A stretch of DNA of 64,000 nucleotides, taken from positions 7,517-71,516 of the forward strand of contig DASXVG010000134.1 of NCBI GenBank assembly GCA_036504355.1, in the 5' to 3' direction. The notes below the pieces were generated by a model. It had not been told where the DNA came from. It ran no database searches and saw only the letters and a list, made by a program, of their open reading frames with translations. Positions 1 through 64,000 of the stretch are shown in pieces; the stretch's first letter is position 1; each line of letters opens with the position of its first letter. Source of the stretch: Candidatus Limnocylindrales bacterium. GTDB lineage: Bacteria; Chloroflexota; Limnocylindria; Limnocylindrales; CSP1-4. A program made the position numbers and the translations under genes.

Positions 1-955
1 AGAAGCTCATGGGGTCGTCCTTGGACAGCGGGACGACGACGTTCATCCCCAGCAGCCCCGCGACGAGCGATCCGGGCAGCAGCAGCACCGTGACGAGGGT
101 CAGGATCTTCATCGTGTCGTTGGTGCGCTGGGCCGTGCGCGTCATGTAGACGTTGAACGAGCCGAGGACGAGGTCGCGAGCGCCCTCGACGGCCGTCATC
201 GCATCCGCGTAGTGGCCTGCCACGCCCGAGAGCGCGGCCGCCCCCTTGCCATCGCCGTCCGGCGCCTTCATGACCACGCCCTCGAGGGCCGAGTACACGA
301 AGCGGTGCCGCGCGAGGAGGCGGCGCAGGTCAGCGATCCGCGCGCGCACGCCCACGAGGTCCTCCAGCAGCCGATCCCGATGCCGGTCGCGGAGCGAGCG
401 GTCGTCCAGCTGCTCCACGTCCTCCTCGATCGTGTCGACCGCATGGTGGTAGCTCGTGACCGTGGCGTGGAGGAGCGTGGCGAGGAACGACTCCGAGTCC
501 AGCAGGCCGTAGGCGGTGTCGGCCTCCACCAGGGCATCGAGGTCGTCGAGGTAGCCGATCGGCTGGAGATGGTGGGTGAGCACGGCGTTGGGCACGGCGA
601 CCACCGACAGCCACGGCGAGCGACGGGGATGATTCGGGTCGGGCTGGGCCACCACGGTGATCCGCAGCGAGTCCCCGTTGATGCGGATGGACGGCTTCTG
701 GCCCGGCGTCGCGAGCGCGGCTGCCGTCGCATCGTCGAGGTCAAACGCTTTCGCCAGCCGCGGCGCGAGATCGTCGGGCATCTCGCCCGTGATGTCCAGC
801 CACAGGAGCTGGCGCTCGGATGGGGGGCTCGCCAGGGCATCGTCGAGCTCGAGGACCTCGTCCGTTCGATCGGCATCGAACCGGCGGGCGCGGACCCGGG
901 GCTTCGCGCCGCCCTCGGCCTTGTTCACGGGCACATCGTGTTCATGGGTGCCCAT
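1..955 (-). CDS. corA: CorA-family Mg2+/Co2+ transporter (C-terminal end truncated by window start)
   Basis: Absent from the ORF track because it runs off the window edge. Reverse-strand translation from ATG at 955 reads MGTHEHDVPVNKAEGG... and ends ...LLPGSLVAGLLGMNVVVPLSKDDPMSF. The GMN signature lies between the two C-terminal TM segments. Confidence 0.85.
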   Translation of the reverse strand, partial: MGTHEHDVPVNKAEGGAKPRVRARRFDADRTDEVLELDDALASPPSERQLLWLDITGEMPDDLAPRLAKAFDLDDATAAALATPGQKPSIRINGDSLRITVVAQPDPNHPRRSPWLSVVAVPNAVLTHHLQPIGYLDDLDALVEADTAYGLLDSESFLATLLHATVTSYHHAVDTIEEDVEQLDDRSLRDRHRDRLLEDLVGVRARIADLRRLLARHRFVYSALEGVVMKAPDGDGKGAAALSGVAGHYADAMTAVEGARDLVLGSFNVYMTRTAQRTNDTMKILTLVTVLLLPGSLVAGLLGMNVVVPLSKDDPMSF

Positions 956-1039
956 TGTGCGCGGCGATCGGCGCGCATGGGACGCGCGAAGGCACCCGGC
1001 GGCACGGCCGCCGGGTGCTCAACGCGCTGTTGACGGTGG

Positions 1040-1474
1040 TTAGCGATTGGTGTCGTAGGTCGTCGTCGTGGTCTCGACGACGCCCTCGTCCTTCGCGTTC
1101 TCCTCGGTCTTGTCGCCGGCACCGGCACCGGCACCCGCGCCGACCGCGCCGCCGACGACCGCACCTGGCGGACCGGCCAGCGCGCCACCGATGAGCGCCC
1201 CGGCGACCGCGCCGCCACCGGCGCCAACGCCGGCCCCGGCCTCGTCGTTGCCCTCGGCCGCCTCACCGGCGACCGCGCCGCCGACCGCACCGATCACGCC
1301 GCCGACGGCCGCGCCGACCGGGCCACCAACGACCATCCCGACACCCGCGCCTGCGAGCGCGCCTGCGCCGGCGCCGACGGCCTCGGTGCCGCCCTCGTTG
1401 TGGTCGACGTGCGTGTCAACGACCTTCTCGGTCTCCACGACGGTGTTGCCGTCCGTGTACTTCGGATCTGTCAT
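1040..1474 (-). CDS. Gly/Ala-rich (glycine-zipper-like) small protein, family not recognised
   Basis: Frame of ORF 1040..1588. Start moved to ATG 1474 (MTDPKYTDGNTVVETEK...), which has GGAGAA a few nt upstream. The central part consists of GxxxG/AxxxG repeats. Confidence 0.6.
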   Translation of the reverse strand: MTDPKYTDGNTVVETEKVVDTHVDHNEGGTEAVGAGAGALAGAGVGMVVGGPVGAAVGGVIGAVGGAVAGEAAEGNDEAGAGVGAGGGAVAGALIGGALAGPPGAVVGGAVGAGAGAGAGDKTEENAKDEGVVETTTTTYDTNR

Positions 1475-1612
1475 GCGTCGGTTCTCCACTGGGGAGACGC
1501 CATGTGCGTCTGCGGCCCCAATCGTCGGCGGGCGAGGTAGCACGACACGTGCAACGAGGGGCTGTCCGGCGTTCCACCGCCCTCGCAATTCGTGCCGCAG
1601 TGGCGGCGTCGA

Positions 1613-1876
1613 TCAGGCGCCGGGCTCCGGATCGTCCGCGGCCACGTCGGCGGAGGTGCTCGGCGCAGCGGGCGTCGGGCTCGGCATGGCGGGCGTCGGA
1701 GCCGCCAGGCCGCCGCGCGCGATGTCCGAGACCGCCTGTCCGTGTCCCTCGCCGCGGCCCCTGGGCGCATCGTGTGCGGCCGCGGAGACCTCCGCGCCGT
1801 GGTTGCGGAAGCCGCCGGCGGCGCCGGCTTCGGATGCGTGGCCGTGGCCCTGGCCGTGGTTCGACTTGGGGGGCAT
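1613..1876 (-). CDS. small His/Gly-rich protein, possibly KGG-repeat-type stress protein
   Basis: Frame of ORF 1613..1945. ATG 1876 is preceded by GGAGAA. HASEAGAAGGFRNHG weakly resembles the ASEAGxKGG stress-repeat motif. Confidence 0.5.
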   Translation of the reverse strand: MPPKSNHGQGHGHASEAGAAGGFRNHGAEVSAAAHDAPRGRGEGHGQAVSDIARGGLAAPTPAMPSPTPAAPSTSADVAADDPEPGA

Positions 1877-2049
1877 TGCGTTCTCCGATCGCGCTTCGAT
1901 GTCACCGGCGGACGCCGGGTACCGGAGCATCGGCGGGAGCCGCATGCGAACGCCACATCAGGGCGTGTCGTCGCCTTCCACCGCTCTCGCAGCAGCGGAA
2001 GGGAATGATGACCACGGCGATGACCTGCGCTAGAATGCGCGACGGTCGC

Positions 2050-2124
2050 TGGCGCGTGGCCTAACGGTATGGCACCTGACTCTGGATCAGGGGGTTCCAG
2101 GTTCGAATCCTGGCGCGCCAGCCA
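2050..2124 (+). tRNA. tRNA-Gln (anticodon CUG) with encoded CCA
   Basis: Hand-folded cloverleaf. Acceptor TGGCGCG/CGCGCCA gives a U1-A72 pair. Anticodon loop is CTCTGGA (CTG), T-arm is CCAGG-TTCGAAT-CCTGG, discriminator is G, and the 3' end is CCA. A TAGAAT -10 hexamer lies at 2031-2036. Confidence 0.9.
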
Positions 2125-2185
2125 ATTTTCCCGTTGCATCCCCCGTGTGTCCGCGCGCCGCCGCGCGCCGATCAGCCCCCGGACA

Positions 2186-2890
2186 TCACTCCGGGCTGAA
2201 CGGGAACTCCGGACCGGGCGTCCCCGACTTCAGCTCCGCGTCGTCGATCGTCCACGCGATGTCGGCGTTCACGTCCCGCACCCCGGGCACGAGCACCGCG
2301 GTGCGCGCGATCATGTCCGCCGAGGATCGCCGGTCCACGCTGCCGCGGATCGTGGCCACCCCGTCGGCGACGGAGACCTCGAAGTCCTTGGGGTCGAGCC
2401 ACAGCGTGTTCGCGAGCACCTCGTCGCGGATCGACTGGGCGAGCTCGTCGTCGGTGCGGACATAGGTCCGGACGAGGTCGGCGCGGGTCAGGATGCCGAC
2501 GAGCTTGCCGTCGTCCACCACGGGCAGCCGGTTGATCCGCTCCCTGGTCATCAGGCCGGCCGCCGTGGGGATGAGCTCATCCGGGCCGATCGTGATCACG
2601 GGCGAGGTCATGAGCTCGCTCGCCGTCGAGGCGTAGTGGCGCTCGCCGGGCGTCCCGGTGCCTCCACCCCAGCCGAACAGCCTGGCGATCGCCGAACGCC
2701 GAACGGCCGGGCCGCCCTGCGCCTCGACCAGGAAGTCCGCCTCCGACACGACGCCCAGCAGCGCCCCCGCCTCGTCCACCACCGGAACCCCGCTGATCCG
2801 GTGCTCGCCCAGCACCCGGGCGACGTCCCGGAGCGGCGTCTCCGGACGCACCGAGATCACCGACCGCGTCATGACGTCCTGGACCCGCAT
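2186..2890 (-). CDS. CBS-pair plus BON domain protein
   Basis: 234-aa ORF. Two CBS-like repeats are present (VMTRSVISV...ISGVPVVDE and LMTSPVITI...INRLPVVDD). The C-terminal part is BON-like ([14 protein letters not shown]...VRDVNADI). AGGTGA RBS upstream. Confidence 0.8.
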
Positions 2891-3002
2891 CGCTCACCTG
2901 GCCTTCCGTGGTGGTGCATCCCGCATCGCGTGGGACCGAGGGCCCAGTGTGGCAGAGCGGTCACCACTTCGGCTGCCCGCGGTCGGATGTCACAATGGGC
3001 GA

Positions 3003-4709
3003 GTGACCCAGCCCGCCAGCCCGGATACCCCCTCCCCGATCCCGACGTCGCCAGAGCGGTCCGACTTCATCCGCGACATCGTCGCCGGGGACATCGCCGC
3101 GGGGCGGATCACGACGCCCGTGACGCGGTTCCCGCCCGAGCCCAACGGGTATCTCCACATCGGGCACGCGAAGTCGATCTGCCTCAACTTCGGGATCGCG
3201 CGGGAGTTCGGCGGCACCTGCAACCTCCGGTTCGACGATACGAACCCGGTCAAGGAGGAACAGGAGTACATCGACTCGATCATGGCCGACGTTCGCTGGC
3301 TGGGCTTCGACTGGGGCGAGAACCTGTTCCACGCGAGCGACTACTTCGAGACGCTCTACGCGTGGGCCGTCCACCTCATCGAGCACGGCGACGCGTTCGT
3401 GGACGACCTCTCGGCCGACGAGATCCGCGAGACCCGCGGCACCCTCACCAGCCCCGGCACCAACTCCCCCTTTCGGGACCGCTCGATCGAGGAGAACCTC
3501 CACCTGTTCGCGCGCATGCGCGCGGGCGAGTTCGAGAACGGGGCGCGCGTCCTGCGGGCGAAGATCGACATGGCCAGCCCGAACATCAACCTCCGCGACC
3601 CCGTCCTGTACCGGATCATGCACGCGACGCACCCCCGCACGGGAGACGCCTGGTGCATCTACCCGACGTACGACTTCGCGCACGGCCAGTCCGACGCCAT
3701 CGAGGGCGTGACCCACTCCATCTGCACCCTGGAGTTCGAGGTCCACCGGCCGCTGTACGACTGGCTCATCGAGCATCTCCCGGTCCCGCACGTGCCCCAC
3801 CAGTACGAGTTCGCCCGGCTCAACATCACCTGGACGGTGCTCTCGAAGCGGTTCCTGCTCAAGCTCGTCCAGGACGGCTACGTCCGCGGCTGGGATGACC
3901 CGCGCATGCCCACGATCTCGGGCCTCCGCCGGCGCGGCTTTCCGGCCGAGGGCATTCGCAACTTCGCAACCGAGGTGGGCGTCGCGAAGGCAGATGCCAC
4001 CCACGACGTCGCGCTCCTGGAGCACGAGGTCCGGGACGTCCTCAACCGGACGTCGAAGCGCAGGTTCGGCGTGCTGGACCCGATCAAGGTGGTCATCGAG
4101 AACTTCCCGGATGACGCCGTCGAGCTCATGGAAGTCGTCAACAACCCCGAGGACGCGTCGGCGGGCGAGCGCGCGGTCGCCTTCGGCCGCGAGCTGTGGA
4201 TCGAGCGCGACGACTTCATGGAGGAGCCCGCACCCAAGTTCTTCCGCCTGGCGCCGGGCCGCGAGGTGCGTCTCCGGAACGCGTACTTCATCACCTGCAC
4301 GGACGTCATCAAGGACGCCGACGGGCGGGTCACCGAGCTGCGGGCCACCTACGACCCGGCGACGCGCGGCGGCGACTCCCCTGACGGCCGGCGCCCGAAG
4401 GCAACGCTCCACTGGGTCTCCGCGGCCCACGCCGTCCCCGCCGAGGTGCGGCTGTACGACTACCTGTTCACGCGCCCTGATCCGGGCGTCGGTGGCGACC
4501 TCGTGGACGATCTCAACCCCGACTCGGAGACGATCGTCACGAATGCGATGCTGGAGGCCTCTCTCGCCCACGTGCCCGTGGGCGAGACCGTCCAGTTCGA
4601 GCGCCTGGGCTACTTCACCCCCGACGCGGACTCCCGGCCGGACGCGCTCGTGTTCAACCGGACGCTGACACTCAAGGACACCTGGGCGAAGGTGCGCGCA
4701 AAGGCCTAA
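3003..4709 (+). CDS. glnS: glutaminyl-tRNA synthetase
   Basis: Frame of ORF 2658..4709, trimmed to GTG 3003. HIGH motif [15 protein letters not shown]-type motif VLSKR, and a typical GlnRS C-terminus ...[13 protein letters not shown]. Confidence 0.9.
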
Positions 4710-4713
4710 GTGC

Positions 4714-4877
4714 GGATCGTTCGATGAGGATCGAACGCTTGCCTCCGGCGAGCACGGGGCCGCTCAGCTGACTCCCAGCCTCCTCAGGGAACGCACAGTT
4801 CGCGCACGGCCAGCAACCGGACGACGCCTGCCAGCTGTTCGATGCGAGCGAGCTGTTCGATGCGAGTCGAACGATCC
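4714..4877. repeat. 164-bp MITE-like element or structured region bounded by imperfect hairpin TIRs
   Basis: Left end is GGATCGTTCGATGAGGATCGAAC. The reverse complement of the right end is GGATCGTTCGACTCGCATCGAAC (19/23 identical, first 11 exact). Each end is itself GTTCGA-N6-TCGAAC. The interior carries a tandem 18-nt repeat, AGCTGTTCGATGCGAG(CG), x2 at 4833-4866. Confidence 0.45.
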
Positions 4878-4885
4878 CAACGGTC

Positions 4886-5089
4886 GTGGTTGGCTGCGCG
4901 ATCCCGCGGTCGACGGCGGGTCGGTGTCCGTGCCTCGCCGCTGCCGAAGCCACCCTCGACGCCTGCGCGCGCTGCGGCCACATTCGCGACGCAGCACGCG
5001 CCCGGTGCCGGAAGTGCCGTTTGCCGAAGTCCCTTGCGGGAGATCACCCATCGCCGTCGACGGCCGGCCGCGCGATGATCCCGGCGTGA
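4886..5089 (+). CDS. small zinc-ribbon-like protein (CxxC-N10-CxxC)
   Basis: 67-aa ORF with CARCGH...RCRKC. Third codon positions are strongly G/C. Its TGA overlaps the GTG of the next gene (GTGA). No clear RBS, so the start is uncertain. Confidence 0.45.
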   Translation: MVGCAIPRSTAGRCPCLAAAEATLDACARCGHIRDAARARCRKCRLPKSLAGDHPSPSTAGRAMIPA

Positions 5090-5505
5090 CTGCACACCGT
5101 CGCCCCATCGGCCCACTGCTTGTCGCGCTGCTCCTCGTCGGCATCGTGGCCTGCTCCCCCACCCCGGAGATCGTGTGGATCGGTGGCGAAGACGGCGGCG
5201 CGAAGCTGACGCCCTGTCCCGTGGCGGACTGCGAGCCGATCACCGCGCTCGCCCGCGTGGGCCTCGAGCGAGCGCACCCGGGCCTCGCGCCGATCGCCCG
5301 TGCGCGCCTGGGCGAGCCCGCCTGTGGGCCGACTGTGAACGCGCTGTGCAGCTACGGTGGCCCACTCGGCATCGCGAGCCGCTGGGCGGTGGTGTTCGAC
5401 CTCGCCGACGGGACGACCCGGATCGGGACCGTCCTGTGCTTCGTCCCCACGAACGACAACGGCGCGAGCCTCGCCTGGAACGGCCAGCGCTGCCTGGCGC
5501 CGTAG
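5086..5505 (+). CDS. putative lipoprotein
   Basis: Frame of ORF 4924..5505, trimmed to GTG 5086. N-terminus VTAHRRPIGPLLVALLLVGIVAC has a lipobox-like IVAC. No family recognised. Confidence 0.6.
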   Translation: MTAHRRPIGPLLVALLLVGIVACSPTPEIVWIGGEDGGAKLTPCPVADCEPITALARVGLERAHPGLAPIARARLGEPACGPTVNALCSYGGPLGIASRWAVVFDLADGTTRIGTVLCFVPTNDNGASLAWNGQRCLAP

Positions 5506-5523
5506 GCCTCGGGCGGCAGGTGG

Positions 5524-5949
5524 TCAGCTCGCGCCGTCGGCGGCCTCGTCGTCGATGGCAAGCATCAGGTCCTTGATCCCGGCGACCGAGAGCGGCGCGT
5601 CGGCCATCGGCGCCGGGAGGCCGACGAGGTGGCGGTCGGGATCGAACACCGCGACGCCCGTGGACCATGCAGCTTCGGCGACGATGGCCGCGACCATCTC
5701 CGCCGACTCCCACGGGATGCCGACGAACACGTGGTGGCGCATCGCGTCGAACTCGAACGGCCGGTGCGCCTCGTCCGCCTTGAGGATCCCCGGGAACGAC
5801 TCCTCGATCCGCGCCTCGAACGCGTCGAGCCGGTGATCGCGGCGCATGCCGATCTGCCACCCGCCCGCCAGCTTCTCGATGGCCGCGGCCGCCTCGTCGG
5901 CGGTGAGCGGTTCATCGACCGGGAAGACGATCAGCTCGTAGAGGAGCAC
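5524..5949 (-). CDS. hypothetical protein
   Basis: 141-aa ORF with balanced, non-repetitive composition (MLLYELIVFPVDEPLTADEAAAAIEKL...). No motif recognised. Confidence 0.55.
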   Translation of the reverse strand: MLLYELIVFPVDEPLTADEAAAAIEKLAGGWQIGMRRDHRLDAFEARIEESFPGILKADEAHRPFEFDAMRHHVFVGIPWESAEMVAAIVAEAAWSTGVAVFDPDRHLVGLPAPMADAPLSVAGIKDLMLAIDDEAADGAS

Positions 5950-6061
5950 GGGTGAACCTCGAGATGGTGCGAGTTCGGCGGGCGGGTGTGTGTCGCGTCA
6001 TCAGGATAGAACGCGCCGGGGTCGCGCAACCATCCGCCCGCGGATCGTGTTTCATGGGTCG

Positions 6062-6595
6062 ATGGACATGCCCTCGACACGCCGGGTCTGCTTCGACACT
6101 GCCCTCGGCCGATGCGCGGTCCGCTGGAGTGACGCCGGGATCACCGGCGTGCTGCTGCCCCACCGCGACGGGCGGCCGGGCCCCACGATCGAGGACGGCA
6201 TCGACGTCCCGCCGTTCGTCCGCCGCGCAATCGACGGGATGCGGGCCGTGCTTGGAGGTCGGGCTGCCGACCTCCGCGACATCCCGCTCGACGAGGCCGG
6301 CATCGACGAGCTCCGCCGTGCCGTGTACGCGGCGACCCGCGACATCCCGCCGGGCACGACCCGGAGCTACGGCGAGGTCGCCCGCCTGATGGGCCGCCTG
6401 GACCACGAGGGCGCCCGCGACGTCGGCGCGGCCCTCGCCCGCAATCCGTTCCCGATCATCGTCCCGTGCCACCGCGTGGTGGCCGCGAACGGCGCGCTGC
6501 ACGGCTTCTCCGCGCCGGGCGGCCTCGTGACGAAGCGCAGGATGCTCGAGCTCGAGGGCGCGCCCGGCTACGGCCAGCAGTCGCTCTTCGACTGA
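6062..6595 (+). CDS. ogt: methylated-DNA--protein-cysteine methyltransferase
   Basis: PCHRV active-site motif (IIVPCHRVVAANG) and RSYGEVA helix. Start set at MDMPSTRRV, so the start is uncertain by a few codons. Confidence 0.85.
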   Translation: MDMPSTRRVCFDTALGRCAVRWSDAGITGVLLPHRDGRPGPTIEDGIDVPPFVRRAIDGMRAVLGGRAADLRDIPLDEAGIDELRRAVYAATRDIPPGTTRSYGEVARLMGRLDHEGARDVGAALARNPFPIIVPCHRVVAANGALHGFSAPGGLVTKRRMLELEGAPGYGQQSLFD

Positions 6596-6703
6596 CGCGG
6601 CCAGCGCGTGCGCGGCGGGATCGGCGTCACGCAGCCGTCAGCGGTGGTAGCGTGCCGCCATGGGTCTTGTCGACAGGTGGCGCCCGGACGCGTGGATCGA
6701 TCG

Positions 6704-6973
6704 ATGGGACGACGGGCGGTGAGCGACCTCAGGCGCCGGTCGCTGGGGCGCTGGATGCTGCTCGAGCTCCTGGCGGGCGCCATGCTCGTGGCCTTCGGCC
6801 TGTTCATCTGGCTGTCCATGTCCACCGTCACGAGCGACCCCGGGGGATCTCCGGGCTTCTCCCCCGTTCGGCTCGCGGGCGTCGCTGGCCTTGTGGTCGG
6901 TTTGACCTGGATGATCAGGATCTTCCGCCGCGGTCCTGACGACGCTGCGTCCTGGCGCCACCGCGACCGCTGA
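6704..6973 (+). CDS. small membrane protein (2 predicted TM)
   Basis: Frame of ORF 6608..6973, trimmed to MGRRAVSDLRRRSLGRWMLLELLAGAMLVAFGLFIWL... Second hydrophobic stretch is LAGVAGLVVGLTWMI. Confidence 0.5.
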   Translation: MGRRAVSDLRRRSLGRWMLLELLAGAMLVAFGLFIWLSMSTVTSDPGGSPGFSPVRLAGVAGLVVGLTWMIRIFRRGPDDAASWRHRDR

Positions 6974-7024
6974 GCCACGTCCGATCAAGGGGTCGGCGGG
7001 AGCCTGCCCGTCGTTCGAGGTCGT

Positions 7025-7756
7025 ATGCTCGACTCGATGACGCAGTCGACAGCGGCGTTCGCGGGGTTCCGGCCCGAGGCGATCCAGTTCCTCGCGGACC
7101 TTGCGCAGAACAACTCGCGCGACTGGTTCCAGCCCCGCAAGGCCGACTTCGAGCGGCTGATCAGGACGCCGATGGAGCAGCTGTGCGTCGCGCTGGAGCA
7201 CCAGTTCCGGGCGCGCGACATCCCGCTTCACGCCGACCCGGCGCGGTCGCCCTTCCGCATCTATCGGGACACGCGGTTCGCGAAGGACAAGTCGCCGTAC
7301 AAGACTGCGGCCGCGGCGAGCTTCTCGTGGGCAGGCGATGGCGGCGATGCGGCCGCGGGCCGGTCGCACACCGAGAACGTCCACGCGAGCGGCGGCTATT
7401 TCCACCTGCAACCGGGTGAGATCTACCTGGGTGGCGGCGTGTGGCACCCGGACAAACTCTGGCTCGACGGGTTCCGCCGTCGGCTCGTCGAGGACCTGGA
7501 CGGATTCCTGCACATCGTCGAGGCGCCGGCGTTCGTGGAGGCGTTCGGTTCGGTCGGCGACGACGGGGAGTCTCTCAAGCGCGTCCCCAGTGGCTTCCCG
7601 GCCGACCATCCGGCCGCGGACCTGCTGCGCAGGAAGAACGTGACGTTCGGCCGGCGCCTGTCCGATGACGAGGCGCTCAGCCCGTCACTCCCCGTGATCC
7701 TTGCGGACGACTTCGAGACGGGCACGCCGCTCCTGCGCTATCTGGCCGCGTTCTAG
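7025..7756 (+). CDS. DUF2461 (TIGR02453) family protein
   Basis: FLADLAQNNSRDWFQPRKADFE..., RIYRDTRFAKDKSPYKT... and GGYFHLQPGEIYLGGGVWHP are characteristic of this family. Confidence 0.8.
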   Translation: MLDSMTQSTAAFAGFRPEAIQFLADLAQNNSRDWFQPRKADFERLIRTPMEQLCVALEHQFRARDIPLHADPARSPFRIYRDTRFAKDKSPYKTAAAASFSWAGDGGDAAAGRSHTENVHASGGYFHLQPGEIYLGGGVWHPDKLWLDGFRRRLVEDLDGFLHIVEAPAFVEAFGSVGDDGESLKRVPSGFPADHPAADLLRRKNVTFGRRLSDDEALSPSLPVILADDFETGTPLLRYLAAF

Positions 7757-7817
7757 CCGGCGCGCTCGGCAGCGCCCGAGCACCAGCCACCACCAGCGAC
7801 GGTCGAGTTCACCGGGC

Positions 7818-8834
7818 CTAGACGTGGGGCGCGACGCCCGCGGCGAGCTGGGCCATGAGGTCAAGCTGGGCGGCGTGCTCGAGGAGCGGCAGATGGCTCC
7901 GGGTCACGAACTCGACCGGGACGCCGGCCTTGGAGCGGATGTCCAGGAGCACCTCGACGAGCGCGTCCGGCGGCCCCGCGAACGTCGCACGCCCGCGGAG
8001 CATGTCCTCGACGTCGCGCGTGAACGCGGGCGCAGCGGGCGGCGGGAGCGGGCGCGTGGCCGACGCCTCCATGTCGGAGTACTTCCATTGCATCGACCAC
8101 AGCGCGTCCCGGTAGCGACCGAGCGCTTCCGCGCGCGACGGCCCGGGCAGCAGCACCGAGTAGTGGACGAACCGGAACGTTGACGGGTCGCGGCCGATCT
8201 TCGCGCACTCGTCGAGGACCCAGCCGATCTCCTCCACGAACTTCTCGGCCGAGGCGTTCGCGAACACGCCGTCGGCGAGGCGGGCGGCACGACGGATCGC
8301 AGGCTCGGCGCCACCGCCGATGAGCACCGGGATCTTCGACGGAGGCGTGGGCCGGACGCCGACCGTGGGCAGGGTGTAGACCGATCCCTCGTGGGTGAAC
8401 GGCTCCCCGGTCCAGGCCTGCGGGAGGATCCGCAGGATCTCGTCCATCGCGGCGCCACGGCGTCGCGCGTCGGCCCCGAGCCCCGTGAACTCGACCTCGG
8501 ACCAGCCGAGGCCGAGGCCCAGGGCGAGCCGTCCATGGCTCAGGAGCTGGACGGTCGCCGCGTCCTCCGCAAGCCGGATCGGGTGATGCAGTGGCGCGAG
8601 GATGACGCCGGTGCCGATCTCGATCCGCGTCGTCGCCTGCGCGATGGCCGCGCTGACGACGAGCAGCGAGGGCATGTACCCGTCATCGACGAAGTGGTGC
8701 TCCGTCGTCCAGACGGAGGTGAACCCGAGCCGCTCCGCCTCGACGGCGAGCGCGATGGTCTCGTCGTACGTGCGCGTCCAGTCGGTCTCGCCCGGCCGGA
8801 GCTGGGCGCTGAGGAGTCCGAAGCCAAGTCCCAT
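7818..8834 (-). CDS. LLM-class (F420-dependent type) flavin oxidoreductase
   Basis: Frame of ORF 7818..9596, trimmed to MGLGFGLLSAQ... Contains LGFTSVWTTEHHF and GRLALGLGLGW motifs. Confidence 0.8.
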   Translation of the reverse strand: MGLGFGLLSAQLRPGETDWTRTYDETIALAVEAERLGFTSVWTTEHHFVDDGYMPSLLVVSAAIAQATTRIEIGTGVILAPLHHPIRLAEDAATVQLLSHGRLALGLGLGWSEVEFTGLGADARRRGAAMDEILRILPQAWTGEPFTHEGSVYTLPTVGVRPTPPSKIPVLIGGGAEPAIRRAARLADGVFANASAEKFVEEIGWVLDECAKIGRDPSTFRFVHYSVLLPGPSRAEALGRYRDALWSMQWKYSDMEASATRPLPPPAAPAFTRDVEDMLRGRATFAGPPDALVEVLLDIRSKAGVPVEFVTRSHLPLLEHAAQLDLMAQLAAGVAPHV

Positions 8835-9006
8835 GGCCGGACGATAGCAGCGGCCCGCCCGTAAGGCATGGCGAGGACCGCCGCCCGGAACTTTGAGGCA
8901 CGCCCTGCACGTCCCCTGCGGCTCGTGCCCGATGGCGCCAGCTCGCCTGCCGCACAGGATGTCGTCAGTGCCGATGACGGCAGGTGAACGACAAGGAGCG
9001 ACCACG

Positions 9007-9216
9007 ATGTACCACCCGGAGACGATGTACGAGCTGGCGAAGCTGCGCATGGCCGATGCGCAGCGTGATGCCGATCGCCAGCGGCTGGTCCGGCAGGCCG
9101 GATCGACGAGGGGATCGGGCGCGATCGACGCCGTCCGGTTCCGTGAGCGCCTCACGCGGCTGTTCGGGACCATCTGGCCCGCCAGCCCCGCAGGGAGCGC
9201 GACGGCTGGTGCGTGA
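9007..9216 (+). CDS. small hypothetical protein (helical, Arg/Ala-rich N-terminus)
   Basis: ATG 9007 is preceded by AAGGAG. The protein starts MYHPETMYELAKLRMADAQRDADRQRLVRQAG... Confidence 0.5.
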   Translation: MYHPETMYELAKLRMADAQRDADRQRLVRQAGSTRGSGAIDAVRFRERLTRLFGTIWPASPAGSATAGA

Positions 9217-9378
9217 TGCCGCACGTGCCGGAGGATCGCCCGGGTCTCGGGGACCGGGCGAAGGGACCGCGCCGTCCTCGTGACGGTGCGGTCCCCATTG
9301 ACGATGGCACGCGAAACGAAGAGGCTGCGCGGTGCCGAGGGAACGATCCAGCGCCCCAGCGCACGCAGGAGGTGGACC

Positions 9379-9780
9379 GTGCATTTGCAGATCCGTTCCG
9401 TGCCCGCCCTGTCACCGCCCAACCTGGCCGACTTCCTCAAGGTCCTGGCGGAAGCCAAGATCAACATCGAAGGTGCCAGCGGCAGCAACATCGGGTCCGG
9501 CGGGGAGTTCGCCCTCGCGGTGAGGGACGGCGAGGAGCGGGCAGCGATCGACGTGCTCGAGCGCGCGGGATACAAGCCGCGCCTCGTCGCGCCCAAGCAA
9601 TGTCAGCTCAAGGACGAGCCCGGCGCGCTCCTCGCGTGCATCACGGATGCCATGGCCGAGAACGAGGGAACCGACCGGGAGATCAAGGACATTCTCGTCG
9701 GTGCCAACAGGGAAAACGGCCTCGTGGTCGTCCAGGTCTATTCCTCGGTGCCGGGCGAGGACCCGGGCGACGTGCGCTGA
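9379..9780 (+). CDS. ACT-domain-like small-molecule-binding protein (tentative)
   Basis: GTG 9379 lies 5-6 nt after AGGAGG. Two beta-alpha-beta-like halves are present (LQIRSVPALSPPNLADFLKVLAEAKINIEG... and LKDEPGALLACITDAMAENEG...). Confidence 0.5.
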   Translation: MHLQIRSVPALSPPNLADFLKVLAEAKINIEGASGSNIGSGGEFALAVRDGEERAAIDVLERAGYKPRLVAPKQCQLKDEPGALLACITDAMAENEGTDREIKDILVGANRENGLVVVQVYSSVPGEDPGDVR

Positions 9781-9786
9781 CGGCCG

Positions 9787-12700
9787 TCAGCGCCGGGGCG
9801 GCGCGTCCGGGTCCTCCGGCTCGCCGCCTCCCGACAGGCCGATCCGCGCGGCGACCATGGCCGCCCCGACCCGGTTCGGGACGTCGAGCTTGTCCAGGAT
9901 GTGCGTCACGTGGACGCCCGCGGTCTTGCGCGTGATGAACAGGCGCTCGGCGATCTCGCCGTTGGACAGGCCGGCCGCCACGAGCTCGAGCACCTCGACC
10001 TCACGTGCAGAGAGCCCGAGCGCGTGGGCCGCGGCCCGGGGATCGGTCAGCGGGGCCTCGTCGGCCTTCGTCGCCGGTCCTGAGGCCGACCCCTCGGCCG
10101 TTCGCGGGGCGATCCGGCCGCGTGCCGCGAGCGTCGCAACGGCGGCCGCGAGCGGCGCGGCGCCCGCCGCCTCCGCGACCGCCGCCGCCTCGTGCACGAG
10201 TGCGGTGACGTCGGCGCGCACCCCCTCGGTCCGAAGCGCGGCCTCTGCCGCGCGGAAGCGGGCGTAGGCACCGTCGATCGGGTCGGGCACGCCGTCGAAC
10301 GCGGCGACCGCGGCGCGCCAGTCGTCTGCGTCCGCCTCCCCGCCCGCGCGCGCGAGCTCGCCCCTCGCGCTCGCAACCCACGCCCGACCACTCGAAGTCG
10401 TGACGCGCGGGGCGAGTCGGTCGAGCTGGACGCGGAAGGGGCCGGTTCGCGCGATCGCCGCCTGCAGCGCGCCATCGGCCCGGCGGGCCCGAGCCGCCTC
10501 GGCGAGCTCGGCGCAACACCGCAGCGCGTGTGCGACGAGTGGCGCGGTCCACAGGACGTCGTCCAGCCCCTTGAGCTGCGCGACGCCCGCCTCGGCGGCC
10601 GCGAGCGCCTCATCGGGCCGGTCCGCCCAGGCGAGCGCCTCCGCGCGGACGGTGGCGACGTATGCCGCGACATCCGGGTCGAGCGTCGAGAGGTCGATGC
10701 CACCGATCCGCCGCTCGACGTCGGCGGTGTCGCCCCGGATGCCGGCGATCCGGGCACGCACCGCCGAGAGGTAGACGATCCTCGATCCGCCGGGTGCCAG
10801 CGTGAGCCCGGCGTCCACGACCTCGAGCGCATCGTCGACGCGGCCGAGGCGCAGCAGGACATCGCCGGTGATGGCGGCGAGATCCTGGCCGAACCGGCGC
10901 CGGAGGCCGCTCTCGTCCACCGCCCGCCGACCTGCCTCGGCTGCCTCGAGCGCCTCGTCGAGGCGGTCGGCCGTGGCGAGATTGAGCGCGAGGTTGTAGT
11001 GCCCGACGATCCGCACGTGGGCCTGGCTCGTCTCCTCCGCCAGCCGGCACGCCTCGCGCAGCTGCGCGATGCCGCCCTCGATGTCGCCGAGCGCCACGAG
11101 GTCGGATCCCAGCATGTTGCGGGCGCGGCTCTCCTCGGCCCGTGCGCCCGCGACGCCTGCACACGCGATCGCCGCCTCGCACACCTCGCGCGACTCCGCC
11201 CATCGGCCCGCGCCCATGAGCGCCCCGCCGAGCGAGGCGAGGACGCGCGCGCGCTCCGCCGTCGGCGGCTCCGTCGGGACGAGCCGGACCGCCTCGCGAT
11301 GGGCGTCGAGCGCGGTTGCACTGTCCCCGAGGCTCCACTGCAGGTATCCGACCCGGGAATGGAGCGTCCCCGCGGTGGCGGGATCCGCGGCAGGATCCAC
11401 GAGGGTGAGCGCCTCGCGAGTGAGCTCGAGCGCCCGTGCGAACTCGCCGTCGAGATCCGCGTTGTCGGCCGCGCGCCGGCGAAGCTCGAGCCGGCTGCCA
11501 GGATCGTCGGCGACCTGCGGCAACCGCGGCTCGAGGGCGAGGGCGCGTTCGAGCGCCCGGTGGGCGTCCGCGTACGCGTGGACCGCCTCGGACGCGTCGG
11601 CCGCCCGGACGAGATGCGTGTATGCCTCGACGGCCAGCCCGGCCTCCGCGAAGTGATGGGCGAGCTCGGCGGCCGCGCCGACCGGGCTGGTGTCGGCGAG
11701 CTCGGGACGCGCCTCGAGGCGGCGTGCGAACCGCTCGTGCAGCCGGCGGCGGGCGCCCGGGAGCAGCTCCGCTTCGACGACCTCACGCAGGAGCTCGTGC
11801 CGGAACCGGTAGCCGGTAGCGGGCTCGTGCTCGAGCACGCGGTCGTCGAGCGCGGCCCGCAGGCCCTCGTCGATCTCCGCCTCCGGGACCTCCAGCACCT
11901 CTGCCAGCAATCGATCGTCGACGGGCCTGCCCGCGATCGCGGCCGCATCGACGATCGTCCGCGCCGGACGGTCAAGGCGCGCGACGCGCGCCAGCAGCAC
12001 CTCCACGACCGACCTCGGGCCCTCGCTCCCCCCCGCGGCGAACAGCTCTTCCACCAGCAGCGGGTTGCCCTCCGAGCGTCGCCAGATCCGGTCCAGCACC
12101 CCGGCCCCCGGTTCGCCCCCGCCGATCAGCGAGAGTTGGCGCTGCACCGCGTCCCGGTCCAGCCGCCCGAGCTCGAGGACCACGGTCGACGGCACCCGCT
12201 CGAGCTCCGCGAGCCAGGCAAGGATCCGGTGGCCCCGCGGCAGGTCGTCCACGCGACAGGTGAGCACGACCGCGAGGCGCTCGCTCGTCAGGTTTCGCGA
12301 CAGGAACGTCAGCAGGTCGCGGGTGGCGCGATCGATCCAGTGGACGTCTTCGACCACGAGCACCGTGGGCCCCACCGCCGACAGGGCGCCGAACAGGCCG
12401 AGGATCCGCTCGAACAGGCGAGCCTGGCCCAGGCCGGAGGGCAGCGCCGAGGCGCTCGCCTCGACGGGCGGGGCGACGCCATCGGTGGCCAGCTCGGGCA
12501 CGATCGCCGCGAGGTCCCCGCGCGCGGGACCAAGCAGCCGCTCGAGGTCGTCGGGCGGGACGGCGCGCGCCAGCCCGCGGAGCGCGGACGCGATCGGCAG
12601 GTACGGGAGTCCCGCCACGCCGATGTCGAGGCACTCGCCGGTCAGGACGAGCCGCCGGGCGCCGTCGCCGGGACGCGTCGCCTCGCGCACGAGGCGCGAC

Positions 12701-12834
12701 TTGCCGACCCCGGCCTCGCCGAGGACGACAACGAACCGCGGCGCGCCGGTCCCGGAGGCGTCCAGGGCTGCCGACAGCGTGTCCACGTCCCGGTCGCGAC
12801 CCACCAGGACCGCGCTCGAGATCCGGCTGATCAT
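9787..12834 (-). CDS. LAL-type LuxR family regulator (AAA/STAND ATPase, TPR-like repeats, C-terminal HTH)
   Basis: 1015-aa ORF. Walker A GEAGVGKS, long helical repeat region, and LuxR HTH LSAREVEVLELVAAGLSNGEIAERLFITRKTAGVHVTHILDKL. Confidence 0.9.
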   Translation of the reverse strand: MISRISSAVLVGRDRDVDTLSAALDASGTGAPRFVVVLGEAGVGKSRLVREATRPGDGARRLVLTGECLDIGVAGLPYLPIASALRGLARAVPPDDLERLLGPARGDLAAIVPELATDGVAPPVEASASALPSGLGQARLFERILGLFGALSAVGPTVLVVEDVHWIDRATRDLLTFLSRNLTSERLAVVLTCRVDDLPRGHRILAWLAELERVPSTVVLELGRLDRDAVQRQLSLIGGGEPGAGVLDRIWRRSEGNPLLVEELFAAGGSEGPRSVVEVLLARVARLDRPARTIVDAAAIAGRPVDDRLLAEVLEVPEAEIDEGLRAALDDRVLEHEPATGYRFRHELLREVVEAELLPGARRRLHERFARRLEARPELADTSPVGAAAELAHHFAEAGLAVEAYTHLVRAADASEAVHAYADAHRALERALALEPRLPQVADDPGSRLELRRRAADNADLDGEFARALELTREALTLVDPAADPATAGTLHSRVGYLQWSLGDSATALDAHREAVRLVPTEPPTAERARVLASLGGALMGAGRWAESREVCEAAIACAGVAGARAEESRARNMLGSDLVALGDIEGGIAQLREACRLAEETSQAHVRIVGHYNLALNLATADRLDEALEAAEAGRRAVDESGLRRRFGQDLAAITGDVLLRLGRVDDALEVVDAGLTLAPGGSRIVYLSAVRARIAGIRGDTADVERRIGGIDLSTLDPDVAAYVATVRAEALAWADRPDEALAAAEAGVAQLKGLDDVLWTAPLVAHALRCCAELAEAARARRADGALQAAIARTGPFRVQLDRLAPRVTTSSGRAWVASARGELARAGGEADADDWRAAVAAFDGVPDPIDGAYARFRAAEAALRTEGVRADVTALVHEAAAVAEAAGAAPLAAAVATLAARGRIAPRTAEGSASGPATKADEAPLTDPRAAAHALGLSAREVEVLELVAAGLSNGEIAERLFITRKTAGVHVTHILDKLDVPNRVGAAMVAARIGLSGGGEPEDPDAPPRR

Positions 12835-12940
12835 GCCGACGATGGTACGAGCCTGCTCAATGGGGGCTCGGGCGTTGGGCGCCGCACGGACGCCACGCGA
12901 AGACGCCGCCCCAGCAGGGACGGCGTCTCGATGTCGGTCC

Positions 12941-12966
12941 GGGTGCCGGGCGAAAGCCCGGCACCC
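12941..12966 (-). terminator. stem-loop downstream of 12976..13287
   Basis: GGGTGCCGGGC-GAAA-GCCCGGCACCC forms an 11-bp perfect stem with a GNRA loop. There is no U tract. A second 8-bp hairpin lies at 12901-12928. Confidence 0.55.
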
Positions 12967-12975
12967 GGGCGGGCG

Positions 12976-13287
12976 TCACCGCGCGAAGCGGGTGCCGTTC
13001 CCCCCACCCGTGCCGGCGTCGGCCGGGACGGACTGCGTCGACGTGTCGGTTGCCCAGCCGCGATCGTGCAGGACCGGCGCGGCGCCGGCCGCCGGAGCCG
13101 TGCTCCAGCCATGGTCGTGGGCGTACTGGGCGCCGACGTTGAGCGGCGCGGATGCCGCGTGGGACGCGCTCAGCTGGCCGTACGCCAGCGCGAGCACGAG
13201 GGCCACGGCCAGCAGGACCGTCGCGAACGCGGCGGCGAGCGGGCGGAGGCTCGGGGTTGCCTGGATGGAGCGGGGCGCTGCGGACAT
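12976..13287 (-). CDS. small secreted or membrane-anchored protein with repeated HD(H/R)GW motif
   Basis: ATG 13287 is preceded by AAGGAGG. N-terminal hydrophobic anchor LRPLAAAFATVLLAVALVLALA. Motifs YAHDHGWS and LHDRGWAT. Confidence 0.65.
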   Translation of the reverse strand: MSAAPRSIQATPSLRPLAAAFATVLLAVALVLALAYGQLSASHAASAPLNVGAQYAHDHGWSTAPAAGAAPVLHDRGWATDTSTQSVPADAGTGGGNGTRFAR

Positions 13288-13490
13288 CTGGTCCTCCTTG
13301 CCGCCGTCCCTGTCCGATACCTTCGGGCTGGGCGGACCGGCATCTCGTGACCTCATCCTCCCCGCGGCGGCCGCCGGTGTAATCGGGCAGCAGCCCCAGG
13401 CGACGCGTCCTGCCTACCTCAAAGTCGCTGCGGGCAGATCAGCGGTGCCTTAGGCCGGCTGGTCGAGGCACGGATCGGCACCACCGAACG

Positions 13491-13610
13491 ATGAGCCAGG
13501 CGATCCACGACGTGTACTGCGGGATCACGGCCGACCACGAACACCCGAACGACAAGGACCGCGACCAGGCGGCCCAGATCCTCGCAGCGCTCGGTCGGCA
13601 CGCGGGCTGA
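13491..13610 (+). CDS. candidate 39-aa small protein (below the ORF-track length cut-off)
   Basis: Sequence MSQAIHDVYCGITADHEHPNDKDRDQAAQILAALGRHAG. About 35 of 38 codons end in G/C, unlike the opposite-strand 70-aa ORF. The stop codon sits in the loop of a 9-bp hairpin. No obvious RBS. Confidence 0.35.
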   Translation: MSQAIHDVYCGITADHEHPNDKDRDQAAQILAALGRHAG

Positions 13611-13621
13611 TCGCCCGCGTG
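13599..13621 (+). terminator. stem-loop over the stop codon of the 39-aa ORF
   Basis: CACGCGGGC-TGATC-GCCCGCGTG forms a 9-bp perfect stem, followed by TTCGAG. Confidence 0.4.
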
Positions 13622-13677
13622 TTCGAGCCACGGTCTGCGCCTCCGCCTCCGGCCCGTCGGGGCGGGGCGTGCCCGCG

Positions 13678-14469
13678 TCAGATGCGGGTGTGGATGAACG
13701 CCGTGAACGGCGCGCCGAGCGCGTACAGGCCGGTCACCCGGATGCCCTGGCTCGGGTTGAGCGCACTGACGATCTTGCCGTTGCCGATGTAGATCCCGGC
13801 GTGCGAGCCGTCGCCGTAGATGACGACGTCGCCGACGCGGCCGTTCGTGCGCGAGGTGAGGCCCATGCTCCGACCCCACGCGAGCATCGCCGAGGCGGAA
13901 TGCCCGCCACCGAGCTCGCCGCCGACGCCCGCCTGCTTGTACGCGTACCGGACGAGGCCGGAGCAGTCGAAGGCGTCGGGGCCGGTGCCACCCGCGACAT
14001 AGCGGTCGTTGAGCTGGGCGAGCGCGATCCGCACGACCCGGTTGCGCGCGGCCGACGAGCCGGCGGCGAAGGTCACCGCAGAGCTCGACCTCGCCGGCGA
14101 GGCTGCCTTCGTCGTTGCAACGTGGCGCACGACCGAGGCGACCGCGCCCGCGTGCAGGTTGGACGTCCGGGTTCGCGTGGCCGCGCGGGCGAGCACGGCG
14201 GCGGCACCCGCGGTGGCGGCAGCATCGTCGCGCAGCTCGGTCGACGGGATACGTGAGGAGCGCGCCGGGCCATCGGCACGGGCGAGGCGCGACGAGAGCG
14301 TGGCCCCGCCGGTCGAAGCCGGCACGACGACCGTCGAGAAGACGGCGGACGCGAGCGTGACGGGTGCGGACGGGGTGGCCGCGACGAGCGCGGCGGGGAC
14401 GGCGACGCCGACGACGGCGATCAGGGTCGCGATGGCGGTGGCCCGGGAAACGGTGACGCGGAAGCCCAA
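13678..14469 (-). CDS. NlpC/P60 (C40) cell-wall peptidase
   Basis: Frame of ORF 13678..14790, trimmed to TTG 14469, which lies 4 nt after GAGAGGAG. Signal-like N-terminus. Catalytic region GPDAFDCSGLVRYAY...GDGSHAGIYIG. Confidence 0.85.
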   Translation of the reverse strand: MGFRVTVSRATAIATLIAVVGVAVPAALVAATPSAPVTLASAVFSTVVVPASTGGATLSSRLARADGPARSSRIPSTELRDDAAATAGAAAVLARAATRTRTSNLHAGAVASVVRHVATTKAASPARSSSAVTFAAGSSAARNRVVRIALAQLNDRYVAGGTGPDAFDCSGLVRYAYKQAGVGGELGGGHSASAMLAWGRSMGLTSRTNGRVGDVVIYGDGSHAGIYIGNGKIVSALNPSQGIRVTGLYALGAPFTAFIHTRI

Positions 14470-14708
14470 GATGCTCCTCTCTGCCAGGACACGGCGGGAC
14501 GACCACCGCGGCGATGGGACAGCGCCGCCCGGCACGGGAGAGAGGGGGCTCGCACGGCACTGGGGTGCCAGGAGCGCACAACGATCGACAGGTGGTCGAC
14601 CGCACGGCAAGGGAGTCCCTGCCTGGGCGGCGATATGTGGTTGTGGAACCCCTGTCGATGAACGGTTGCGGGCGTGACGATACCAGCGATCGGCGGCCGG
14701 CGCGTAGG
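14470..14708 (-). promoter_or_regulatory. long structured 5' leader and divergent promoter region upstream of NlpC/P60
   Basis: On the minus strand there is a TGGTATCGT extended -10-like element and nested helices (ATCGACAGG...CCTGTCGAT). A CCUCUCU tract (plus-strand 14536-14548) is complementary to the AGAGAGG of the RBS. Confidence 0.35.
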
Positions 14709-15359
14709 ATGGCCAGGATGGGCTGCTGCGATCCGTCCGTGTATGACCATCACTTCGATGCCCGCCGGGCCCGAGACCAGCTTCGCGCATACCGTCGTCA
14801 TGGGCCCCGGGGCTCGACCTCGCGCCTCATCGCAGCACTCGCCGAGGGTGGCGTGGACGGGCTCACCGTGCTCGACATCGGCGCGGGCGTGGGGGCCGTC
14901 CACCACGCGCTGCTGGAGGCGGGCGCGGCCTTCGCGGTCGACGTCGACGCCTCCGGGCCATACCTCGAGGCCGCGCGCGGCGAGGCCGCCCGCCGCTCGA
15001 TCGACGACCGCGTGACCTACCTCAAGGGGGATGCCGTGGCGTTGGGCGACGCGGTCCCCGAGGCAGACCTCGTGGCGCTCGACCGGGTCGTCTGCTGCTA
15101 CCCCGACATGGATCGCCTGGTCACGATGGCGGCGACCCGGACGCGACGCCGGCTGGGGCTGGTGGTGCCGCGCGATGACGCCTGGGTCCGCGCATGCGCC
15201 GCACTCGGGAACCGGCTCGAGGCCCTCGGCAGCCGTCCCCTGCCCACGTACGTCCACCGGACCCACGCGATCACCCGGGTCGCTCGGGCCTCCGGCCTCG
15301 TCCCCACGGGCGCGCACAGCGGCCTCCTCTGGCAGACCCTCGTCTACGTCCGACCGTGA
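14709..15359 (+). CDS. class I SAM-dependent methyltransferase
   Basis: Motif I VLDIGAGVGAV. Start is at ATG 14709 or 14718 (MARMGCCDPSVYD...). Confidence 0.75.
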   Translation: MARMGCCDPSVYDHHFDARRARDQLRAYRRHGPRGSTSRLIAALAEGGVDGLTVLDIGAGVGAVHHALLEAGAAFAVDVDASGPYLEAARGEAARRSIDDRVTYLKGDAVALGDAVPEADLVALDRVVCCYPDMDRLVTMAATRTRRRLGLVVPRDDAWVRACAALGNRLEALGSRPLPTYVHRTHAITRVARASGLVPTGAHSGLLWQTLVYVRP

Positions 15360-15401
15360 CGGCCGGGGGCTCGCGGCGGCAGCCCGCCGACGCACCTGGT
15401 G

Positions 15402-17549
15402 TCAGGTGACCGGGATGGCCCGCCCGCCCACCGGCGGCGCTGACCCGCGGGCCGCGGGCTCCGGCGTCTCGACTACCGGCTCGTCGGCCCACACCGGGAG
15501 CGAGAACCCGAACTCGGCACCCCCCTCGGCTCTGGGCCGTGCCCAGATCCGACCGCCCATCGCCGTCACGAGCTCGCGGCAGACGAACAGGCCGATGCCC
15601 GAGCCCGGGGCGGACAGCGTGGCCTCCGACCGGTAGTAGAGGTCGAACAGCGACGAAGCCTCGTCGGGGTCGAGGCCCGGGCCGTCGTCGAGGACGCGGA
15701 TCGTGACGCCGCCCGGACCGTCGTCGACGACGTGGACATGGACGTTCGCCCCCGGGCCGGCGTACTTCGCAGCGTTCGAGAGCAGGTTCCGGAGCACGAG
15801 CGACAGTGATTCCTCGTCGCCCGCCACGAGCGGCAGCGACTGCGGCACGTCGGCCGTGATCGTCACGCCACCCGCCTGGGCACGCTCCCGATCGATGACT
15901 CCCGGCAGGATGCGGTGGATCAGGACCGGGCTGACCTCGAGGACGTCGGCGCCCCGCTCGACCCGCGCGAGGATGAGCAGGTTCTCGATCATCCGCTGGA
16001 GGCGGTCCGCCTCGCCCGCCACGTCGACGAGGAGCTCGCTGCGGGTCGCCTCGTCGAGCCTCGCACCCTTGGTGAGCAGCACCTGCGATCCGCCGAAGAT
16101 CGACGTGACCGGTGTCCGCAGCTCGTGGGACAGCACGCCGATGAACCGGTCGCGGAGCGCGTCCGCCTCGTGGCGCCAGGTGACGTCCGTGACGACGACG
16201 AGGTTCGACGGCTCGCCGTCGAACACGAACGGCGACGTGGCGACCTCGACCGGGAAGGTCCCGCCGTCGCGCCGACGGCCCGTGCCCTGCGAGCGGCTGA
16301 CGCCGCCGTCGGCCTGCGAGCCGCGGATACCGCCCGCGGGCAGGATCAGCTCATCCAGGCGGCACCCGACGAGCCCGGCTGCATCGGTCCCGAACATCTC
16401 CGCGGCTGTGCGGGTTCCCCAGCGGATGACGCCCTGCCCGTCGAGGCTCAGGATCGCGTTCGGCTCCGCCTCGAGGAGGCTTCGGAAGCGCGCCTCGCTC
16501 GTTCGGACGGCGTCCGCCTCGTCGAGCGCCCGTGCGGCGTCCGTGAGCGTGGCAACGGCCCGCTCTCGCTCGACCGCGAGCGCGGTCAGCGACCCGAGGA
16601 GCGCGATCAGCGTCACGTCGTCCTCCAGGAACAGCGGCCGGCCGCCGACGTCCGCCGACAGTGTCGCGACCGTCCGGCCCTCGGTCACGATCGGGATCGA
16701 GAGCTCCTCGCGCCGGGCGGCGGGCGCGACGCTCCCCTTCGCGGACGACCCGACGACCGGTCCCTCACCGAGGACGGTGTCGCCGTCCCGGACCTGGACC
16801 CGTCGGGCGCCGAGGATGTTCGTGGCCGAGCCGGCGAGCGAGGTCCACAGCACGCGCTGGTCGGTCCCGGTGGGCGAGGCGACGACGGACCGGACCAGAT
16901 CGAATGCGACCGCGCGGTGGATGACGTCCCGCAGCCAGCGAGGCGGGACGAACGCCGCGAGGTAGCCGCCCCCGGCGACGAGCGCCAGCAGGCGCGACAC
17001 CACGGTGATCTCGGGGCTTGACCCGGTCCCGCCGCGCGCCGCGGAGCCCAGGCCCGCGATGAAGATCGAGACACCGAACAGGATCGATGCCGCGGCGGCG
17101 GCGGACAATCGGACCCGGGGCAGCCCGAGCCGACGTCGACTCTCCGCGAGCAGGATCGCCGCCGCCACGGCCTCCGTGAACACGAAGTACAGGACCAGGA
17201 ACAGGATCGCGGGGACGCTGCGGTTCGTCGCAAAGAAGCCGATGACGGAGACGACGAACCCCGCGAACGCGAGCGGGACGACCCAGCGCGGGAGCCGGAC
17301 GATGAGCCCCACGAGCCGCATCATCAGCGCCGGCTGCGCGACGAGCAGCACCACCGCGATGGGCGAGAGGAACAGCGACAGGTCGGGCAGGACCAGTCGG
17401 ATCGCGCTCGAGGCGAAGATCGCGGCCGTACTGGTGAACACCAGCACGACGGCCAGCTCGAGCGCGGCGCGATGCTGCGCCCAGCGGCGGATCGAGACGG
17501 CGAACAGGAGATAGAACGCTGCGCCGATGAGCAGCGTGACGGCATCCAT
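15402..17549 (-). CDS. sensor histidine kinase with N-terminal multi-TM domain, GAF-like and PAS regions
   Basis: 715 aa with 6-7 hydrophobic helices. PAS-like FRSLLEAEPNAILSLDGQG, H-box SHELRTP, and HATPase G-boxes DDGPGL and GSGIGL. No adjacent response regulator. Confidence 0.9.
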   Translation of the reverse strand: MDAVTLLIGAAFYLLFAVSIRRWAQHRAALELAVVLVFTSTAAIFASSAIRLVLPDLSLFLSPIAVVLLVAQPALMMRLVGLIVRLPRWVVPLAFAGFVVSVIGFFATNRSVPAILFLVLYFVFTEAVAAAILLAESRRRLGLPRVRLSAAAAASILFGVSIFIAGLGSAARGGTGSSPEITVVSRLLALVAGGGYLAAFVPPRWLRDVIHRAVAFDLVRSVVASPTGTDQRVLWTSLAGSATNILGARRVQVRDGDTVLGEGPVVGSSAKGSVAPAARREELSIPIVTEGRTVATLSADVGGRPLFLEDDVTLIALLGSLTALAVERERAVATLTDAARALDEADAVRTSEARFRSLLEAEPNAILSLDGQGVIRWGTRTAAEMFGTDAAGLVGCRLDELILPAGGIRGSQADGGVSRSQGTGRRRDGGTFPVEVATSPFVFDGEPSNLVVVTDVTWRHEADALRDRFIGVLSHELRTPVTSIFGGSQVLLTKGARLDEATRSELLVDVAGEADRLQRMIENLLILARVERGADVLEVSPVLIHRILPGVIDRERAQAGGVTITADVPQSLPLVAGDEESLSLVLRNLLSNAAKYAGPGANVHVHVVDDGPGGVTIRVLDDGPGLDPDEASSLFDLYYRSEATLSAPGSGIGLFVCRELVTAMGGRIWARPRAEGGAEFGFSLPVWADEPVVETPEPAARGSAPPVGGRAIPVT

Positions 17550-17631
17550 TCGGTGAGCGCACCCTCAGTGACCCGGGTGAAGATCTGGGTCAGGATGCCA
17601 ACCGTGGCGCCGAAAGCCAAGACACGGGCGC

Positions 17632-17670
17632 ATAACAAATTGCCCCGCCGGGCGCCGTGCGGCGGCGGGC
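17632..17670 (-). terminator. intrinsic terminator after the DUF2630 gene
   Basis: On the minus strand, GCCCGCCG...CGGCGGGGC forms a GC-rich stem followed by AAUUUGUUAU. Confidence 0.6.
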
Positions 17671-17674
17671 CGAG

Positions 17675-17920
17675 CTACTGCTCGTAGCCCTCCACGACCT
17701 TCGCCGAGCGGAGCCGTGCGGCGGCCGGGTCGAGCCCGGCATCGGCACGGGCCTGCCGCTGGTGGAGCAGGTCGAAACAGCGATCCAGCTCCACCTTGAT
17801 CTCGTCCAGTCGGGCTCGCTCCTGGACCGAGAGCCCTGCGCCGTCTCCCGCCTTCGCGTACAGGCGCTCCTCCTCGGCCGACAGCTCGTTGATGTAGGCG
17901 AACGGGTCCTGCTGGCTCAT
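17675..17920 (-). CDS. DUF2630 family protein
   Basis: Frame of ORF 17675..18115, trimmed to MSQQDPFAYINELSAEEERLYAKAGDG...LDEIKVELDRCFDLLHQRQA. GGAGAC RBS upstream. Confidence 0.75.
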   Translation of the reverse strand: MSQQDPFAYINELSAEEERLYAKAGDGAGLSVQERARLDEIKVELDRCFDLLHQRQARADAGLDPAAARLRSAKVVEGYEQ

Positions 17921-17949
17921 CGGTGTCTCCAGGCGGGCGCGGTGATGGG

Positions 17950-18066
17950 TCACCCGTGGGATACCACTCCCGCGCCGCCGAGTCGAGCGGCGGGCCGGGC
18001 GCCGCGCAGGAACAGCACGAGGATCGTCGTCGCAACGAGCGCGACGACCCCGAATGCCGGCGTCAT
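17950..18066 (-). CDS. candidate 38-aa single-TM micro-protein (low confidence)
   Basis: Sequence MTPAFGVVALVATTILVLFLRGARPAARLGGAGVVSHG with G/C-rich third positions. The same positions are third positions of the open plus frame upstream of the M15 gene, so the signal is ambiguous. Confidence 0.2.
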   Translation of the reverse strand: MTPAFGVVALVATTILVLFLRGARPAARLGGAGVVSHG

Positions 18067-18172
18067 CGCGGCGCTCACGACGGGCGACGCGGGGTCCGCC
18101 AGCGACCCGAACCATGGTCCACCCCGATGCTCACTGGCGCGACGTCAAGCCCGTGTGCCACCATGTCCCCCG

Positions 18173-18970
18173 ATGCGACGCCAGATGGCGCACCGCGCCG
18201 GAGCGCACCCGAGCCGCGACCCGCGACGGGCGCGGCGGCTCATCGGCCCTGCGATCCTCGGGGTCCTCGGCATCGTCGTCGCCCTCGCGCTGTTCGGCGG
18301 ACCCTCCCCCGCGACCGCGGAGCCGTCGGGCTCGGTGGCCGGGCTCACATCGGCGCCGTCGACCCCCGCGCCGACCCCCATCGAGGTCGGCGCCACGCCC
18401 ACGCTGCCACCGTGTGCGTACGGAGACGAGCTCGCGCCCCACCAGGACCCGGATGACTGGGCCTCCACGATGCTCGACACGACCCGGATGCTCGCCGCCG
18501 GCTACGCCCCCACGGGCCTCGTCCCGGTGACCGACGCGGGCATCGCGGGCCGCGGCAAGGTGCGCACGCTCGTCATCGACGACCTGCGTGCGCTCGCGAG
18601 CGCCGCGGCCACGGATGGCGTCACGATCGGGGTCGACTCCGCGTACCGGAGCTTCGCCCAGCAGGTCCTGAGCTACGAGAGCTACGCGAAGGGCTACGGC
18701 CAGGACGCGGCCCGCATCACCGTGGCGCGCCCCGGTCACAGCGAGCATCAGCTGGGCACGACGATCGACTTCACCGGCGACCTCGACTGGCTCGCGGCCC
18801 ACGCGCCCGGGTTCGGCTTCGTCCTGTCGTACCCGGCGGACCGCAGTCCGCAGCTCACCTGCTACCGCGGCGAGGCGTGGCACTTCCGGTACGTCGGCCG
18901 GGAGCGCGCGGCGCGCGTGACGCAGTCGGGGCTCAGCCTGCGGGAATGGCTCTGGACAACCATGCCCTGA
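18173..18970 (+). CDS. M15B (VanY-like) D-alanyl-D-alanine carboxypeptidase
   Basis: Frame of ORF 17657..18970, trimmed to MRRQMAHRAG. TM anchor LIGPAILGVLGIVVALALF. Zinc and catalytic motifs SAYRSF, HSEHQLGTTIDF and EAWHFRY. Confidence 0.85.
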   Translation: MRRQMAHRAGAHPSRDPRRARRLIGPAILGVLGIVVALALFGGPSPATAEPSGSVAGLTSAPSTPAPTPIEVGATPTLPPCAYGDELAPHQDPDDWASTMLDTTRMLAAGYAPTGLVPVTDAGIAGRGKVRTLVIDDLRALASAAATDGVTIGVDSAYRSFAQQVLSYESYAKGYGQDAARITVARPGHSEHQLGTTIDFTGDLDWLAAHAPGFGFVLSYPADRSPQLTCYRGEAWHFRYVGRERAARVTQSGLSLREWLWTTMP

Positions 18971-18982
18971 GCACGTTCGGCC

Positions 18983-19297
18983 CTACGCGCGCCCGACGAC
19001 CCGCCGGCCGTTCTCGTGGGTCACGCCGTCGCACCGCCCGTTCTTCGCGAACACCAGGGCGATGTGGTAGCCCGTCGCCCGCCACTGGAGGAGCGTCCGC
19101 CCATCGGGGAGCGGCGTCTCCTGGCTCGCCTCGCCGACCGCCCTGACGATCTCCCGGCGGGTCCTCCCCTTGAGCGCGCCGAGCGCAACGAACTGCTTGC
19201 GCAGGGCGCGTCCCGGCGACAGGTAGACGTACGGGACGAGGATCGCCACGGCCCCGGCGACGATCAGGGCGAGGATGCCCAGCGCCGTCGCATCCAT
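18983..19297 (-). CDS. small membrane-anchored hypothetical protein
   Basis: ATG 19297 is preceded by GAGGAGG. The protein starts MDATALGILALIVAGAVAILVPYVYL... Confidence 0.6.
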   Translation of the reverse strand: MDATALGILALIVAGAVAILVPYVYLSPGRALRKQFVALGALKGRTRREIVRAVGEASQETPLPDGRTLLQWRATGYHIALVFAKNGRCDGVTHENGRRVVGRA

Positions 19298-19504
19298 CGG
19301 ATCCTCCTCGCCCGGACCGCCGGCCCGACGAGGGCCGTCACGATCACCGGTGGATCGTATGCCAGGTCGTGGGTGGGCCCGGTCCCGGGGCATGACGGGC
19401 CCAAGGTACGGCCCGCCGATGGGACGGGTTGGAAGGTGCACAGGCCGAGCGCGGCGGCGTACGGTTGTCGCAGACGGCGAGAGCCGTCCCAGCCAGGCGG
19501 CTGG

Positions 19505-19600
19505 CCGACAAAGGCAAACCCGGGGTGACCCGGGGACGCAAAGCCACGGGACTCGGGTTGGTGGAGCACAACGCCGACGCGAGTCAGCCGGGTTGCCGAA
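19505..19600 (+). promoter_or_regulatory. c-di-GMP-I (GEMM-I) riboswitch aptamer
   Basis: ACAAAGGCAAACC, then CCCGGG-GUGA-CCCGGG (a GNRA-capped hairpin), then GACGCAAAGCC, then a P2 hairpin, then AGCCGGGUUGCCGA. This matches the conserved core of the Vibrio cholerae Vc2 aptamer as I remember it. A candidate promoter TGCACA-N17-TACGGT lies at 19437-19465. Confidence 0.8.
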
Positions 19601-19614
19601 GTCAGGAGGTTGGT

Positions 19615-19710
19615 GTGGCTACGGCCCGCCCGCGCCTCGACGCGCTCGTCCGCGTGCTGGCCGTCGCGGCGCTCGCAATCGCGGGCATCGCGTCGGTCCG
19701 ACCCATCTGA
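19615..19710 (+). CDS. 31-aa hydrophobic micro-protein downstream of the riboswitch
   Basis: GTG 19615 lies 5 nt after AGGAGG (19604-19609). Sequence (M)ATARPRLDALVRVLAVAALAIAGIASVRPI. 27 of 30 codons end in G/C. Confidence 0.6.
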   Translation: MATARPRLDALVRVLAVAALAIAGIASVRPI

Positions 19711-19742
19711 GCCCGCGCGGGTCTGCCCGCGCCATCCCGGAC

Positions 19743-19767
19743 ACGCCCCGTCCCCCGGACGGGGCGT
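19743..19767. terminator. bidirectional stem-loop between convergent genes
   Basis: ACGCCCCGTCC-CCC-GGACGGGGCGT forms an 11-bp perfect stem. A second imperfect hairpin follows at 19768-19790. Confidence 0.6.
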
Positions 19768-19788
19768 CGTCGCGTCCGGGGACGGCGA

Positions 19789-20583
19789 CTACCTGAGGAC
19801 GACGAACGCGTCGAGGTCGACGCGCGGCCGTCCGCCTGTCCCGAGGACGACGACCCGGATGGTCTTCGTGACCGTCGAGGGGTACGCCTTCCGCCAGACG
19901 ATCGAGCGGTACTGGGTCGCCGAGCGGTACGTGTCGACCGTCGCCTGGAGCACGCCGTCGACGTAGATCCGGACCTTGCCGCGCGTGACCCCGCGGGTCG
20001 TCACGAGCGCGATCGAGCGTCCCGTGAACGTGTAGCGTGCCCATCGACCGGCCGTGGAGGTCGAGCGCACCGAGCCGCCCGAATACCTGGTGGAGCCGGA
20101 CCGGCTCCACGGCGAGGAGTCCCGGATGGCCCCAGCTGCCCCCACAGCTTGTCGGCGAAGGGGTCGTTCGGGAGGGCGTCGATCGTGGCGATCGGGTCCG
20201 CCTCCGCGAAGGCGACGCCGCTGACGCCGTTCAGGCCGGCGATCGTCCGGTTGGCCGCCACGCCCTGGGGCTGCGCGAAGCGGTAGACGCCCATGGTGCC
20301 CGCGTTGCCGAAGGGGCCGCACGAAGGTCGCCCGCATCCCCGCCGCGTGCGACAGCCGGTCCACCAGGCGGGCATCGCCCAGCGAGGCGAGCCGGGCCGC
20401 CCTCGTTGCGCCAAGCTCGTCCGCGATCCAGCGCACGACGACCTGACGCGTCTCGCGGATCGCCTGGGGAGCGGACAGCGCGGGCCCGGCGGCTGCAGCA
20501 CCTGCCGCGAACGCGGACGATGCGACGACCACGGCGAGGGCGATGGCCGTGGCGAGCCGGGCGAGACGCGGGGGTCGGTGCAT
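19789..20583 (-). pseudogene. decayed subtilisin-like (S8) peptidase gene: signal peptide, I9-like propeptide and C-terminal beta-domain, with no catalytic domain and two frame changes
   Basis: Frame A starts MHRPPRLARLATAIALAVVVASSAFAAG.... The sensible sequence then continues in frame B (ORF 20001..20501: FGNAGTMGVYRFAQPQGVAANRTIAGLNGVSGVAFAEADPIATIDALPNDPFADKLWGQLG). It returns to frame A at ...AIRDSSPWSRSGSTRYSGGSVR...GKVRIYVDG.... The frame switches fall near C and G runs at about 20310-20330 and 20125-20135. Confidence 0.55.
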
Positions 20584-20636
20584 CGTGGGCGCAGGGTACG
20601 CCAGGGGTCACGTCACGACGGCGGGCCGCGTCACGA

Positions 20637-21608
20637 TCAGGTCCAGGCGCGGGCGGCCCGGGCCGCCCAGTACGCGTCCGGCGGTTCGGCGATCCCAGGA
20701 AGCCCGGACACGGCAGCCGCAAGCCGCCTGCCCGGTGTGGCGGCGGCGACGTTGGACACCGCCTGTGCCGGCGTCGCCGCGCCGGAGAGGGCGACGTCGA
20801 CCCATGGGTTCGCGAGCACGGCGGCCAGCGCAACGACGTCCGGCCCGCACCCGGCCTCGAGGGCGGCGGCGGCGACCGATGGCTCCTCGAGCAGCCGGCC
20901 GTTCGCGAGCGCCTCCTTGACGATGACGCCCCAGCCCGCCGCGTGCGCATCCGCGAGCGCCGGGCCGGCCGACGGCTCGAGCAGGTTCCAGGTGGCCTGG
21001 ACGCTTGCGAACGGGTTGACGCCGTCGACACGGACCTCGAGCGCGGCCCGCAGCACGTCTCCCTGGCGCGGGCCGCTGATGCTGAGACCGATGACGAGCC
21101 CCTCCTCCGCGCGGAGGCGGGCGAGCTCTGCGAGCACGGCACGGTCGGCCAGGATCCCGCTCTCGAGCGTCGCGGAGTGGACCTGATAGAGGCGGAGCCA
21201 GCGCGCGAGCAGCGCCCGTGTCTCGGGGAGCTGCGCCCGGAGCATGGCGAGCGAGTGGTCCTTGACCTCGTGGACCGGCGCATCCATCCGCCAGTCTCCG
21301 ACATACCGGTAGCCCCACTTCGAGCCGACGGTCACGGCCGCCGGGTCCACGACGCGGGCGCGCAGCCACGACCCGAGGAACCGCTCCGCATACCCGTACG
21401 AGCGCGCCGCGTCGAGGTAGCGGATGCCGGCCGCCCACGCCGCGTCGAGGACCTCGTGGCTGCGCGCCTCCATCGCCGCGAGGCTCCGGTCCTCGCCGAG
21501 GTCACGCTCGCGGCCCGCGTTGATGTAGGCCGGGCGGCCCAGCGCGGCCAGCCCGAGACCGACGGGCGTCACCGCGAGGCCGGTCGCGCCGAGCGGTCGC
21601 TGCTGCAT
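20637..21608 (-). CDS. aldo/keto reductase
   Basis: 323 aa. Starts MQQRPLGATGLAVTPVGLGLAALG and contains DAARSYG, typical of the AKR fold. Confidence 0.8.
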   Translation of the reverse strand: MQQRPLGATGLAVTPVGLGLAALGRPAYINAGRERDLGEDRSLAAMEARSHEVLDAAWAAGIRYLDAARSYGYAERFLGSWLRARVVDPAAVTVGSKWGYRYVGDWRMDAPVHEVKDHSLAMLRAQLPETRALLARWLRLYQVHSATLESGILADRAVLAELARLRAEEGLVIGLSISGPRQGDVLRAALEVRVDGVNPFASVQATWNLLEPSAGPALADAHAAGWGVIVKEALANGRLLEEPSVAAAALEAGCGPDVVALAAVLANPWVDVALSGAATPAQAVSNVAAATPGRRLAAAVSGLPGIAEPPDAYWAARAARAWT

Positions 21609-21627
21609 GCCGACCAGCGTACGCCCG

Positions 21628-22146
21628 CTACTCGGCCCGCCGGTGCATCCCGAGCAGGAACCCGTATGGCTCGCCGTCGGGGTCGTCCGCGGCCACGAGG
21701 TCCTCGACGAGCACCCGGAGCCGCTCGGCGAAGGCGTCCCGGGCGGCCGGGGTGAGGCGCGCCGCGAGCCTCGACAGCTCCACGACCCCGTCCTGCGGCA
21801 CCTCGCCGACCTCGGCCTTGAACGCGTCGATCATCGCGGCGATGCCGGGCCCGGTCCGCCCGCCGCGCTGCTCCTCGTCGCTGACGTCGAGCGTCCACGA
21901 CTTGCCCGTTGACCGGTACGGACGCTCCACGCTCCCTCGCGCACCGCGCCGCTCCTCCTCCGCCGCGAGGAACCCCGTGTCGACGAGCATCCGCACGTGG
22001 TGGAGCATCGATCCCGCGTCGCGGCCGAGGCGCGTTGCCAGCTCCTCGTTCGTCAGGGCCCGGTCCAGGCACAGGCGCAGGATCCGCAGCCGCAGCGGGT
22101 TCGCGAGGGCACGAGCCTCCTCCGGCGTGGCTGGGCGACGATCCAT
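21628..22146 (-). CDS. ArsR-family winged-helix transcriptional regulator
   Basis: Trimmed to MDRRPATPEEARALANPLRLRILRLCLDRALTNEELATRLGRDAGSMLHHVRMLVDTGFL. Confidence 0.8.
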   Translation of the reverse strand: MDRRPATPEEARALANPLRLRILRLCLDRALTNEELATRLGRDAGSMLHHVRMLVDTGFLAAEEERRGARGSVERPYRSTGKSWTLDVSDEEQRGGRTGPGIAAMIDAFKAEVGEVPQDGVVELSRLAARLTPAARDAFAERLRVLVEDLVAADDPDGEPYGFLLGMHRRAE

Positions 22147-22165
22147 CAGCCCACGATAGTCCACC

Positions 22166-22203
22166 GGTTGACGCGAGTCAACCAGTTGGTTACGCTCAAC
22201 CAA
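22166..22203. promoter_or_regulatory. two operator-like palindromes between ArsR and the MFS gene
   Basis: GGTTGAC-GCGA-GTCAACC at 22166-22183 and TTGGTT-ACGCTC-AACCAA at 22186-22203. Confidence 0.5.
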
Positions 22204-23519
22204 TGACGACGAGCCCGCGGCTGCCCGCGAACTACTGGAAGCTGTGGGCGTCCTCGGCCGCCTCCAACCTCGCCGACGGCGTGTTCTGGATCGCGTTCCC
22301 GCTGCTGGCGGTGCGACTCACGGACTCGCCGGTGCTCATCGCGGGCGTTGCCGTCGTCGGCCGCCTCCCGTGGCTCGTGTTCGTGCTGTTCGCGGGCGCG
22401 CTCGCGGACCGGCTCGACCGCCGCCGGACGATGGTCCTCGTTGCCGTCCTGCGGACCGTGATCTCGCTCGCGATCGCGGGCGCCATCATCACGAGGACCG
22501 ACAGCCTCGCGATGCTCTACCTCGCGGCGTTCGTCCTCGGCGTGGGCGAGACGCTGTTCGACACGGCGGCGCAGTCGATCATGCCGTCGATCGTCGACCG
22601 GGGGCAGCTCTCGAAGGCGAACGGGCGGCTCTATGCCGCGGAGCTCACGATGAACCAGTTCGTCGGGCCGCCCCTCGGCGGGATCCTCGCAGGCGTCGCG
22701 ATGGCGCTCGCGTTCGTCGGGTCCGCCGCCGCGTTCGCGGTCGGAGCCGTTGCCCTGACGCTGCTCGTCGGCCAGTTCTGGCCGGCCACGACGCCGGGTC
22801 GGCGCCCGAGCGTCGTCGCGGACATCCGCGAGGGTCTGCGCTACCTGGTGTCGCACCGGCTGCTGCGGACGCTCGCGCTGATGGTCGGCGTCATGAACCT
22901 GGCGAGCTCGGCGGCGTTTGCGATCTTCGTCCTGTTCGCGGTGGCGCCGGGGCCCATGGGCCTCGACGAGTTCGGTTTCGGTGTCCTGATGACGGCCCTG
23001 GCGATGGGCAGCCTGCTCGGGTCGCTCCTCGTGGAGCGGGTCGAGAAGCGGCTGGGCCGCGCGACGCTGCTCTCGGCGGCGGTCCTCGTGAGCGCGGTGT
23101 CAACGGCGATCCCGGGGCTCACGCCGAACCCGTGGGTCGTCGGGGCGGCGTTTGCGCTGGCCGGGTTCGGGAGCGTGATGTGGAACGTCGTCACGGTGTC
23201 GCTGCGCCAGCGGATCGTGCCCGACGCGCTCCTCGGGCGCGTCAACGCGAGCTACCGGCTCCTCGCCTGGGGGTCGCAGCCGATCGGGGCGCTGCTCGGC
23301 GGGCTCATCGGGCAGGCACTCGGGCTGCCGGCCGTGTTCCTGATCGCGGGCGCGGGGACCGCGCTGCTGCTGTTCGCCCGGTCGATCGTCACGGACGCGG
23401 CGATCGGCGCCGCCGAGGCCGAGGGCGACGCGGAAGTGGCCCGACTCGCCTCGGCGGCGACGGACGCGTCCGACGAGGACGCCGTCGAGCCCGACCCGGA
23501 GGTCGCTGCGGCGGGCTAG
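22203..23519 (+). CDS. MFS transporter (EntS/MFS_3-like)
   Basis: Frame of ORF 21909..23519, trimmed to MTTSPRLPANYWKLWASSAASNLADGVFWIAFPLLAV.... About 12 TM segments. Contains the GALADRLDRRR loop motif. Confidence 0.85.
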   Translation: MTTSPRLPANYWKLWASSAASNLADGVFWIAFPLLAVRLTDSPVLIAGVAVVGRLPWLVFVLFAGALADRLDRRRTMVLVAVLRTVISLAIAGAIITRTDSLAMLYLAAFVLGVGETLFDTAAQSIMPSIVDRGQLSKANGRLYAAELTMNQFVGPPLGGILAGVAMALAFVGSAAAFAVGAVALTLLVGQFWPATTPGRRPSVVADIREGLRYLVSHRLLRTLALMVGVMNLASSAAFAIFVLFAVAPGPMGLDEFGFGVLMTALAMGSLLGSLLVERVEKRLGRATLLSAAVLVSAVSTAIPGLTPNPWVVGAAFALAGFGSVMWNVVTVSLRQRIVPDALLGRVNASYRLLAWGSQPIGALLGGLIGQALGLPAVFLIAGAGTALLLFARSIVTDAAIGAAEAEGDAEVARLASAATDASDEDAVEPDPEVAAAG

Positions 23520-23608
23520 TCTCGATCCAGGGGGTGCGTTGGGTCGCCGGGCGGTCCAAACGTCGGCCACGACCGCCAGGTGGACCTCCCCGCGTTCAAC
23601 ATCGCAAT

Positions 23609-23680
23609 CCCGCCACCGGGTGGAACCGAGCGCGTTCCACCTCGCGTCGCCGGCCGCCAGCTGGAACGCTGGGCGAACCA
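23609..23680. repeat. quasi-palindromic dispersed repeat, copy A (TGGAAC/GTTCCA core)
   Basis: The reverse complement aligns without gaps to 32362..32433 at 51/72 positions (hand count). This includes GTTCCAGCTGGCGG and TGGAACGC. The locus also shares CGATCCAGGGGG (23523-23534) and GGTGGACC with copy B. Confidence 0.6.
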
Positions 23681-23764
23681 GGCGGCCAGGCGAACCAGGC
23701 GGGCAGGCGGTCCGGGCTCCACGGCAGGACCGCTCCAGGCTCCCCGCCAGAACCGCGCCCCCGA

Positions 23765-24742
23765 CTAGAACCGCGCCCCGGTGATCCCCGCCCTCGCCCG
23801 ATCGGCAGCGGCCTCGTCTCCCGGCGCCACGAGGTCCAGCGCGAGCAACGCGGCTCCGAGCACCGGCGGCGCGTGAAGCACCACGACGAACGCTCCGCGC
23901 GCACCGAGCCGGACCCGCTCCTGCACGCCGTCGGCGAGGAGATCCCCCGCCCCCCGCGCGACCCCGCCGGACAGGACGACCGGCACCTCGAGCCGCGTCA
24001 TCGAGAGCCGCCGGATCGCGGCCGTCGCAAACGCTGCACACTCGGCCGCGAGGTCCGCCAGCAACCGGAGCGCCACCGGATCGCCGTCGCGGGCCGCTCG
24101 CACCGCGACCGCCGCGAGCTCCTCCAGCCGCCGCTCCGGCACCTGCCCGTGGTACATGGCCAGCGTCACGTCGATCGCCCGACGCATCCCGAAGTGCTCG
24201 GGGACGAGCCGCTCCAGCGACGTCCGCGCGCCTCGCCGGTCCCCCGCCCGGACCGCGGCCCCGAGCGCCTCCAGCCCCAGCTCCTCGCCGCCGCCCCGGT
24301 CCCCGCTCAGCGGCCCCAGGCCCGCGAACCGGGCCCGGCGACCGCCCGGCGCGACCCCGACCGCGTTGATCCCCGCGCCCACCACCACGCCGACGCCCCA
24401 CCCCGTCGGGGATCCGGCGCGCAGCCCGGCGATCGTGTCGTTCTCGAGCGCGAGCCGCCCGAAGCCGCTGCGCCCGTGGGCGCGCGCGAGGGCACGCTCG
24501 TCGGCCGGGAAGTCGACGCCCGCCAGGCACAGCACGGCCGCGTCGATGTCGGCGCCCGGCGCGACCGACGCACGCAGCGCATCGACCTGCGCGCGCAGCC
24601 GGCGCCCGGCCTCCTCGAGTCCCACCTGCTGGTGCGAGACCGTCGGGCCGCGATGGGTCCCGATGACCGAGCCGTCGCGCCGCAGGAGAACCACGTCCGT
24701 CTTCGAGTTCCCGCCGTCGACCGCGAGCAGAAGTGCGCTCAC
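23765..24742 (-). CDS. BadF/BadG/BcrA/BcrD-type ATPase (N-acetylglucosamine-kinase-like sugar kinase)
   Basis: GTG 24742 overlaps the upstream TGA (GTGA). N-terminus VSALLLAVDGGNSKTD and GAGINAVG. Confidence 0.8.
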   Translation of the reverse strand: MSALLLAVDGGNSKTDVVLLRRDGSVIGTHRGPTVSHQQVGLEEAGRRLRAQVDALRASVAPGADIDAAVLCLAGVDFPADERALARAHGRSGFGRLALENDTIAGLRAGSPTGWGVGVVVGAGINAVGVAPGGRRARFAGLGPLSGDRGGGEELGLEALGAAVRAGDRRGARTSLERLVPEHFGMRRAIDVTLAMYHGQVPERRLEELAAVAVRAARDGDPVALRLLADLAAECAAFATAAIRRLSMTRLEVPVVLSGGVARGAGDLLADGVQERVRLGARGAFVVVLHAPPVLGAALLALDLVAPGDEAAADRARAGITGARF

Positions 24743-25359
24743 AGCCGCCGGCCCGGCACGGTGTCGAGCTCGTCGACGGTGACGAACGTCGCCCCGGAGG
24801 CCCGCATGTCCGCGATGATCCCGGGCAGGGCGATCGGCGTCGCGTCCGGCCAGCCATGGAGCAGGACGACCGCCCCGTCGCCCTGCGCACGGACGCCGTC
24901 CGCGACCCGCCGCCGGAGCACGGGCGCCGAGACGCCCGCCCAGTCGTTCGGGTCCACGTGCCAGCCGACGTCGACGTACCCGGCATCGGCGAGCCGCCGG
25001 ACGACACGCAGGGTCCCGGCCCCCGCCCCGAACGGGCACCGGAACCACGGTCGCGGGCTGACGCCCGTGGCGGCGGTGATCGCAGCGTCCGCCGCGCGCA
25101 CGTCGCGCGTGACGCCCGCGCCGGTCAGCATCGTGAGCCGCGCGTGGTGATGGGAGTGATTGCCGACGAGGTGGCCGTCCGCCGCGATCCGCCGGGCCAC
25201 CACCGGCTCCGCCTCCGCCCAGCGGCCCTGGATGAACATCGTCGCGCGCACGTCGGCCGCCTCGAGCGCATCCAGGATCGCGACGGTCGCCCCGGGCCCC
25301 GTGGGGCGGTCCGGGAACTCGACGTCGACTGTCAGCGCGACCCGCAACCCGTCGCTCAC
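24739..25359 (-). CDS. polysaccharide deacetylase (CE4/NodB fold)
   Basis: Frame of ORF 24739..26796, trimmed to GTG 25359, which overlaps the permease TGA. Contains LTVDVEF, HLVGNHSHHH and RCPFGAG motifs. Confidence 0.8.
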   Translation of the reverse strand: MSDGLRVALTVDVEFPDRPTGPGATVAILDALEAADVRATMFIQGRWAEAEPVVARRIAADGHLVGNHSHHHARLTMLTGAGVTRDVRAADAAITAATGVSPRPWFRCPFGAGAGTLRVVRRLADAGYVDVGWHVDPNDWAGVSAPVLRRRVADGVRAQGDGAVVLLHGWPDATPIALPGIIADMRASGATFVTVDELDTVPGRRL

Positions 25360-26483
25360 TTCTCCACGCCGGTGATGACGACGCCCCGGATGAACACCCG
25401 CTGGAAGATCAGGAACAGGATGACCGGGATCACCATCGTCATGAGCGTCCCCGCCTGCACGTACGCCGGGTTCCGGTAGTGGATCCCGTTGAACCGCTGC
25501 AAGCCGACCGCGAGCGGCTGGAGCTCGGGCTTCGTCGAGAGGTAGATCAGCGGCCCGAAGAAGTCGTTCCAGGAGTAGACGAGGTGGAAGATCGCGACCG
25601 CGACGATGACGGGCCATGCCTGCGGCAGGATGACCGAGGTCAGGGTCCGGAACGGGCCGGCGCCGTCGATCGCCGCCGCCTCGTCCATCTCGCGCGGGAT
25701 GGTGAGCATGTACTGGCGGAGCAGGAACACGTCGTACGCGTTGGCGAAGAACGTCGGCACCAGCAGCGGCAGCCACGTCCCCACCCAGCCGAGCTTCGCG
25801 AACATGGTGTACGTCGGCACGATCGTCACCGCGGCCGGCAGGAAGATCGTGGCGATCAGGATGATGAACAGGAGCGACCGCCCCGGGAACCGAAAGCGTG
25901 CGAACCCGTACGCCACGAGCGTGCACGAGACGATCGTCCCGACCATCCCGATGAGCGCGATCAGGATCGTGTTGAGGAGCAGCCGCGGGAAGTCGATGAG
26001 CTCCCACACGTCGGTGTAGTTCTGCCAGGCGGGCGCGAGGATCCACGCCCGGTCGAGCGTCCGCCAGGAGCCGTCCCACGAGACGGGCGGCGCGGCCGCG
26101 TTCGCCGGGTCGATGAACTGGCTCTGCTGGCGGCCGGGCTTGAGCAGCGCGAGCGTCCGGTTCGTCCCGTCGATCGGCACCACGTAGACGTCCAGATCCC
26201 TGCCCTCGAACGAGAACGTCTCGGGTACGGATGGCAGGAACGGCGCGTTTGTCTCCGACAGCTGGTCGGGGGTCTTGAGCGAGACCAGCACGGAGCGCAG
26301 GATCGGCGACAGGAACGCGGCGAGGACCACGACGACGACGAACGTCAGCGCGAACGACGTGGCGGCATCGCGCGGACGGCGCGGGCGGTGTGGCCGCGGG
26401 AGGCGCAGGGCGCGGATGCGCGACGCGCGGGAGGGATGGGGCCTCGGCGCCAGGTCCTGGAGCCGGTCCGGGGTGGTGTCCAT
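25356..26483 (-). CDS. carbohydrate ABC transporter permease (MalG-like, long periplasmic loop)
   Basis: 375 aa. EAA-type loop EMDEAAAIDGAGPFRTLTSVILP. Confidence 0.85.
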   Translation of the reverse strand: MDTTPDRLQDLAPRPHPSRASRIRALRLPRPHRPRRPRDAATSFALTFVVVVVLAAFLSPILRSVLVSLKTPDQLSETNAPFLPSVPETFSFEGRDLDVYVVPIDGTNRTLALLKPGRQQSQFIDPANAAAPPVSWDGSWRTLDRAWILAPAWQNYTDVWELIDFPRLLLNTILIALIGMVGTIVSCTLVAYGFARFRFPGRSLLFIILIATIFLPAAVTIVPTYTMFAKLGWVGTWLPLLVPTFFANAYDVFLLRQYMLTIPREMDEAAAIDGAGPFRTLTSVILPQAWPVIVAVAIFHLVYSWNDFFGPLIYLSTKPELQPLAVGLQRFNGIHYRNPAYVQAGTLMTMVIPVILFLIFQRVFIRGVVITGVEK

Positions 26484-26489
26484 GGCCGC

Positions 26490-27440
26490 CTACCGCTCGC
26501 CGGCGTAGTAGACCCAGCGCCGCGACGTCCGGAAGACGATGAGCGCGGTGACCAGGGTGACCGCGAACAGGAGCCAGGCGAGCGTCGCGCCGTAGGCCAT
26601 GTTCTGGTAGGTGAAGAAGTTCTTGTACAGGTAGAGGTTGAAGAACAGCGTCGAGCCGCCGGGCTCGCCGGTTCCGTTGTTGATCACCAGCGGCACCAGG
26701 AAGTACTGGAGCACCTCCACGATCCCCAGCACGAGCGTGTAGAAGATGACCGGCGACATCATCGGCAGGGTCACGTTGCGCAGCGACCCCCACCACCCGG
26801 CGCCGTCGATCTTCGCGGCGTCATAGAGCTCGGTCGGGATGCCCCGCAGGCCGGCGAGGTTGACGATGATCCCGGCGCCGATCCCCCACACCCCGATGAA
26901 CACCAGCGCCGGGTAGATGAACGCCGTGTCGTTGAGCCAGTTGGGCGGGTTCTCGACGCCCGTGAACCGCAGGAACCCGTTGATCCACCCGGTCTCGAGG
27001 TTGAGCATCCCCTGCCAGATGAGCACGCCCGAGACGAACGGGATGACGTACGGCAGGAAGAACAGGACCCGGAACACGCCGGGACCCTTGAGGTACACGC
27101 TGTTGAGGGCGAGCGCGAACATGAACGGCAGGATGAGCGCGACCGGAAGCTGGAGCAGCGCGAACCGGAGGGTCACTCCCAGCGAGTCCCATGTCTGCGA
27201 GTCTCCGATGAGCGTCTGCCAGTTGTGCAGTCCCACGAACTGGAGCGGCACCTCCTGGGCGAGGTTGATGTTGGTGAACGTGAACACGAGCGACGCCACC
27301 ATCGGCGCGAGCGTGAACACGAGGAACCCGACGATCCAGGGCAGGAGGAACAGGTAGCCCCAGCGCGCCTCGCGCCAGGCGAGCGGCGACATGCGCAGCG
27401 CCGATGGCGACCAGCGGTGCCGTCGGGCGGGGTTGTGCAT
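26490..27440 (-). CDS. carbohydrate ABC transporter permease (MalF-like)
   Basis: 316 aa. EAA-type loop ELYDAAKIDGAGWWGSLRNVTLP. Confidence 0.85.
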   Translation of the reverse strand: MHNPARRHRWSPSALRMSPLAWREARWGYLFLLPWIVGFLVFTLAPMVASLVFTFTNINLAQEVPLQFVGLHNWQTLIGDSQTWDSLGVTLRFALLQLPVALILPFMFALALNSVYLKGPGVFRVLFFLPYVIPFVSGVLIWQGMLNLETGWINGFLRFTGVENPPNWLNDTAFIYPALVFIGVWGIGAGIIVNLAGLRGIPTELYDAAKIDGAGWWGSLRNVTLPMMSPVIFYTLVLGIVEVLQYFLVPLVINNGTGEPGGSTLFFNLYLYKNFFTYQNMAYGATLAWLLFAVTLVTALIVFRTSRRWVYYAGER

Positions 27441-27555
27441 CGGGTCCTCGGGTTCGATTGTCGCTGTTCGTGGGCCGCCTGCGCGTGCGGCGCCCGGCGC
27501 CCGCGCCCCGCCGGGTACCGTGTCCCGGCGGGGCGTCCGTGTCAGGCCGCGGGGC

Positions 27556-29001
27556 CTACTGCTTGTCCCAGATCGCCTGGATCTCGGTGCGCAGCTGCTC
27601 GAACTCCGCGTTCATGTCCAGCCCCTGGTCCGTCTGCCACTTGGTCGTGAACTTGCCGCCCGACCCGACGAGGCCGAGGGTCTCGTTGTAGGCGGGCATG
27701 TACGCCTCGAAGTTCGGATTGTCCGCGAACTGGATGCTGTCGATCGCGACCTGCCAGTCCGGCTTCTGGGTGAACGTCTTGTCCTGGCCGGCGAAGAAGG
27801 CGTCCTGGTCCGCGGTCCGGGCGGGCATGCCGCCGTACGTCGCGAGCAGGTCGGGGGCCCCGTCACCCAGGAGGTACGTCAGGACCTCGAACGCCTCGTT
27901 GGGGTGCTTGGTGTCCTTGAGGATGCGGAACGTGTCCGCGTTGAACGCGGACGTGGTGGTCCCGTTGTACGACGGCAGCGCGCCCATGTCCCAGTCGCCC
28001 TTGAGGCCCTCGAGCCCGTAGGTGGACCACAGGAAGTTCGCGCTCATCGCGATCTTGCCGGTGAAGAACGGGTAGTCCTCGGGGTTGATGTCCGGGCTGC
28101 TGAACACGGGGCCGGTCATCGAGAAGTGGTCCGTCCACATGGCGTCGTACCAGAACTGCCACGAGGCCTTCCACGCGTCCGGGATCTGGGCTGTCTTGCC
28201 GTCCGCGGCCGCCAGCGACCCGGCGCCGAAGTAGGCGCCCATGCCCCGCAGGTCGTCGCGCTGCGGCTCGAAGCCCCACTGCACGATGTTCTTGGCGTCG
28301 AAGCCGGCCTGCGTCGCGTCCTTGCCCGCCTTGTCGACGGTCAGGAGCTTTGCGACCTGCTTGATCGTGTCGTACGTCCAGTCGACCTGGGAGCCGTCGG
28401 GCATCGTGTACTTGGCGCCGTACTGGTGCGGCGGCTCGGCGAGCCCTGCCTCCGCGAACAGGCTCTTGGTGTAGAACAGGACCGACGGGTAGATCGCAAA
28501 CGGGATCCCGACCTGGCCCTCGTCGAGCTTGTAGATGTTGACCGCGTCGGGCGGGAAGCCGGACAGGTCGTAGCCCGAGCTGGCGATGAGCGGCGCGAGG
28601 TCCAGCCACTGGCCGTGGAAGGCGTTCGCGCCGCCGATGCCCACGGGCCCGACGATGTCCGGCCCGTTGCCCGAGGCGATCTCCGTGGCGAGGGCGTCGT
28701 TTGCCCCGGCGTAGGGCACGGCCTCGAAGGTGACGTGGATGTTCGGATGGCTCGCGTTGAACGCGTCGACCACCTGCTTCTCGACGGTGACCTGCTCGGG
28801 GGCATCGCCGCCGCCGAGACAGCAGTACCACCGGATCTCCGTGACGCCCGCAGCCGCGGATGCCGGTTCCGAGGCCGGTGCGCTCGCGACGCTCGACGGC
28901 TCGCTGCCACCCGACGGGGCGGTCGTCGGCGTGGTCCCGCCGCAGGCGCCGGCGACGAGCGCCAGCACCCCCATCGCGGCGAAGGCTCGGATCGCTCGCA
29001 T
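27556..29001 (-). CDS. ABC transporter extracellular sugar-binding lipoprotein
   Basis: 481 aa. Lipoprotein signal MRAIRAFAAMGVLALVAGACGG. Family-1 SBP-like composition. Confidence 0.85.
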   Translation of the reverse strand: MRAIRAFAAMGVLALVAGACGGTTPTTAPSGGSEPSSVASAPASEPASAAAGVTEIRWYCCLGGGDAPEQVTVEKQVVDAFNASHPNIHVTFEAVPYAGANDALATEIASGNGPDIVGPVGIGGANAFHGQWLDLAPLIASSGYDLSGFPPDAVNIYKLDEGQVGIPFAIYPSVLFYTKSLFAEAGLAEPPHQYGAKYTMPDGSQVDWTYDTIKQVAKLLTVDKAGKDATQAGFDAKNIVQWGFEPQRDDLRGMGAYFGAGSLAAADGKTAQIPDAWKASWQFWYDAMWTDHFSMTGPVFSSPDINPEDYPFFTGKIAMSANFLWSTYGLEGLKGDWDMGALPSYNGTTTSAFNADTFRILKDTKHPNEAFEVLTYLLGDGAPDLLATYGGMPARTADQDAFFAGQDKTFTQKPDWQVAIDSIQFADNPNFEAYMPAYNETLGLVGSGGKFTTKWQTDQGLDMNAEFEQLRTEIQAIWDKQ

Positions 29002-29040
29002 GTGCTCCTCCTCCGGGCTCGGGACCGTCGGTCGCGGCGG

Positions 29041-29853
29041 TCAGCTGTTGCTCGTGATGGTCCGCGCGCCGGGTCCGGCGGCGCCCGATGCCGTCATGCC
29101 GGTGTGCGGACTCGAGCGGATGACGACCCGCTCCACGTAGTAGCGCGTCCGGTCGCCCCGGACGTAGGAGCGCGCGAACTCCACGGGCTGACCGTCCCGG
29201 TCGAACGCCACGCCCTCGATGAGCAGCGCCGGCCGATGCGGCTCCACGCCCAGCAGCTGCGCCTCACGCGCGGGAAGCGCGATCGGCTCGAGCGCCTCGC
29301 GGGCGCGCACGACCTGCGTGTCGTAGCGCTCGGTGAGGAGCTCGTACAGGGAGCCGTGCTCCAGGTCGCTTGCCGGCAGGCCCGGGAAGCGGGCCTCGGG
29401 CAGGAACACCTGCTCCAGCAGGAGCGGCTCGCCGTCGGCCATGCGCAGCCGCTCGAGGTGGACGACCGACGCCCCCACGGCGATCCCCAGCGCCTCGGCC
29501 ACGACGAGCTCCGCGGCCAGGGTGCGCGCCGCGACGACCCTCGTCGACGGGTCGTGACCCAGGTGGTGGAGCTCTTCCGTGAACGACAGCGTGCCGTCGA
29601 GGTCGAGGAGGATCGGCGGGCGCGACACGAACGTCCCCCGGCCCCGCGAGCGCTCGATGCGCCGCTCCCGGGCGAGGTCTCCGAGCGCGCGACGGATCGT
29701 GATCAGGCTGCACCCGTACCGCTCCGCGAGCTCGCGCTCCGGCGGGACACGCTCGCCCGGCCTCCACTCGCCCGCCTCGAGGGCGGCACGCAGGTCGAGG
29801 TAGACCTGGTGGTGGAGCGGGATCGGACCCGAGAGAAGCCGGAACCGTGCCAT
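29041..29853 (-). CDS. GntR/HutC-family regulator with UTRA domain
   Basis: HTH segment PPERELAERYGCSLITIRRALGDLARERRIERSRGRGTFV, followed by a UTRA-like C-terminal half. Confidence 0.85.
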   Translation of the reverse strand: MARFRLLSGPIPLHHQVYLDLRAALEAGEWRPGERVPPERELAERYGCSLITIRRALGDLARERRIERSRGRGTFVSRPPILLDLDGTLSFTEELHHLGHDPSTRVVAARTLAAELVVAEALGIAVGASVVHLERLRMADGEPLLLEQVFLPEARFPGLPASDLEHGSLYELLTERYDTQVVRAREALEPIALPAREAQLLGVEPHRPALLIEGVAFDRDGQPVEFARSYVRGDRTRYYVERVVIRSSPHTGMTASGAAGPGARTITSNS

Positions 29854-29878
29854 GCGCGTCGCCGTTGCCCTCTTGCGG

Positions 29879-29915
29879 TGGACGAGCGTGCTGCTAAGGT
29901 TATAAGCAATCTGTC
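29879..29915. promoter_or_regulatory. AT-rich divergent promoter/operator patch between GntR and GH4 genes
   Basis: TGGACG-N16-TATAAG on the plus strand (29879-29906). Near-palindrome GGTTATAAGC at 29898-29907 resembles the GT-N-TA-N-AC type of HutC operators. This is the only AT-rich island in the cluster. Confidence 0.45.
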
Positions 29916-29954
29916 AAGGGTCCGCAACGGACCGGCAGGCACGAGGACTGCGCG

Positions 29955-31241
29955 ATGGGCCTCAAGGTCGCGGTGGTCGGCGGCGGGAGCACCTACACGC
30001 CGGAGCTGGTCGAGGGGTTCGCGCGCCGCGCCGGCGTCCTGCCCATCGACGAGCTCGTGCTCATGGACCCGGATGCTGCGCGCCTCGACGTCGTCGGCGG
30101 TCTTGCGGGGCGCATCCTGCGCCGTCACGGGTGGCCGGGCCGCCTCGTGCTGACCCAGGACCGAAGCGCGGCCCTCGACGGCGCCGCCTTCACGCTGGTC
30201 CAGCTGCGGGTCGGCGGGCAGGCGGCGCGGCTCGTCGACGAGACGCTCCCCCATCGCTTCGGTGCCATCGGCCAGGAGACGACCGGGCCGGGCGGCTTCG
30301 CGAAGGCGCTGCGCACCGTGCCGCTCGTGCTCGAGATCGCCGAGGAGGCGGCCGCTCGTGGCGCCGCAGGATCGTGGCTGCTCGACTTCACCAACCCGGT
30401 GGGAGTCGTGACCCAGGCGCTCGCCGACGCGGGGCATCGCGCGATCGGCCTGTGCAACGTGGCGATCGGGTTCCAGCGGGAGTTCGCCAGGCACTTCGGC
30501 GTCGCGCCCGAGGCCGTCCGGCTCGACCACGTGGGGCTCAACCACCTGTCCTGGATCCGGGCGGTCTTCGTGGACGGCGTCGACCGGCTGCCGGCGATGC
30601 TCGCCGAGGGCGGCGACATCGCCACCGCCGGCGGATCGTTCCCGATCGAGCTCGTGCGTGCGCTGGGTGCGATCCCGTCGTACTACCTGCACTACTACTA
30701 TGCGACCGGCGAGGCGCTGGCCGAGCAGCGGGCCGGCCTCAACCGCGCCCGCGATGTGATGGCGATCGAGGAGGAGCTGCTCGAGCTCTATCGTGATCCG
30801 ACCCTCGACCGGAAACCGGAGCTCCTCGAGCGGCGCGGCGGCGCGTGGTACAGCGAGGCGGCCGCGGCCCTCATCCAGTCGCTCCACACGGGCGACGGCG
30901 CGGTCCACGTCGTCGACATCCGCAACGACGGCGCGATCCCCAACCTCCCCGACGACGCGGTGGTGGAGCTGTCGGCGCGGATCGACCGAGACGGCGCGCA
31001 CGCCCTGCCCACGACGCCGCTCGCGCCCGAGCTGCTGGGGCTCGTCGAGCACGTCAAGGCATACGAGCGCCTGACGATCACGGCGGCGCTCTCGGGCGAC
31101 GACGAGGACGCGTTCCGCGCCCTCCTCGCAAACCCGCTCGTCCCCGGCGCCGCGGCCGCGGAGCAGCTGCGGGACGCACTCATCGAGGCGAACCTCCAGT
31201 ACCTGCCGCGGTTCGTGGCCGCGGGCCGGTCCCGTGGCTGA
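29955..31241 (+). CDS. GH4 family 6-phospho-beta-glucosidase (ChbF/CelF-like)
   Basis: N-terminus MGLKVAVVGGGSTYTPEL is an NAD-binding motif. Also contains GLCNVAIG and typical GH4 length. Confidence 0.85.
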   Translation: MGLKVAVVGGGSTYTPELVEGFARRAGVLPIDELVLMDPDAARLDVVGGLAGRILRRHGWPGRLVLTQDRSAALDGAAFTLVQLRVGGQAARLVDETLPHRFGAIGQETTGPGGFAKALRTVPLVLEIAEEAAARGAAGSWLLDFTNPVGVVTQALADAGHRAIGLCNVAIGFQREFARHFGVAPEAVRLDHVGLNHLSWIRAVFVDGVDRLPAMLAEGGDIATAGGSFPIELVRALGAIPSYYLHYYYATGEALAEQRAGLNRARDVMAIEEELLELYRDPTLDRKPELLERRGGAWYSEAAAALIQSLHTGDGAVHVVDIRNDGAIPNLPDDAVVELSARIDRDGAHALPTTPLAPELLGLVEHVKAYERLTITAALSGDDEDAFRALLANPLVPGAAAAEQLRDALIEANLQYLPRFVAAGRSRG

Positions 31242-32232
31242 GCCGTTCGTCCCGGCGCCGGGCCGCTACGGGGACATGACGTACCGGCGCGCGGGCCGCA
31301 GCGGGCTGCAGCTGCCGGTCGTCTCGCTCGGGCTGTGGCACAACTTCGGCGACGAGACCCCGTTCGAGACGCAGCGTGCCGTGTGGCGACGCGCCTTCGA
31401 CCTCGGGGTCGTGCACTTCGACCTCGCCAACAACTACGGGGTGCCGGCGGGCTCCGCCGAGACGAACGTCGGCGGGGCGCTGGCGACGGACCTCGCGCCG
31501 TACCGCGACGAGCTCGTGATCTCGTCCAAGGCGGGCTGGGACATGTGGCCGGGCCCGTACGGGGAGTACAACGGGCGCAAGCACCTGCTCGCGAGCCTCG
31601 ATCAGAGCCTGCGCCGGCTCGGGCTGGAGTACGTGGACATCTTCTACTCGCACCGGCCCGATCCCGGGACGCCGCTCGAGGAGACGATGGGCGCGCTCGA
31701 CACGGCCGTGCGCTCCGGGCGCGCGCTGTACGCCGGGATCTCGTCCTACGAGCCCGGGATGACCCGCGACGCGGTCGCGATCATGCGCGCCCTCGGGACG
31801 CCGCTGCTGGTGCACCAGCCGTCGTACTCGATGCTCGACCGGTGGGTCGAGGACGAGCTGCTCGAGGTGCTCGACGAGGCCGGGATGGGCTGTGTCGTGT
31901 TCTCGCCGCTCGCGCAGGGGCAGCTCAGCGACCGGTATCTGGCGGGGATTCCCGCGGGCTCGCGCGCGACGTGGTCCCGGTTCCTGGATGCGGACGAGGT
32001 CGAGGCCAACCTGCCGGCCGTGCGGCGCCTGGCCGAGGTTGCCGCGGGGCGCGGCCAGCCGCTCGCGGAGATGGCGCTGTCGTGGATCCTGCGCGACCCG
32101 CGGATCACGACGGTCCTCGCGGGCGCGAGCGCCGTCGGGCAGCTGGAGGCGAACGTGCGGGCGGCGAGCGCTCCCGGGTTCGCGGCCGACGAGCTCGCCC
32201 GCATCGACGAGATCCTCGCAACCGGGGCGTAA
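31234..32232 (+). CDS. aldo/keto reductase (YghZ/Tas-like)
   Basis: 332 aa. Contains GLWHNFG, HFDLANNYG and IFYSHRPD. Overlaps the GH4 stop by 8 nt. Confidence 0.85.
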   Translation: MAEPFVPAPGRYGDMTYRRAGRSGLQLPVVSLGLWHNFGDETPFETQRAVWRRAFDLGVVHFDLANNYGVPAGSAETNVGGALATDLAPYRDELVISSKAGWDMWPGPYGEYNGRKHLLASLDQSLRRLGLEYVDIFYSHRPDPGTPLEETMGALDTAVRSGRALYAGISSYEPGMTRDAVAIMRALGTPLLVHQPSYSMLDRWVEDELLEVLDEAGMGCVVFSPLAQGQLSDRYLAGIPAGSRATWSRFLDADEVEANLPAVRRLAEVAAGRGQPLAEMALSWILRDPRITTVLAGASAVGQLEANVRAASAPGFAADELARIDEILATGA

Positions 32233-32361
32233 GCGCGGTCCACCACGCGCGCCGCTTCTTCCCGATCGACGCCGCCCCCTGGATCGCACGGCGTTCCCGA
32301 GAGCGCTGGCAGCCATCGTCTGGAGCTCGGGGCGATCCAGCTGATCCCGGTTGTCGTCCGA

Positions 32362-32433
32362 TGGAACGCCTCGTGTTCCAGCTGGCGGTACGCGCCGCTG
32401 GCTGGAACGCCCGACGATCCACCGGGTCCCGGC
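32362..32433. repeat. quasi-palindromic dispersed repeat, copy B
   Basis: Sequence TGGAACGCCTCGTGTTCCAGCTGGCGG...GCTGGAACGC...TCCACCGGGT. Partner of 23609..23680. The same locus contains GGTCCACC (32227-32234) and CCCCCTGGATCG (32275-32286). Confidence 0.6.
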
Positions 32434-32671
32434 GCGGGCGAAGTGTGACCGGGAGACAGGCGCGGCCCCTCGCCGCGGGCCATTCGGCCCCCAATGGCAT
32501 GGATTCCCGTGACCCGTTGGCCGCGACCATGGGCCTGTTCGCCCACGGCCCGGGCCGAGCGCACGCGCACACTTGCCGGGAACGAGTCCGCCGAACGGCG
32601 GCGTCCCATCGATACCCCCGTCGCCACGCGAGCACGGGTGGTCGCGCCACCCGAAAGGACGCAGAGCCACG

Positions 32672-35600
32672 ATGACAGCGCACTGGGAATGCCTCGACGG
32701 CAACGAGGCGGCCGCTCGGGTCGCCTACGCCATGAGCGAGGTGATCTCCATCTACCCGATCACCCCGGCCTCGGGGATGGCGGAGTACTGCGACGACTGG
32801 TCGGCCGCGCAGCGGCCCAACCTGTGGGGCGCGGTGCCGACCGTGATCGAGATGCAGTCCGAAGCCGGCGCCGCGGGCGCGGTCCACGGCTCGCTGCAGA
32901 AGGGCGCGCTCACGACGACGTTCACGGCGTCGCAGGGCCTGCTGCTCATGATCCCCAACATGTTCAAGATCGCCGGCGAGCTCACGCCGGCCGTGATCCA
33001 CGTCGCGGCTCGCACCCTCGCAACGCACGCGCTCTCGATCTTCGGCGACCACAGCGACGTCATGCATGCCCGCGCGACGGGCTGGGCGCTCCTGTCCGCC
33101 GGCTCGGTCCAGGAGGCGCACGACTTCGCGCTCGTGGCCCACGCGGCGACCCTCCGCGCTCGCGTCCCGTTCCTGCACTTCTTCGACGGCTTCCGCACCA
33201 GCCACGAGGTCAACAAGATCTCGGTCCTCGACGCGGACGACATGCGCGCGCTCATCCGCGAGGACGACCTGCTCGCGTTCCGCCGGCGCGGCCTCACCTC
33301 CGAGGCGCCCGTCGTGCGCGGCACGGCCCAGAACCCGGACGTGTTCTTCCAGGCCCGGGAAGCATGCAACCCGTTCCACGATGCCGTCCCCGGCATCGTC
33401 CAGGAGGTGTTCGACGAGCTCGCGACCCGCACCGGGCGCCAGTACCGGCTCGTGGAGTATCACGGCGCGCGCGACGCGGAGCGCGTCGTCGTGATCATGG
33501 GCTCGGGCGCGGGTGCCGTCCGCGAGACCGTCGACACGATGATCGCCGCGGGCGAGAAGGTCGGCGTCGTCACGGTCCGGCTGTTCCAGCCGTTCCCCGC
33601 GGCCGAGCTCCTCGCCGCCCTCCCGAAGACGGTCCGCTCCATCGCGGTCCTCGACCGCACCAAGGAGCCGGGGGCCGTCGGCGAGCCGATGTACCAGGCG
33701 GTCGTGACCGCGCTCACCGAGGCGATGGACGGCGACGAGCCGCCGTTCGCCACGGCGCCGCGGGTCATCGGCGGCCGCTACGGCCTGTCCTCGAAGGAGT
33801 TCACGCCGTCGATGATCAAGCCGGTCTACGACGAGCTGCTCGCCGCGAAGCCGAAGCGCCACTTCACCGTCGGCATCTACGACGACGTGACCCGGCTCAG
33901 CCTCCCGATCGCCACGACGTTCCGCCAGCCCCGCCCCGCGGGCGAGGTCCAGGCGCTGTTCTTCGGCCTCGGCTCGGACGGCACCGTCGGCGCCAACAAG
34001 GCGTCGGTCAAGATCATCGGCGAGGGCACGGACCTGTTCGCGCAGGGCTACTTCGTGTACGACTCCAAGAAGTCGGGCTCGGTGACCTCGTCCCACCTTC
34101 GCTTCGGCCCCTCGCCGATCCACTCGTCCTACCTCGTGGACAACGCGGACTTCGTCGCCTGTCACCAGTTCGGCCTGCTCCAGAGCGTCCGGATGCTCGA
34201 CCGCGCGAAGCACGGCGCCACGTTCCTGCTCAACTCGCCGTACGAGGCGGACGAGGTCTGGGAGCACCTCCCGGCCGAGGTCCGGCACCAGCTCGTCGAC
34301 AAGCAGATCAACCTGTGGATCATCGACGCGATGACGGTCGCCGCCGAGACCGGCATGGGCAACCGGATCAACACGATCATGCAGCCGTGCTTCTTCCACC
34401 TCTCGGGCGTGCTGCCCGCCGAGGACGCGATCGCGCGGATCAAGGCGTTCGTGAAGAAGAGCTACGCGAAGCGCGGCGACGCGGTGGTCCAGCGCAACTT
34501 CGCCGCGATCGACCGCTCGCTCGAGCGGCTCCACCGCGTGCCCCTGGGCCCGGTCGGCGACGCCCTCCCGATGCGCGCCCTGGTCCCGGACACCGTTCCC
34601 GACTTCATCCGCGAGGTGACCGCCCGGCTCATGGCCGGCGACGGCGATCTCCTCCCGGTGTCGGCACTGCCCGTCGACGGCACGTTCCCGAGCGGCACGA
34701 CGAAGTACGAGAAGCGCGCGATCGCGCCCCAGATCCCGATCTGGGACCAGGCGATCTGCATCGACTGCGGCAAGTGCGCCATCGTCTGCCCCCACGCATC
34801 GATCCGGATGAAGGTCTATCCCGAGGAGGCCACCCCGGCCCTCGCCGGCTTCCCGTCCAAGGAGTTCAAGTCGCGCGACCTCCCGGGCCACCGGATCACG
34901 ATCCAGGTCGCGCCCGACGACTGCACGGGCTGCGGCGTGTGCGTCGACGTCTGCCCGGCCAAGAGCAAGACCGACGTCGGCCACAAGGCCATCAACATGG
35001 CGCCGTACCTCGAGCACCGAGACGTCGAGCGCGTCCGCTGGGACGAGTTCGCCGCGATCGCGCCGCTCGACCGGGCGGCCATCCCCCACGACACGGTCAA
35101 GGGCGCGGCGCAGCTCGAGCCCCTGTTCGAGTTCAGCGGTGCCTGCGCGGGCTGCGGCGAGACGCCGTACCTGCGGCTGGTGACCCAGCTGTTCGGCGAC
35201 CGGATGATCGTGGCCAACGCCACCGGCTGCTCCTCGATCTACGGGGCCAACCTGCCGACCACGCCGTGGACCAAGAACGCGCAGGGCCGCGGTCCGGCAT
35301 GGGCCAACAGCCTGTTCGAGGACAACGCGGAGTTCGGCCTCGGGATGCGGCTCGCCCTCGACGCGCAGACGTCGTTCGCACAGCAGCTGCTCACCCGGCT
35401 CGCGCCGGTCGTTGGCGAGGACCTCGTCCGCGAGATCCTCGACGCGCCGCAGGCGACCGAGCCCGAGATCGTCGCCCAGCGCGAGCGAGTGGACCGCCTC
35501 CGGGCCGTCCTCGAGACCGTGACCGGCGACGGGGCGGCGGACGCGCGCCAGCTCATGACGCTCACGACGGATCTGGTCCGCCAGGGCGTGTGGATCATCG

Positions 35601-36346
35601 GCGGCGACGGCTGGGCGTACGACATCGGCTTCGGCGGGCTGGACCAGGTCCTCTCCTCGGGCCGCAACGTGAACATCCTCGTCCTCGACACCGAGGTCTA
35701 CTCCAACACCGGCGGCCAGGCCTCCAAGGCGACCCCGCGCGGCGCGGTCGCGAAGTTCGCGGCCGCCGGCAAGGGCACCGGCAAGAAGGACCTGGGCGCG
35801 ATCGCCCGCTCCTACGGCAACGTGTTCGTCGCCCAGATCAGCCTCGGGGCGAACGACGCCCAGTCGATCAAGGCGCTGCTCGAGGCGGAGGCGTGGGACG
35901 GCCCGTCGCTGGTCATCGCCTATGCGACATGCATCGCGCACGGCATCGACATGTCGAAGTCGATGAGCCACCAGAAGGACGCCGTGAAGAGCGGCTACTG
36001 GCCGCTCTACCGCTTCCAGCCGAGCGAGGTCGAGGACGGCACGCCGTTCAAGCTGGACTCGACAAAGCCGAGCATCCCGATCAGCGACTTCGTAGCGACC
36101 GAGACCCGGTTCGCGATCCTCCAGCGGACCGATCCCGATCGCGCCGCGGACCTCGCCGCGCTGGCCCAGGCCGACGCGGACGAGCGCTGGCGCTACTACG
36201 AGCAGCTGGCGGGCATCCACCGGAGCGTCCCGCACGTCGTCCACCTGGACCCCGCCGATGCGACCACGGTCGATGTCGGCACGACAGTCCTCGAGGCCGC
36301 CGCTCCGGCCGCCGCCGCGTCCAACGGGAAGGGAGACCTCGCGTGA
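32672..36346 (+). CDS. nifJ: pyruvate:ferredoxin (flavodoxin) oxidoreductase, single-polypeptide type
   Basis: Frame of ORF 32573..36346 from ATG 32672. Two ferredoxin motifs, CIDCGKCAIVCP and CTGCGVCVDVCP. TPP motif GGDGWAYDIG. Confidence 0.9.
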   Translation: MTAHWECLDGNEAAARVAYAMSEVISIYPITPASGMAEYCDDWSAAQRPNLWGAVPTVIEMQSEAGAAGAVHGSLQKGALTTTFTASQGLLLMIPNMFKIAGELTPAVIHVAARTLATHALSIFGDHSDVMHARATGWALLSAGSVQEAHDFALVAHAATLRARVPFLHFFDGFRTSHEVNKISVLDADDMRALIREDDLLAFRRRGLTSEAPVVRGTAQNPDVFFQAREACNPFHDAVPGIVQEVFDELATRTGRQYRLVEYHGARDAERVVVIMGSGAGAVRETVDTMIAAGEKVGVVTVRLFQPFPAAELLAALPKTVRSIAVLDRTKEPGAVGEPMYQAVVTALTEAMDGDEPPFATAPRVIGGRYGLSSKEFTPSMIKPVYDELLAAKPKRHFTVGIYDDVTRLSLPIATTFRQPRPAGEVQALFFGLGSDGTVGANKASVKIIGEGTDLFAQGYFVYDSKKSGSVTSSHLRFGPSPIHSSYLVDNADFVACHQFGLLQSVRMLDRAKHGATFLLNSPYEADEVWEHLPAEVRHQLVDKQINLWIIDAMTVAAETGMGNRINTIMQPCFFHLSGVLPAEDAIARIKAFVKKSYAKRGDAVVQRNFAAIDRSLERLHRVPLGPVGDALPMRALVPDTVPDFIREVTARLMAGDGDLLPVSALPVDGTFPSGTTKYEKRAIAPQIPIWDQAICIDCGKCAIVCPHASIRMKVYPEEATPALAGFPSKEFKSRDLPGHRITIQVAPDDCTGCGVCVDVCPAKSKTDVGHKAINMAPYLEHRDVERVRWDEFAAIAPLDRAAIPHDTVKGAAQLEPLFEFSGACAGCGETPYLRLVTQLFGDRMIVANATGCSSIYGANLPTTPWTKNAQGRGPAWANSLFEDNAEFGLGMRLALDAQTSFAQQLLTRLAPVVGEDLVREILDAPQATEPEIVAQRERVDRLRAVLETVTGDGAADARQLMTLTTDLVRQGVWIIGGDGWAYDIGFGGLDQVLSSGRNVNILVLDTEVYSNTGGQASKATPRGAVAKFAAAGKGTGKKDLGAIARSYGNVFVAQISLGANDAQSIKALLEAEAWDGPSLVIAYATCIAHGIDMSKSMSHQKDAVKSGYWPLYRFQPSEVEDGTPFKLDSTKPSIPISDFVATETRFAILQRTDPDRAADLAALAQADADERWRYYEQLAGIHRSVPHVVHLDPADATTVDVGTTVLEAAAPAAAASNGKGDLA

Positions 36347-37368
36347 CCGTCGACCTGCGCACCCGCTATCTCGGGCTGGACCTGCGCTCGCCGCTCGTCT
36401 GCTCGTCGTCCCCCTTCACCGGGGAGCTGGCGACGGCCCGCCGCCTGGAGCAGGCCGGCGCCGCGGCGCTCGTGCTCCCGTCGCTGTTCGAGGAGGAGAT
36501 CCTCAACGAGGAGATCCAGCTCACCCGCGCCCTCGAGGCCGGCACCAACCAGTTCGCGGAGGCGCTGGACTACTTCCCGGCGATCGACTCGATCCCGTCG
36601 GCCAGCGACCGCTACGTGGACCTCATCGCGATCTACAAGCGCGAGCTCGGCATCCCGGTGATCGCGAGCCTCAACGCCGCGACCCCCGGCGGCTGGGTCC
36701 GCTACGCGCGCCAGATCCAGGAGGCCGGGGCCGACGCCCTGGAGCTCAACCTCTACCACCTCGTGGCCGACCCGCGGATGACCGCCGCCGACCGTGAGGC
36801 GATGGACCTCGAGCTCATCCGGGCCGTGAGCGCCGTCGTCACGATCCCCGTCACCGTCAAGCTCAGCCCGTTCTACTCGGCGCTCGCCGGGTTCGCGGTG
36901 AACGCGGTATCCGCCGGGGCGGACGGCCTCGTGCTGTTCAACCGGTTCTACCAGCCGGACCTGGACCTCGACACCTTCGACGTCGTCAACCGGGTCGAGC
37001 TGTCACACCCGTCCGAGCTCCGGCAGCCGCTCCGCTGGATCGCGATCCTGCGTCCGCTTCTCGGCCCGGGCGTCTCGCTCGCGGCGACCTCGGGCGTCCA
37101 CTCCGGGACCGACGCGGTCAAGGCGCTGCTCGTGGGCGCGGACGTCGCGATGATGACGTCGGCGATCCTGCGCCACGGCCCCGAGTTCGTGCGCACGGTC
37201 GAGCGGGAGCTCGTCGAGTGGCTCGAGACCCGCGAGTACGAGTCGGTGACGCAGCTCCGTGGCTCCGCGACGAAGGCGACGATGGGCGACCCAACGGCCT
37301 TCGAGCGCGCCAACTACATGGCGACGCTCCACTCGTGGTCGACGCCGCCGGAGCTCGCCACCTTCTAG
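36343..37368 (+). CDS. dihydroorotate dehydrogenase-like (class 1 DHOD/TIM-barrel flavoprotein) protein
   Basis: GTG 36343 overlaps the PFOR TGA (GTGA). Sequence VTVDLRTRYLGLDLRSPLV...ALELNLY...VKLSP...LVLFNRF... Confidence 0.75.
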   Translation: MTVDLRTRYLGLDLRSPLVCSSSPFTGELATARRLEQAGAAALVLPSLFEEEILNEEIQLTRALEAGTNQFAEALDYFPAIDSIPSASDRYVDLIAIYKRELGIPVIASLNAATPGGWVRYARQIQEAGADALELNLYHLVADPRMTAADREAMDLELIRAVSAVVTIPVTVKLSPFYSALAGFAVNAVSAGADGLVLFNRFYQPDLDLDTFDVVNRVELSHPSELRQPLRWIAILRPLLGPGVSLAATSGVHSGTDAVKALLVGADVAMMTSAILRHGPEFVRTVERELVEWLETREYESVTQLRGSATKATMGDPTAFERANYMATLHSWSTPPELATF

Positions 37369-37401
37369 GTCGAGCCGGTCAGGCCCCGCGACCGGACGGT
37401 C

Positions 37402-38364
37402 TCAGGCCGCCCGGATCGCGTCGAGGAACGGCCCGAACCGGTCGAGCGTCTCGTCCGTGAGCGCGGGCAGCGGGCTCGGGTCGTCCGCCGCCCCGACGTA
37501 GAACGTCAGGTGCGAGACGCCGGCCACGCCGATCGCGCGCACGGTCTCCGCGACGGTCGCCGCGTCGCCGGTGAGGCAGCCCGGCTTCGGCATCGCGACG
37601 CCGTCTCCGTTCACGGTCAGGCGCGCCCAGCCGGTGACCGGGAGCGTCCGCGGGTCGCGGCCCACCGCGTCGCACGCCGCCGCCGCCGACGCGACGACCG
37701 CGAGCGCGTCCTCGACCGAGCTGATCGGGCGGTTGACGTTGACGAGGTCGCCGAAGCGGGCCGCGACCGCGAGCGTCTTCGCTCCGGCCCCGGCGAGCAG
37801 GACCGGGATCGACGTCGGACGCGGCCCCCGCGGGATCAGCACCGCTGCATCCGTGCGCACGAGCGCGCCCTCGAACGTGTACGGCGCCTCCGCCCGGAGG
37901 AGGCCCGTCACGACCTCCGCTGCTTCCGCGTAGCGGGCGATCGGCCGGGCATCATCGAACCCGAACGCCCGCCACGACGGGTCACGCTCCGGGACACCGC
38001 TCCCCAGCCCGAGCACGAGGCGGCCGCCGCTCACCTCGTCGAGCGTCATCGCCATCTTGGCCAGGAGCGCCGGGTTGCGGAATCCGGCGCAGGCGATGAA
38101 CGGCCCGACCTCGATCCTGCTCGTCGCCTCCGCCGCCGCGACGAGGATCGTCCAGCACTCGTGGAACCCGAACACGCCCCGGCCGGGGGTCGTGCGCAGG
38201 AGATGGTCCGGGACCCACAGCGTGTCGACGCCCATCGCGTCCATCGCCCGCGCCAGCCGGCGCATGTCCGGCCACGACGCGTAGCCCCCGTCGCGCAGGG
38301 GCCACGTCGGCAGGTTGAGCCCGATCCGGATCGGAGCGGGGGCCTGGGTGCTCAGGTCGTCCAT
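37402..38364 (-). CDS. LLM-class (F420-dependent type) oxidoreductase
   Basis: ORF 37402..38379. I prefer ATG 38364 (MDDLSTQ...) over 38379. Contains DTLWVPDHL and GRLVLGLGSG. Confidence 0.8.
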   Translation of the reverse strand: MDDLSTQAPAPIRIGLNLPTWPLRDGGYASWPDMRRLARAMDAMGVDTLWVPDHLLRTTPGRGVFGFHECWTILVAAAEATSRIEVGPFIACAGFRNPALLAKMAMTLDEVSGGRLVLGLGSGVPERDPSWRAFGFDDARPIARYAEAAEVVTGLLRAEAPYTFEGALVRTDAAVLIPRGPRPTSIPVLLAGAGAKTLAVAARFGDLVNVNRPISSVEDALAVVASAAAACDAVGRDPRTLPVTGWARLTVNGDGVAMPKPGCLTGDAATVAETVRAIGVAGVSHLTFYVGAADDPSPLPALTDETLDRFGPFLDAIRAA

Positions 38365-38386
38365 GCCGCCACCGTACATCGTGGCG

Positions 38387-39193
38387 TCAGGTCGGGGCGG
38401 CGAGGTCCCGGCGCGGGAAGCGCCACAGCCCGAACGCGGTCCCCGCCACGGCGAGCGCGGCGAGCGCCACCACGTCCGTCGCGACGTCGCGGCCGGCGAG
38501 GATCTCGAGCGGCCGGAGGTAGTGGAACGGCGAGAACGGCTGGAGGAACGCGGCGTCGGGCCACAGCGTGCCGAGCACCTCCAGCACGTAGCCGGCGATC
38601 ACGAGCACCAGCCCGATCCCGGCGGGCAGGGCTACCCGGTCCGACGATGCCGACGCGGCGAGGCTCACGGCCCCCAGCGCGACGAGCAGCGCGACGGTGT
38701 TGACAGCGAGGAACCCGAGCGCGCCCGCATCCAGCTGGCCGGCCAGCCCGTAGGCCGCCGCCCCCGCGAGCGTCCCGCCGACCTGTGCGAGAGTCGTGAT
38801 CACCGCGAACAGGGTGATCGCGAGGAGCAGCGTCGCGAACACGGACCGTCGCGACACCGGCCGGCTCAGCAGCACCTCCAGCGTGCCGCGCTGCCGCTCG
38901 CCGGCGATCGCGAACACCGCGAACCCCACCGGGTAGACCAGCTGGAGCCCGAGGGCGACCGGGTGGACCGCCCCGAGCGCGACCGCCCCGCCCAGGCTGA
39001 ACGGGTCGGCCCCGAGCAGCCGCAGGAACGCGTCCGGGATGATCCCCGACTGGAGCAGCGTCTCCATCTGGCGCCCGAAGGTGGCGTAGATGACGGGCAT
39101 CAGGAAGCCCCACAGGCCGAGCGCGAGCGCGATGAGCAGCACGCGCAGACGGTGCGCTCGCCACGTGTGCCGGAGCAGCGGCCCGTTGATCAT
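38387..39193 (-). CDS. ABC-2 type transporter permease
   Basis: Trimmed to MINGPLLRHTWRAHRL.... ATG overlaps the ATPase TGA (ATGA). Six hydrophobic helices. Confidence 0.75.
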   Translation of the reverse strand: MINGPLLRHTWRAHRLRVLLIALALGLWGFLMPVIYATFGRQMETLLQSGIIPDAFLRLLGADPFSLGGAVALGAVHPVALGLQLVYPVGFAVFAIAGERQRGTLEVLLSRPVSRRSVFATLLLAITLFAVITTLAQVGGTLAGAAAYGLAGQLDAGALGFLAVNTVALLVALGAVSLAASASSDRVALPAGIGLVLVIAGYVLEVLGTLWPDAAFLQPFSPFHYLRPLEILAGRDVATDVVALAALAVAGTAFGLWRFPRRDLAAPT

Positions 39194-40146
39194 CTCGCGG
39201 TCCCTGCAGCCCGTGATCCGTCCCCGGCCTCGTCGGCAGCCTCGTCGGCGGCCTCGCCCTCGTACAGCTCGAGGAACGCCTCCTCCAGCCGCGCCGGCTC
39301 GATCGTGAGGTCGGCAATCGGTGCCCCGTCCAGCGCCGCGATGAACGCCCTCGGGTCCCCGTCGAGGTCGCACGTGACCAGGTCGCCGGCGATCACGAGG
39401 TTTGACACCCCGGCAACGTCCGCGAGGGCCGGCGGCGGGCCGGACAGCCGGATCTCCACCCGCCGCCGACGCCGCGCGAGCAGCGTCCCGACGTCCTCCA
39501 GCGCGACCAGCCGCCCCGCGCGCACGACGGCGACCCGGTCGCACACTCGCTCGACCTCGGACAGGACGTGGGAGCTGAAAAAGATCGTCCGGCCAGCGGC
39601 ACGCAGCCTGTCGAGGATCTCGTAGAACGCCCGCTGCATGAGCGGGTCGAGGCCCTCGGACGGCTCGTCGAGGATCGCGAGCTCCGGGTCGTGCTGGAGC
39701 GCCTGCACGATGCCGATCTTCTGGCGCATGCCCCGGCTGTAGTCGCGGATGGGCCGGGCGAGCGTCCGCGCCGGCAGCTCGAGGCGGTCGCACAGCTCGG
39801 CGCGCCGGACGGACGGCCGCCCGGCGAGGGCGGCGAGGTAGTCGAGCTGGTCCGCCCCGGTGAGGCCGTCATACAGCGCGATCCCACCCGGCAGGTACCC
39901 CGTCCGGGCGCGGATCGAGACGCTGTCGCGCGCGATATCGAGCCCGAGGACCGACGCCTGCCCGGCAGTCGCGTGGAGGAACCCGAGCAGGAGGCGGATG
40001 AACGTGCTCTTTCCAGCCCCGTTGGGCCCCAGGAAGCCGAAGATCTCGCCCTCGCGCACCTCGAGCGTGACGTCCTCGAGCGCGCGGATCGGCCTGCCGT
40101 CCGCCGGGTAATGCTTGGTCAGCCCCTGGGTCGAGATCGCGGCCAT
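39190..40146 (-). CDS. ABC transporter ATP-binding protein
   Basis: Walker A GPNGAGKST, signature YSRGMRQK and Walker B AILDEP. Confidence 0.9.
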   Translation of the reverse strand: MAAISTQGLTKHYPADGRPIRALEDVTLEVREGEIFGFLGPNGAGKSTFIRLLLGFLHATAGQASVLGLDIARDSVSIRARTGYLPGGIALYDGLTGADQLDYLAALAGRPSVRRAELCDRLELPARTLARPIRDYSRGMRQKIGIVQALQHDPELAILDEPSEGLDPLMQRAFYEILDRLRAAGRTIFFSSHVLSEVERVCDRVAVVRAGRLVALEDVGTLLARRRRRVEIRLSGPPPALADVAGVSNLVIAGDLVTCDLDGDPRAFIAALDGAPIADLTIEPARLEEAFLELYEGEAADEAADEAGDGSRAAGTAR

Positions 40147-40179
40147 CGCGCAGAGGCTACCCGAGGCAGCCGCGCGACC

Positions 40180-40659
40180 TCAGCCGACGACGATCGACAG
40201 CAGCTTCGAGATCGCCACGATCCCCAGCCACAGGAGGCCGCCGAACGCGAGCGCGACGCCGCCGACCAGCGCCCACGACGACGACGTGCTCGCGCCGGGA
40301 TCCACCGCGTGGCGGTGGAACAGGGCGAGGTTCCGGGTGTTCGCCTTGAACCCCACGTCGAACAGGTCGCCCAGGAACGGGATCAGACCGACGAGGAAGT
40401 CCACGGTGGCGTACATGATCATCCGGGCGAGCACGACGCCCGGCAGCCGGAACCGCGCTGCCTCGATGACGATCCACGCCGAGATCGCGCCGCTCGTGAG
40501 GTCGCCCAGGAACGGAACGAGGCCGATGATCGGATCGAGACCGACGCGGACGCCGGTCCCGGGGATCCGCACGATGTCGTCGAGGAGATGCGCGACGGCG
40601 GCGATCCGCCGCTCGGCGGCGAGGACGCGCTCGGTCCGCCCCGCGCTGGTGGCTGTCAT
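40180..40659 (-). CDS. DUF4112 domain membrane protein
   Basis: Duplicated motif, IPGTGVRVGLDPIIGLVPFLGDL and DFLVGLIPFLGDLFDVGFKAN. Confidence 0.75.
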   Translation of the reverse strand: MTATSAGRTERVLAAERRIAAVAHLLDDIVRIPGTGVRVGLDPIIGLVPFLGDLTSGAISAWIVIEAARFRLPGVVLARMIMYATVDFLVGLIPFLGDLFDVGFKANTRNLALFHRHAVDPGASTSSSWALVGGVALAFGGLLWLGIVAISKLLSIVVG

Positions 40660-40772
40660 GGGGCGATGATGCCGCCTCGTGCCGACTGCGGCGTTCCGTC
40701 GCCGCCTCGCGCCCTGCCAGTCGCGTTGCAGGTGCCGTCGCGGGATCGCCCGAGCCGGTAGATTCGATCGCG

Positions 40773-41402
40773 ATGCTGTTCCGTGCCGATCCCTGGCTCC
40801 ACGTCATCGCAGGGTGCATGTCCTCGGGCAAGACCGACGAGCTCCTGCGCCTCCTCCGCCGCGCGGAGATCGCCAAGCGGCGCATCGTGCTCGTCCGCCC
40901 GGACGTGGACGACCGGACGCCCGCCGAGTACGCCGAGAGCCGCTCCAAGGCGCGCTACCCGTCGACGCCCGTGCCCAAGGGCGAGCCGGTGGCGATCCTG
41001 TCGCTCGCGCGCGAACGCGACGTGGATCTCGTGGGGATCGAGGAAGCCCAGTTCTTCGACGGCAACCTGCCGCGCGTCGTGGAGACGCTCCGCCAGAGCG
41101 GTCGGCACGTCATCGCGAGCGGCCTCAACACCGACTTCGCCGGGCGGCCGTTCGGCTCGATGCCCGAGCTCCTGGCGCTGGCGGACGAGATCACGATGCT
41201 CAGCGCGATCTGCGTCGTGTGCGGCGAGACCGCAACGCGGACCCAGCGCCTCGTCGGCGGGCGGCCGGCCGCGATCGACGACCCGCTCATCGTCATCGGC
41301 GGATTCGAGGCAACCATCGAGACGTACGAGGCCCGCTGCCTCCGGCACCACGAGGTCGCGCCGGCGCGCTCCGCCCGAGGCGTCGTCGCCGATGGCCAGT
41401 AA
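40773..41402 (+). CDS. tdk: thymidine kinase
   Basis: P-loop GCMSSGKTDELL, EEAQFF and zinc-knuckle CVVCGE...ARC. A TAGATT -10 hexamer ends 8 nt before the ATG, so the mRNA is possibly leaderless. Confidence 0.9.
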   Translation: MLFRADPWLHVIAGCMSSGKTDELLRLLRRAEIAKRRIVLVRPDVDDRTPAEYAESRSKARYPSTPVPKGEPVAILSLARERDVDLVGIEEAQFFDGNLPRVVETLRQSGRHVIASGLNTDFAGRPFGSMPELLALADEITMLSAICVVCGETATRTQRLVGGRPAAIDDPLIVIGGFEATIETYEARCLRHHEVAPARSARGVVADGQ

Positions 41403-41407
41403 CCGCG

Positions 41408-41728
41408 ATGGCCGGCCGGCCGCAGCCGAGCTCCGCGTCGTGGCGGGCTCCGGTGCTGATGCTCGCCATCGTCGTCCCCGTCCTGCTCGCGATGGTCATG
41501 CTGATCCGGGCCGGCGGCGGGCTGCGCGTCGACCCGGGCATCGACTGGTCCGCGTACCCCGCGTCCGTCCACGACGCCATCGACCTCGCCGCCAAGAACG
41601 CCGACTGCGCGGGCCTGGCCAGGCAACGTGCCGGGGCCCTGTCCAGGGCCACCGGAGCGGGCGCGGACCCCTCGCCGCTCGTCGCCTACATCGACACGAT
41701 CCGCCAGCAGCTGGTGTGCCCGCGTTGA
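41408..41728 (+). CDS. membrane-anchored hypothetical protein
   Basis: Frame of ORF 40679..41728, trimmed to MAGRPQPSSASWRAPVLMLAIVVPVLLAMVMLI... Confidence 0.5.
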   Translation: MAGRPQPSSASWRAPVLMLAIVVPVLLAMVMLIRAGGGLRVDPGIDWSAYPASVHDAIDLAAKNADCAGLARQRAGALSRATGAGADPSPLVAYIDTIRQQLVCPR

Positions 41729-41785
41729 TCCTCGCCCCGACGACGGTGCGGATGGCCGGTGTCCGTGCGGTCGGCGGGCTGCCAA

Positions 41786-41873
41786 TTGTGCACAAGTTAT
41801 CCACGGTCCGGCGGAAACGTGGACAACTCCCGGCGAACACGCCCGAACTTCGTGGACAAGCCCGTTGTGACAC
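41786..41873. promoter_or_regulatory. cluster of five DnaA-box-like 9-mers
   Basis: TTGTGCACA (41786-94), TTATCCACG (41797-805), TTGTCCACG on the minus strand twice (TGGACAA at 41820-26 and 41853-59), and TTGTGACAC (41865-73). Confidence 0.55.
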
Positions 41874-42112
41874 CCGAGGCCCGCGGATATCGTTCGGTTT
41901 GCCCGAAGGGGCCGGTGGTACCGACGCCGGACCGATGAGTGATCATCGGACCGGGTCCCCGAACCGCCGCCGACGAGGCCGCAAGGTCGACGAGGTGGAG
42001 GTGCCGGGGCCGCTGCGACAAGGCCGAGCTTGCTTGGCAGTGGCGTGGGCGTGACGGTACGGTACGGTTCCTTCGGGCGCTTTCGTGTGCGCCGCGCCTT
42101 CCGGACCCGCCG

Positions 42113-42580
42113 ATGCCCAAGCTGTCCGCCGGACTCCTCCTCTATCGCCGCGTCGATGAGAACGTCGAGGTGCTGATCGCCCATCCCGGTGGGCCGATCT
42201 GGGCCCGGCGTGACACCGGCGCGTGGTCGATCCCGAAGGGTGCCGCCAACGATGGTGAGCACCTGATGGAGGCGGCATACCGCGAGTTCGAAGAGGAGAC
42301 TGGCCACCCGGCCCCGCGCGGCGAGGCGATCGACCTCGGCGAGGTGCGGATGCGCTCGGGCAAGGTGGTCCGCGGCTGGGCCCTCGAGGGCGACCTGGAT
42401 CCCGCCCGGATCCGGAGCATGCAGGTCGAGGTGGAGTGGCCACCCAGGACCGGCCGCATCGTGACGGTCCCCGAGATCGACCGGGTCGCCTGGGTCCGCC
42501 CGAGCGAGGCGCGGCGGCGGCTCAACCCCGCCCAGGCGATGTTCGTCGACCGGCTGCTCCAGGCCCTCGCGAAGACCTGA
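42113..42580 (+). CDS. NUDIX hydrolase
   Basis: Trimmed to MPKLSAGLLLYRR.... Nudix box GAANDGEHLMEAAYREFEEETG. Confidence 0.85.
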   Translation: MPKLSAGLLLYRRVDENVEVLIAHPGGPIWARRDTGAWSIPKGAANDGEHLMEAAYREFEEETGHPAPRGEAIDLGEVRMRSGKVVRGWALEGDLDPARIRSMQVEVEWPPRTGRIVTVPEIDRVAWVRPSEARRRLNPAQAMFVDRLLQALAKT

Positions 42581-42596
42581 GCCGGCCCGTCGTCGC

Positions 42597-43859
42597 GTGC
42601 AGCCATCCTCGACCCCGACCCTGCCCGGCGATCCCGCCCGGCCGGCCGAGCGCGCGGACGTCGCGATCATCGGCGCCGGGATCGTGGGGCTCTCGACGGC
42701 GCTCCGGCTGCTCGAGGCCAGGCCGGGCCTCCGCGTGGTCGTGCTCGAGCGCGAGGACCGCGTTGCCGCCCACCAGTCCGGGCACAACTCGGGCGTCGTC
42801 CACGCGGGCCTGTACTACGCCCCCGGTTCCGCGAAGGCGCTCCTGTGTCGGGAGGGAAAGGCGCTGCTCGAGCGCTACTGTGAGGCGCACGCGATCCCGA
42901 TCGAGTTCCCGGGCAAGCTCGTCGTTGCGCTGTCCGACGCCGAGCTGCCGCGGCTCGCCGCGCTCCGCGAGCGTGGGCTGGCGAACGGCGTGGACGGCCT
43001 CGAGGAGGTGGCTCCGGCGCGCCTGCGCGAGCTCGAGCCGCACGCGGCCGGGATCCGCGCCCTGTGGAGCCCCCGGACCGGCATCACCGACTTCGCCCGG
43101 GTGACCAACGCCTTCGCCGACGACGTGCTGGGGCGCGGCGGCATGATCGAGCTGCGCCGCGGCGTCGGCGGCATCCGCCGCATCCCGAGTGGCGACCTCC
43201 TGCTCAAGACCGCGCGTGGCGACCTGCGCGCCGGGGCCGTCATCGCGTGCGCGGGGCTGTGGGCGGACCGGGTCGCCGCCGCGACGGGCGACGACGGCCT
43301 GCAGAGCCCGCGGATCGTGCCGTTCCGCGGCGACTACTACACGCTCACGCCGGATGCACGGCCCCTCGTCCGCGGGCTGATCTACCCCGTCCCGGATCCC
43401 CGGTTTCCGTTCCTCGGCGTCCACTTCACGCGGCGGATCGACGGCGAGGTGTGGGCGGGACCCAACGCCGTCCCCGCGGCTCGCCGGGACGGCTACCGCC
43501 GTCGCGACGTGTCCCTGCGGGACCTCTCGGGCACGCTCGCGTACCCTGGGTTCATGCGCCTCGCTCGCCGCTACTGGCGGACGGGTATCGCCGAGCTGTG
43601 GCGCGATGTCCGGCGGCCGGTGTTCGCGGCGGAGCTCCGGCGGTATCTCCCGGCGCTGCGCGACGACCAGCTCGTGTTCGGCCCGTCGGGTGTTCGAGCG
43701 CAGGCGCTCGCCCGGGACGGGACGCTCGTCGACGACTTCGACCTCGCCCGGCGGGACCGCATCATCCACGTCCGGAACGCGCCGTCGCCCGCCGCCACGT
43801 CGTCCCTGGCGATCGGCGGCCGGCTCGCCGCCCAGGCGATCGAGGGGTTCGGACTGTGA
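42597..43859 (+). CDS. lhgO: L-2-hydroxyglutarate oxidase
   Basis: FAD motif VAIIGAGIVGLSTA, HQSGHNSGVVHAGLYY and HVRNAPSPAATSSLAIG. Confidence 0.8.
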   Translation: MQPSSTPTLPGDPARPAERADVAIIGAGIVGLSTALRLLEARPGLRVVVLEREDRVAAHQSGHNSGVVHAGLYYAPGSAKALLCREGKALLERYCEAHAIPIEFPGKLVVALSDAELPRLAALRERGLANGVDGLEEVAPARLRELEPHAAGIRALWSPRTGITDFARVTNAFADDVLGRGGMIELRRGVGGIRRIPSGDLLLKTARGDLRAGAVIACAGLWADRVAAATGDDGLQSPRIVPFRGDYYTLTPDARPLVRGLIYPVPDPRFPFLGVHFTRRIDGEVWAGPNAVPAARRDGYRRRDVSLRDLSGTLAYPGFMRLARRYWRTGIAELWRDVRRPVFAAELRRYLPALRDDQLVFGPSGVRAQALARDGTLVDDFDLARRDRIIHVRNAPSPAATSSLAIGGRLAAQAIEGFGL

Positions 43860-45805
43860 CCCGGGCGGGCGGCTCGCTCCGCCCGTCCGAACCCGGAGAG
43901 TGGCTGCTCGCGAACGGCCTCGGCGGGTACGCGCTCGGCCCGCTGGAGGGGCCCGCGACGCGGGGCTATCACGGCTGGCTCGTCGCGGCGACGCGCCCGC
44001 CGGACGGGCGGGTCCTCCTGGTGGCCTCGATCGACGCGAGCGTCGTCGTCGACGGGATCGAGGTTCCGCTCCCTGGCCTCGCGATCGCGCCCGGGGCGGC
44101 GTCCGGGGGCGGCGTGACGATTGGGCTCGAGGCCGCGATGGTCCCCCTCGTCAACGCCACCGTGCTCGCCTACCGGCGGTCCGATGACGGCGCGGCGGGC
44201 GGGGCGATCCTCCGTCTCCGCCCGCTGCTCGCCGGTCGCGACCATCACCCGGGTCACCACGCGCCCGCGCCGGCCTCCGTGACGCTGGACGGGGATGCCT
44301 GGACGGCCACGATCGCCTGGTCCACGGGCGCGCCCCCGCTCACCATCTCGATCGACCGGGGGACGATGACGGCGGATCCCCGCGAGGTCCCGGTGGACCA
44401 TCCCGAGGAGGCGGCGCGCGGGACCGCCCCGGACGAGGTCCTCCACGCGCCGGTCGTCATCGACACGCCGATCGACGCCGGCGAGTCCGTCGTCGTGGTG
44501 CTGGGAACGGCCGCCGGATCCGAGGCCGCGCTGCCCGACCCCGCCGGCGGCCGGGCCATCCTCGCCGCCGCCGCCGTGCATGCAACGGAGGTCGCGGCCG
44601 CCGTCGCAGGCGACGCGCATCGGGCCGTGATCGGCGAGCTCGCGGTTGCCGCCGAGCGGTTCCTCGTGCGCCGCTTCAACGCCCGCACGGGCGCGCCGGG
44701 GACGACCGTCATCGCGGGCTACCCGTGGTTCGGCGACTGGGGACGCGACACGATGATCTCGCTGCCGGGGACGGCGCTGGCGCTCGGGCGTCACCAGGCC
44801 GCGGCCGGGATCCTGCGCACGTGGGCCGCGCTCGTGCGCGATGGCCTGCTGCCGAACCACTTCCCCGACGCCGGCGGCGAGCCCGCGTATCACGCGATCG
44901 ACGCGCCGCTGTGGCTCGTCCACGCGCTCGCGTCGTACGAGCGTGCGGCCCGCGACACGGCCCTCGTCCGCGAGCTCCGCCCGGCAGTGGAGCAGATCCT
45001 GGACGCGTACCGTCAGGGCACGCGGTTCGGGATCGGGAGGGATCCCAGGGACGGGCTGGTCCGAGGCGGCGAGCCGGGCCTCCAGCTCACCTGGATGGAC
45101 GCCAGGGTCGACGGCGTCGTCATCACTCCCCGCCACGGCAAGCCTGTCGAGATCCAGGCGCTCTGGATCGCCGCGCTGAGGGACGGCGCCCGCTGGGCTG
45201 CCGCCGACGGCGACCGCGACGCCGCCGACCGCCACGCGGCCGACGCGGCGATCGCCAGCTCGTCGTTCCGGCGCCGCTTCTTCCGCTCCGACCTGGGCTG
45301 GCTCAACGACGTCGTCGACGGGCCGGACGGCGACGACGGCTCCCTGCGCCCCAACCAGCTGTTCGCGCTGTCCCTGCTACCCGACCTCGTGACGCCGGAC
45401 GAGGCGACGGCGGTCCTCGACGCCGTCGGCCGGCACCTCGTCGTGCCCGGCGGCGTCCGGACGCTGGCGCCGTTCGAGCCCGGCTACCGGCCCTGGTTCC
45501 AGGGGCCGCCCGCGTTCCGCGACTCCGCGTACCACCAGGGTCCCGCGTGGACGTGGCTCCTGGGGGCATGGCTCGATGCGCTGGCGAGGTTCCGGGGGCG
45601 GGATGCCGCACGGGCGGAGCTGGGACGCGCGCTCGACGCGCTGGGGGTTGCGGGCGGGGTGGCCGAGCTGCTCGAACCCGAGCCGCCGCACGCCGCCCGC
45701 GGGTGTCCGTGGCAGGCGTGGGGGGTCGCGGAGCTCCTGCGCTGCGCGATCGCCCTCGCCGATCGCAATGGAGACGCGATTCCCCCGCCGGGAGCCATGC
45801 GCTAG
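43856..45805 (+). CDS. glycogen debranching enzyme-type protein (GDE N-terminal domain plus amylo-alpha-1,6-glucosidase domain)
   Basis: GTG 43856 overlaps the lhgO TGA. Contains WLLANGLGGYA, GYPWFGDWGRDTMISL, LTWMDA and RPNQLFALSL. Confidence 0.8.
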   Translation: MTRAGGSLRPSEPGEWLLANGLGGYALGPLEGPATRGYHGWLVAATRPPDGRVLLVASIDASVVVDGIEVPLPGLAIAPGAASGGGVTIGLEAAMVPLVNATVLAYRRSDDGAAGGAILRLRPLLAGRDHHPGHHAPAPASVTLDGDAWTATIAWSTGAPPLTISIDRGTMTADPREVPVDHPEEAARGTAPDEVLHAPVVIDTPIDAGESVVVVLGTAAGSEAALPDPAGGRAILAAAAVHATEVAAAVAGDAHRAVIGELAVAAERFLVRRFNARTGAPGTTVIAGYPWFGDWGRDTMISLPGTALALGRHQAAAGILRTWAALVRDGLLPNHFPDAGGEPAYHAIDAPLWLVHALASYERAARDTALVRELRPAVEQILDAYRQGTRFGIGRDPRDGLVRGGEPGLQLTWMDARVDGVVITPRHGKPVEIQALWIAALRDGARWAAADGDRDAADRHAADAAIASSSFRRRFFRSDLGWLNDVVDGPDGDDGSLRPNQLFALSLLPDLVTPDEATAVLDAVGRHLVVPGGVRTLAPFEPGYRPWFQGPPAFRDSAYHQGPAWTWLLGAWLDALARFRGRDAARAELGRALDALGVAGGVAELLEPEPPHAARGCPWQAWGVAELLRCAIALADRNGDAIPPPGAMR

Positions 45806-45869
45806 GCTGGCCGGCGAGGCGGCGATCACAGGCGGGCCCAAGCGCCGGTCGGCCGCGGAGGACACACGC

Positions 45870-46256
45870 ATGCTCGGTGAGTTCAAGGGTTTCCTGACGA
45901 AATCGAACGCCCTGGCGCTGGCCATCGGCGTGATCATCGGCGCCTCGCTGGGCGCGGTGGTCAACTCGCTCGTCAACGACATCATCATGCCGCCCATCGG
46001 TTACCTGCTCGGCGGGGTCAACTTCGACGACCTCAAGATCGTGCTCAAGGCCGCCGAGGGCGGCGATCCGACGACCGAGGTCGCGATCCGGATCGGCGCG
46101 TTCATCCTCACGGTGATCACGTTCGTCATCGTGGCGTTCATCGTGTTCTGGATCGGAAAGCTCCTCATCCGCGAGGCCGAGGAGGCTCCCGCGGAGCCGA
46201 GCGACGAGGTCAAGCTGCTGACCGAGATCCGCGACGGGCTCGCGCGCCGGGGCTGA
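45870..46256 (+). CDS. mscL: large-conductance mechanosensitive channel
   Basis: MLGEFKGFLTKSNALALAIGVIIGASLGAVVNSLVNDIIMPPIG. GGAGGA RBS upstream. Confidence 0.9.
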   Translation: MLGEFKGFLTKSNALALAIGVIIGASLGAVVNSLVNDIIMPPIGYLLGGVNFDDLKIVLKAAEGGDPTTEVAIRIGAFILTVITFVIVAFIVFWIGKLLIREAEEAPAEPSDEVKLLTEIRDGLARRG

Positions 46257-46278
46257 CCGCCGGGCAACGCGCTCGAAC

Positions 46279-46315
46279 GAGGAGCCGCCTGACCGGCGCC
46301 GCCGGGCGGCTCCTC
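46279..46315 (+). terminator. stem-loop after mscL
   Basis: GAGGAGCCGCC...GGCGGCTCCTC forms an 11-bp stem. No U tract. Confidence 0.5.
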
Positions 46316-46400
46316 GGGCCGCTGGACCCCGGCCCGCGAAGCGCAGGCGCGAGACGCGTCGGCGCGCGGGACACTCGGGTGGCGGCGTAGCATCCCGGGC

Positions 46401-47153
46401 ATGCGGATCGATCTCAACGCCGACGTCGGCGAGAGCCTCGGAGCCTGGCAGCTGGGCGACGACGAGGCACTGATCCCGCTCGTCTCCTCGGTCAACGTCG
46501 CGGCCGGCCTCCACGCGGGCGACCCCGTGACCATCGCCCGGACCGTCGCCATTGCCGCAGGATGCGGCGTGGCCGTGGGCGCACACCCAGGCTATCCCGA
46601 CCTCGCCGGCTTCGGGCGCCGCGCGATGGCGCTGTCGACAGACGAGATCGAGGCGTCGGTCCTGTACCAGGTCGGGGCCGTCGGCGCGTTCGCACGCGCG
46701 GCCGGGGTGGAGCTGCGTCACGTCAAGGCGCATGGGGCCCTGTACACCCGCGCGGCACGCGACGAGGCCACGGCCGCGGCGATCACGCGCGCGGTCGCGG
46801 CCTACAGCCGGGAGCTGGTGCTCGTCGCGCTGGCCGGCTCGGCGCTGGTGGCGGCGGGTCGCGCCGCCGGACTGACCGTCGCCGAGGAGGCGTTCGCCGA
46901 CCGCGCCTACGAGCCCGACGGCTCGCTCCGGGCGAGGGACCTCGATGGTGCCGTGATCGACGACACCTCGGCCGCCGCGGCCCAGGCCCTCACGATCGTG
47001 CGGGGCGTCGTCACGGCGTGGGGCGGTGCGCAGGTCGCGGTCCGCGCCGACACGGTGTGCGTCCATGGGGACCTTCCCGGGGCCGTCGCCCGGGCCCGCG
47101 CGGTCCGCGCCGCGCTCGAGGGTGCGGGCGTCGAGATCCGGGCACCGGGCTGA
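46401..47153 (+). CDS. pxpA: 5-oxoprolinase subunit A (LamB/YcsF family)
   Basis: MRIDLNADVGESLG, HAGDP, and AHPGYPDLAGFGRR. Confidence 0.85.
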   Translation: MRIDLNADVGESLGAWQLGDDEALIPLVSSVNVAAGLHAGDPVTIARTVAIAAGCGVAVGAHPGYPDLAGFGRRAMALSTDEIEASVLYQVGAVGAFARAAGVELRHVKAHGALYTRAARDEATAAAITRAVAAYSRELVLVALAGSALVAAGRAAGLTVAEEAFADRAYEPDGSLRARDLDGAVIDDTSAAAAQALTIVRGVVTAWGGAQVAVRADTVCVHGDLPGAVARARAVRAALEGAGVEIRAPG

Positions 47154-47160
47154 CCACGTC

Positions 47161-47817
47161 GTGACCGCGGTGCGCGTCGTCGCCTTCGGGGATGCGGCCG
47201 TGCTCGTGGAGCTGGAGCGGACCGGGGTCGTCGCCGACGCGCGTCGGGCCCGTGCGCTCGCCTTCGCCGTGGACGGGCTGCGGGCCCGCGACCCACGGCT
47301 GGGCGTGCCCGTGGCGGCCGCCGCGAGCGTCCTCGTCCCGTTCGACCCGCGCCGGGCCGATGCCGACACCGTGGCGGCGCTGCTCGGCCCGCTCCTCGAG
47401 CAACCGCCGGAGGCCGGCGGCGGGGACCGCATCGAGCTCGTGATCCCGGTGCGCTACGGCGGTGAGGCCGGCCCGGACCTCGAGGCCGTCGGTGCGGAGA
47501 CCGGCCTGGGCACCGCCAGCGTGATCGACCTCCATGCGGGCACCGAATACGAGGTGCTGTTCGCCGGCTTCGCGCCGGGCTTCGCGTACCTCGGCGAGCT
47601 CCCGTCCGCACTTCGCGTGCCCCGCCTCGCCACGCCCAGGGCGCGCGTTCCCGCGGGCTCGGTCGCGATCGCCGGTGCGATGACCGCCGTGTACCCCCAG
47701 GCCTCGCCCGGCGGCTGGCGGCTCATCGGCCGGGCCGAGATCCTCCTGTTCGACCCGTCGTCCCTGCCCCCCGCCCGGCTGCGGCCGGGCGACCACGTCC
47801 GGTTCGTGCCCGCGTGA
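47161..47817 (+). CDS. pxpB: 5-oxoprolinase subunit B (KipI / allophanate hydrolase subunit 1 family)
   Basis: Trimmed to GTG 47161. Contains YEVLFAGFAPGFAYLG and AGSVAIAGAMTAVYP. Confidence 0.8.
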   Translation: MTAVRVVAFGDAAVLVELERTGVVADARRARALAFAVDGLRARDPRLGVPVAAAASVLVPFDPRRADADTVAALLGPLLEQPPEAGGGDRIELVIPVRYGGEAGPDLEAVGAETGLGTASVIDLHAGTEYEVLFAGFAPGFAYLGELPSALRVPRLATPRARVPAGSVAIAGAMTAVYPQASPGGWRLIGRAEILLFDPSSLPPARLRPGDHVRFVPA

Positions 47818-48854
47818 CGCCCGCCAGCCGCCGGAACGGCCCCGTCCTGGAAGTGGTCGACCCGGGGCTGCTCCTGTCCGTCCAGGACGGGGGCCGGCAG
47901 GGTCTCGCGTCGGAGGGTGTGACGCGAGGGGGCGCGGCCGATGCATGGTCGCTCGGGGTCGCGAACGCGCTCCTCGGCAACAGCCTCGACGCCGCGGCGC
48001 TCGAGGCGACGCTCCTCGGCCCGACGGTCCGGGCGCTGGCCACCGGGACCGTGGCGCTCGCCGGGACGATGAGCGGGCGCGTGACACAGACGGGCGAGCG
48101 GATCAGGCCGGGCAGCTCCGTCACGCTCTCGGCGGGCCAGGAGCTCTCGCTCGAGCCGGCGCTGGACGGCGTCCGCGGCTATCTCGCGGTCCCGGGCGGC
48201 CTCGACGTGCCGGTCGTCCTCGGGTCCCGCTCGACCGCGCTTCGCGGAGGCTTCGGCGGCGTCGAGGGCCGGCCGCTTCGCCCCGGTGACCGTGTCGTCG
48301 CAGCGGGCGCGGCGGGCGCGGCGGACGCCGGCCGCGACGCCCTCGTCCTGCCCCGTGCGCACTGGCCCGGCGATGCGTGCCCGGCCCCCGTGACGGCCGC
48401 GGCACCGCTGCGCGTCCTCCCCGGTCCGCACGCCGGGGATCTCGGTGCCGATGCCCTCCCGGCGCTCGTCGGCCGGGCGTGGACGGTCGCCCACGCGAGC
48501 GACCGCGTCGGCCTCCGGCTCGACGGTGAACCCCTTCCCGCCGGCGCCGATGGAGAGCTCCCCTCCCATGGCGTGCTCGCCGGGGTCATCCAGGTGCCGC
48601 CGGACGGGTTCCCGATCGTGCTCCAGGTGGACCACCAGCCGACCGGCGGCTACCCGCTCGTGGCCGTCGTGATCACGGCGGACCTGCCACGGCTCGGCCA
48701 GCTCGGGCCCGGCGCGGCGGTGTGGTTCGAACTCGTCGCGCCGGGAGCCGCGCGCGAGGCCCTCGCCCGGATGGACGCGGAGCTCGCCGGTGCGCTCGCT
48801 CACCTGCGCGAGGCGGCCCGCTGGGACGACCTGTGGCGCGGCGCGGGAGCGTGA
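47814..48854 (+). CDS. pxpC: 5-oxoprolinase subunit C (KipA / allophanate hydrolase subunit 2 family)
   Basis: Contains LLSVQDGGRQG, SDRVGLRL and HQPTGGYP. The start overlaps the pxpB stop. Confidence 0.8.
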   Translation: MTPASRRNGPVLEVVDPGLLLSVQDGGRQGLASEGVTRGGAADAWSLGVANALLGNSLDAAALEATLLGPTVRALATGTVALAGTMSGRVTQTGERIRPGSSVTLSAGQELSLEPALDGVRGYLAVPGGLDVPVVLGSRSTALRGGFGGVEGRPLRPGDRVVAAGAAGAADAGRDALVLPRAHWPGDACPAPVTAAAPLRVLPGPHAGDLGADALPALVGRAWTVAHASDRVGLRLDGEPLPAGADGELPSHGVLAGVIQVPPDGFPIVLQVDHQPTGGYPLVAVVITADLPRLGQLGPGAAVWFELVAPGAAREALARMDAELAGALAHLREAARWDDLWRGAGA

Positions 48855-48994
48855 GGCGCCATTCCAGGGCGGCTGCCACGCGGGGGGCCAGGCCGCACCG
48901 ACCTGGCACCACGCTCCGCCTGCAAGCGCAGCGTCCATAACTGCAACGGGCGTGCCATGGCACGATCGGCCGCCGACGGGCAGACTTCGTCCCG

Positions 48995-51778
48995 ATGACC
49001 TCCTCCGCCTCGTCCGTTCCGTCCCCGCGCGCGCCGCGCCGCCGCAAGGGGATCGGCGCGGCAGCCCGCATGGGCCTCGTGCTGTTCACCGCGCTCCTCG
49101 TCCTCGGCATCGTCGGGGCGGGCGTCGCCGTCGCCGGGTACGCCCAGCTCTCGAAGGGCCTCCCCGACCCGAAGATGCTCGAGCAGATCGTCCTCCCCGA
49201 GCAGTCGGTCATCTGGGACCGCGAGCACAAGGTGGAGCTGGCCCGCTTCGGCGAGTTCAACCGTGACGTCGTCGAGTTCAAGGACATCCCGCCGGTGCTC
49301 GTCGACGCGACCACGGCGATCGAGGACTCGAGCTTCTGGGACAACGCGGGATTCGACCCCGTGGGCATCGTCGCCGCCGGCATCGACGCGATCCGCGGCC
49401 GTCCCCGCGGCGCGTCGACGATCACCCAGCAGCTCGTCCGCCAGCGCCTGCTCACCGAGGACAGCTCGCCGGTCACCGAGCTGTCCGCGAGCCGCAAGGT
49501 CAAGGAGATCATCCAGTCGATCCGGGTGACCCAGGCCTTCTCGGGCCCCGAGGGCAAGCAGCGGATCATGCAGGCCTACCTGAACCAGAACTACTACGGC
49601 AACGAGTCGTACGGGGTCGCCGCGGCAGCCAGGGGCTACTTCGGCAAGGAGCTCAAGGATCTGACGCTCGCCCAGGCCGCGATCATCGCCGCGCTCCCGC
49701 AGTCGCCGTCCACCTACGACCTCGTGCGCAACGCGGAGGAAGAGTGCCTCGTCCCGGGCGATACCGAGGACACGTGCAAGGAGTCGCAGCTCATCGTCCC
49801 CGCAGACGCGAAGGTCGTCCAGCGGCGGAACCAGGTGCTCGACCAGATGGCACGGGGACGGACCCCCCTCACGGGCGACCACTACACGGCGGCCGACTAC
49901 GAGGCGGCGAAGGCCGAGAAGGTGATCCTCGCGCCCCAGACGCCCACCCGGTGGCGCGCCAGCCACTTCGTGTGGCAGGTGCGGCGCGAGCTCACCGACC
50001 GCCTGTGCGAGGGCGCCGAGACGTGCCCGATCCTCGAGCGCGGCGGCCTCGACATCACCACCTCGCTCGACTGGCGCCTCCAGAAGCTGGCCGAGAAGTG
50101 GGTCAAGGCAGCGACGATCCTGCCCCACGCGAAGAGCCCCGCGAACATCGCGAAGTCCCTCGGCGTGACGTACGAGGACTGGATGAAGAACCTGCGCACC
50201 AGGGACCTGCGCAACGGGGCCCTCATCGCCGAGGATTACCAGACGGGCGAGATCGTCGCCTACGTCGGCTCCGCGAACGCGGATGCGACCCGCGCGACGA
50301 AGCAGTTCCAGCCGCGCTTCGACGTCCTCGCCGACGGCTTCCGCCAGCCGGGCTCCGCGTTCAAGCCCATCGTCTACGGCACCGGCATCGCGAACGGGTC
50401 GATCACGGCGGCGTCGATGTTCATGGACGTCGTCACGGACTTCGGGGGTGGCTACACCCCGACCGACGCCGACAACCTCGAGCGCGGACCGGTCCGCGTC
50501 CGCGACGCCCTCCGGTTCTCGCTCAACATCCCGGCCGTCAAGGCGCTCTCGGTCATCGGCAACGACGCCGTGCAGGCGCAGGCGGAGGCCATGGGCGTCC
50601 AGTTCCGCGGCGGACAGACCGACGCCGGCCTGTCCTTCGCGCTCGGCGTCGAGGAGGTGCGGCCACGGGACCTCGTGCGCGCATACGGTGTGCTCGCCGA
50701 CGGCGGCAGGCTCGCGGAGCAGACGACCCTGCTCAGCGTCGTGAACGGCGCGGGCGAGACGCTCGTCGGACCGGAGACGCGGACCCCCGCAGCCGAGGTC
50801 ATGGACCCCGGCGCGGCGGGCATCGTCACCGACATCCTGGCCGGCAACACGGACCCCGGGCAGAACCCGTTCTGGGGCAAGTTCGAGCTCACCCAGGGCG
50901 GCAAGCACCGGCCTGCGACGCTCAAGACCGGCACCAACAACGACGCCCGTGACCTGAACGCATACGGCTACATCGGCGCCCCGTCGAAGGCCGAGCGCGC
51001 GGGCGGCGAGTACGCCCTGGCCGTCGGCGTGTGGAACGGCAACTCGGACAACTCGCTCGTGAGCACGCCGGACCGGCCGCTGTTCTCGATCGACGTCTCG
51101 ACGCACGTGTGGCAGGGGTTCCTCAGCGAAGCCACGAAGGGCTGGAGCATCAACCAGTTCCGCAAGCCAGCCGGGCTCCAGACGGTTGCGGTCGACCCAT
51201 GGACCGGTCTCGTCGCCAAGCCCGGCGGCCGCTCCGTCGACGAGCTGTTCCTCGCCGGCTCGGCGCCCAGCGCGACGGTCCCGCAGGACGCGCAGTGCGG
51301 CGAGGCCGTCCTCGGCGTCGCCGGGTTCGAGAAGGACCACGCCGCGTGGATGCAGGCCGACGGCGACTGGCTCGCGCGAGCCAACCGTGGTGCCGGCGTG
51401 CGCGGTGGGCCGAAGGGCACCCGGACCGCGTACTTCTACAACGGCGTGTTCAACCCGTACGGCCGGTCGTGGGGTCCGCTCCTCGGTGGTGGCTGCGCCT
51501 CGCCGAGCCCGAGCCCGTCGGCGTCGCTCGACCCCTGCGCCTCGGTGGATCCGCTCGCGTCGGTCGATCCGCTCGCGCCGATCGTCTCGTGCCCGCCGCC
51601 GTCCGGATCGCCGTCTGCGCCCCCGAGCGAGACGCCGCCAGCCGCCACGCCCGTGCCGACGGACACCCCGACGCCCACGCCGACGGAACCGCCAACGCCG
51701 ACGCCGACGCCTGCCCCCACGCCGACGCCTGCCCCCACGCCGACGCCTGCCCCGACCGACTCACCGGTTCCGTCGTAG
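48995..51778 (+). CDS. ponA: class A penicillin-binding protein (GT51 transglycosylase plus transpeptidase) with Pro/Thr-rich tail
   Basis: GT51 motif EDSSFWDNAGFD. Transpeptidase motifs SAFKP (SxxK), SLN and KTGT. The C-terminal (TPTPAP)n is encoded by an 18-nt tandem repeat x3 at 51701-51753. Confidence 0.9.
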   Translation: MTSSASSVPSPRAPRRRKGIGAAARMGLVLFTALLVLGIVGAGVAVAGYAQLSKGLPDPKMLEQIVLPEQSVIWDREHKVELARFGEFNRDVVEFKDIPPVLVDATTAIEDSSFWDNAGFDPVGIVAAGIDAIRGRPRGASTITQQLVRQRLLTEDSSPVTELSASRKVKEIIQSIRVTQAFSGPEGKQRIMQAYLNQNYYGNESYGVAAAARGYFGKELKDLTLAQAAIIAALPQSPSTYDLVRNAEEECLVPGDTEDTCKESQLIVPADAKVVQRRNQVLDQMARGRTPLTGDHYTAADYEAAKAEKVILAPQTPTRWRASHFVWQVRRELTDRLCEGAETCPILERGGLDITTSLDWRLQKLAEKWVKAATILPHAKSPANIAKSLGVTYEDWMKNLRTRDLRNGALIAEDYQTGEIVAYVGSANADATRATKQFQPRFDVLADGFRQPGSAFKPIVYGTGIANGSITAASMFMDVVTDFGGGYTPTDADNLERGPVRVRDALRFSLNIPAVKALSVIGNDAVQAQAEAMGVQFRGGQTDAGLSFALGVEEVRPRDLVRAYGVLADGGRLAEQTTLLSVVNGAGETLVGPETRTPAAEVMDPGAAGIVTDILAGNTDPGQNPFWGKFELTQGGKHRPATLKTGTNNDARDLNAYGYIGAPSKAERAGGEYALAVGVWNGNSDNSLVSTPDRPLFSIDVSTHVWQGFLSEATKGWSINQFRKPAGLQTVAVDPWTGLVAKPGGRSVDELFLAGSAPSATVPQDAQCGEAVLGVAGFEKDHAAWMQADGDWLARANRGAGVRGGPKGTRTAYFYNGVFNPYGRSWGPLLGGGCASPSPSPSASLDPCASVDPLASVDPLAPIVSCPPPSGSPSAPPSETPPAATPVPTDTPTPTPTEPPTPTPTPAPTPTPAPTPTPAPTDSPVPS

Positions 51779-51793
51779 CGGGACCCGCTCCGG

Positions 51794-52681
51794 TCAGACC
51801 GGCGCGAACTCCTGGCGCAATCCCGGCACCACCTGCTCAGCGATCCGCCTGAGGCGCTCGACCGGGGCCGAGCCCGGGACGACGCACACGTCCGTGAACC
51901 CGGCCTCGAGATGGCGTCGCACGAACGCCTCGTACGCATCCTCGCTCGCGACCGTCGCCGGCAGGCCCCAGGTGGATCTGCGGATCGTGCCCGGGTCGCG
52001 GCCCTCGCTGCGGACGGCAGCTTCGAACGCGCGCAGGCGCTCCTCGACGGTGGAGGTCACGCCCTCCGTCGCGGCACCCTCGAGCTCCGCGAACGTGTCC
52101 CACTGGTCCGCCCAGCGTGCGGCAAGCCGCAGCATCCGCGGTCGGTGGGCCGCGATCAGCAGCGGGATGTGCGGCGCCTGGACCGGACGCGGCTCGAACA
52201 CGGCGTCGTCCAGCTCGTAGAACCGGCCGCGGTAGGTGAGCCGTGGCTCCTCCTGGAGCCGCACGGCGATCTCGACGGCCTCTGCGAACCGGTCCACGCG
52301 CTCGGGCGGGGGCGGGAGCGGGAGGCCGTACCGGCGGTGCTCGTCCTCCTGCCAGCCGGTCCCGAGCCCGAGGATCAGCCGCCCGCCGCTGATATGGTCC
52401 ACCGTGACCGCCTCCTTGAGCAGGAGCGAGGGATGGCGGAACGTGTTGCTCGTCACGAGCACGCCGAGCCGGATCCGCTTCGTGGAGGCGGCCAGCGCGG
52501 CGAGCAGCGTCCATGCCTCGAGGCAGCCGTGCTCGGGCGGGCCGTCCGTGTCGACGAGGTGGTCCACGAGCCAGGCGGTATCGAAGCCCAGGTCGTCCGC
52601 GGCCTGGAACTCGTCGAGGACCTGGCTCCACGGCTTGTTCGCCTGGCTCATGAACAGGCCGAAGCGGGGGGCGAGCGGCAC
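51794..52681 (-). CDS. LLM-class (F420-dependent type) oxidoreductase
   Basis: 295 aa. Contains DTAWLVDHL and GRLILGLGTGW. Confidence 0.8.
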   Translation of the reverse strand: MPLAPRFGLFMSQANKPWSQVLDEFQAADDLGFDTAWLVDHLVDTDGPPEHGCLEAWTLLAALAASTKRIRLGVLVTSNTFRHPSLLLKEAVTVDHISGGRLILGLGTGWQEDEHRRYGLPLPPPPERVDRFAEAVEIAVRLQEEPRLTYRGRFYELDDAVFEPRPVQAPHIPLLIAAHRPRMLRLAARWADQWDTFAELEGAATEGVTSTVEERLRAFEAAVRSEGRDPGTIRRSTWGLPATVASEDAYEAFVRRHLEAGFTDVCVVPGSAPVERLRRIAEQVVPGLRQEFAPV

Positions 52682-52856
52682 GACGGGTACCTCGGCTGCG
52701 GGCGGTCCCTGATCGTAGTCCGGCGCGGGCGCTCTCAGCGATCTTTCAGGAATCCGCCCTATGATCCGCGCGCCGGGTCGGGGAGGACCGCCCTCGTCGA
52801 GGACGACCAGCCCGGCGGCAGTGTTCGCTCATCGGTATCCCTGTCGGAGTGTGCGC

Positions 52857-54044
52857 ATGTCGCTTCGCGCTTCCGGCAACCCGGGCCTCCGCCGTGTGGC
52901 GTCCCGCGTTGCCCTCGTCGTCGGTCTCCTTGCGTCCGTCGCGGGGCCGCTCGCGCCGTCGGCCGCGGCCGCCGGCGGGGTCAGCATCACGACGCCCTTC
53001 CCCGCCGTCGTCGCGGAGCCGGGCTCGACGGCGTCGTTCAAGCTCGCGATCGACGTCGCGAGCTCCCGCCAGGTGGGGCTCAGGACCGACGGCCTTCCGA
53101 GCGGCTGGACCGCCCGCTTCCGGGGCGGCGGCCTCACGATCGACGGCGCGTACGTCACGGCGGGCTCGACACCCGACGTCACCCTCGACGTCGAGATCCC
53201 GGAGGGCACCGCGGCCGGCACGACGAACCTGCGCGTCACGGCAGCCGGGGGCGGCGGCACGGACACCCTCGCCCTCACCGTGCGCGTGGCGGATGCCGCG
53301 GCCGGGGACGTGACGATGACCTCGGACTTTCCCGAGCTCAAGGGGACGACCGACACGAGCTTCACGTTCAGCGTCACCCTCAAGAACGACACCGCGAGCG
53401 AGACGACGTTCAACATGTCGGTCACCGGGCCGGAGGGCTGGACGGTCGACGCCAAGCCGTCCGGGCAGGCCCAGGCGACGACGATCACGGTCAAGCCGGG
53501 CAGCACCGGCACCATCACCGTGACGGCCAAGGCGAGCGCTGACACGCAAGCCGGGACCTATCCGATCACGCTCACCACCAGCGGCGGTGGCAAGGACGCG
53601 AGCATCGACCTCGCCGCGACCATCACCGGCACCTACACGCTGACGCTGACCACGCCCAACAACGTCCTGTCCACCACCGCCAACGCCGGCAGCGAGAGCA
53701 GCCTCGCCCTCGCCCTGGGCAACAGCGGCTCCGCTCCGGTCACGGGCGTGGCGCTCAGCGCGAGCGCACCGACCGACTGGAAGGTCGAGTTCTCGCCGGC
53801 CACGCTCGACGCCGTGCCGCCCGGAGACCCCACCCCGGTCACGGCGAAGATCACGCCCTCGTCCAACGCGATCGCGGGCGACTACGAGATCACGCTCACC
53901 GCGAAGGGCGCCGAGGCCACGGACGACGTCGTGATCCGGGTCCGCGTCGAGACGCCGCAGCTGTGGTGGATCGTCGGCGTGGCGCTCATCGTCGCCGTGT
54001 TCGCGGGCCTGTACTGGGTCTTCCGGACCTACGGGCGGCGGTAG
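52857..54044 (+). CDS. NEW3-domain (COG1470-like) secreted protein with C-terminal TM anchor
   Basis: Trimmed to MSLRASGNPGLRRVASRVALVVGLLASVAG. Repeated Ig-like modules (...GSTASFKLAI..., ...GTYPITLT..., ...GDYEITLT...). C-terminal TM WWIVGVALIVAVFAGLYWVF. Confidence 0.75.
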   Translation: MSLRASGNPGLRRVASRVALVVGLLASVAGPLAPSAAAAGGVSITTPFPAVVAEPGSTASFKLAIDVASSRQVGLRTDGLPSGWTARFRGGGLTIDGAYVTAGSTPDVTLDVEIPEGTAAGTTNLRVTAAGGGGTDTLALTVRVADAAAGDVTMTSDFPELKGTTDTSFTFSVTLKNDTASETTFNMSVTGPEGWTVDAKPSGQAQATTITVKPGSTGTITVTAKASADTQAGTYPITLTTSGGGKDASIDLAATITGTYTLTLTTPNNVLSTTANAGSESSLALALGNSGSAPVTGVALSASAPTDWKVEFSPATLDAVPPGDPTPVTAKITPSSNAIAGDYEITLTAKGAEATDDVVIRVRVETPQLWWIVGVALIVAVFAGLYWVFRTYGRR

Positions 54045-54049
54045 CCGAG

Positions 54050-55270
54050 ATGACCGACGAGCGGACGCCCCCGTCCGATGGGCGTCGGGGCATCACCCGC
54101 CGGACGCGACCCCGCCCGGGGACGCAGACGCGGCCCGTGAGCGCCGGCGTCCGCGCTCCCAACGATCCTGCCGCCGCGGACGACACCCCCGGCGAGCGGG
54201 AGCTTCGGCCGTGGGAGGTCGAGGCCGGAGACCGGCCCGAGGCGGCCGGCGACCAGCGCGAGAGGCCGCGCACCAAGCGCCGGGTCACCGTGAGCGAGCT
54301 GCTCGCGGACGCCCCCGAGGATGCGGTCATCGTCGCCCGACGGCTGACCAAGCTGTACGGCGAGTTCCCCGCGGTCAGCAACCTCGACCTCACGATCCGG
54401 GCCGGTGAGGTGTTCGGCCTGCTGGGGCCGAACGGCGCCGGCAAGACGACGACCGTCCTGATGCTGCTCGGCCTGACCGAGCCGACTCGAGGGGTCGTGC
54501 GGGTGCTGGGGATGGACCCCACGCGCGAGCCGCTGGCCGTGAAGCGGCACGTCGGCTATCTCCCCGACAACGTCGGGTTCTACGGCGGCATGACCGGCCG
54601 CGAGAACCTCCGCTACACGGCCAGGCTCAACGGGCTCGGCCGCACCGACGCCGAGGCGCGGATCGAGGAGCTGCTCGCCGAGGTCCGCCTCCTCGACGCC
54701 GCCGACAAGAAGGCCGAGACGTACTCGCGCGGCATGCGCCAGCGCCTCGGGATCGCGGACGCGCTGGTCAAGAACCCGTCCGTGCTCATCCTCGACGAGC
54801 CCACGATCGCGATCGACCCGGCCGGCGTCGAGGAGCTCCTCGCGCTGCTCAGGCGGCTCGTCGCCGAGCGCAACCTGACGGTGCTCCTGTCATCGCACAT
54901 CCTGGGCCAGGTGCAGGGGGTCTGCGACCGGGTCGGGTTCTTCTCGGCGGGTCGCCTGGTCGCCGCTGGGCCGCTCGAGGAGCTGGCCCGCGGCACCGAC
55001 CGCACGATCCAGCTCGAGGTCGGCGTGGATGGCGATCCATCGGCGATCGACCCCGTCGCCCGGGCGCTGCCGGGCGTTCGCTCCGTCGAGCCCGCGCCGG
55101 AGAACGATCGCTACCGCGTGGTCACGTCCACGGACGACGTCGCCGGACCGCTCGCCACGGCGCTGGCCGCCGCCGGCCTTCCGCTCGTGCACCTGCGTCG
55201 GCGCGGCGCCGACCTGCTGGAGCTCTATCGCCGCTTCGTCCCGGAGGGCACCGATGGCCGCGCCCGCTGA
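54050..55270 (+). CDS. ABC transporter ATP-binding protein with about 90-aa basic/Pro-rich N-terminal extension
   Basis: Walker A GPNGAGKTT, signature YSRGMRQR and Walker B LILDEP. ATG 54050 lies 6 nt after the NEW3 stop. Confidence 0.85.
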   Translation: MTDERTPPSDGRRGITRRTRPRPGTQTRPVSAGVRAPNDPAAADDTPGERELRPWEVEAGDRPEAAGDQRERPRTKRRVTVSELLADAPEDAVIVARRLTKLYGEFPAVSNLDLTIRAGEVFGLLGPNGAGKTTTVLMLLGLTEPTRGVVRVLGMDPTREPLAVKRHVGYLPDNVGFYGGMTGRENLRYTARLNGLGRTDAEARIEELLAEVRLLDAADKKAETYSRGMRQRLGIADALVKNPSVLILDEPTIAIDPAGVEELLALLRRLVAERNLTVLLSSHILGQVQGVCDRVGFFSAGRLVAAGPLEELARGTDRTIQLEVGVDGDPSAIDPVARALPGVRSVEPAPENDRYRVVTSTDDVAGPLATALAAAGLPLVHLRRRGADLLELYRRFVPEGTDGRAR

Positions 55271-56285
55271 CACCACGCGCGCCGACGCCCGCCGCGCGGC
55301 CCGCCGCGCCGAGAAGGCGCCATCCGGCGGCTGGCGGACCATCGCCGGCAAGGAGCTCGCCGACCACCTGGAGAGCATCCGGTTCATCGTGCTGCTGCTC
55401 GTCGTGGGGATCGCGGCGGTCGTCCCGATGTACTTCATCTCGACCGACATCTCCGCCGCGGCGCCGCAGGTCGCGGGCCAGCCGGCGCTGTTCCTGGTCC
55501 TGTTCATCGGTGGCTCGGACCAGGTGGGTGGCGTCCCGATGATCGCGCTGGCGGCGCTCCTCGTTCCGCTGATCGGGATCGCGTTCGGGTTCGACGGCAT
55601 CAACTCGGAGCGGGCGCAGGGAACCCTGTCACGGCTGCTCGCCCAGCCCATCCACCGCGACGACATCGTCAACGGCAAGTTCGTCGCGGGGATCGCGGTC
55701 ATCTCGCTCATGCTGGGCGCGCTCGTGATCCTCGTCACGGCGCTGGGGATCGTGCGGCTCGGGATCATCCCCGCGCCCGAGGAGCTCGCCCGGGTCTTCG
55801 TGTGGCTCCTGGCAACCGTCCTCTACGCCTCGTTCTGGCTCGCGTTCGCCCTGCTGCTCTCGGTGGTCATCCGCGGCCCCGCCAGCGCCGCCCTCGTCGG
55901 CTTCGGCAGCTGGTTCGGGCTCATCCTGTTCGGCCAGTTCCTGCTGCCGCTCGTCGCGAACTTCCTGTTTCCCCCGACCACCACCACGCTCGGGCCCTAC
56001 GCCTACGCCTCGACCCAGTCCGCCGCGCTGTTCCTGCGGATCTCGCCCGCGGTGCTGTACGACGACATCGTGCGGGCCGTGATGAACCCGTCAACCACGT
56101 CCGTCCTGGGCTTCGGCAACATCGGCCAGGCGATCTCCAACGCCGAGCGGGTGCAGACGTCGCTCCTGACGCTCGACCAGAGCATCCTCCTCGTATGGCC
56201 GCAGATCGTCGTGCTCATCGCCCTGACCACCGCGATGTTCGCGCTCGCCTACGTGCTATTCCTGCGCCAGGAGGTCCGCGCCTGA
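55254..56285 (+). CDS. ABC-2 type transporter permease
   Basis: Trimmed to MAAPADTTRADARR.... Six or more TM helices. Overlaps the ATPase gene by 17 nt. Confidence 0.75.
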   Translation: MAAPADTTRADARRAARRAEKAPSGGWRTIAGKELADHLESIRFIVLLLVVGIAAVVPMYFISTDISAAAPQVAGQPALFLVLFIGGSDQVGGVPMIALAALLVPLIGIAFGFDGINSERAQGTLSRLLAQPIHRDDIVNGKFVAGIAVISLMLGALVILVTALGIVRLGIIPAPEELARVFVWLLATVLYASFWLAFALLLSVVIRGPASAALVGFGSWFGLILFGQFLLPLVANFLFPPTTTTLGPYAYASTQSAALFLRISPAVLYDDIVRAVMNPSTTSVLGFGNIGQAISNAERVQTSLLTLDQSILLVWPQIVVLIALTTAMFALAYVLFLRQEVRA

Positions 56286-56409
56286 GCATCGGCGGGGGTC
56301 GTCGCGGGCGGCCGCCGCGCCCCCGTCACGCGGGCGTCACGCACGCGGCCCAGACTCCGCGCATGACGCGCACCGATCCGAAACGCCTCCAGGCGCGAAC
56401 CAGCGGAAC

Positions 56410-57999
56410 ATGAGCACCACGACCGCCGACGCCACGCCCATCGCCGCACCGACGGGGCCGCGGGTCGCGCCGCGGACGCTCGGCGCCGTGGCGGGGATCG
56501 TGGCCGGGGGCTCAGCGCTCGCGATTGGCGAGCTGTTCGCCGCGTTCGTCACCGGCGCGCCGTCGCCGGTCGCCGCCGTGGGGGCGGCGCTCATCGACTT
56601 CGCCCCGCCGGGTTCCAAGGACATCATCGTCGGGCTGTTCGGCACCAACGACAAGCCGGCCCTGCTCCTGCTCGTCACGCTCGCCGTGCTCGCGGTGGCA
56701 GCCGCGCTCGGCATGGTCGGCCGCACCCGGCCGGCCGTGGCGATGGCCGGCATCGTCGTGCTCGTCGGCATCGGGTTGCTCGCGTCGATCCGCCTCGCCG
56801 AGGCGCAGCTCACGACGGCGCTCCTGTCCGCGGCCCTCCAGGCCATCGTCGGGATCCAGGTCCTGTCGGTGCTGCTCGCCGCCGCGCCGTCCACGGGAGC
56901 TCCCGGCACCGGCAGCGCCTCCCCGAACACGCGGCGCGGGTTCCTCCTCCGCGCGGGCGGCCTCGGGGCGCTCGCCGTCGTCGGCGGGGGTCTGGGCCGG
57001 ACGATGCTCGAGGGTCGTGCGACACAGGTCGCGACCGCCGGCGCCGAGATCCCGCAGCCCGTGGCGCCCGTTCCGACACCCGCGCCCGACAGCTCGTTCG
57101 ATATCGCGGGCCTGACGCCGCTCGTCGTCCCCAACGCCGAGTTCTACCGCATCGATACGGCGCTGGTGACCCCGAGCGTTGATGTCTCCACCTGGACCCT
57201 GCGCGTCCACGGCATGGTTCGCAACGAGGTCACGCTCACGTTCGCGCAGCTGCTCGAGCTGCCGCTCCACGAGCAGTACATCACCATCGCCTGCGTCAGC
57301 AACGAGGTCGGCGGGCAGCTCGTGGGGAACGCCAAGTGGACGGGAGTCCGGCTGACGGACGTCCTCGACATGGCCGAGGTCCTGCCCGGCGCCACCCAGA
57401 TCGTCCCCCGGTCGATCGACGACTGGGCCGCGGGCTTCCCCACCGAGTGGGTCACCGCACCCGAGCGGCCGCGGGACGCGCTGATCGCCGTCAAGATGAA
57501 CGACGAGCCGCTCCCCGCCGCACACGGCTTCCCCGCCCGGCTCATCGTCCCCGGCCTGTACGGGTATGTCTCCGCCACGAAGTGGCTCAGCGAGCTCGAG
57601 CTCACGACCCTCGAGGCATTCGACGCCTACTGGGTCCCGCGTGGCTGGGCCAAGGAGGCGCCCATCCTCACCCAGTCCCGGATCGACGTCCCCAACCGGA
57701 ACGCCCGCGTGGCGGCGGGCCCGGTCGCCGTCGCCGGGGTCGCGTGGGCCCCCGACCGCGGCGTCAGCCGGGTCGAGGTGCAGGTGGATGACGGCGACTG
57801 GCAGGACGCGACGATCGCCACCCCGCTCGGGCCGCAGACGTGGGTCCAGTGGAAGCTCGCGTGGCAGGCGACCGCGGGCAACCACACGCTCACCGTCCGC
57901 GCGACGGACGGCCTGGGCGAGGTCCAGACCGACACGGTGACGCGGCCCGACCCGGACGGCGCGCGCGGCTACCACCGGATCGCGGTCTCGGTCGCCTGA
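56410..57999 (+). CDS. molybdopterin-dependent (sulfite-oxidase-fold) oxidoreductase with N-terminal multi-TM domain
   Basis: Five or six TM helices, a TAT-like RRGFLLRAGG, and a Moco Cys region ITIACVSNEVGG. C-terminal dimerisation/Ig-like domain. Confidence 0.8.
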   Translation: MSTTTADATPIAAPTGPRVAPRTLGAVAGIVAGGSALAIGELFAAFVTGAPSPVAAVGAALIDFAPPGSKDIIVGLFGTNDKPALLLLVTLAVLAVAAALGMVGRTRPAVAMAGIVVLVGIGLLASIRLAEAQLTTALLSAALQAIVGIQVLSVLLAAAPSTGAPGTGSASPNTRRGFLLRAGGLGALAVVGGGLGRTMLEGRATQVATAGAEIPQPVAPVPTPAPDSSFDIAGLTPLVVPNAEFYRIDTALVTPSVDVSTWTLRVHGMVRNEVTLTFAQLLELPLHEQYITIACVSNEVGGQLVGNAKWTGVRLTDVLDMAEVLPGATQIVPRSIDDWAAGFPTEWVTAPERPRDALIAVKMNDEPLPAAHGFPARLIVPGLYGYVSATKWLSELELTTLEAFDAYWVPRGWAKEAPILTQSRIDVPNRNARVAAGPVAVAGVAWAPDRGVSRVEVQVDDGDWQDATIATPLGPQTWVQWKLAWQATAGNHTLTVRATDGLGEVQTDTVTRPDPDGARGYHRIAVSVA

Positions 58000-58055
58000 C
58001 CGGTGCAGGCGCACCGGCGTGGCCTGACGCGGGCATCCGGTACGCTCTCTCCCCG

Positions 58056-58631
58056 ATGACACGACGCCGCTTCCTGTTCGACACCCCTGACCGATTCGTC
58101 GCCGGCACCGTCGGCGAGCCCGGCAACCGCACCTTCTTCCTCCAGGCCCGGGACGGGTCACGGATCACCTCCGTCGCCCTGGAGAAGGTCCAGGTCGCCG
58201 CGCTCGCGCAGCGCCTCACCGAGCTCCTCGATGAGCTGGAGCGGCGCGACATCTCGGGTGCCGACGCCGACCAGCCGCTGGACAACGCCATTCCCGTCCT
58301 CGACGAGCCGATCAACGAGGCGTTCCGGGTGGGCACGCTCTCCATGGGCTGGGACACGCAGGATGATCTCGTGCTCCTGGAGGCGAGCGAGCTCGTGGCC
58401 GCCGAGGAGGACGAGGAGGAGGACCCGCCCGAGGCGTTCGACGACGAGGACGAGGACGGTCCGGACTTCCTGCGGGTGCGCCTGACGACGCTCGCGGCGC
58501 GCACGTTCGTGGCGCAGGCGCTGCGCCTCCTCTCGGCGGGCCGGCCGCCGTGCCCGCTGTGCGGGCAGCCACTCGACCCGCAGGGCCATCTCTGCCCGCG
58601 CCGCAACGGCACGGCTCCGCTGCTCAACTAG
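58056..58631 (+). CDS. DUF3090 (TIGR03847) family protein
   Basis: Contains FVAGTVGEPGNRTFFLQA, an acidic linker, and C-terminal CPLCGQPLDPQGHLCPRRNG. Confidence 0.8.
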   Translation: MTRRRFLFDTPDRFVAGTVGEPGNRTFFLQARDGSRITSVALEKVQVAALAQRLTELLDELERRDISGADADQPLDNAIPVLDEPINEAFRVGTLSMGWDTQDDLVLLEASELVAAEEDEEEDPPEAFDDEDEDGPDFLRVRLTTLAARTFVAQALRLLSAGRPPCPLCGQPLDPQGHLCPRRNGTAPLLN

Positions 58632-58638
58632 CCGTCCG

Positions 58639-59478
58639 ATGGACAACGCGCGCGGGCCCGACGCGGCCCCGGACCCGGACGGTGTCGCGGACGAGGACGA
58701 GGACGAGGGGTCCGAGTCGATCGACGCGCTCGATCTGCCGATGCCCGTCCTCGCAGTGGACACGGCGCTCGACCTGCTGGCGCACGGCGAGCTCGCCATC
58801 GTGGGCCGCCTGTGGGCGTCGTCCAACAACGCGCTCCTGTGCCTCGTGACGAAGCGTTGCCCGGATCCCGAGCCCGACCTCGTCGCGGCGTGCATCTACA
58901 AGCCCGTGATGGGGGAGCGGCCGCTCGATGACTTCCCCGACGAGACGCTCGCGCGGCGCGAGGTCGCGGCGTTCCACGCATCGGAGGCCACGGGCTGGGG
59001 CATCGTCCCGCCGACGGTGCTCCGCGACGGCCCGTTCGGCGAGGGCATGGTCCAGCTCTGGATCCGAACCGACCCATCGGTCGATCCGGTGGCGCTCGTC
59101 GTCGACAGCGACGAGCGGCTCCGCCGCATCGCGGTATTCGACGCCGCGGTCAACAACACGGACCGCAAGGCGGGTCACCTGCTCCCCGTCCCGGGCGGCC
59201 ACATCTACGGCGTCGACCACGGCGTGACGTTCTCCCCGGTCCCCAAGCTGCGAACCGTCCTCTGGTCGTGGCGGGGCGAGCCGCTCAGCGCGGAGGAGAC
59301 GGACGTGCTGCGCGGGCTGCGTGCGGGGCTCGACGGCGCCCTTGGGGCGACCCTGCGCGAGCTGCTCGACCCGATCGAGGTGCGGGCAACCGCCCGCCGG
59401 ATCGACGCACTGCTCCAGGCCGGCGTCCTCCCCCAGCCCGACCCGCGTCGGCCGGCGCTCCCCTGGCCGCCCGTCTGA
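58639..59478 (+). CDS. SCO1664 (TIGR03843) family, PI3/4-kinase-like protein
   Basis: Contains NNALLCLV...IYKPVMGERPL and FDAAVNNTDRKAGHLL...GVDHG. Confidence 0.8.
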   Translation: MDNARGPDAAPDPDGVADEDEDEGSESIDALDLPMPVLAVDTALDLLAHGELAIVGRLWASSNNALLCLVTKRCPDPEPDLVAACIYKPVMGERPLDDFPDETLARREVAAFHASEATGWGIVPPTVLRDGPFGEGMVQLWIRTDPSVDPVALVVDSDERLRRIAVFDAAVNNTDRKAGHLLPVPGGHIYGVDHGVTFSPVPKLRTVLWSWRGEPLSAEETDVLRGLRAGLDGALGATLRELLDPIEVRATARRIDALLQAGVLPQPDPRRPALPWPPV

Positions 59479-59565
59479 CGACGCCGACCGCGGTCCGGAC
59501 GGCGACCGCGGGCTCGGCAAACGGGAACGCCGAGCGGGCGGAACGGCCGCATTCGCGACCGGCGG

Positions 59566-61185
59566 ATGGGGCACGATGACGGCATGCGGCGATGGAACGG
59601 CTGGGGCTTCGAGGGCGTCGACGCCCACCTCGGCGCGGGCGGCCGGTCGTTCCTCGAGACGGTCGTCGGCAAGGCCGTCCCGACGCCGGCTGCCACGCTC
59701 GCCGGCGTCATCGGGTCGGTCCCGCCCTCGCGCCTCGAGCCCTCGCCACACCTGGACCTGGATCCCGAGGCCCGCGTGCGCCACGCCCGCGGGCAGTCGC
59801 TGCCGGACCTCCTCGACCTCCGGTTCGGACGTCTCGCCACGGTTCCCGACGCCGTGGCCACGCCCACGGACCGGGCCGCCGTCCGCGCGCTCCTCGATCA
59901 TGCGCGGGACGTGGACGCGCGGCTCATCCCGTACGGCGGCGGCACGAGCGTCGTCGGCGGCGTGACCGCCCGCCCCTCGCCCGATCCCCTGGTCACCGTC
60001 GACTGCGCCCGGCTCGCGGGGGTGAGCGCCCTCGACGAGCGGAGCGGCCTCGTCACCGCCGGGGCAGGGACGACCGGGCCTGCGCTTGCCAGCGCGCTCG
60101 CGACGCGGCACCTCACCGTGGGGCACGAGCCGCAATCGTGGGAGCTCGCGACGGTCGGCGGCTGGGTCGCGGCGCGCGGATCAGGCCTGCGGAGCCTCGG
60201 GCTCGGGCGCATCGAGCACGTCTTCGCCGGTGGGGTCCTCGAGGCACCGGCCGGGACGCTCGAGATGCCGCCCTACCCGGCGTCCGCCGCCGGCCCGGAC
60301 CTGCGCCAGCTCGTCCTCGGCTCGGAAGGGCGGCTCGGGTTCCTGACGGACGTGGTGCTGCGCGCGGTCCCGATTCCGGCCGAGGACCGGTTCGACGCCT
60401 GGGCGATGCCCGACTGGGACGCCGCGCTGGAGGCGACGCGCGAGCTCGCACGGGCCCGCCCGGGCCTCACCTCGCTCCGCCTCTCGACGCCCGGCGAGAC
60501 GCGTGCGCTCCTCGTGTTCGCGGACCGGCCGTCCCAGGTCCGGGCCCTCACGACCTATCTCCGCGCCCGACGCAGGGGTGGCGGCTGGTGCCTCCTGCTC
60601 GTCGGCGCGTCGGGCTCGAAACGGGTCGTGAAGGCCGCCCGCGGTGAGACCGCGTCGGTGCTCGGCGCCCGCGCCGGCGTGCGGCTGCCCGTGTTCGCGG
60701 ACGCCTGGTATCGGGCGCGCTTCCGCTCGCCGTACCTGCGCAACGCGCTCCTCGCGGCTGGCTACGGGGCGGAGACGCTCGAGACGGCGACCGACTGGGC
60801 GCACGTCCCCGGGCTCCTCGCCCGCGTCGAGGCGGCCATCTCGACGGCCCTTGCCCCGCGTGGCGAGCGGGTCCACGTGTTCACACACCTTTCGCACGTC
60901 TACCCGTCCGGGTCGAGCCTGTACCTCACCTACCTGTTCCGCCTCGGCGCCGACCCGGACGAGGCCCAAGACCGCGCCGCCACCATCAAGCGTGCGGCCT
61001 CGGAGATGATCTCGGGCGAGGGCGCCACGATCAGCCATCATCACGGCGTCGGGACGGACCACGCGCCATACCTCGCGCCGGAGAAGGGCCCGCTGGGCAT
61101 GGCTGCGCTCGAGGCGGTCGTCCGGACCTTCGATCCCGACGGGCGGATGAACCCGGGCGTCCTCCTCGCCGACAGGCACGGGTAG
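59566..61185 (+). CDS. FAD-linked oxidase, alkyl-DHAP-synthase-like
   Basis: Contains RRWNGWG, PYGGGTSVVGG and HHHGVG. The start could be ATG 59584 instead. Confidence 0.8.
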   Translation: MGHDDGMRRWNGWGFEGVDAHLGAGGRSFLETVVGKAVPTPAATLAGVIGSVPPSRLEPSPHLDLDPEARVRHARGQSLPDLLDLRFGRLATVPDAVATPTDRAAVRALLDHARDVDARLIPYGGGTSVVGGVTARPSPDPLVTVDCARLAGVSALDERSGLVTAGAGTTGPALASALATRHLTVGHEPQSWELATVGGWVAARGSGLRSLGLGRIEHVFAGGVLEAPAGTLEMPPYPASAAGPDLRQLVLGSEGRLGFLTDVVLRAVPIPAEDRFDAWAMPDWDAALEATRELARARPGLTSLRLSTPGETRALLVFADRPSQVRALTTYLRARRRGGGWCLLLVGASGSKRVVKAARGETASVLGARAGVRLPVFADAWYRARFRSPYLRNALLAAGYGAETLETATDWAHVPGLLARVEAAISTALAPRGERVHVFTHLSHVYPSGSSLYLTYLFRLGADPDEAQDRAATIKRAASEMISGEGATISHHHGVGTDHAPYLAPEKGPLGMAALEAVVRTFDPDGRMNPGVLLADRHG

Positions 61186-61189
61186 GCCG

Positions 61190-62752
61190 GTGGCGCCCGA
61201 CCAGGTCCTCGCACTCGATGTCGGGACGCAGAGCGTCCGGGCGATGATCTTCGACCCCGCGGGCGTCCTCGTCGCGATCGCGAAGGTCCCGATCGAGCCG
61301 TACGTGCCCGGACCGTCCGGCTGCTGCGAGCAGGACGCGGACCTGTACTGGCGGGCCATCGGCGAGGCGTCCCAGCGGCTGTGGGCGAACCCGCATGCGC
61401 GGCGCGACGCGCTTGCCGGCGTCGCGCTCACCACGCAGCGGGGAACGGTCGTCATCACGGACGAGGCTGGCGAGCCGCTCCGCCGGGCGATGGTCTGGCT
61501 CGACCGCTGTCGCGCCGAGGGGCTGCCCCGGATCGGCGGCCGATGGGGGCTCGCCTTCAGGGCGGCCGGCGTGACGGACACCGTCGCCACGTTCATGGCG
61601 GAGGCCGAGGCCAACGTCCTCGCGCGCCAGGAACCGGAGACGTGGGCGCAGGTCCGTCACTTCCTGCTGCTGTCGGGCTTCCTCACCCACCGGCTGACGG
61701 GCCGGTTCGTGGACTCGGTCGCGTCACAGGTCGGCTACCTCCCGTTCGACAACAGGGCCATGACCTGGGCGAAGCCCGGGGACTGGCGCTGGGAGGCGGT
61801 CCCGGTGCGGCGCGAGTGGCTCCCGGAGCTCATGCCGCCGGGTGGGACGCTCGGCGAGATCAGCACGGCCGCGTCCGAGGTGACGGGGATCCCGGTCGGG
61901 CTGCCGCTGATCGCGGCCGCGGGCGACAAGGCGTGCGAGGTGCTCGGATCGGGTGCGCTCGAGCCCTACGTGGGGGCGATCTCGCTCGGGACCACGGCCT
62001 CGATCAACACGACCCACCGCCGGTACGTCGAGGTCATCCCGATCGTCCCCCCGTACCCGGCCGCCGTGCCCGGCGCCTACAGCCTCGAGGTCCAGGTCTA
62101 CCGCGGCTACTGGATGATCGAGTGGTTCAAGCGCGAGTTCGGCGCCGCGGAGGTCGCTCGTGCGGCCGAGCTGGGTATCGAGACCGAGACCCTATTCGAC
62201 GAGCTCCTCCGGACGACGCCGCATGGCGCGATGGGCCTCGTGCTCCAGCCGTACTGGTCGCCCGGGGTGCGCGTCCCGGGGCCCGAGGCCAAGGGCGCCG
62301 TCATCGGCTGGGGCGACGTCCACACGCGGGCGCACCTCTACCGGGCCATCATCGAGGGACTCGCGTACGCCCTCCGCGAGGGCGCCGAGCGGACCGTCAG
62401 GCGGACCGGTGTCCAGATCAGCGAGCTGCGGGTCAGCGGCGGCGGGTCGCAGAGCCCGGGCGCGATCCAGCTCACGGCGGACATCTTCGGGCTGCCGGCA
62501 TCGCGCCCGCACACGCACGAGACGTCCGGGCTTGGCGCCGCGATCGACGCCGCCGTGGGCCTCGGGATGCATGCCTCGTTCGAGGCCGCAGTCGCCGCGA
62601 TGACCCGGATCGCCGAGACGCGCGAGCCCGACCCCGCGGCGCACGTGATGTACGAGGACCTGTACCGGAACGTCTACCTGCGCCTGTACGAGCGGCTGAA
62701 GCCCCTGTACGCGGAGATCCGCAGGATCACCGGGTACCCGCCCGAGGCGTGA
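61190..62752 (+). CDS. FGGY-family carbohydrate kinase
   Basis: Contains LALDVGTQSVRA, AAAGDKACE and RVSGGGSQS. Confidence 0.85.
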   Translation: MAPDQVLALDVGTQSVRAMIFDPAGVLVAIAKVPIEPYVPGPSGCCEQDADLYWRAIGEASQRLWANPHARRDALAGVALTTQRGTVVITDEAGEPLRRAMVWLDRCRAEGLPRIGGRWGLAFRAAGVTDTVATFMAEAEANVLARQEPETWAQVRHFLLLSGFLTHRLTGRFVDSVASQVGYLPFDNRAMTWAKPGDWRWEAVPVRREWLPELMPPGGTLGEISTAASEVTGIPVGLPLIAAAGDKACEVLGSGALEPYVGAISLGTTASINTTHRRYVEVIPIVPPYPAAVPGAYSLEVQVYRGYWMIEWFKREFGAAEVARAAELGIETETLFDELLRTTPHGAMGLVLQPYWSPGVRVPGPEAKGAVIGWGDVHTRAHLYRAIIEGLAYALREGAERTVRRTGVQISELRVSGGGSQSPGAIQLTADIFGLPASRPHTHETSGLGAAIDAAVGLGMHASFEAAVAAMTRIAETREPDPAAHVMYEDLYRNVYLRLYERLKPLYAEIRRITGYPPEA

Positions 62753-62764
62753 TCCTCCCGGTGG

Positions 62765-63577
62765 CTATGGTCGCGCGCCCAGGATCAGGCCGGTCGAGCC
62801 GTTCGTGAGGGTGAGGGTGTCGGCGTCGATCGCGTAGGTCGCCGTCCCCTGGAGGGTGGACCGGACCGCGGTCTCGAGCGCCATGATGTCGTCGCTGCAC
62901 AGGATGAGCGTCGTGGCGATGACGCCGAAGGTGATCCTCCCACCGGTCACGGCGTAGGAGCCGCTGCCGCCGTTGCAGCCCGATTCGACCGTGACGGTAC
63001 CGCCATCGAACACCAGCGATGCCGTGACGCCACCGGGGACGCTCGACACCGCGTCGCCGGACTGGATCCCGGTGACCACCCAGCGGATGCCCTCGAGCCC
63101 ACGATCCGGGTTCGCGACCTCCGTGTCCACGAGGGTGAGCGTGACGCCATCCTTGGCCAGCGTGAGGGTGTTGCCTGCGAGCGTGGCCGCGGCACCGGGC
63201 AGGAAGGCTGCGACTGCCGAGTCCTGGGCCATGAGGGGCTGATCGCACGCCATCTCCGTGGTCGCCATCATCCCCGGCTTGAGCACGCCACCGACGACCT
63301 CGTAGTCGCCGCTCATCTGGTTGCAGCCGGCGCGCACGCCGAGGCGGGTCCCATCGAACGTGAGCGTGACGGCACTCCCCTCGACGAGGCTCCCACCGGT
63401 CATCGCCGTGGACACGAATGTCCTGCCGTCGAGCGCGTTGGCCGTCGCCGGCGCCACCGCGGGTGCAGGGGGCCGGGTCGATCCGTCACCGGATGGCGGA
63501 ACCGGGCCAGCACCCGCACAGGCGGCGATGACGAGGCCGGCGCCCAGCAGGAGGCCAGACAGACGGAACGAACGCAT
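62765..63577 (-). CDS. lipoprotein with two META (HslJ-like) domains
   Basis: Frame of ORF 62765..64000, trimmed to MRSFRLSGLLLGAGLVIAAC. Duplicated motifs, AGCNQMSGDYEV and SGCNGGSGSYAV. Confidence 0.8.
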   Translation of the reverse strand: MRSFRLSGLLLGAGLVIAACAGAGPVPPSGDGSTRPPAPAVAPATANALDGRTFVSTAMTGGSLVEGSAVTLTFDGTRLGVRAGCNQMSGDYEVVGGVLKPGMMATTEMACDQPLMAQDSAVAAFLPGAAATLAGNTLTLAKDGVTLTLVDTEVANPDRGLEGIRWVVTGIQSGDAVSSVPGGVTASLVFDGGTVTVESGCNGGSGSYAVTGGRITFGVIATTLILCSDDIMALETAVRSTLQGTATYAIDADTLTLTNGSTGLILGARP

Positions 63578-63727
63578 CGGCTGATCACCGGGGAGGCATG
63601 GACGGGTCAGGGGGCGGGGTTGCCGCCTCGGCCAAGACGACATGCCTCGTCCGCGGGTTCCCTGCTCCACGATCTCCACCGCCGGCGTCGATGTCGTTAC
63701 AGCGGGGTGCCAACCCGCTGGTCCTGG

Positions 63728-63756
63728 TTGACAGAACGATCGTTCGACCGCATGAT
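63728..63756 (+). promoter_or_regulatory. consensus-like promoter with an embedded LexA/SOS-box-like palindrome
   Basis: TTGACA (63728-33), a 17-nt spacer, then CATGAT (63751-56). The spacer holds cAGAAC-GATC-GTTCGA (63732-47), to be compared with the actinobacterial SOS box TCGAAC-N4-GTTCGA. Confidence 0.4.
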
Positions 63757-64000
63757 CTTCAGGTATCGCCCGATTGCTCGCGGCCACAAGGTCGACGCCC
63801 AACACGCGCAACCGTCGCCGCGCCGGGTCCAATGAACGCCACTCCGGCCCCGTATGTCCGGCCGTTGGAGAGGCATCCAGGCAGTCCTGACACGATCTGC
63901 CTCGAAAGGAAACCGTCACCTCAATGCTCACTCGCGCCACCACGAATTCCGTGGCGTACCGCTCCAGCTCGATGCGCCGCATGCGGCGCCGGGCCGTCAA

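Follow-up and report, generated by a model that had tools for sequence, protein, structure and literature searches.

The locus at 19437-19767 of the window (the whole 64-kb stretch of DNA analysed) raises the question of whether a c-di-GMP riboswitch can have a 31-codon hydrophobic micro-ORF as its only cargo. The original prediction was that it does. The reading which we consider likely is that 19437-19767 is a self-contained monocistronic unit, in which a c-di-GMP aptamer controls the translation of a conserved 31-residue membrane micro-protein. The elements of such a unit would follow one another as promoter, 5' stabilising hairpin, a hairpin abutting the aptamer, the aptamer, a Shine-Dalgarno (SD) sequence, the 31-codon gene and two terminal hairpins. 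In the sequences compared, the family signature of the aptamer, the conservation of the unit, the coding signature and the lack of other cargo can be demonstrated. The features of the locus are as follows.

19437-19465, + strand: promoter-like region (-35 TGCACA at 19437-42, 17-nt spacer, -10 TACGGT at 19460-65)
19473-19488, + strand: 5'-terminal hairpin A, GACGGC-GAGA-GCCGTC, pairing kept in relatives
19489-19504, + strand: hairpin B, CCAGCC-AGGC-GGCTGG, adjoining the 5' strand of aptamer P1
19504-19601, + strand: class-I c-di-GMP (GEMM-I) aptamer, Rfam CM match
19519-19534, + strand: P1b within the aptamer, with a GUGA cap, CCCGGG-GUGA-CCCGGG
19542-19594, + strand: P2, strands 19542-50 and 19585-94 plus ACUCG/CGAGU
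19604-19609, + strand: SD AGGAGG, 5 nt 5' of the start codon and 6 nt 3' of the P1 3' strand
19607-19637, + strand: hairpin over the translation-initiation region, RNAalifold prediction
19615-19710, + strand: micro-ORF of 31 codons with a GTG start and a TGA stop, encoding MATARPRLDALVRVLAVAALAIAGIASVRPI, predicted to be a single-pass membrane micro-protein
19715-19732, + strand: first post-ORF hairpin, GCGCGGG-TCTG-CCCGCGC, from the MFE fold, kept in relatives
19743-19767, + strand: second post-ORF hairpin, 11 bp, CCC loop, terminator-like, without a T-tract

Identity of the aptamer

The site at 19504-19601 matches RF03167 with a score of 67.6 bits against a gathering cut-off of 59. With an E-value of 7.8e-14 for the 64-kb window, the match is far better than chance would give, and the alignment takes in model positions 1-80 of 80. 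A second member of clan CL00126, presumably RF01051, also exceeds its own gathering score at the same site. The original prediction expected an RF01051 match at about 19505-19600; the class-I match is there, but the listed family is RF03167.

Positions 19508-19545 read ACAAAGGCAAACC-CGGG-GTGA-CCCG-GGGACGCAAAGCC and 19586-19599 read AGCCGGGTTGCCGA. The likeness to the core of Vibrio cholerae Vc2 (GEMM-I, RF01051) that had been claimed for these segments is borne out by the two-helix architecture, the joining sequences (AAAGGCAAACC ... GGGACGCAAAGCC ... AGCCGGGUUGCCGA) and the contact nucleotides G20, A47 and C92. Both the GNRA-capped P1b and the P2 helix with its bulged AG are present where they were predicted; at the base of P2, GACTCG (19551-56) pairs with CGAGTC (19580-85). 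The two helices are intact in 20 relatives, with 99-100% of cells paired and compensatory changes in P1b (L128). The aptamer core is invariant among relatives, and the distal P2 loop is free in length and sequence.

The ligand-contacting positions also agree with Vc2. G19513 is equivalent to G20, A19540 to A47 and C19596 to C92, the last unpaired and directly 5' of the P1 3' strand. The G20 and A47 equivalents are 27 nt apart, as in Vc2 and Vc1. Candidates for the interhelical pair, C19537 and G19587, are at the expected places, and none of these five nucleotides varies in the 20 relatives. The G at the Vc2 G20 position, which had been taken to favour c-di-GMP, is confirmed by the CM alignment. 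By its family signature, 19504-19601 is a canonical class-I c-di-GMP aptamer of the G20/A47/C92 type.

The locus differs from the RF01051 type in several respects. P1 comprises no more than 2-3 bp when aligned to the Rfam model, and a conserved hairpin adjoins its 5' strand. The predicted expression platform is a translation-initiation hairpin rather than a terminator, the host is probably a member of the Chloroflexota, and the cargo is a 31-codon gene.

RF03167, the GGC variant, is the best-scoring Rfam model and its consensus is very close overall; however, the variant-defining G is replaced here by the canonical A. The 'GGC' of its name presumably refers to positions 20/47/92. The variant needs a G at the A47 equivalent, and A19540, an A in all relatives, mismatches the consensus G in the CM alignment (GACGCGAAGCC in the consensus, GACGCAAAGCC in the window). 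All 119 aptamers of the genome scan have A at this position. The RF03167 label was given to 20 of the 20 A47-type matches checked (19 loci). Since A occupies the variant-defining position in the window and these 20 matches are all labelled alike, the label misleads and, judged from the alignment, is not diagnostic for this aptamer. The GGC variant was therefore rejected. This is an annotation trap, in which canonical aptamers score higher with the Rfam variant model than with its parent.

The cGAMP riboswitch (GEMM-Ib), a class defined by A at the G20 position, was also rejected. It has the fold and the clan in common with the locus, but the window and all relatives have G at the G20 equivalent, G19513.

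The window had been said to contain no GGDEF, EAL, HD-GYP or PilZ gene; a motif search, limited to GG[DE]EF, agrees with this and finds none in any of the six frames of the 64-kb window.

Translation-initiation region and mode of control

The aptamer runs into AGGAGG-N5-GTG as described in the original prediction, with AGGAGG at 19604-09, 5 nt, and GTG at 19615. The GGAGG and its distance to the start codon do not vary in 20 loci. RNAalifold predicts a hairpin at 19607-19637 in which codons 3-8 are paired with the GTG start and with the SD in its 3' half. Among relatives, 97-100% of its cells are paired, and there are a compensatory change from G-C (12 sequences) to C-G (6 sequences) and a U-G/U-A swap. 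The hairpin is predicted with the aptamer either enforced or free, and the SD is also folded into a local hairpin in L144, a divergent member. On this modelling, the conserved element at the initiation region is the hairpin 19607-19637, burying the SD 3' half and the start codon.

Translational control is the most likely mode, since the gap between P1 and the SD is only 6 nt and there is no terminator between them. The footprint of a 30S subunit necessarily overlaps P1/P2, and the conserved hairpin takes in both the SD and the start codon, which also points to translational control. The same overlap, together with an initiation site already held in a hairpin, leads us to prefer an OFF switch, in which c-di-GMP lowers translation, over an ON switch; the preference is slight, and the direction of regulation is a guess. 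Binding of c-di-GMP would lock P1 beside the 19607-19637 hairpin and so reduce translation. In thermodynamic models, the accessibility of the SD does not depend on the ligand.

The original prediction had instead proposed a switch in which CCAGCC pairs either with GGCUGG or with GGUUGG, and this is not upheld. There is no covariation for the second pairing because both segments are near-invariant. L031 has GGUUCG and loses one pair, and folding with the aptamer enforced or free gives no consistent change in SD/start pairing. An extended P1, pairing 19501-05 with 19601-05 across an AA bulge, was also rejected. Every sequence could form it, but its -6.5 kcal/mol does not improve on shuffled 3' strands (fraction of shuffles at least as good, 0.33-0.69); as a speculation, it would compete with hairpin B and cover the SD. 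The ORF end (CCAUCUGA) can form 7 of 8 pairs with the SD region in the window; this pairing was rejected too, as by eye it is broken in the TAG and L118 subgroups.

The micro-ORF and its peptide

The ORF at 19615-19710 encodes (M)ATARPRLDALVRVLAVAALAIAGIASVRPI, and its 31 codons, 27/30 of them ending in G or C, are as originally described. The gene is single-copy in the window. Twenty-two DNA loci and 31 database ORFs give 40 distinct peptides, each of 31 residues, and all 21 of the 21 complete ORFs have 31 codons. This length is fixed while indels occur in the P2 loop and the 3' spacer. GTG serves as the start codon, with a single case of ATG, the ORFs end at the same codon in either TGA or TAG, and GGAGG-N5-start is constant, in a set biased to intact units by a metagenome search pattern that included the SD and start. 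Residues A10, R13, V14, A23 and R29 are invariant in the 40 peptides. In L001, an 84%-identical metagenome contig, the same peptide is called as a gene; the start is changed from GTG to ATG and five of five ORF substitutions are synonymous.

The pN/pS ratio in frame is 0.56 for codons 2-31 and 0.42 for codons 6-31, compared to 1.2-3.0 in the other two frames; the power of this ratio, as of covariation, is limited because the relatives are close (mean column identity 73%). These values indicate frame-specific purifying selection on the ORF, of moderate strength in a closely related sample. The search for the peptide near GEMM-I in related genomes, which the original prediction had proposed, finds the ORF kept as coding sequence. 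Codons 2-5 have a pN/pS of 1.5, without protein-level constraint, and seem to be shaped by the RNA hairpin. Several invariant synonymous sites inside the ORF fall in predicted hairpins, so part of its conservation may be at the RNA level. Taken together, the comparison makes 19615-19710 look like a real gene.

The peptide has a GRAVY of 1.19 and a best 19-residue hydropathy of 2.3. A basic N-terminus is followed by a hydrophobic core with small-xxx-small positions at 19/23/27, and the C-terminal R-P-(I/L) is invariant. L144, of 35 aa, retains the architecture and the C-terminal GLASVRPI. The product is predicted to be an N-in single-pass membrane micro-protein of 31 residues, which would most likely pack against a membrane partner or itself. 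The peptide has no Pfam or NCBIfam match, and a phmmer search of 1.84 billion representatives gave only 3 close relatives, the query being too short for deeper reach. The homologue search used a 93-aa in-frame ORF as query in place of the 31-aa peptide.

An alternative is that the transcript acts as RNA, either as a c-di-GMP-binding sRNA or sponge or as a riboswitch-terminated regulatory RNA. The 31-codon frame would then be incidental, or would act only in cis, its translation influencing the stability of the RNA, and the peptide would have no function of its own. The ORF nucleotides are highly conserved, with invariant synonymous sites in the predicted hairpins 19607-37 and 19640-55; the N-terminal codons show covariation of the RNA-pair type; pN/pS lies below 1 by a moderate margin only; and 19470-19780 folds better than shuffles (z = -4.1). 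However, the substitutions are frame-specific (0.42-0.56 in frame versus 1.2-3.0 in the others), and 40 distinct peptides keep exactly 31 codons while indels fall in the non-coding parts. The start (GTG/ATG), the stop (TGA/TAG) and the invariant SD are also kept, and the strongly diverged nucleotides of L144 still encode a hydrophobic peptide with the same C-terminus. It is therefore unlikely that the RNA is the only functional product.

It is also possible to see the ORF as a remnant, namely what is left of a larger secreted protein under riboswitch control, truncated to its N-terminal signal or membrane anchor and not yet decayed. The peptide resembles a signal anchor in its basic n-region and hydrophobic stretch. 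Outside the family, the aptamer most like this one, in the Chloroflexota locus L007, drives a protein of about 130-145 aa with an N-terminal membrane anchor, as do the aptamers of L013, L017, L038 and L046. The adjoining convergent gene in the window is itself a truncated remnant, and four loci (L139-L142) have recently lost the aptamer with the ORF still intact. Against this, the peptide family and those anchors show no relationship in a profile-profile comparison (hhalign probability 0.3%), and an origin from them was rejected. The 40 distinct sequences, in two subgroups, have kept a length of exactly 31 codons together with the SD, the position of the stop and the invariant residues, with an in-frame signature of purifying selection. 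A decaying fragment is thus a very unlikely explanation, and a maintained micro-protein gene remains the preferred reading.

Promoter, flanking hairpins and extent of the transcript

The promoter TGCACA-N17-TACGGT of the original prediction is supported in part. In 20 related loci the -10 hexamer always fits TAnnnT and GTGCAC is near-invariant at a fixed spacing, with a spacer that varies freely; however, a simple consensus scanner calls no sigma-70-type promoter on the + strand. The inferred transcription start is near 19472. The assignments of promoter and terminator rest on conservation and hairpin stability, because the scanner calls neither.

Hairpin A has 99% of cells paired in 20 sequences, and A-U/G-U/G-C and C-G/U-G/U-A variants keep the pairing. 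Since it is placed at the inferred 5' terminus, it may serve as a stabilising stem-loop. Hairpin B is paired in 100% of cells across the 20 sequences; one pair shows a compensatory change (A-U to G-C in 2 sequences), the loop differs in sequence and length, and the stability is -10 to -15 kcal/mol.

Downstream of the ORF, 19705-19790 folds at -53.7 kcal/mol (z = -2.9). The first hairpin is kept in place with a different sequence in relatives, for example GGGGCTCC..GGAGCCCC in L136. The second, which had been described as an 11-bp perfect hairpin and is confirmed as such, hardly varies within the TGA subgroup outside its loop, which is variable, and has one compensatory change (C-G to U-A) in L136. 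The consensus scanner finds no T-tailed terminator on the + strand, and 19743-19767 is not a canonical intrinsic terminator. On the - strand, the site called at 19534-19519 is merely the P1b hairpin in reverse.

The next ORF in the window is convergent and ends at 19789. The next gene is likewise convergent in L137, L124, L118, L125/L132 and L129, and co-directional in L051, L031 and L123. It is an ArsR-type regulator in L137, nuclease-like in L125/L132 and a large secreted protein in L118/L124. Since the next gene is usually convergent and differs between loci, the peptide is, on gene order, the only cargo of the unit. The claim that the transcript carries nothing else is thereby sustained for the window, which has two stable 3' hairpins, and for most related loci. 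Across both subgroups, the compared loci have no conserved neighbour gene. A functional link to a neighbouring MFS transporter was rejected; the MFS genes of the window and L137 are not homologous to that of L139.

It is highly improbable that the riboswitch governs read-through into the convergent gene as antisense regulation, with the micro-ORF irrelevant: c-di-GMP riboswitches are statistically enriched antisense to neighbouring genes, the next gene is convergent in the window and several relatives, and the 3' hairpins lack a T-tract, but the convergent gene is not the same between loci (a remnant, ArsR-type, nuclease-like or a large secreted protein), two conserved and very stable hairpins separate it from the ORF, and it is replaced by a co-directional gene in three loci.

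Comparison with other small membrane proteins

The description of the micro-ORF as an unusual cargo was overstated, as class-I riboswitches of C. difficile already control 58-aa membrane proteins (bioRxiv 10.64898/2026.06.10.731418). There, Cdi1_6 and Cdi1_8-11 precede membrane-associated small proteins of the CD1980.2 family and repress them via premature transcription termination (OFF); the family is multicopy, its function is linked to sporulation and, per the authors, it has no homologues outside C. difficile (bioRxiv 10.64898/2026.06.10.731418). In both systems a class-I riboswitch has as its regulated output a small membrane-associated protein that had escaped annotation and that combines basic with hydrophobic segments. 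The C. difficile proteins have roughly twice the length and are multicopy, whereas the gene here has 31 codons and is single-copy in the window; the present locus also has no terminator between aptamer and ORF and belongs to another phylum. Because length and host differ, the CD1980.2 family is treated as an analogue of the peptide and not as a fellow member. Class-I c-di-GMP riboswitches driving small membrane proteins are thus known, and the 31-codon variant in Chloroflexota is the new part. It would be a second, unrelated case, in another phylum and with another expression platform, of a c-di-GMP riboswitch with a tiny membrane protein as its only output. This suggests that the effectors of second messengers may include small proteins as a general class that has been overlooked. 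The unit is compact, at about 330 nt, and testable in a heterologous host.

Small hydrophobic regulatory peptides and type I toxins such as MgtR, KdpF, TisB and AapA1 are about 30 aa long with a single hydrophobic helix, and their mRNA keeps the SD in a stable local hairpin. The micro-ORF resembles them in size, single hydrophobic helix and SD in a hairpin; the likeness is not sequence-based. It differs from these in its control by a second-messenger aptamer, and no antitoxin RNA, partner gene or conserved neighbour was identified; the consensus scanner calls no - strand promoter for an antisense antitoxin in 19250-19850. We consider it quite unlikely that the peptide is a membrane-active effector, that is, a toxin-like, depolarising or partner-inhibiting helix acting through its small-xxx-small face, with its synthesis gated by c-di-GMP through translation. 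If this were true, the unit would be an antitoxin-less, riboswitch-controlled analogue of type I toxins or MgtR-like regulators, and soil Chloroflexota would gain a one-step link from a second messenger to membrane physiology or dormancy.

Occurrence in related genomes

The unit is present in three species-representative MAGs (L031, L051 and L118), all named 'uncultured Chloroflexia bacterium', in 17 JGI metagenome contigs and in one ENA contig. The flanks beyond the unit do not align between subgroups. By sequence comparison, the small self-standing unit is found repeatedly in uncultured soil Chloroflexota. The original prediction implied an Actinomycetota setting, but the Chloroflexia MAGs carrying the same module make Chloroflexota the probable host; it also regarded the class as uncommon in Actinomycetota, and GEMM-I is common in the Actinomycetota MAGs of the same scan.

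A further 29 metagenome ORFs run through the unit. These 29 database 'proteins' are the aptamer translated in frame by gene callers and fused to the real ORF, which is a second annotation trap at this locus.

Aptamer detection and ligand class

The 64-kb window has a single riboswitch match in Rfam, at 19504-19601(+), with 67.6 bits (gathering score 59), an E value of 7.8e-14 and the full model covered; therefore, the aptamer is real and far beyond chance. A permissive Rfam scan recovered the same interval. The original prediction expected RF01051 at about 19505-19600. An above-threshold match is present there, but it is listed under RF03167 (c-di-GMP-I-GGC) instead of the parent family RF01051; a second member of the clan is also above its own gathering threshold. 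The elements first read from the sequence are all in place, including the core strings, the GUGA-capped P1b, the P2 base GACUCG/CGAGUC, TGCACA-N17-TACGGT, AGGAGG-N5-GTG, the 31-codon ORF (27/30 G/C-ending codons) and the 11-bp hairpin at 19743-19767.

The RF03167 consensus GACGCGAAGCC and the window GACGCAAAGCC differ at one telling position in the CM alignment. The published ligand contacts are G20, A47 and C92 in the Vibrio cholerae aptamer Vc2 and G12, A39 and C104 in Vc1. The equivalents of the Vc2 contacts are G19513, A19540 (27 nt past G19513, the same spacing as in Vc2 and Vc1) and the unpaired C19596 directly 5' of the P1 3' strand, which indicates a canonical G/A/C contact set, not G/G/C. 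The G at position 20, which had been proposed to favour c-di-GMP over cGAMP, is upheld by this mapping, and G instead of A argues against the cGAMP subclass. By its predicted contacts, the window carries a class-I c-di-GMP riboswitch of the ordinary type. The RF03167 label reflects the model, not the window RNA. Among the matches listed, 119/119 aptamers have A at the A47-type position, with a search pattern that allowed A or G. With Rfam 15, the RF03167 label was given to all 20 aptamer hits checked (19 loci: the window at 19504-19601, L001, L003, L005, L009, L013, L017, L022, L031, L032, L038, L042, L046, L047, L051, L118, L123, L125, L128 and L137). Every aptamer tested was canonical A47-type, with Firmicutes and Actinomycetota among them (including Cohnella, Rubrobacter and Arthrobacter). 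Automated annotation would thus mislabel canonical GEMM-I aptamers of the A47 type as the GGC variant class.

Conservation of the micro-ORF

By exact-sequence look-up, the same 31-aa peptide is a called gene product on an ENA metagenome contig (L001) whose DNA is only 84% identical. There the aptamer core is unchanged and the sequence of the distal P2 loop scrambled. The start codon is ATG in place of GTG, 5/5 ORF substitutions are synonymous third-position changes, and divergence restarts immediately 3' of the stop codon. The ORF has 31 codons in 21/21 complete loci, and the stop is at the identical codon position as TGA in the subgroup with N-terminus ATARP and TAG in the subgroup with PRGHP. 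Indels in the locus alignment are confined to the P2 loop and 3' spacer, with none in the ORF. Pooling loci and database ORFs gives 40 distinct 31-aa peptides, in which A10, R13, V14, A23 and R29 are invariant and L8, L11, A21, A26 and P30 nearly so.

pN/pS of the micro-ORF (Nei-Gojobori, 18 distinct DNA sequences)
Codons 2-31, ORF frame: 0.56
Codons 6-31, ORF frame: 0.42
Codons 2-5, ORF frame: 1.5
Both other frames: 1.2-3.0

The ratio of 0.42-0.56 in frame versus 1.2-3.0 in the others bears out the codon-level constraint looked for in relatives. From these comparisons, in which the sample is close and the constraint moderate, the conclusion is that the micro-ORF is probably translated and its product under selection. 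RNA pairing, not the peptide, seems to have shaped codons 2-5. The divergent member L144 (300-495) differs in nucleotides and keeps the architecture, with aptamer and leader hairpins followed by a 35-codon ORF, MPAMLAPWRRLLLMLASAVPLLLIVLTGLASVRPI, that has the family C-terminus GLASVRPI.

The true micro-ORF is rarely called by gene callers. ORFs of 60-130 aa that run through the aptamer (KGKPGVTRGRKATGL is its core) into the micro-ORF are often called instead, as at window 19429-19710 (+) and in database entries P0001-P0029. The 93-aa in-frame ORF as query matched 29 metagenome "proteins", most of which translate the aptamer (KGKPGVTRGRKATGL...) and continue into the micro-ORF; entries P0001-P0029 are largely artefacts.

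Unit boundaries and neighbouring genes

19473-88, +: hairpin A, beginning at the predicted transcription start
19489-504, +: hairpin B, 3' of hairpin A and touching the P1 5' strand
19715-32, +: first post-ORF hairpin, very stable
19743-67, +: second post-ORF hairpin, very stable

The proposed promoter is strengthened by 20 loci, in which T, A and T of the -10 hexamer TAnnnT are invariant and the -35 element GTGCAC is nearly invariant at a fixed distance, with a variable spacer sequence. These conserved elements place the predicted transcription start near 19472. Hairpins A and B are both kept across relatives with few compensatory or wobble changes. Both post-ORF hairpins are conserved as structures (compensatory changes in L136); both lack a T-tract, and no terminator is called there by the consensus scanner.

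On the first reading the next gene is convergent, which leaves nothing else on the transcript. Convergence holds in the window and most relatives (L137, L124, L118, L125/L132 and L129), with a gene identity that differs between loci, but in L051, L031 and L123/L133 the gene that follows runs co-directionally, starting 210-1240 nt past the stop of the micro-ORF (at +306, +835 and +1337 in relative positions). No neighbour is common to both subgroups among the loci compared; therefore, the micro-ORF is the sole conserved cargo of the unit. The convergent ORF of the window, 19789-20583 (-), is coding-like in its last 93 codons only (19789-20070), a remnant of a protein of >460 aa in L118 and L124 that ends ...GERVDLDAFAVLR. 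At 20001-20501 a different frame has a subtilisin-propeptide-like stretch, and the convergent ORF is probably a pseudogene, frameshifted or truncated.

The divergent upstream gene, 18983-19297 (-), has a product of 104 aa that carries an N-terminal membrane helix and matches no family; its homologues are close to the unit in L126, L001 and L135, and at a greater distance in L132. A tRNA gene at 2050-2121 (+) (66 bits, Rfam tRNA) is unrelated to the unit.

Distribution

An aptamer-only pattern matched at least 119 loci in many phyla of the genome collection. Among the 119 matches listed, the same leader, SD and ORF occur only in L031, L051 and L118, so the micro-ORF does recur beside GEMM-I aptamers in related genomes; all three are MAGs labelled "uncultured Chloroflexia bacterium", of 70-73% G+C. 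By the labels of these three MAGs, the host of the window unit is most likely a soil lineage of Chloroflexota and not of Actinomycetota. A metagenome scan with the expression-platform pattern added 17 contigs with the unit, and the window DNA is matched by a JGI metagenome contig.

GEMM-I was thought to be uncommon in Actinomycetota. Among the matches listed it is frequent in their MAGs (Solirubrobacterales, Acidimicrobiales, Actinotalea, Arthrobacter, Rubrobacter), often 5' of type IV pilin-like or secreted protein genes; thus, the class is not rare there. Pilin-like genes (GFTLIELLVV) follow many matches in Solirubrobacterales and other Actinomycetota, and in the Solirubrobacterales MAG L005 the aptamer and pilin-like gene occur twice, identical and 859 nt apart (1165-1237, 2024-2096). 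Other short, non-hydrophobic ORFs of 52-53 aa (MSDLGNSAS...LLRAV) and 48-49 aa (MYEPPSV...) lie directly 3' of aptamers in L042 and L061 (Actinotalea) and in L060 and L114 (Actinomycetota MAGs), and may be further riboswitch-controlled small proteins.

The peptide

The peptide is hydrophobic, with a GRAVY of 1.19 and a best 19-residue window, ALVRVLAVAALAIAGIASV, of 2.3. The charges R5, R7 and R13 versus R29 suggest an N-in orientation. Positions 19/23/27 are small residues in every one of the 40 peptides, which would fit a helix-packing pattern. There is no match in Pfam or NCBIfam, and no paralogue inside the 64-kb window, and a search of 1.84 billion representatives gave few called relatives.

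Eight contigs (L139-L142) have other sequence in place of the aptamer, promoter and SD, and there the micro-peptide is the C-terminal part of a 71-codon ORF whose N-terminal extension is coding-like (L139:1499-1714). An MFS gene in the same direction begins 112 nt 3' of this ORF in L139, and also in L140-L142. Since the ORF DNA is almost identical to that of L122, the replacement is recent and has little bearing on selection.

Among the matches listed, the closest aptamers outside the family (L007:4741-5308; L013, L017, L038, L046) drive proteins of ~130-145 aa that are anchored in the membrane by their N-terminus (..LIALLVVGLIAG..AAKGG). Homology between these and the micro-protein is not detectable (hhalign probability 0.3%).

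Expression platform and comparison with C. difficile

There is no terminator between aptamer and micro-ORF in the window. The P1 3' strand (19597-98) is only 6 nt from the SD (19604-09), and a 30S subunit seated on the GTG would necessarily cover P1 and part of P2. A hairpin at 19607-19637 is conserved in the RNAalifold prediction, with codons 3-8 paired to the start codon and to the 3' half of the SD; one of its pairs is G-C in 12 sequences and C-G in 6, and there is also a swap between U-G and U-A. The L144 SD is also predicted to fold into a local hairpin. The hairpin forms with or without the aptamer enforced, and simple thermodynamic folding did not show a switch. The pairing of CCAGCC (19489-94) with GGUUGG (19608-13), earlier suggested as the switch, is unsupported. 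Extended P1 pairing as a switch is also unsupported by the analysis.

In C. difficile, five class-I c-di-GMP riboswitches repress, by premature termination, nearly identical 58-aa membrane-associated proteins that promote sporulation (bioRxiv 10.64898/2026.06.10.731418). For the window unit an OFF switch is the best guess on steric grounds, and the C. difficile case leans the same way. Once locked by its ligand, the aptamer would stack on an initiation hairpin that is already closed, while in the free RNA the segment 19596-19606 would be single-stranded and could serve as a standby site.

The two systems differ in phylum, in peptide (31 aa and another family, versus 58 aa), in copy number (no paralogue in the window versus five riboswitches) and in control, since the window unit has no terminator-type platform. 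The idea of a small membrane protein as class-I riboswitch output was already published in June 2026 for C. difficile. The micro-peptide cargo is thus less unusual than first supposed.
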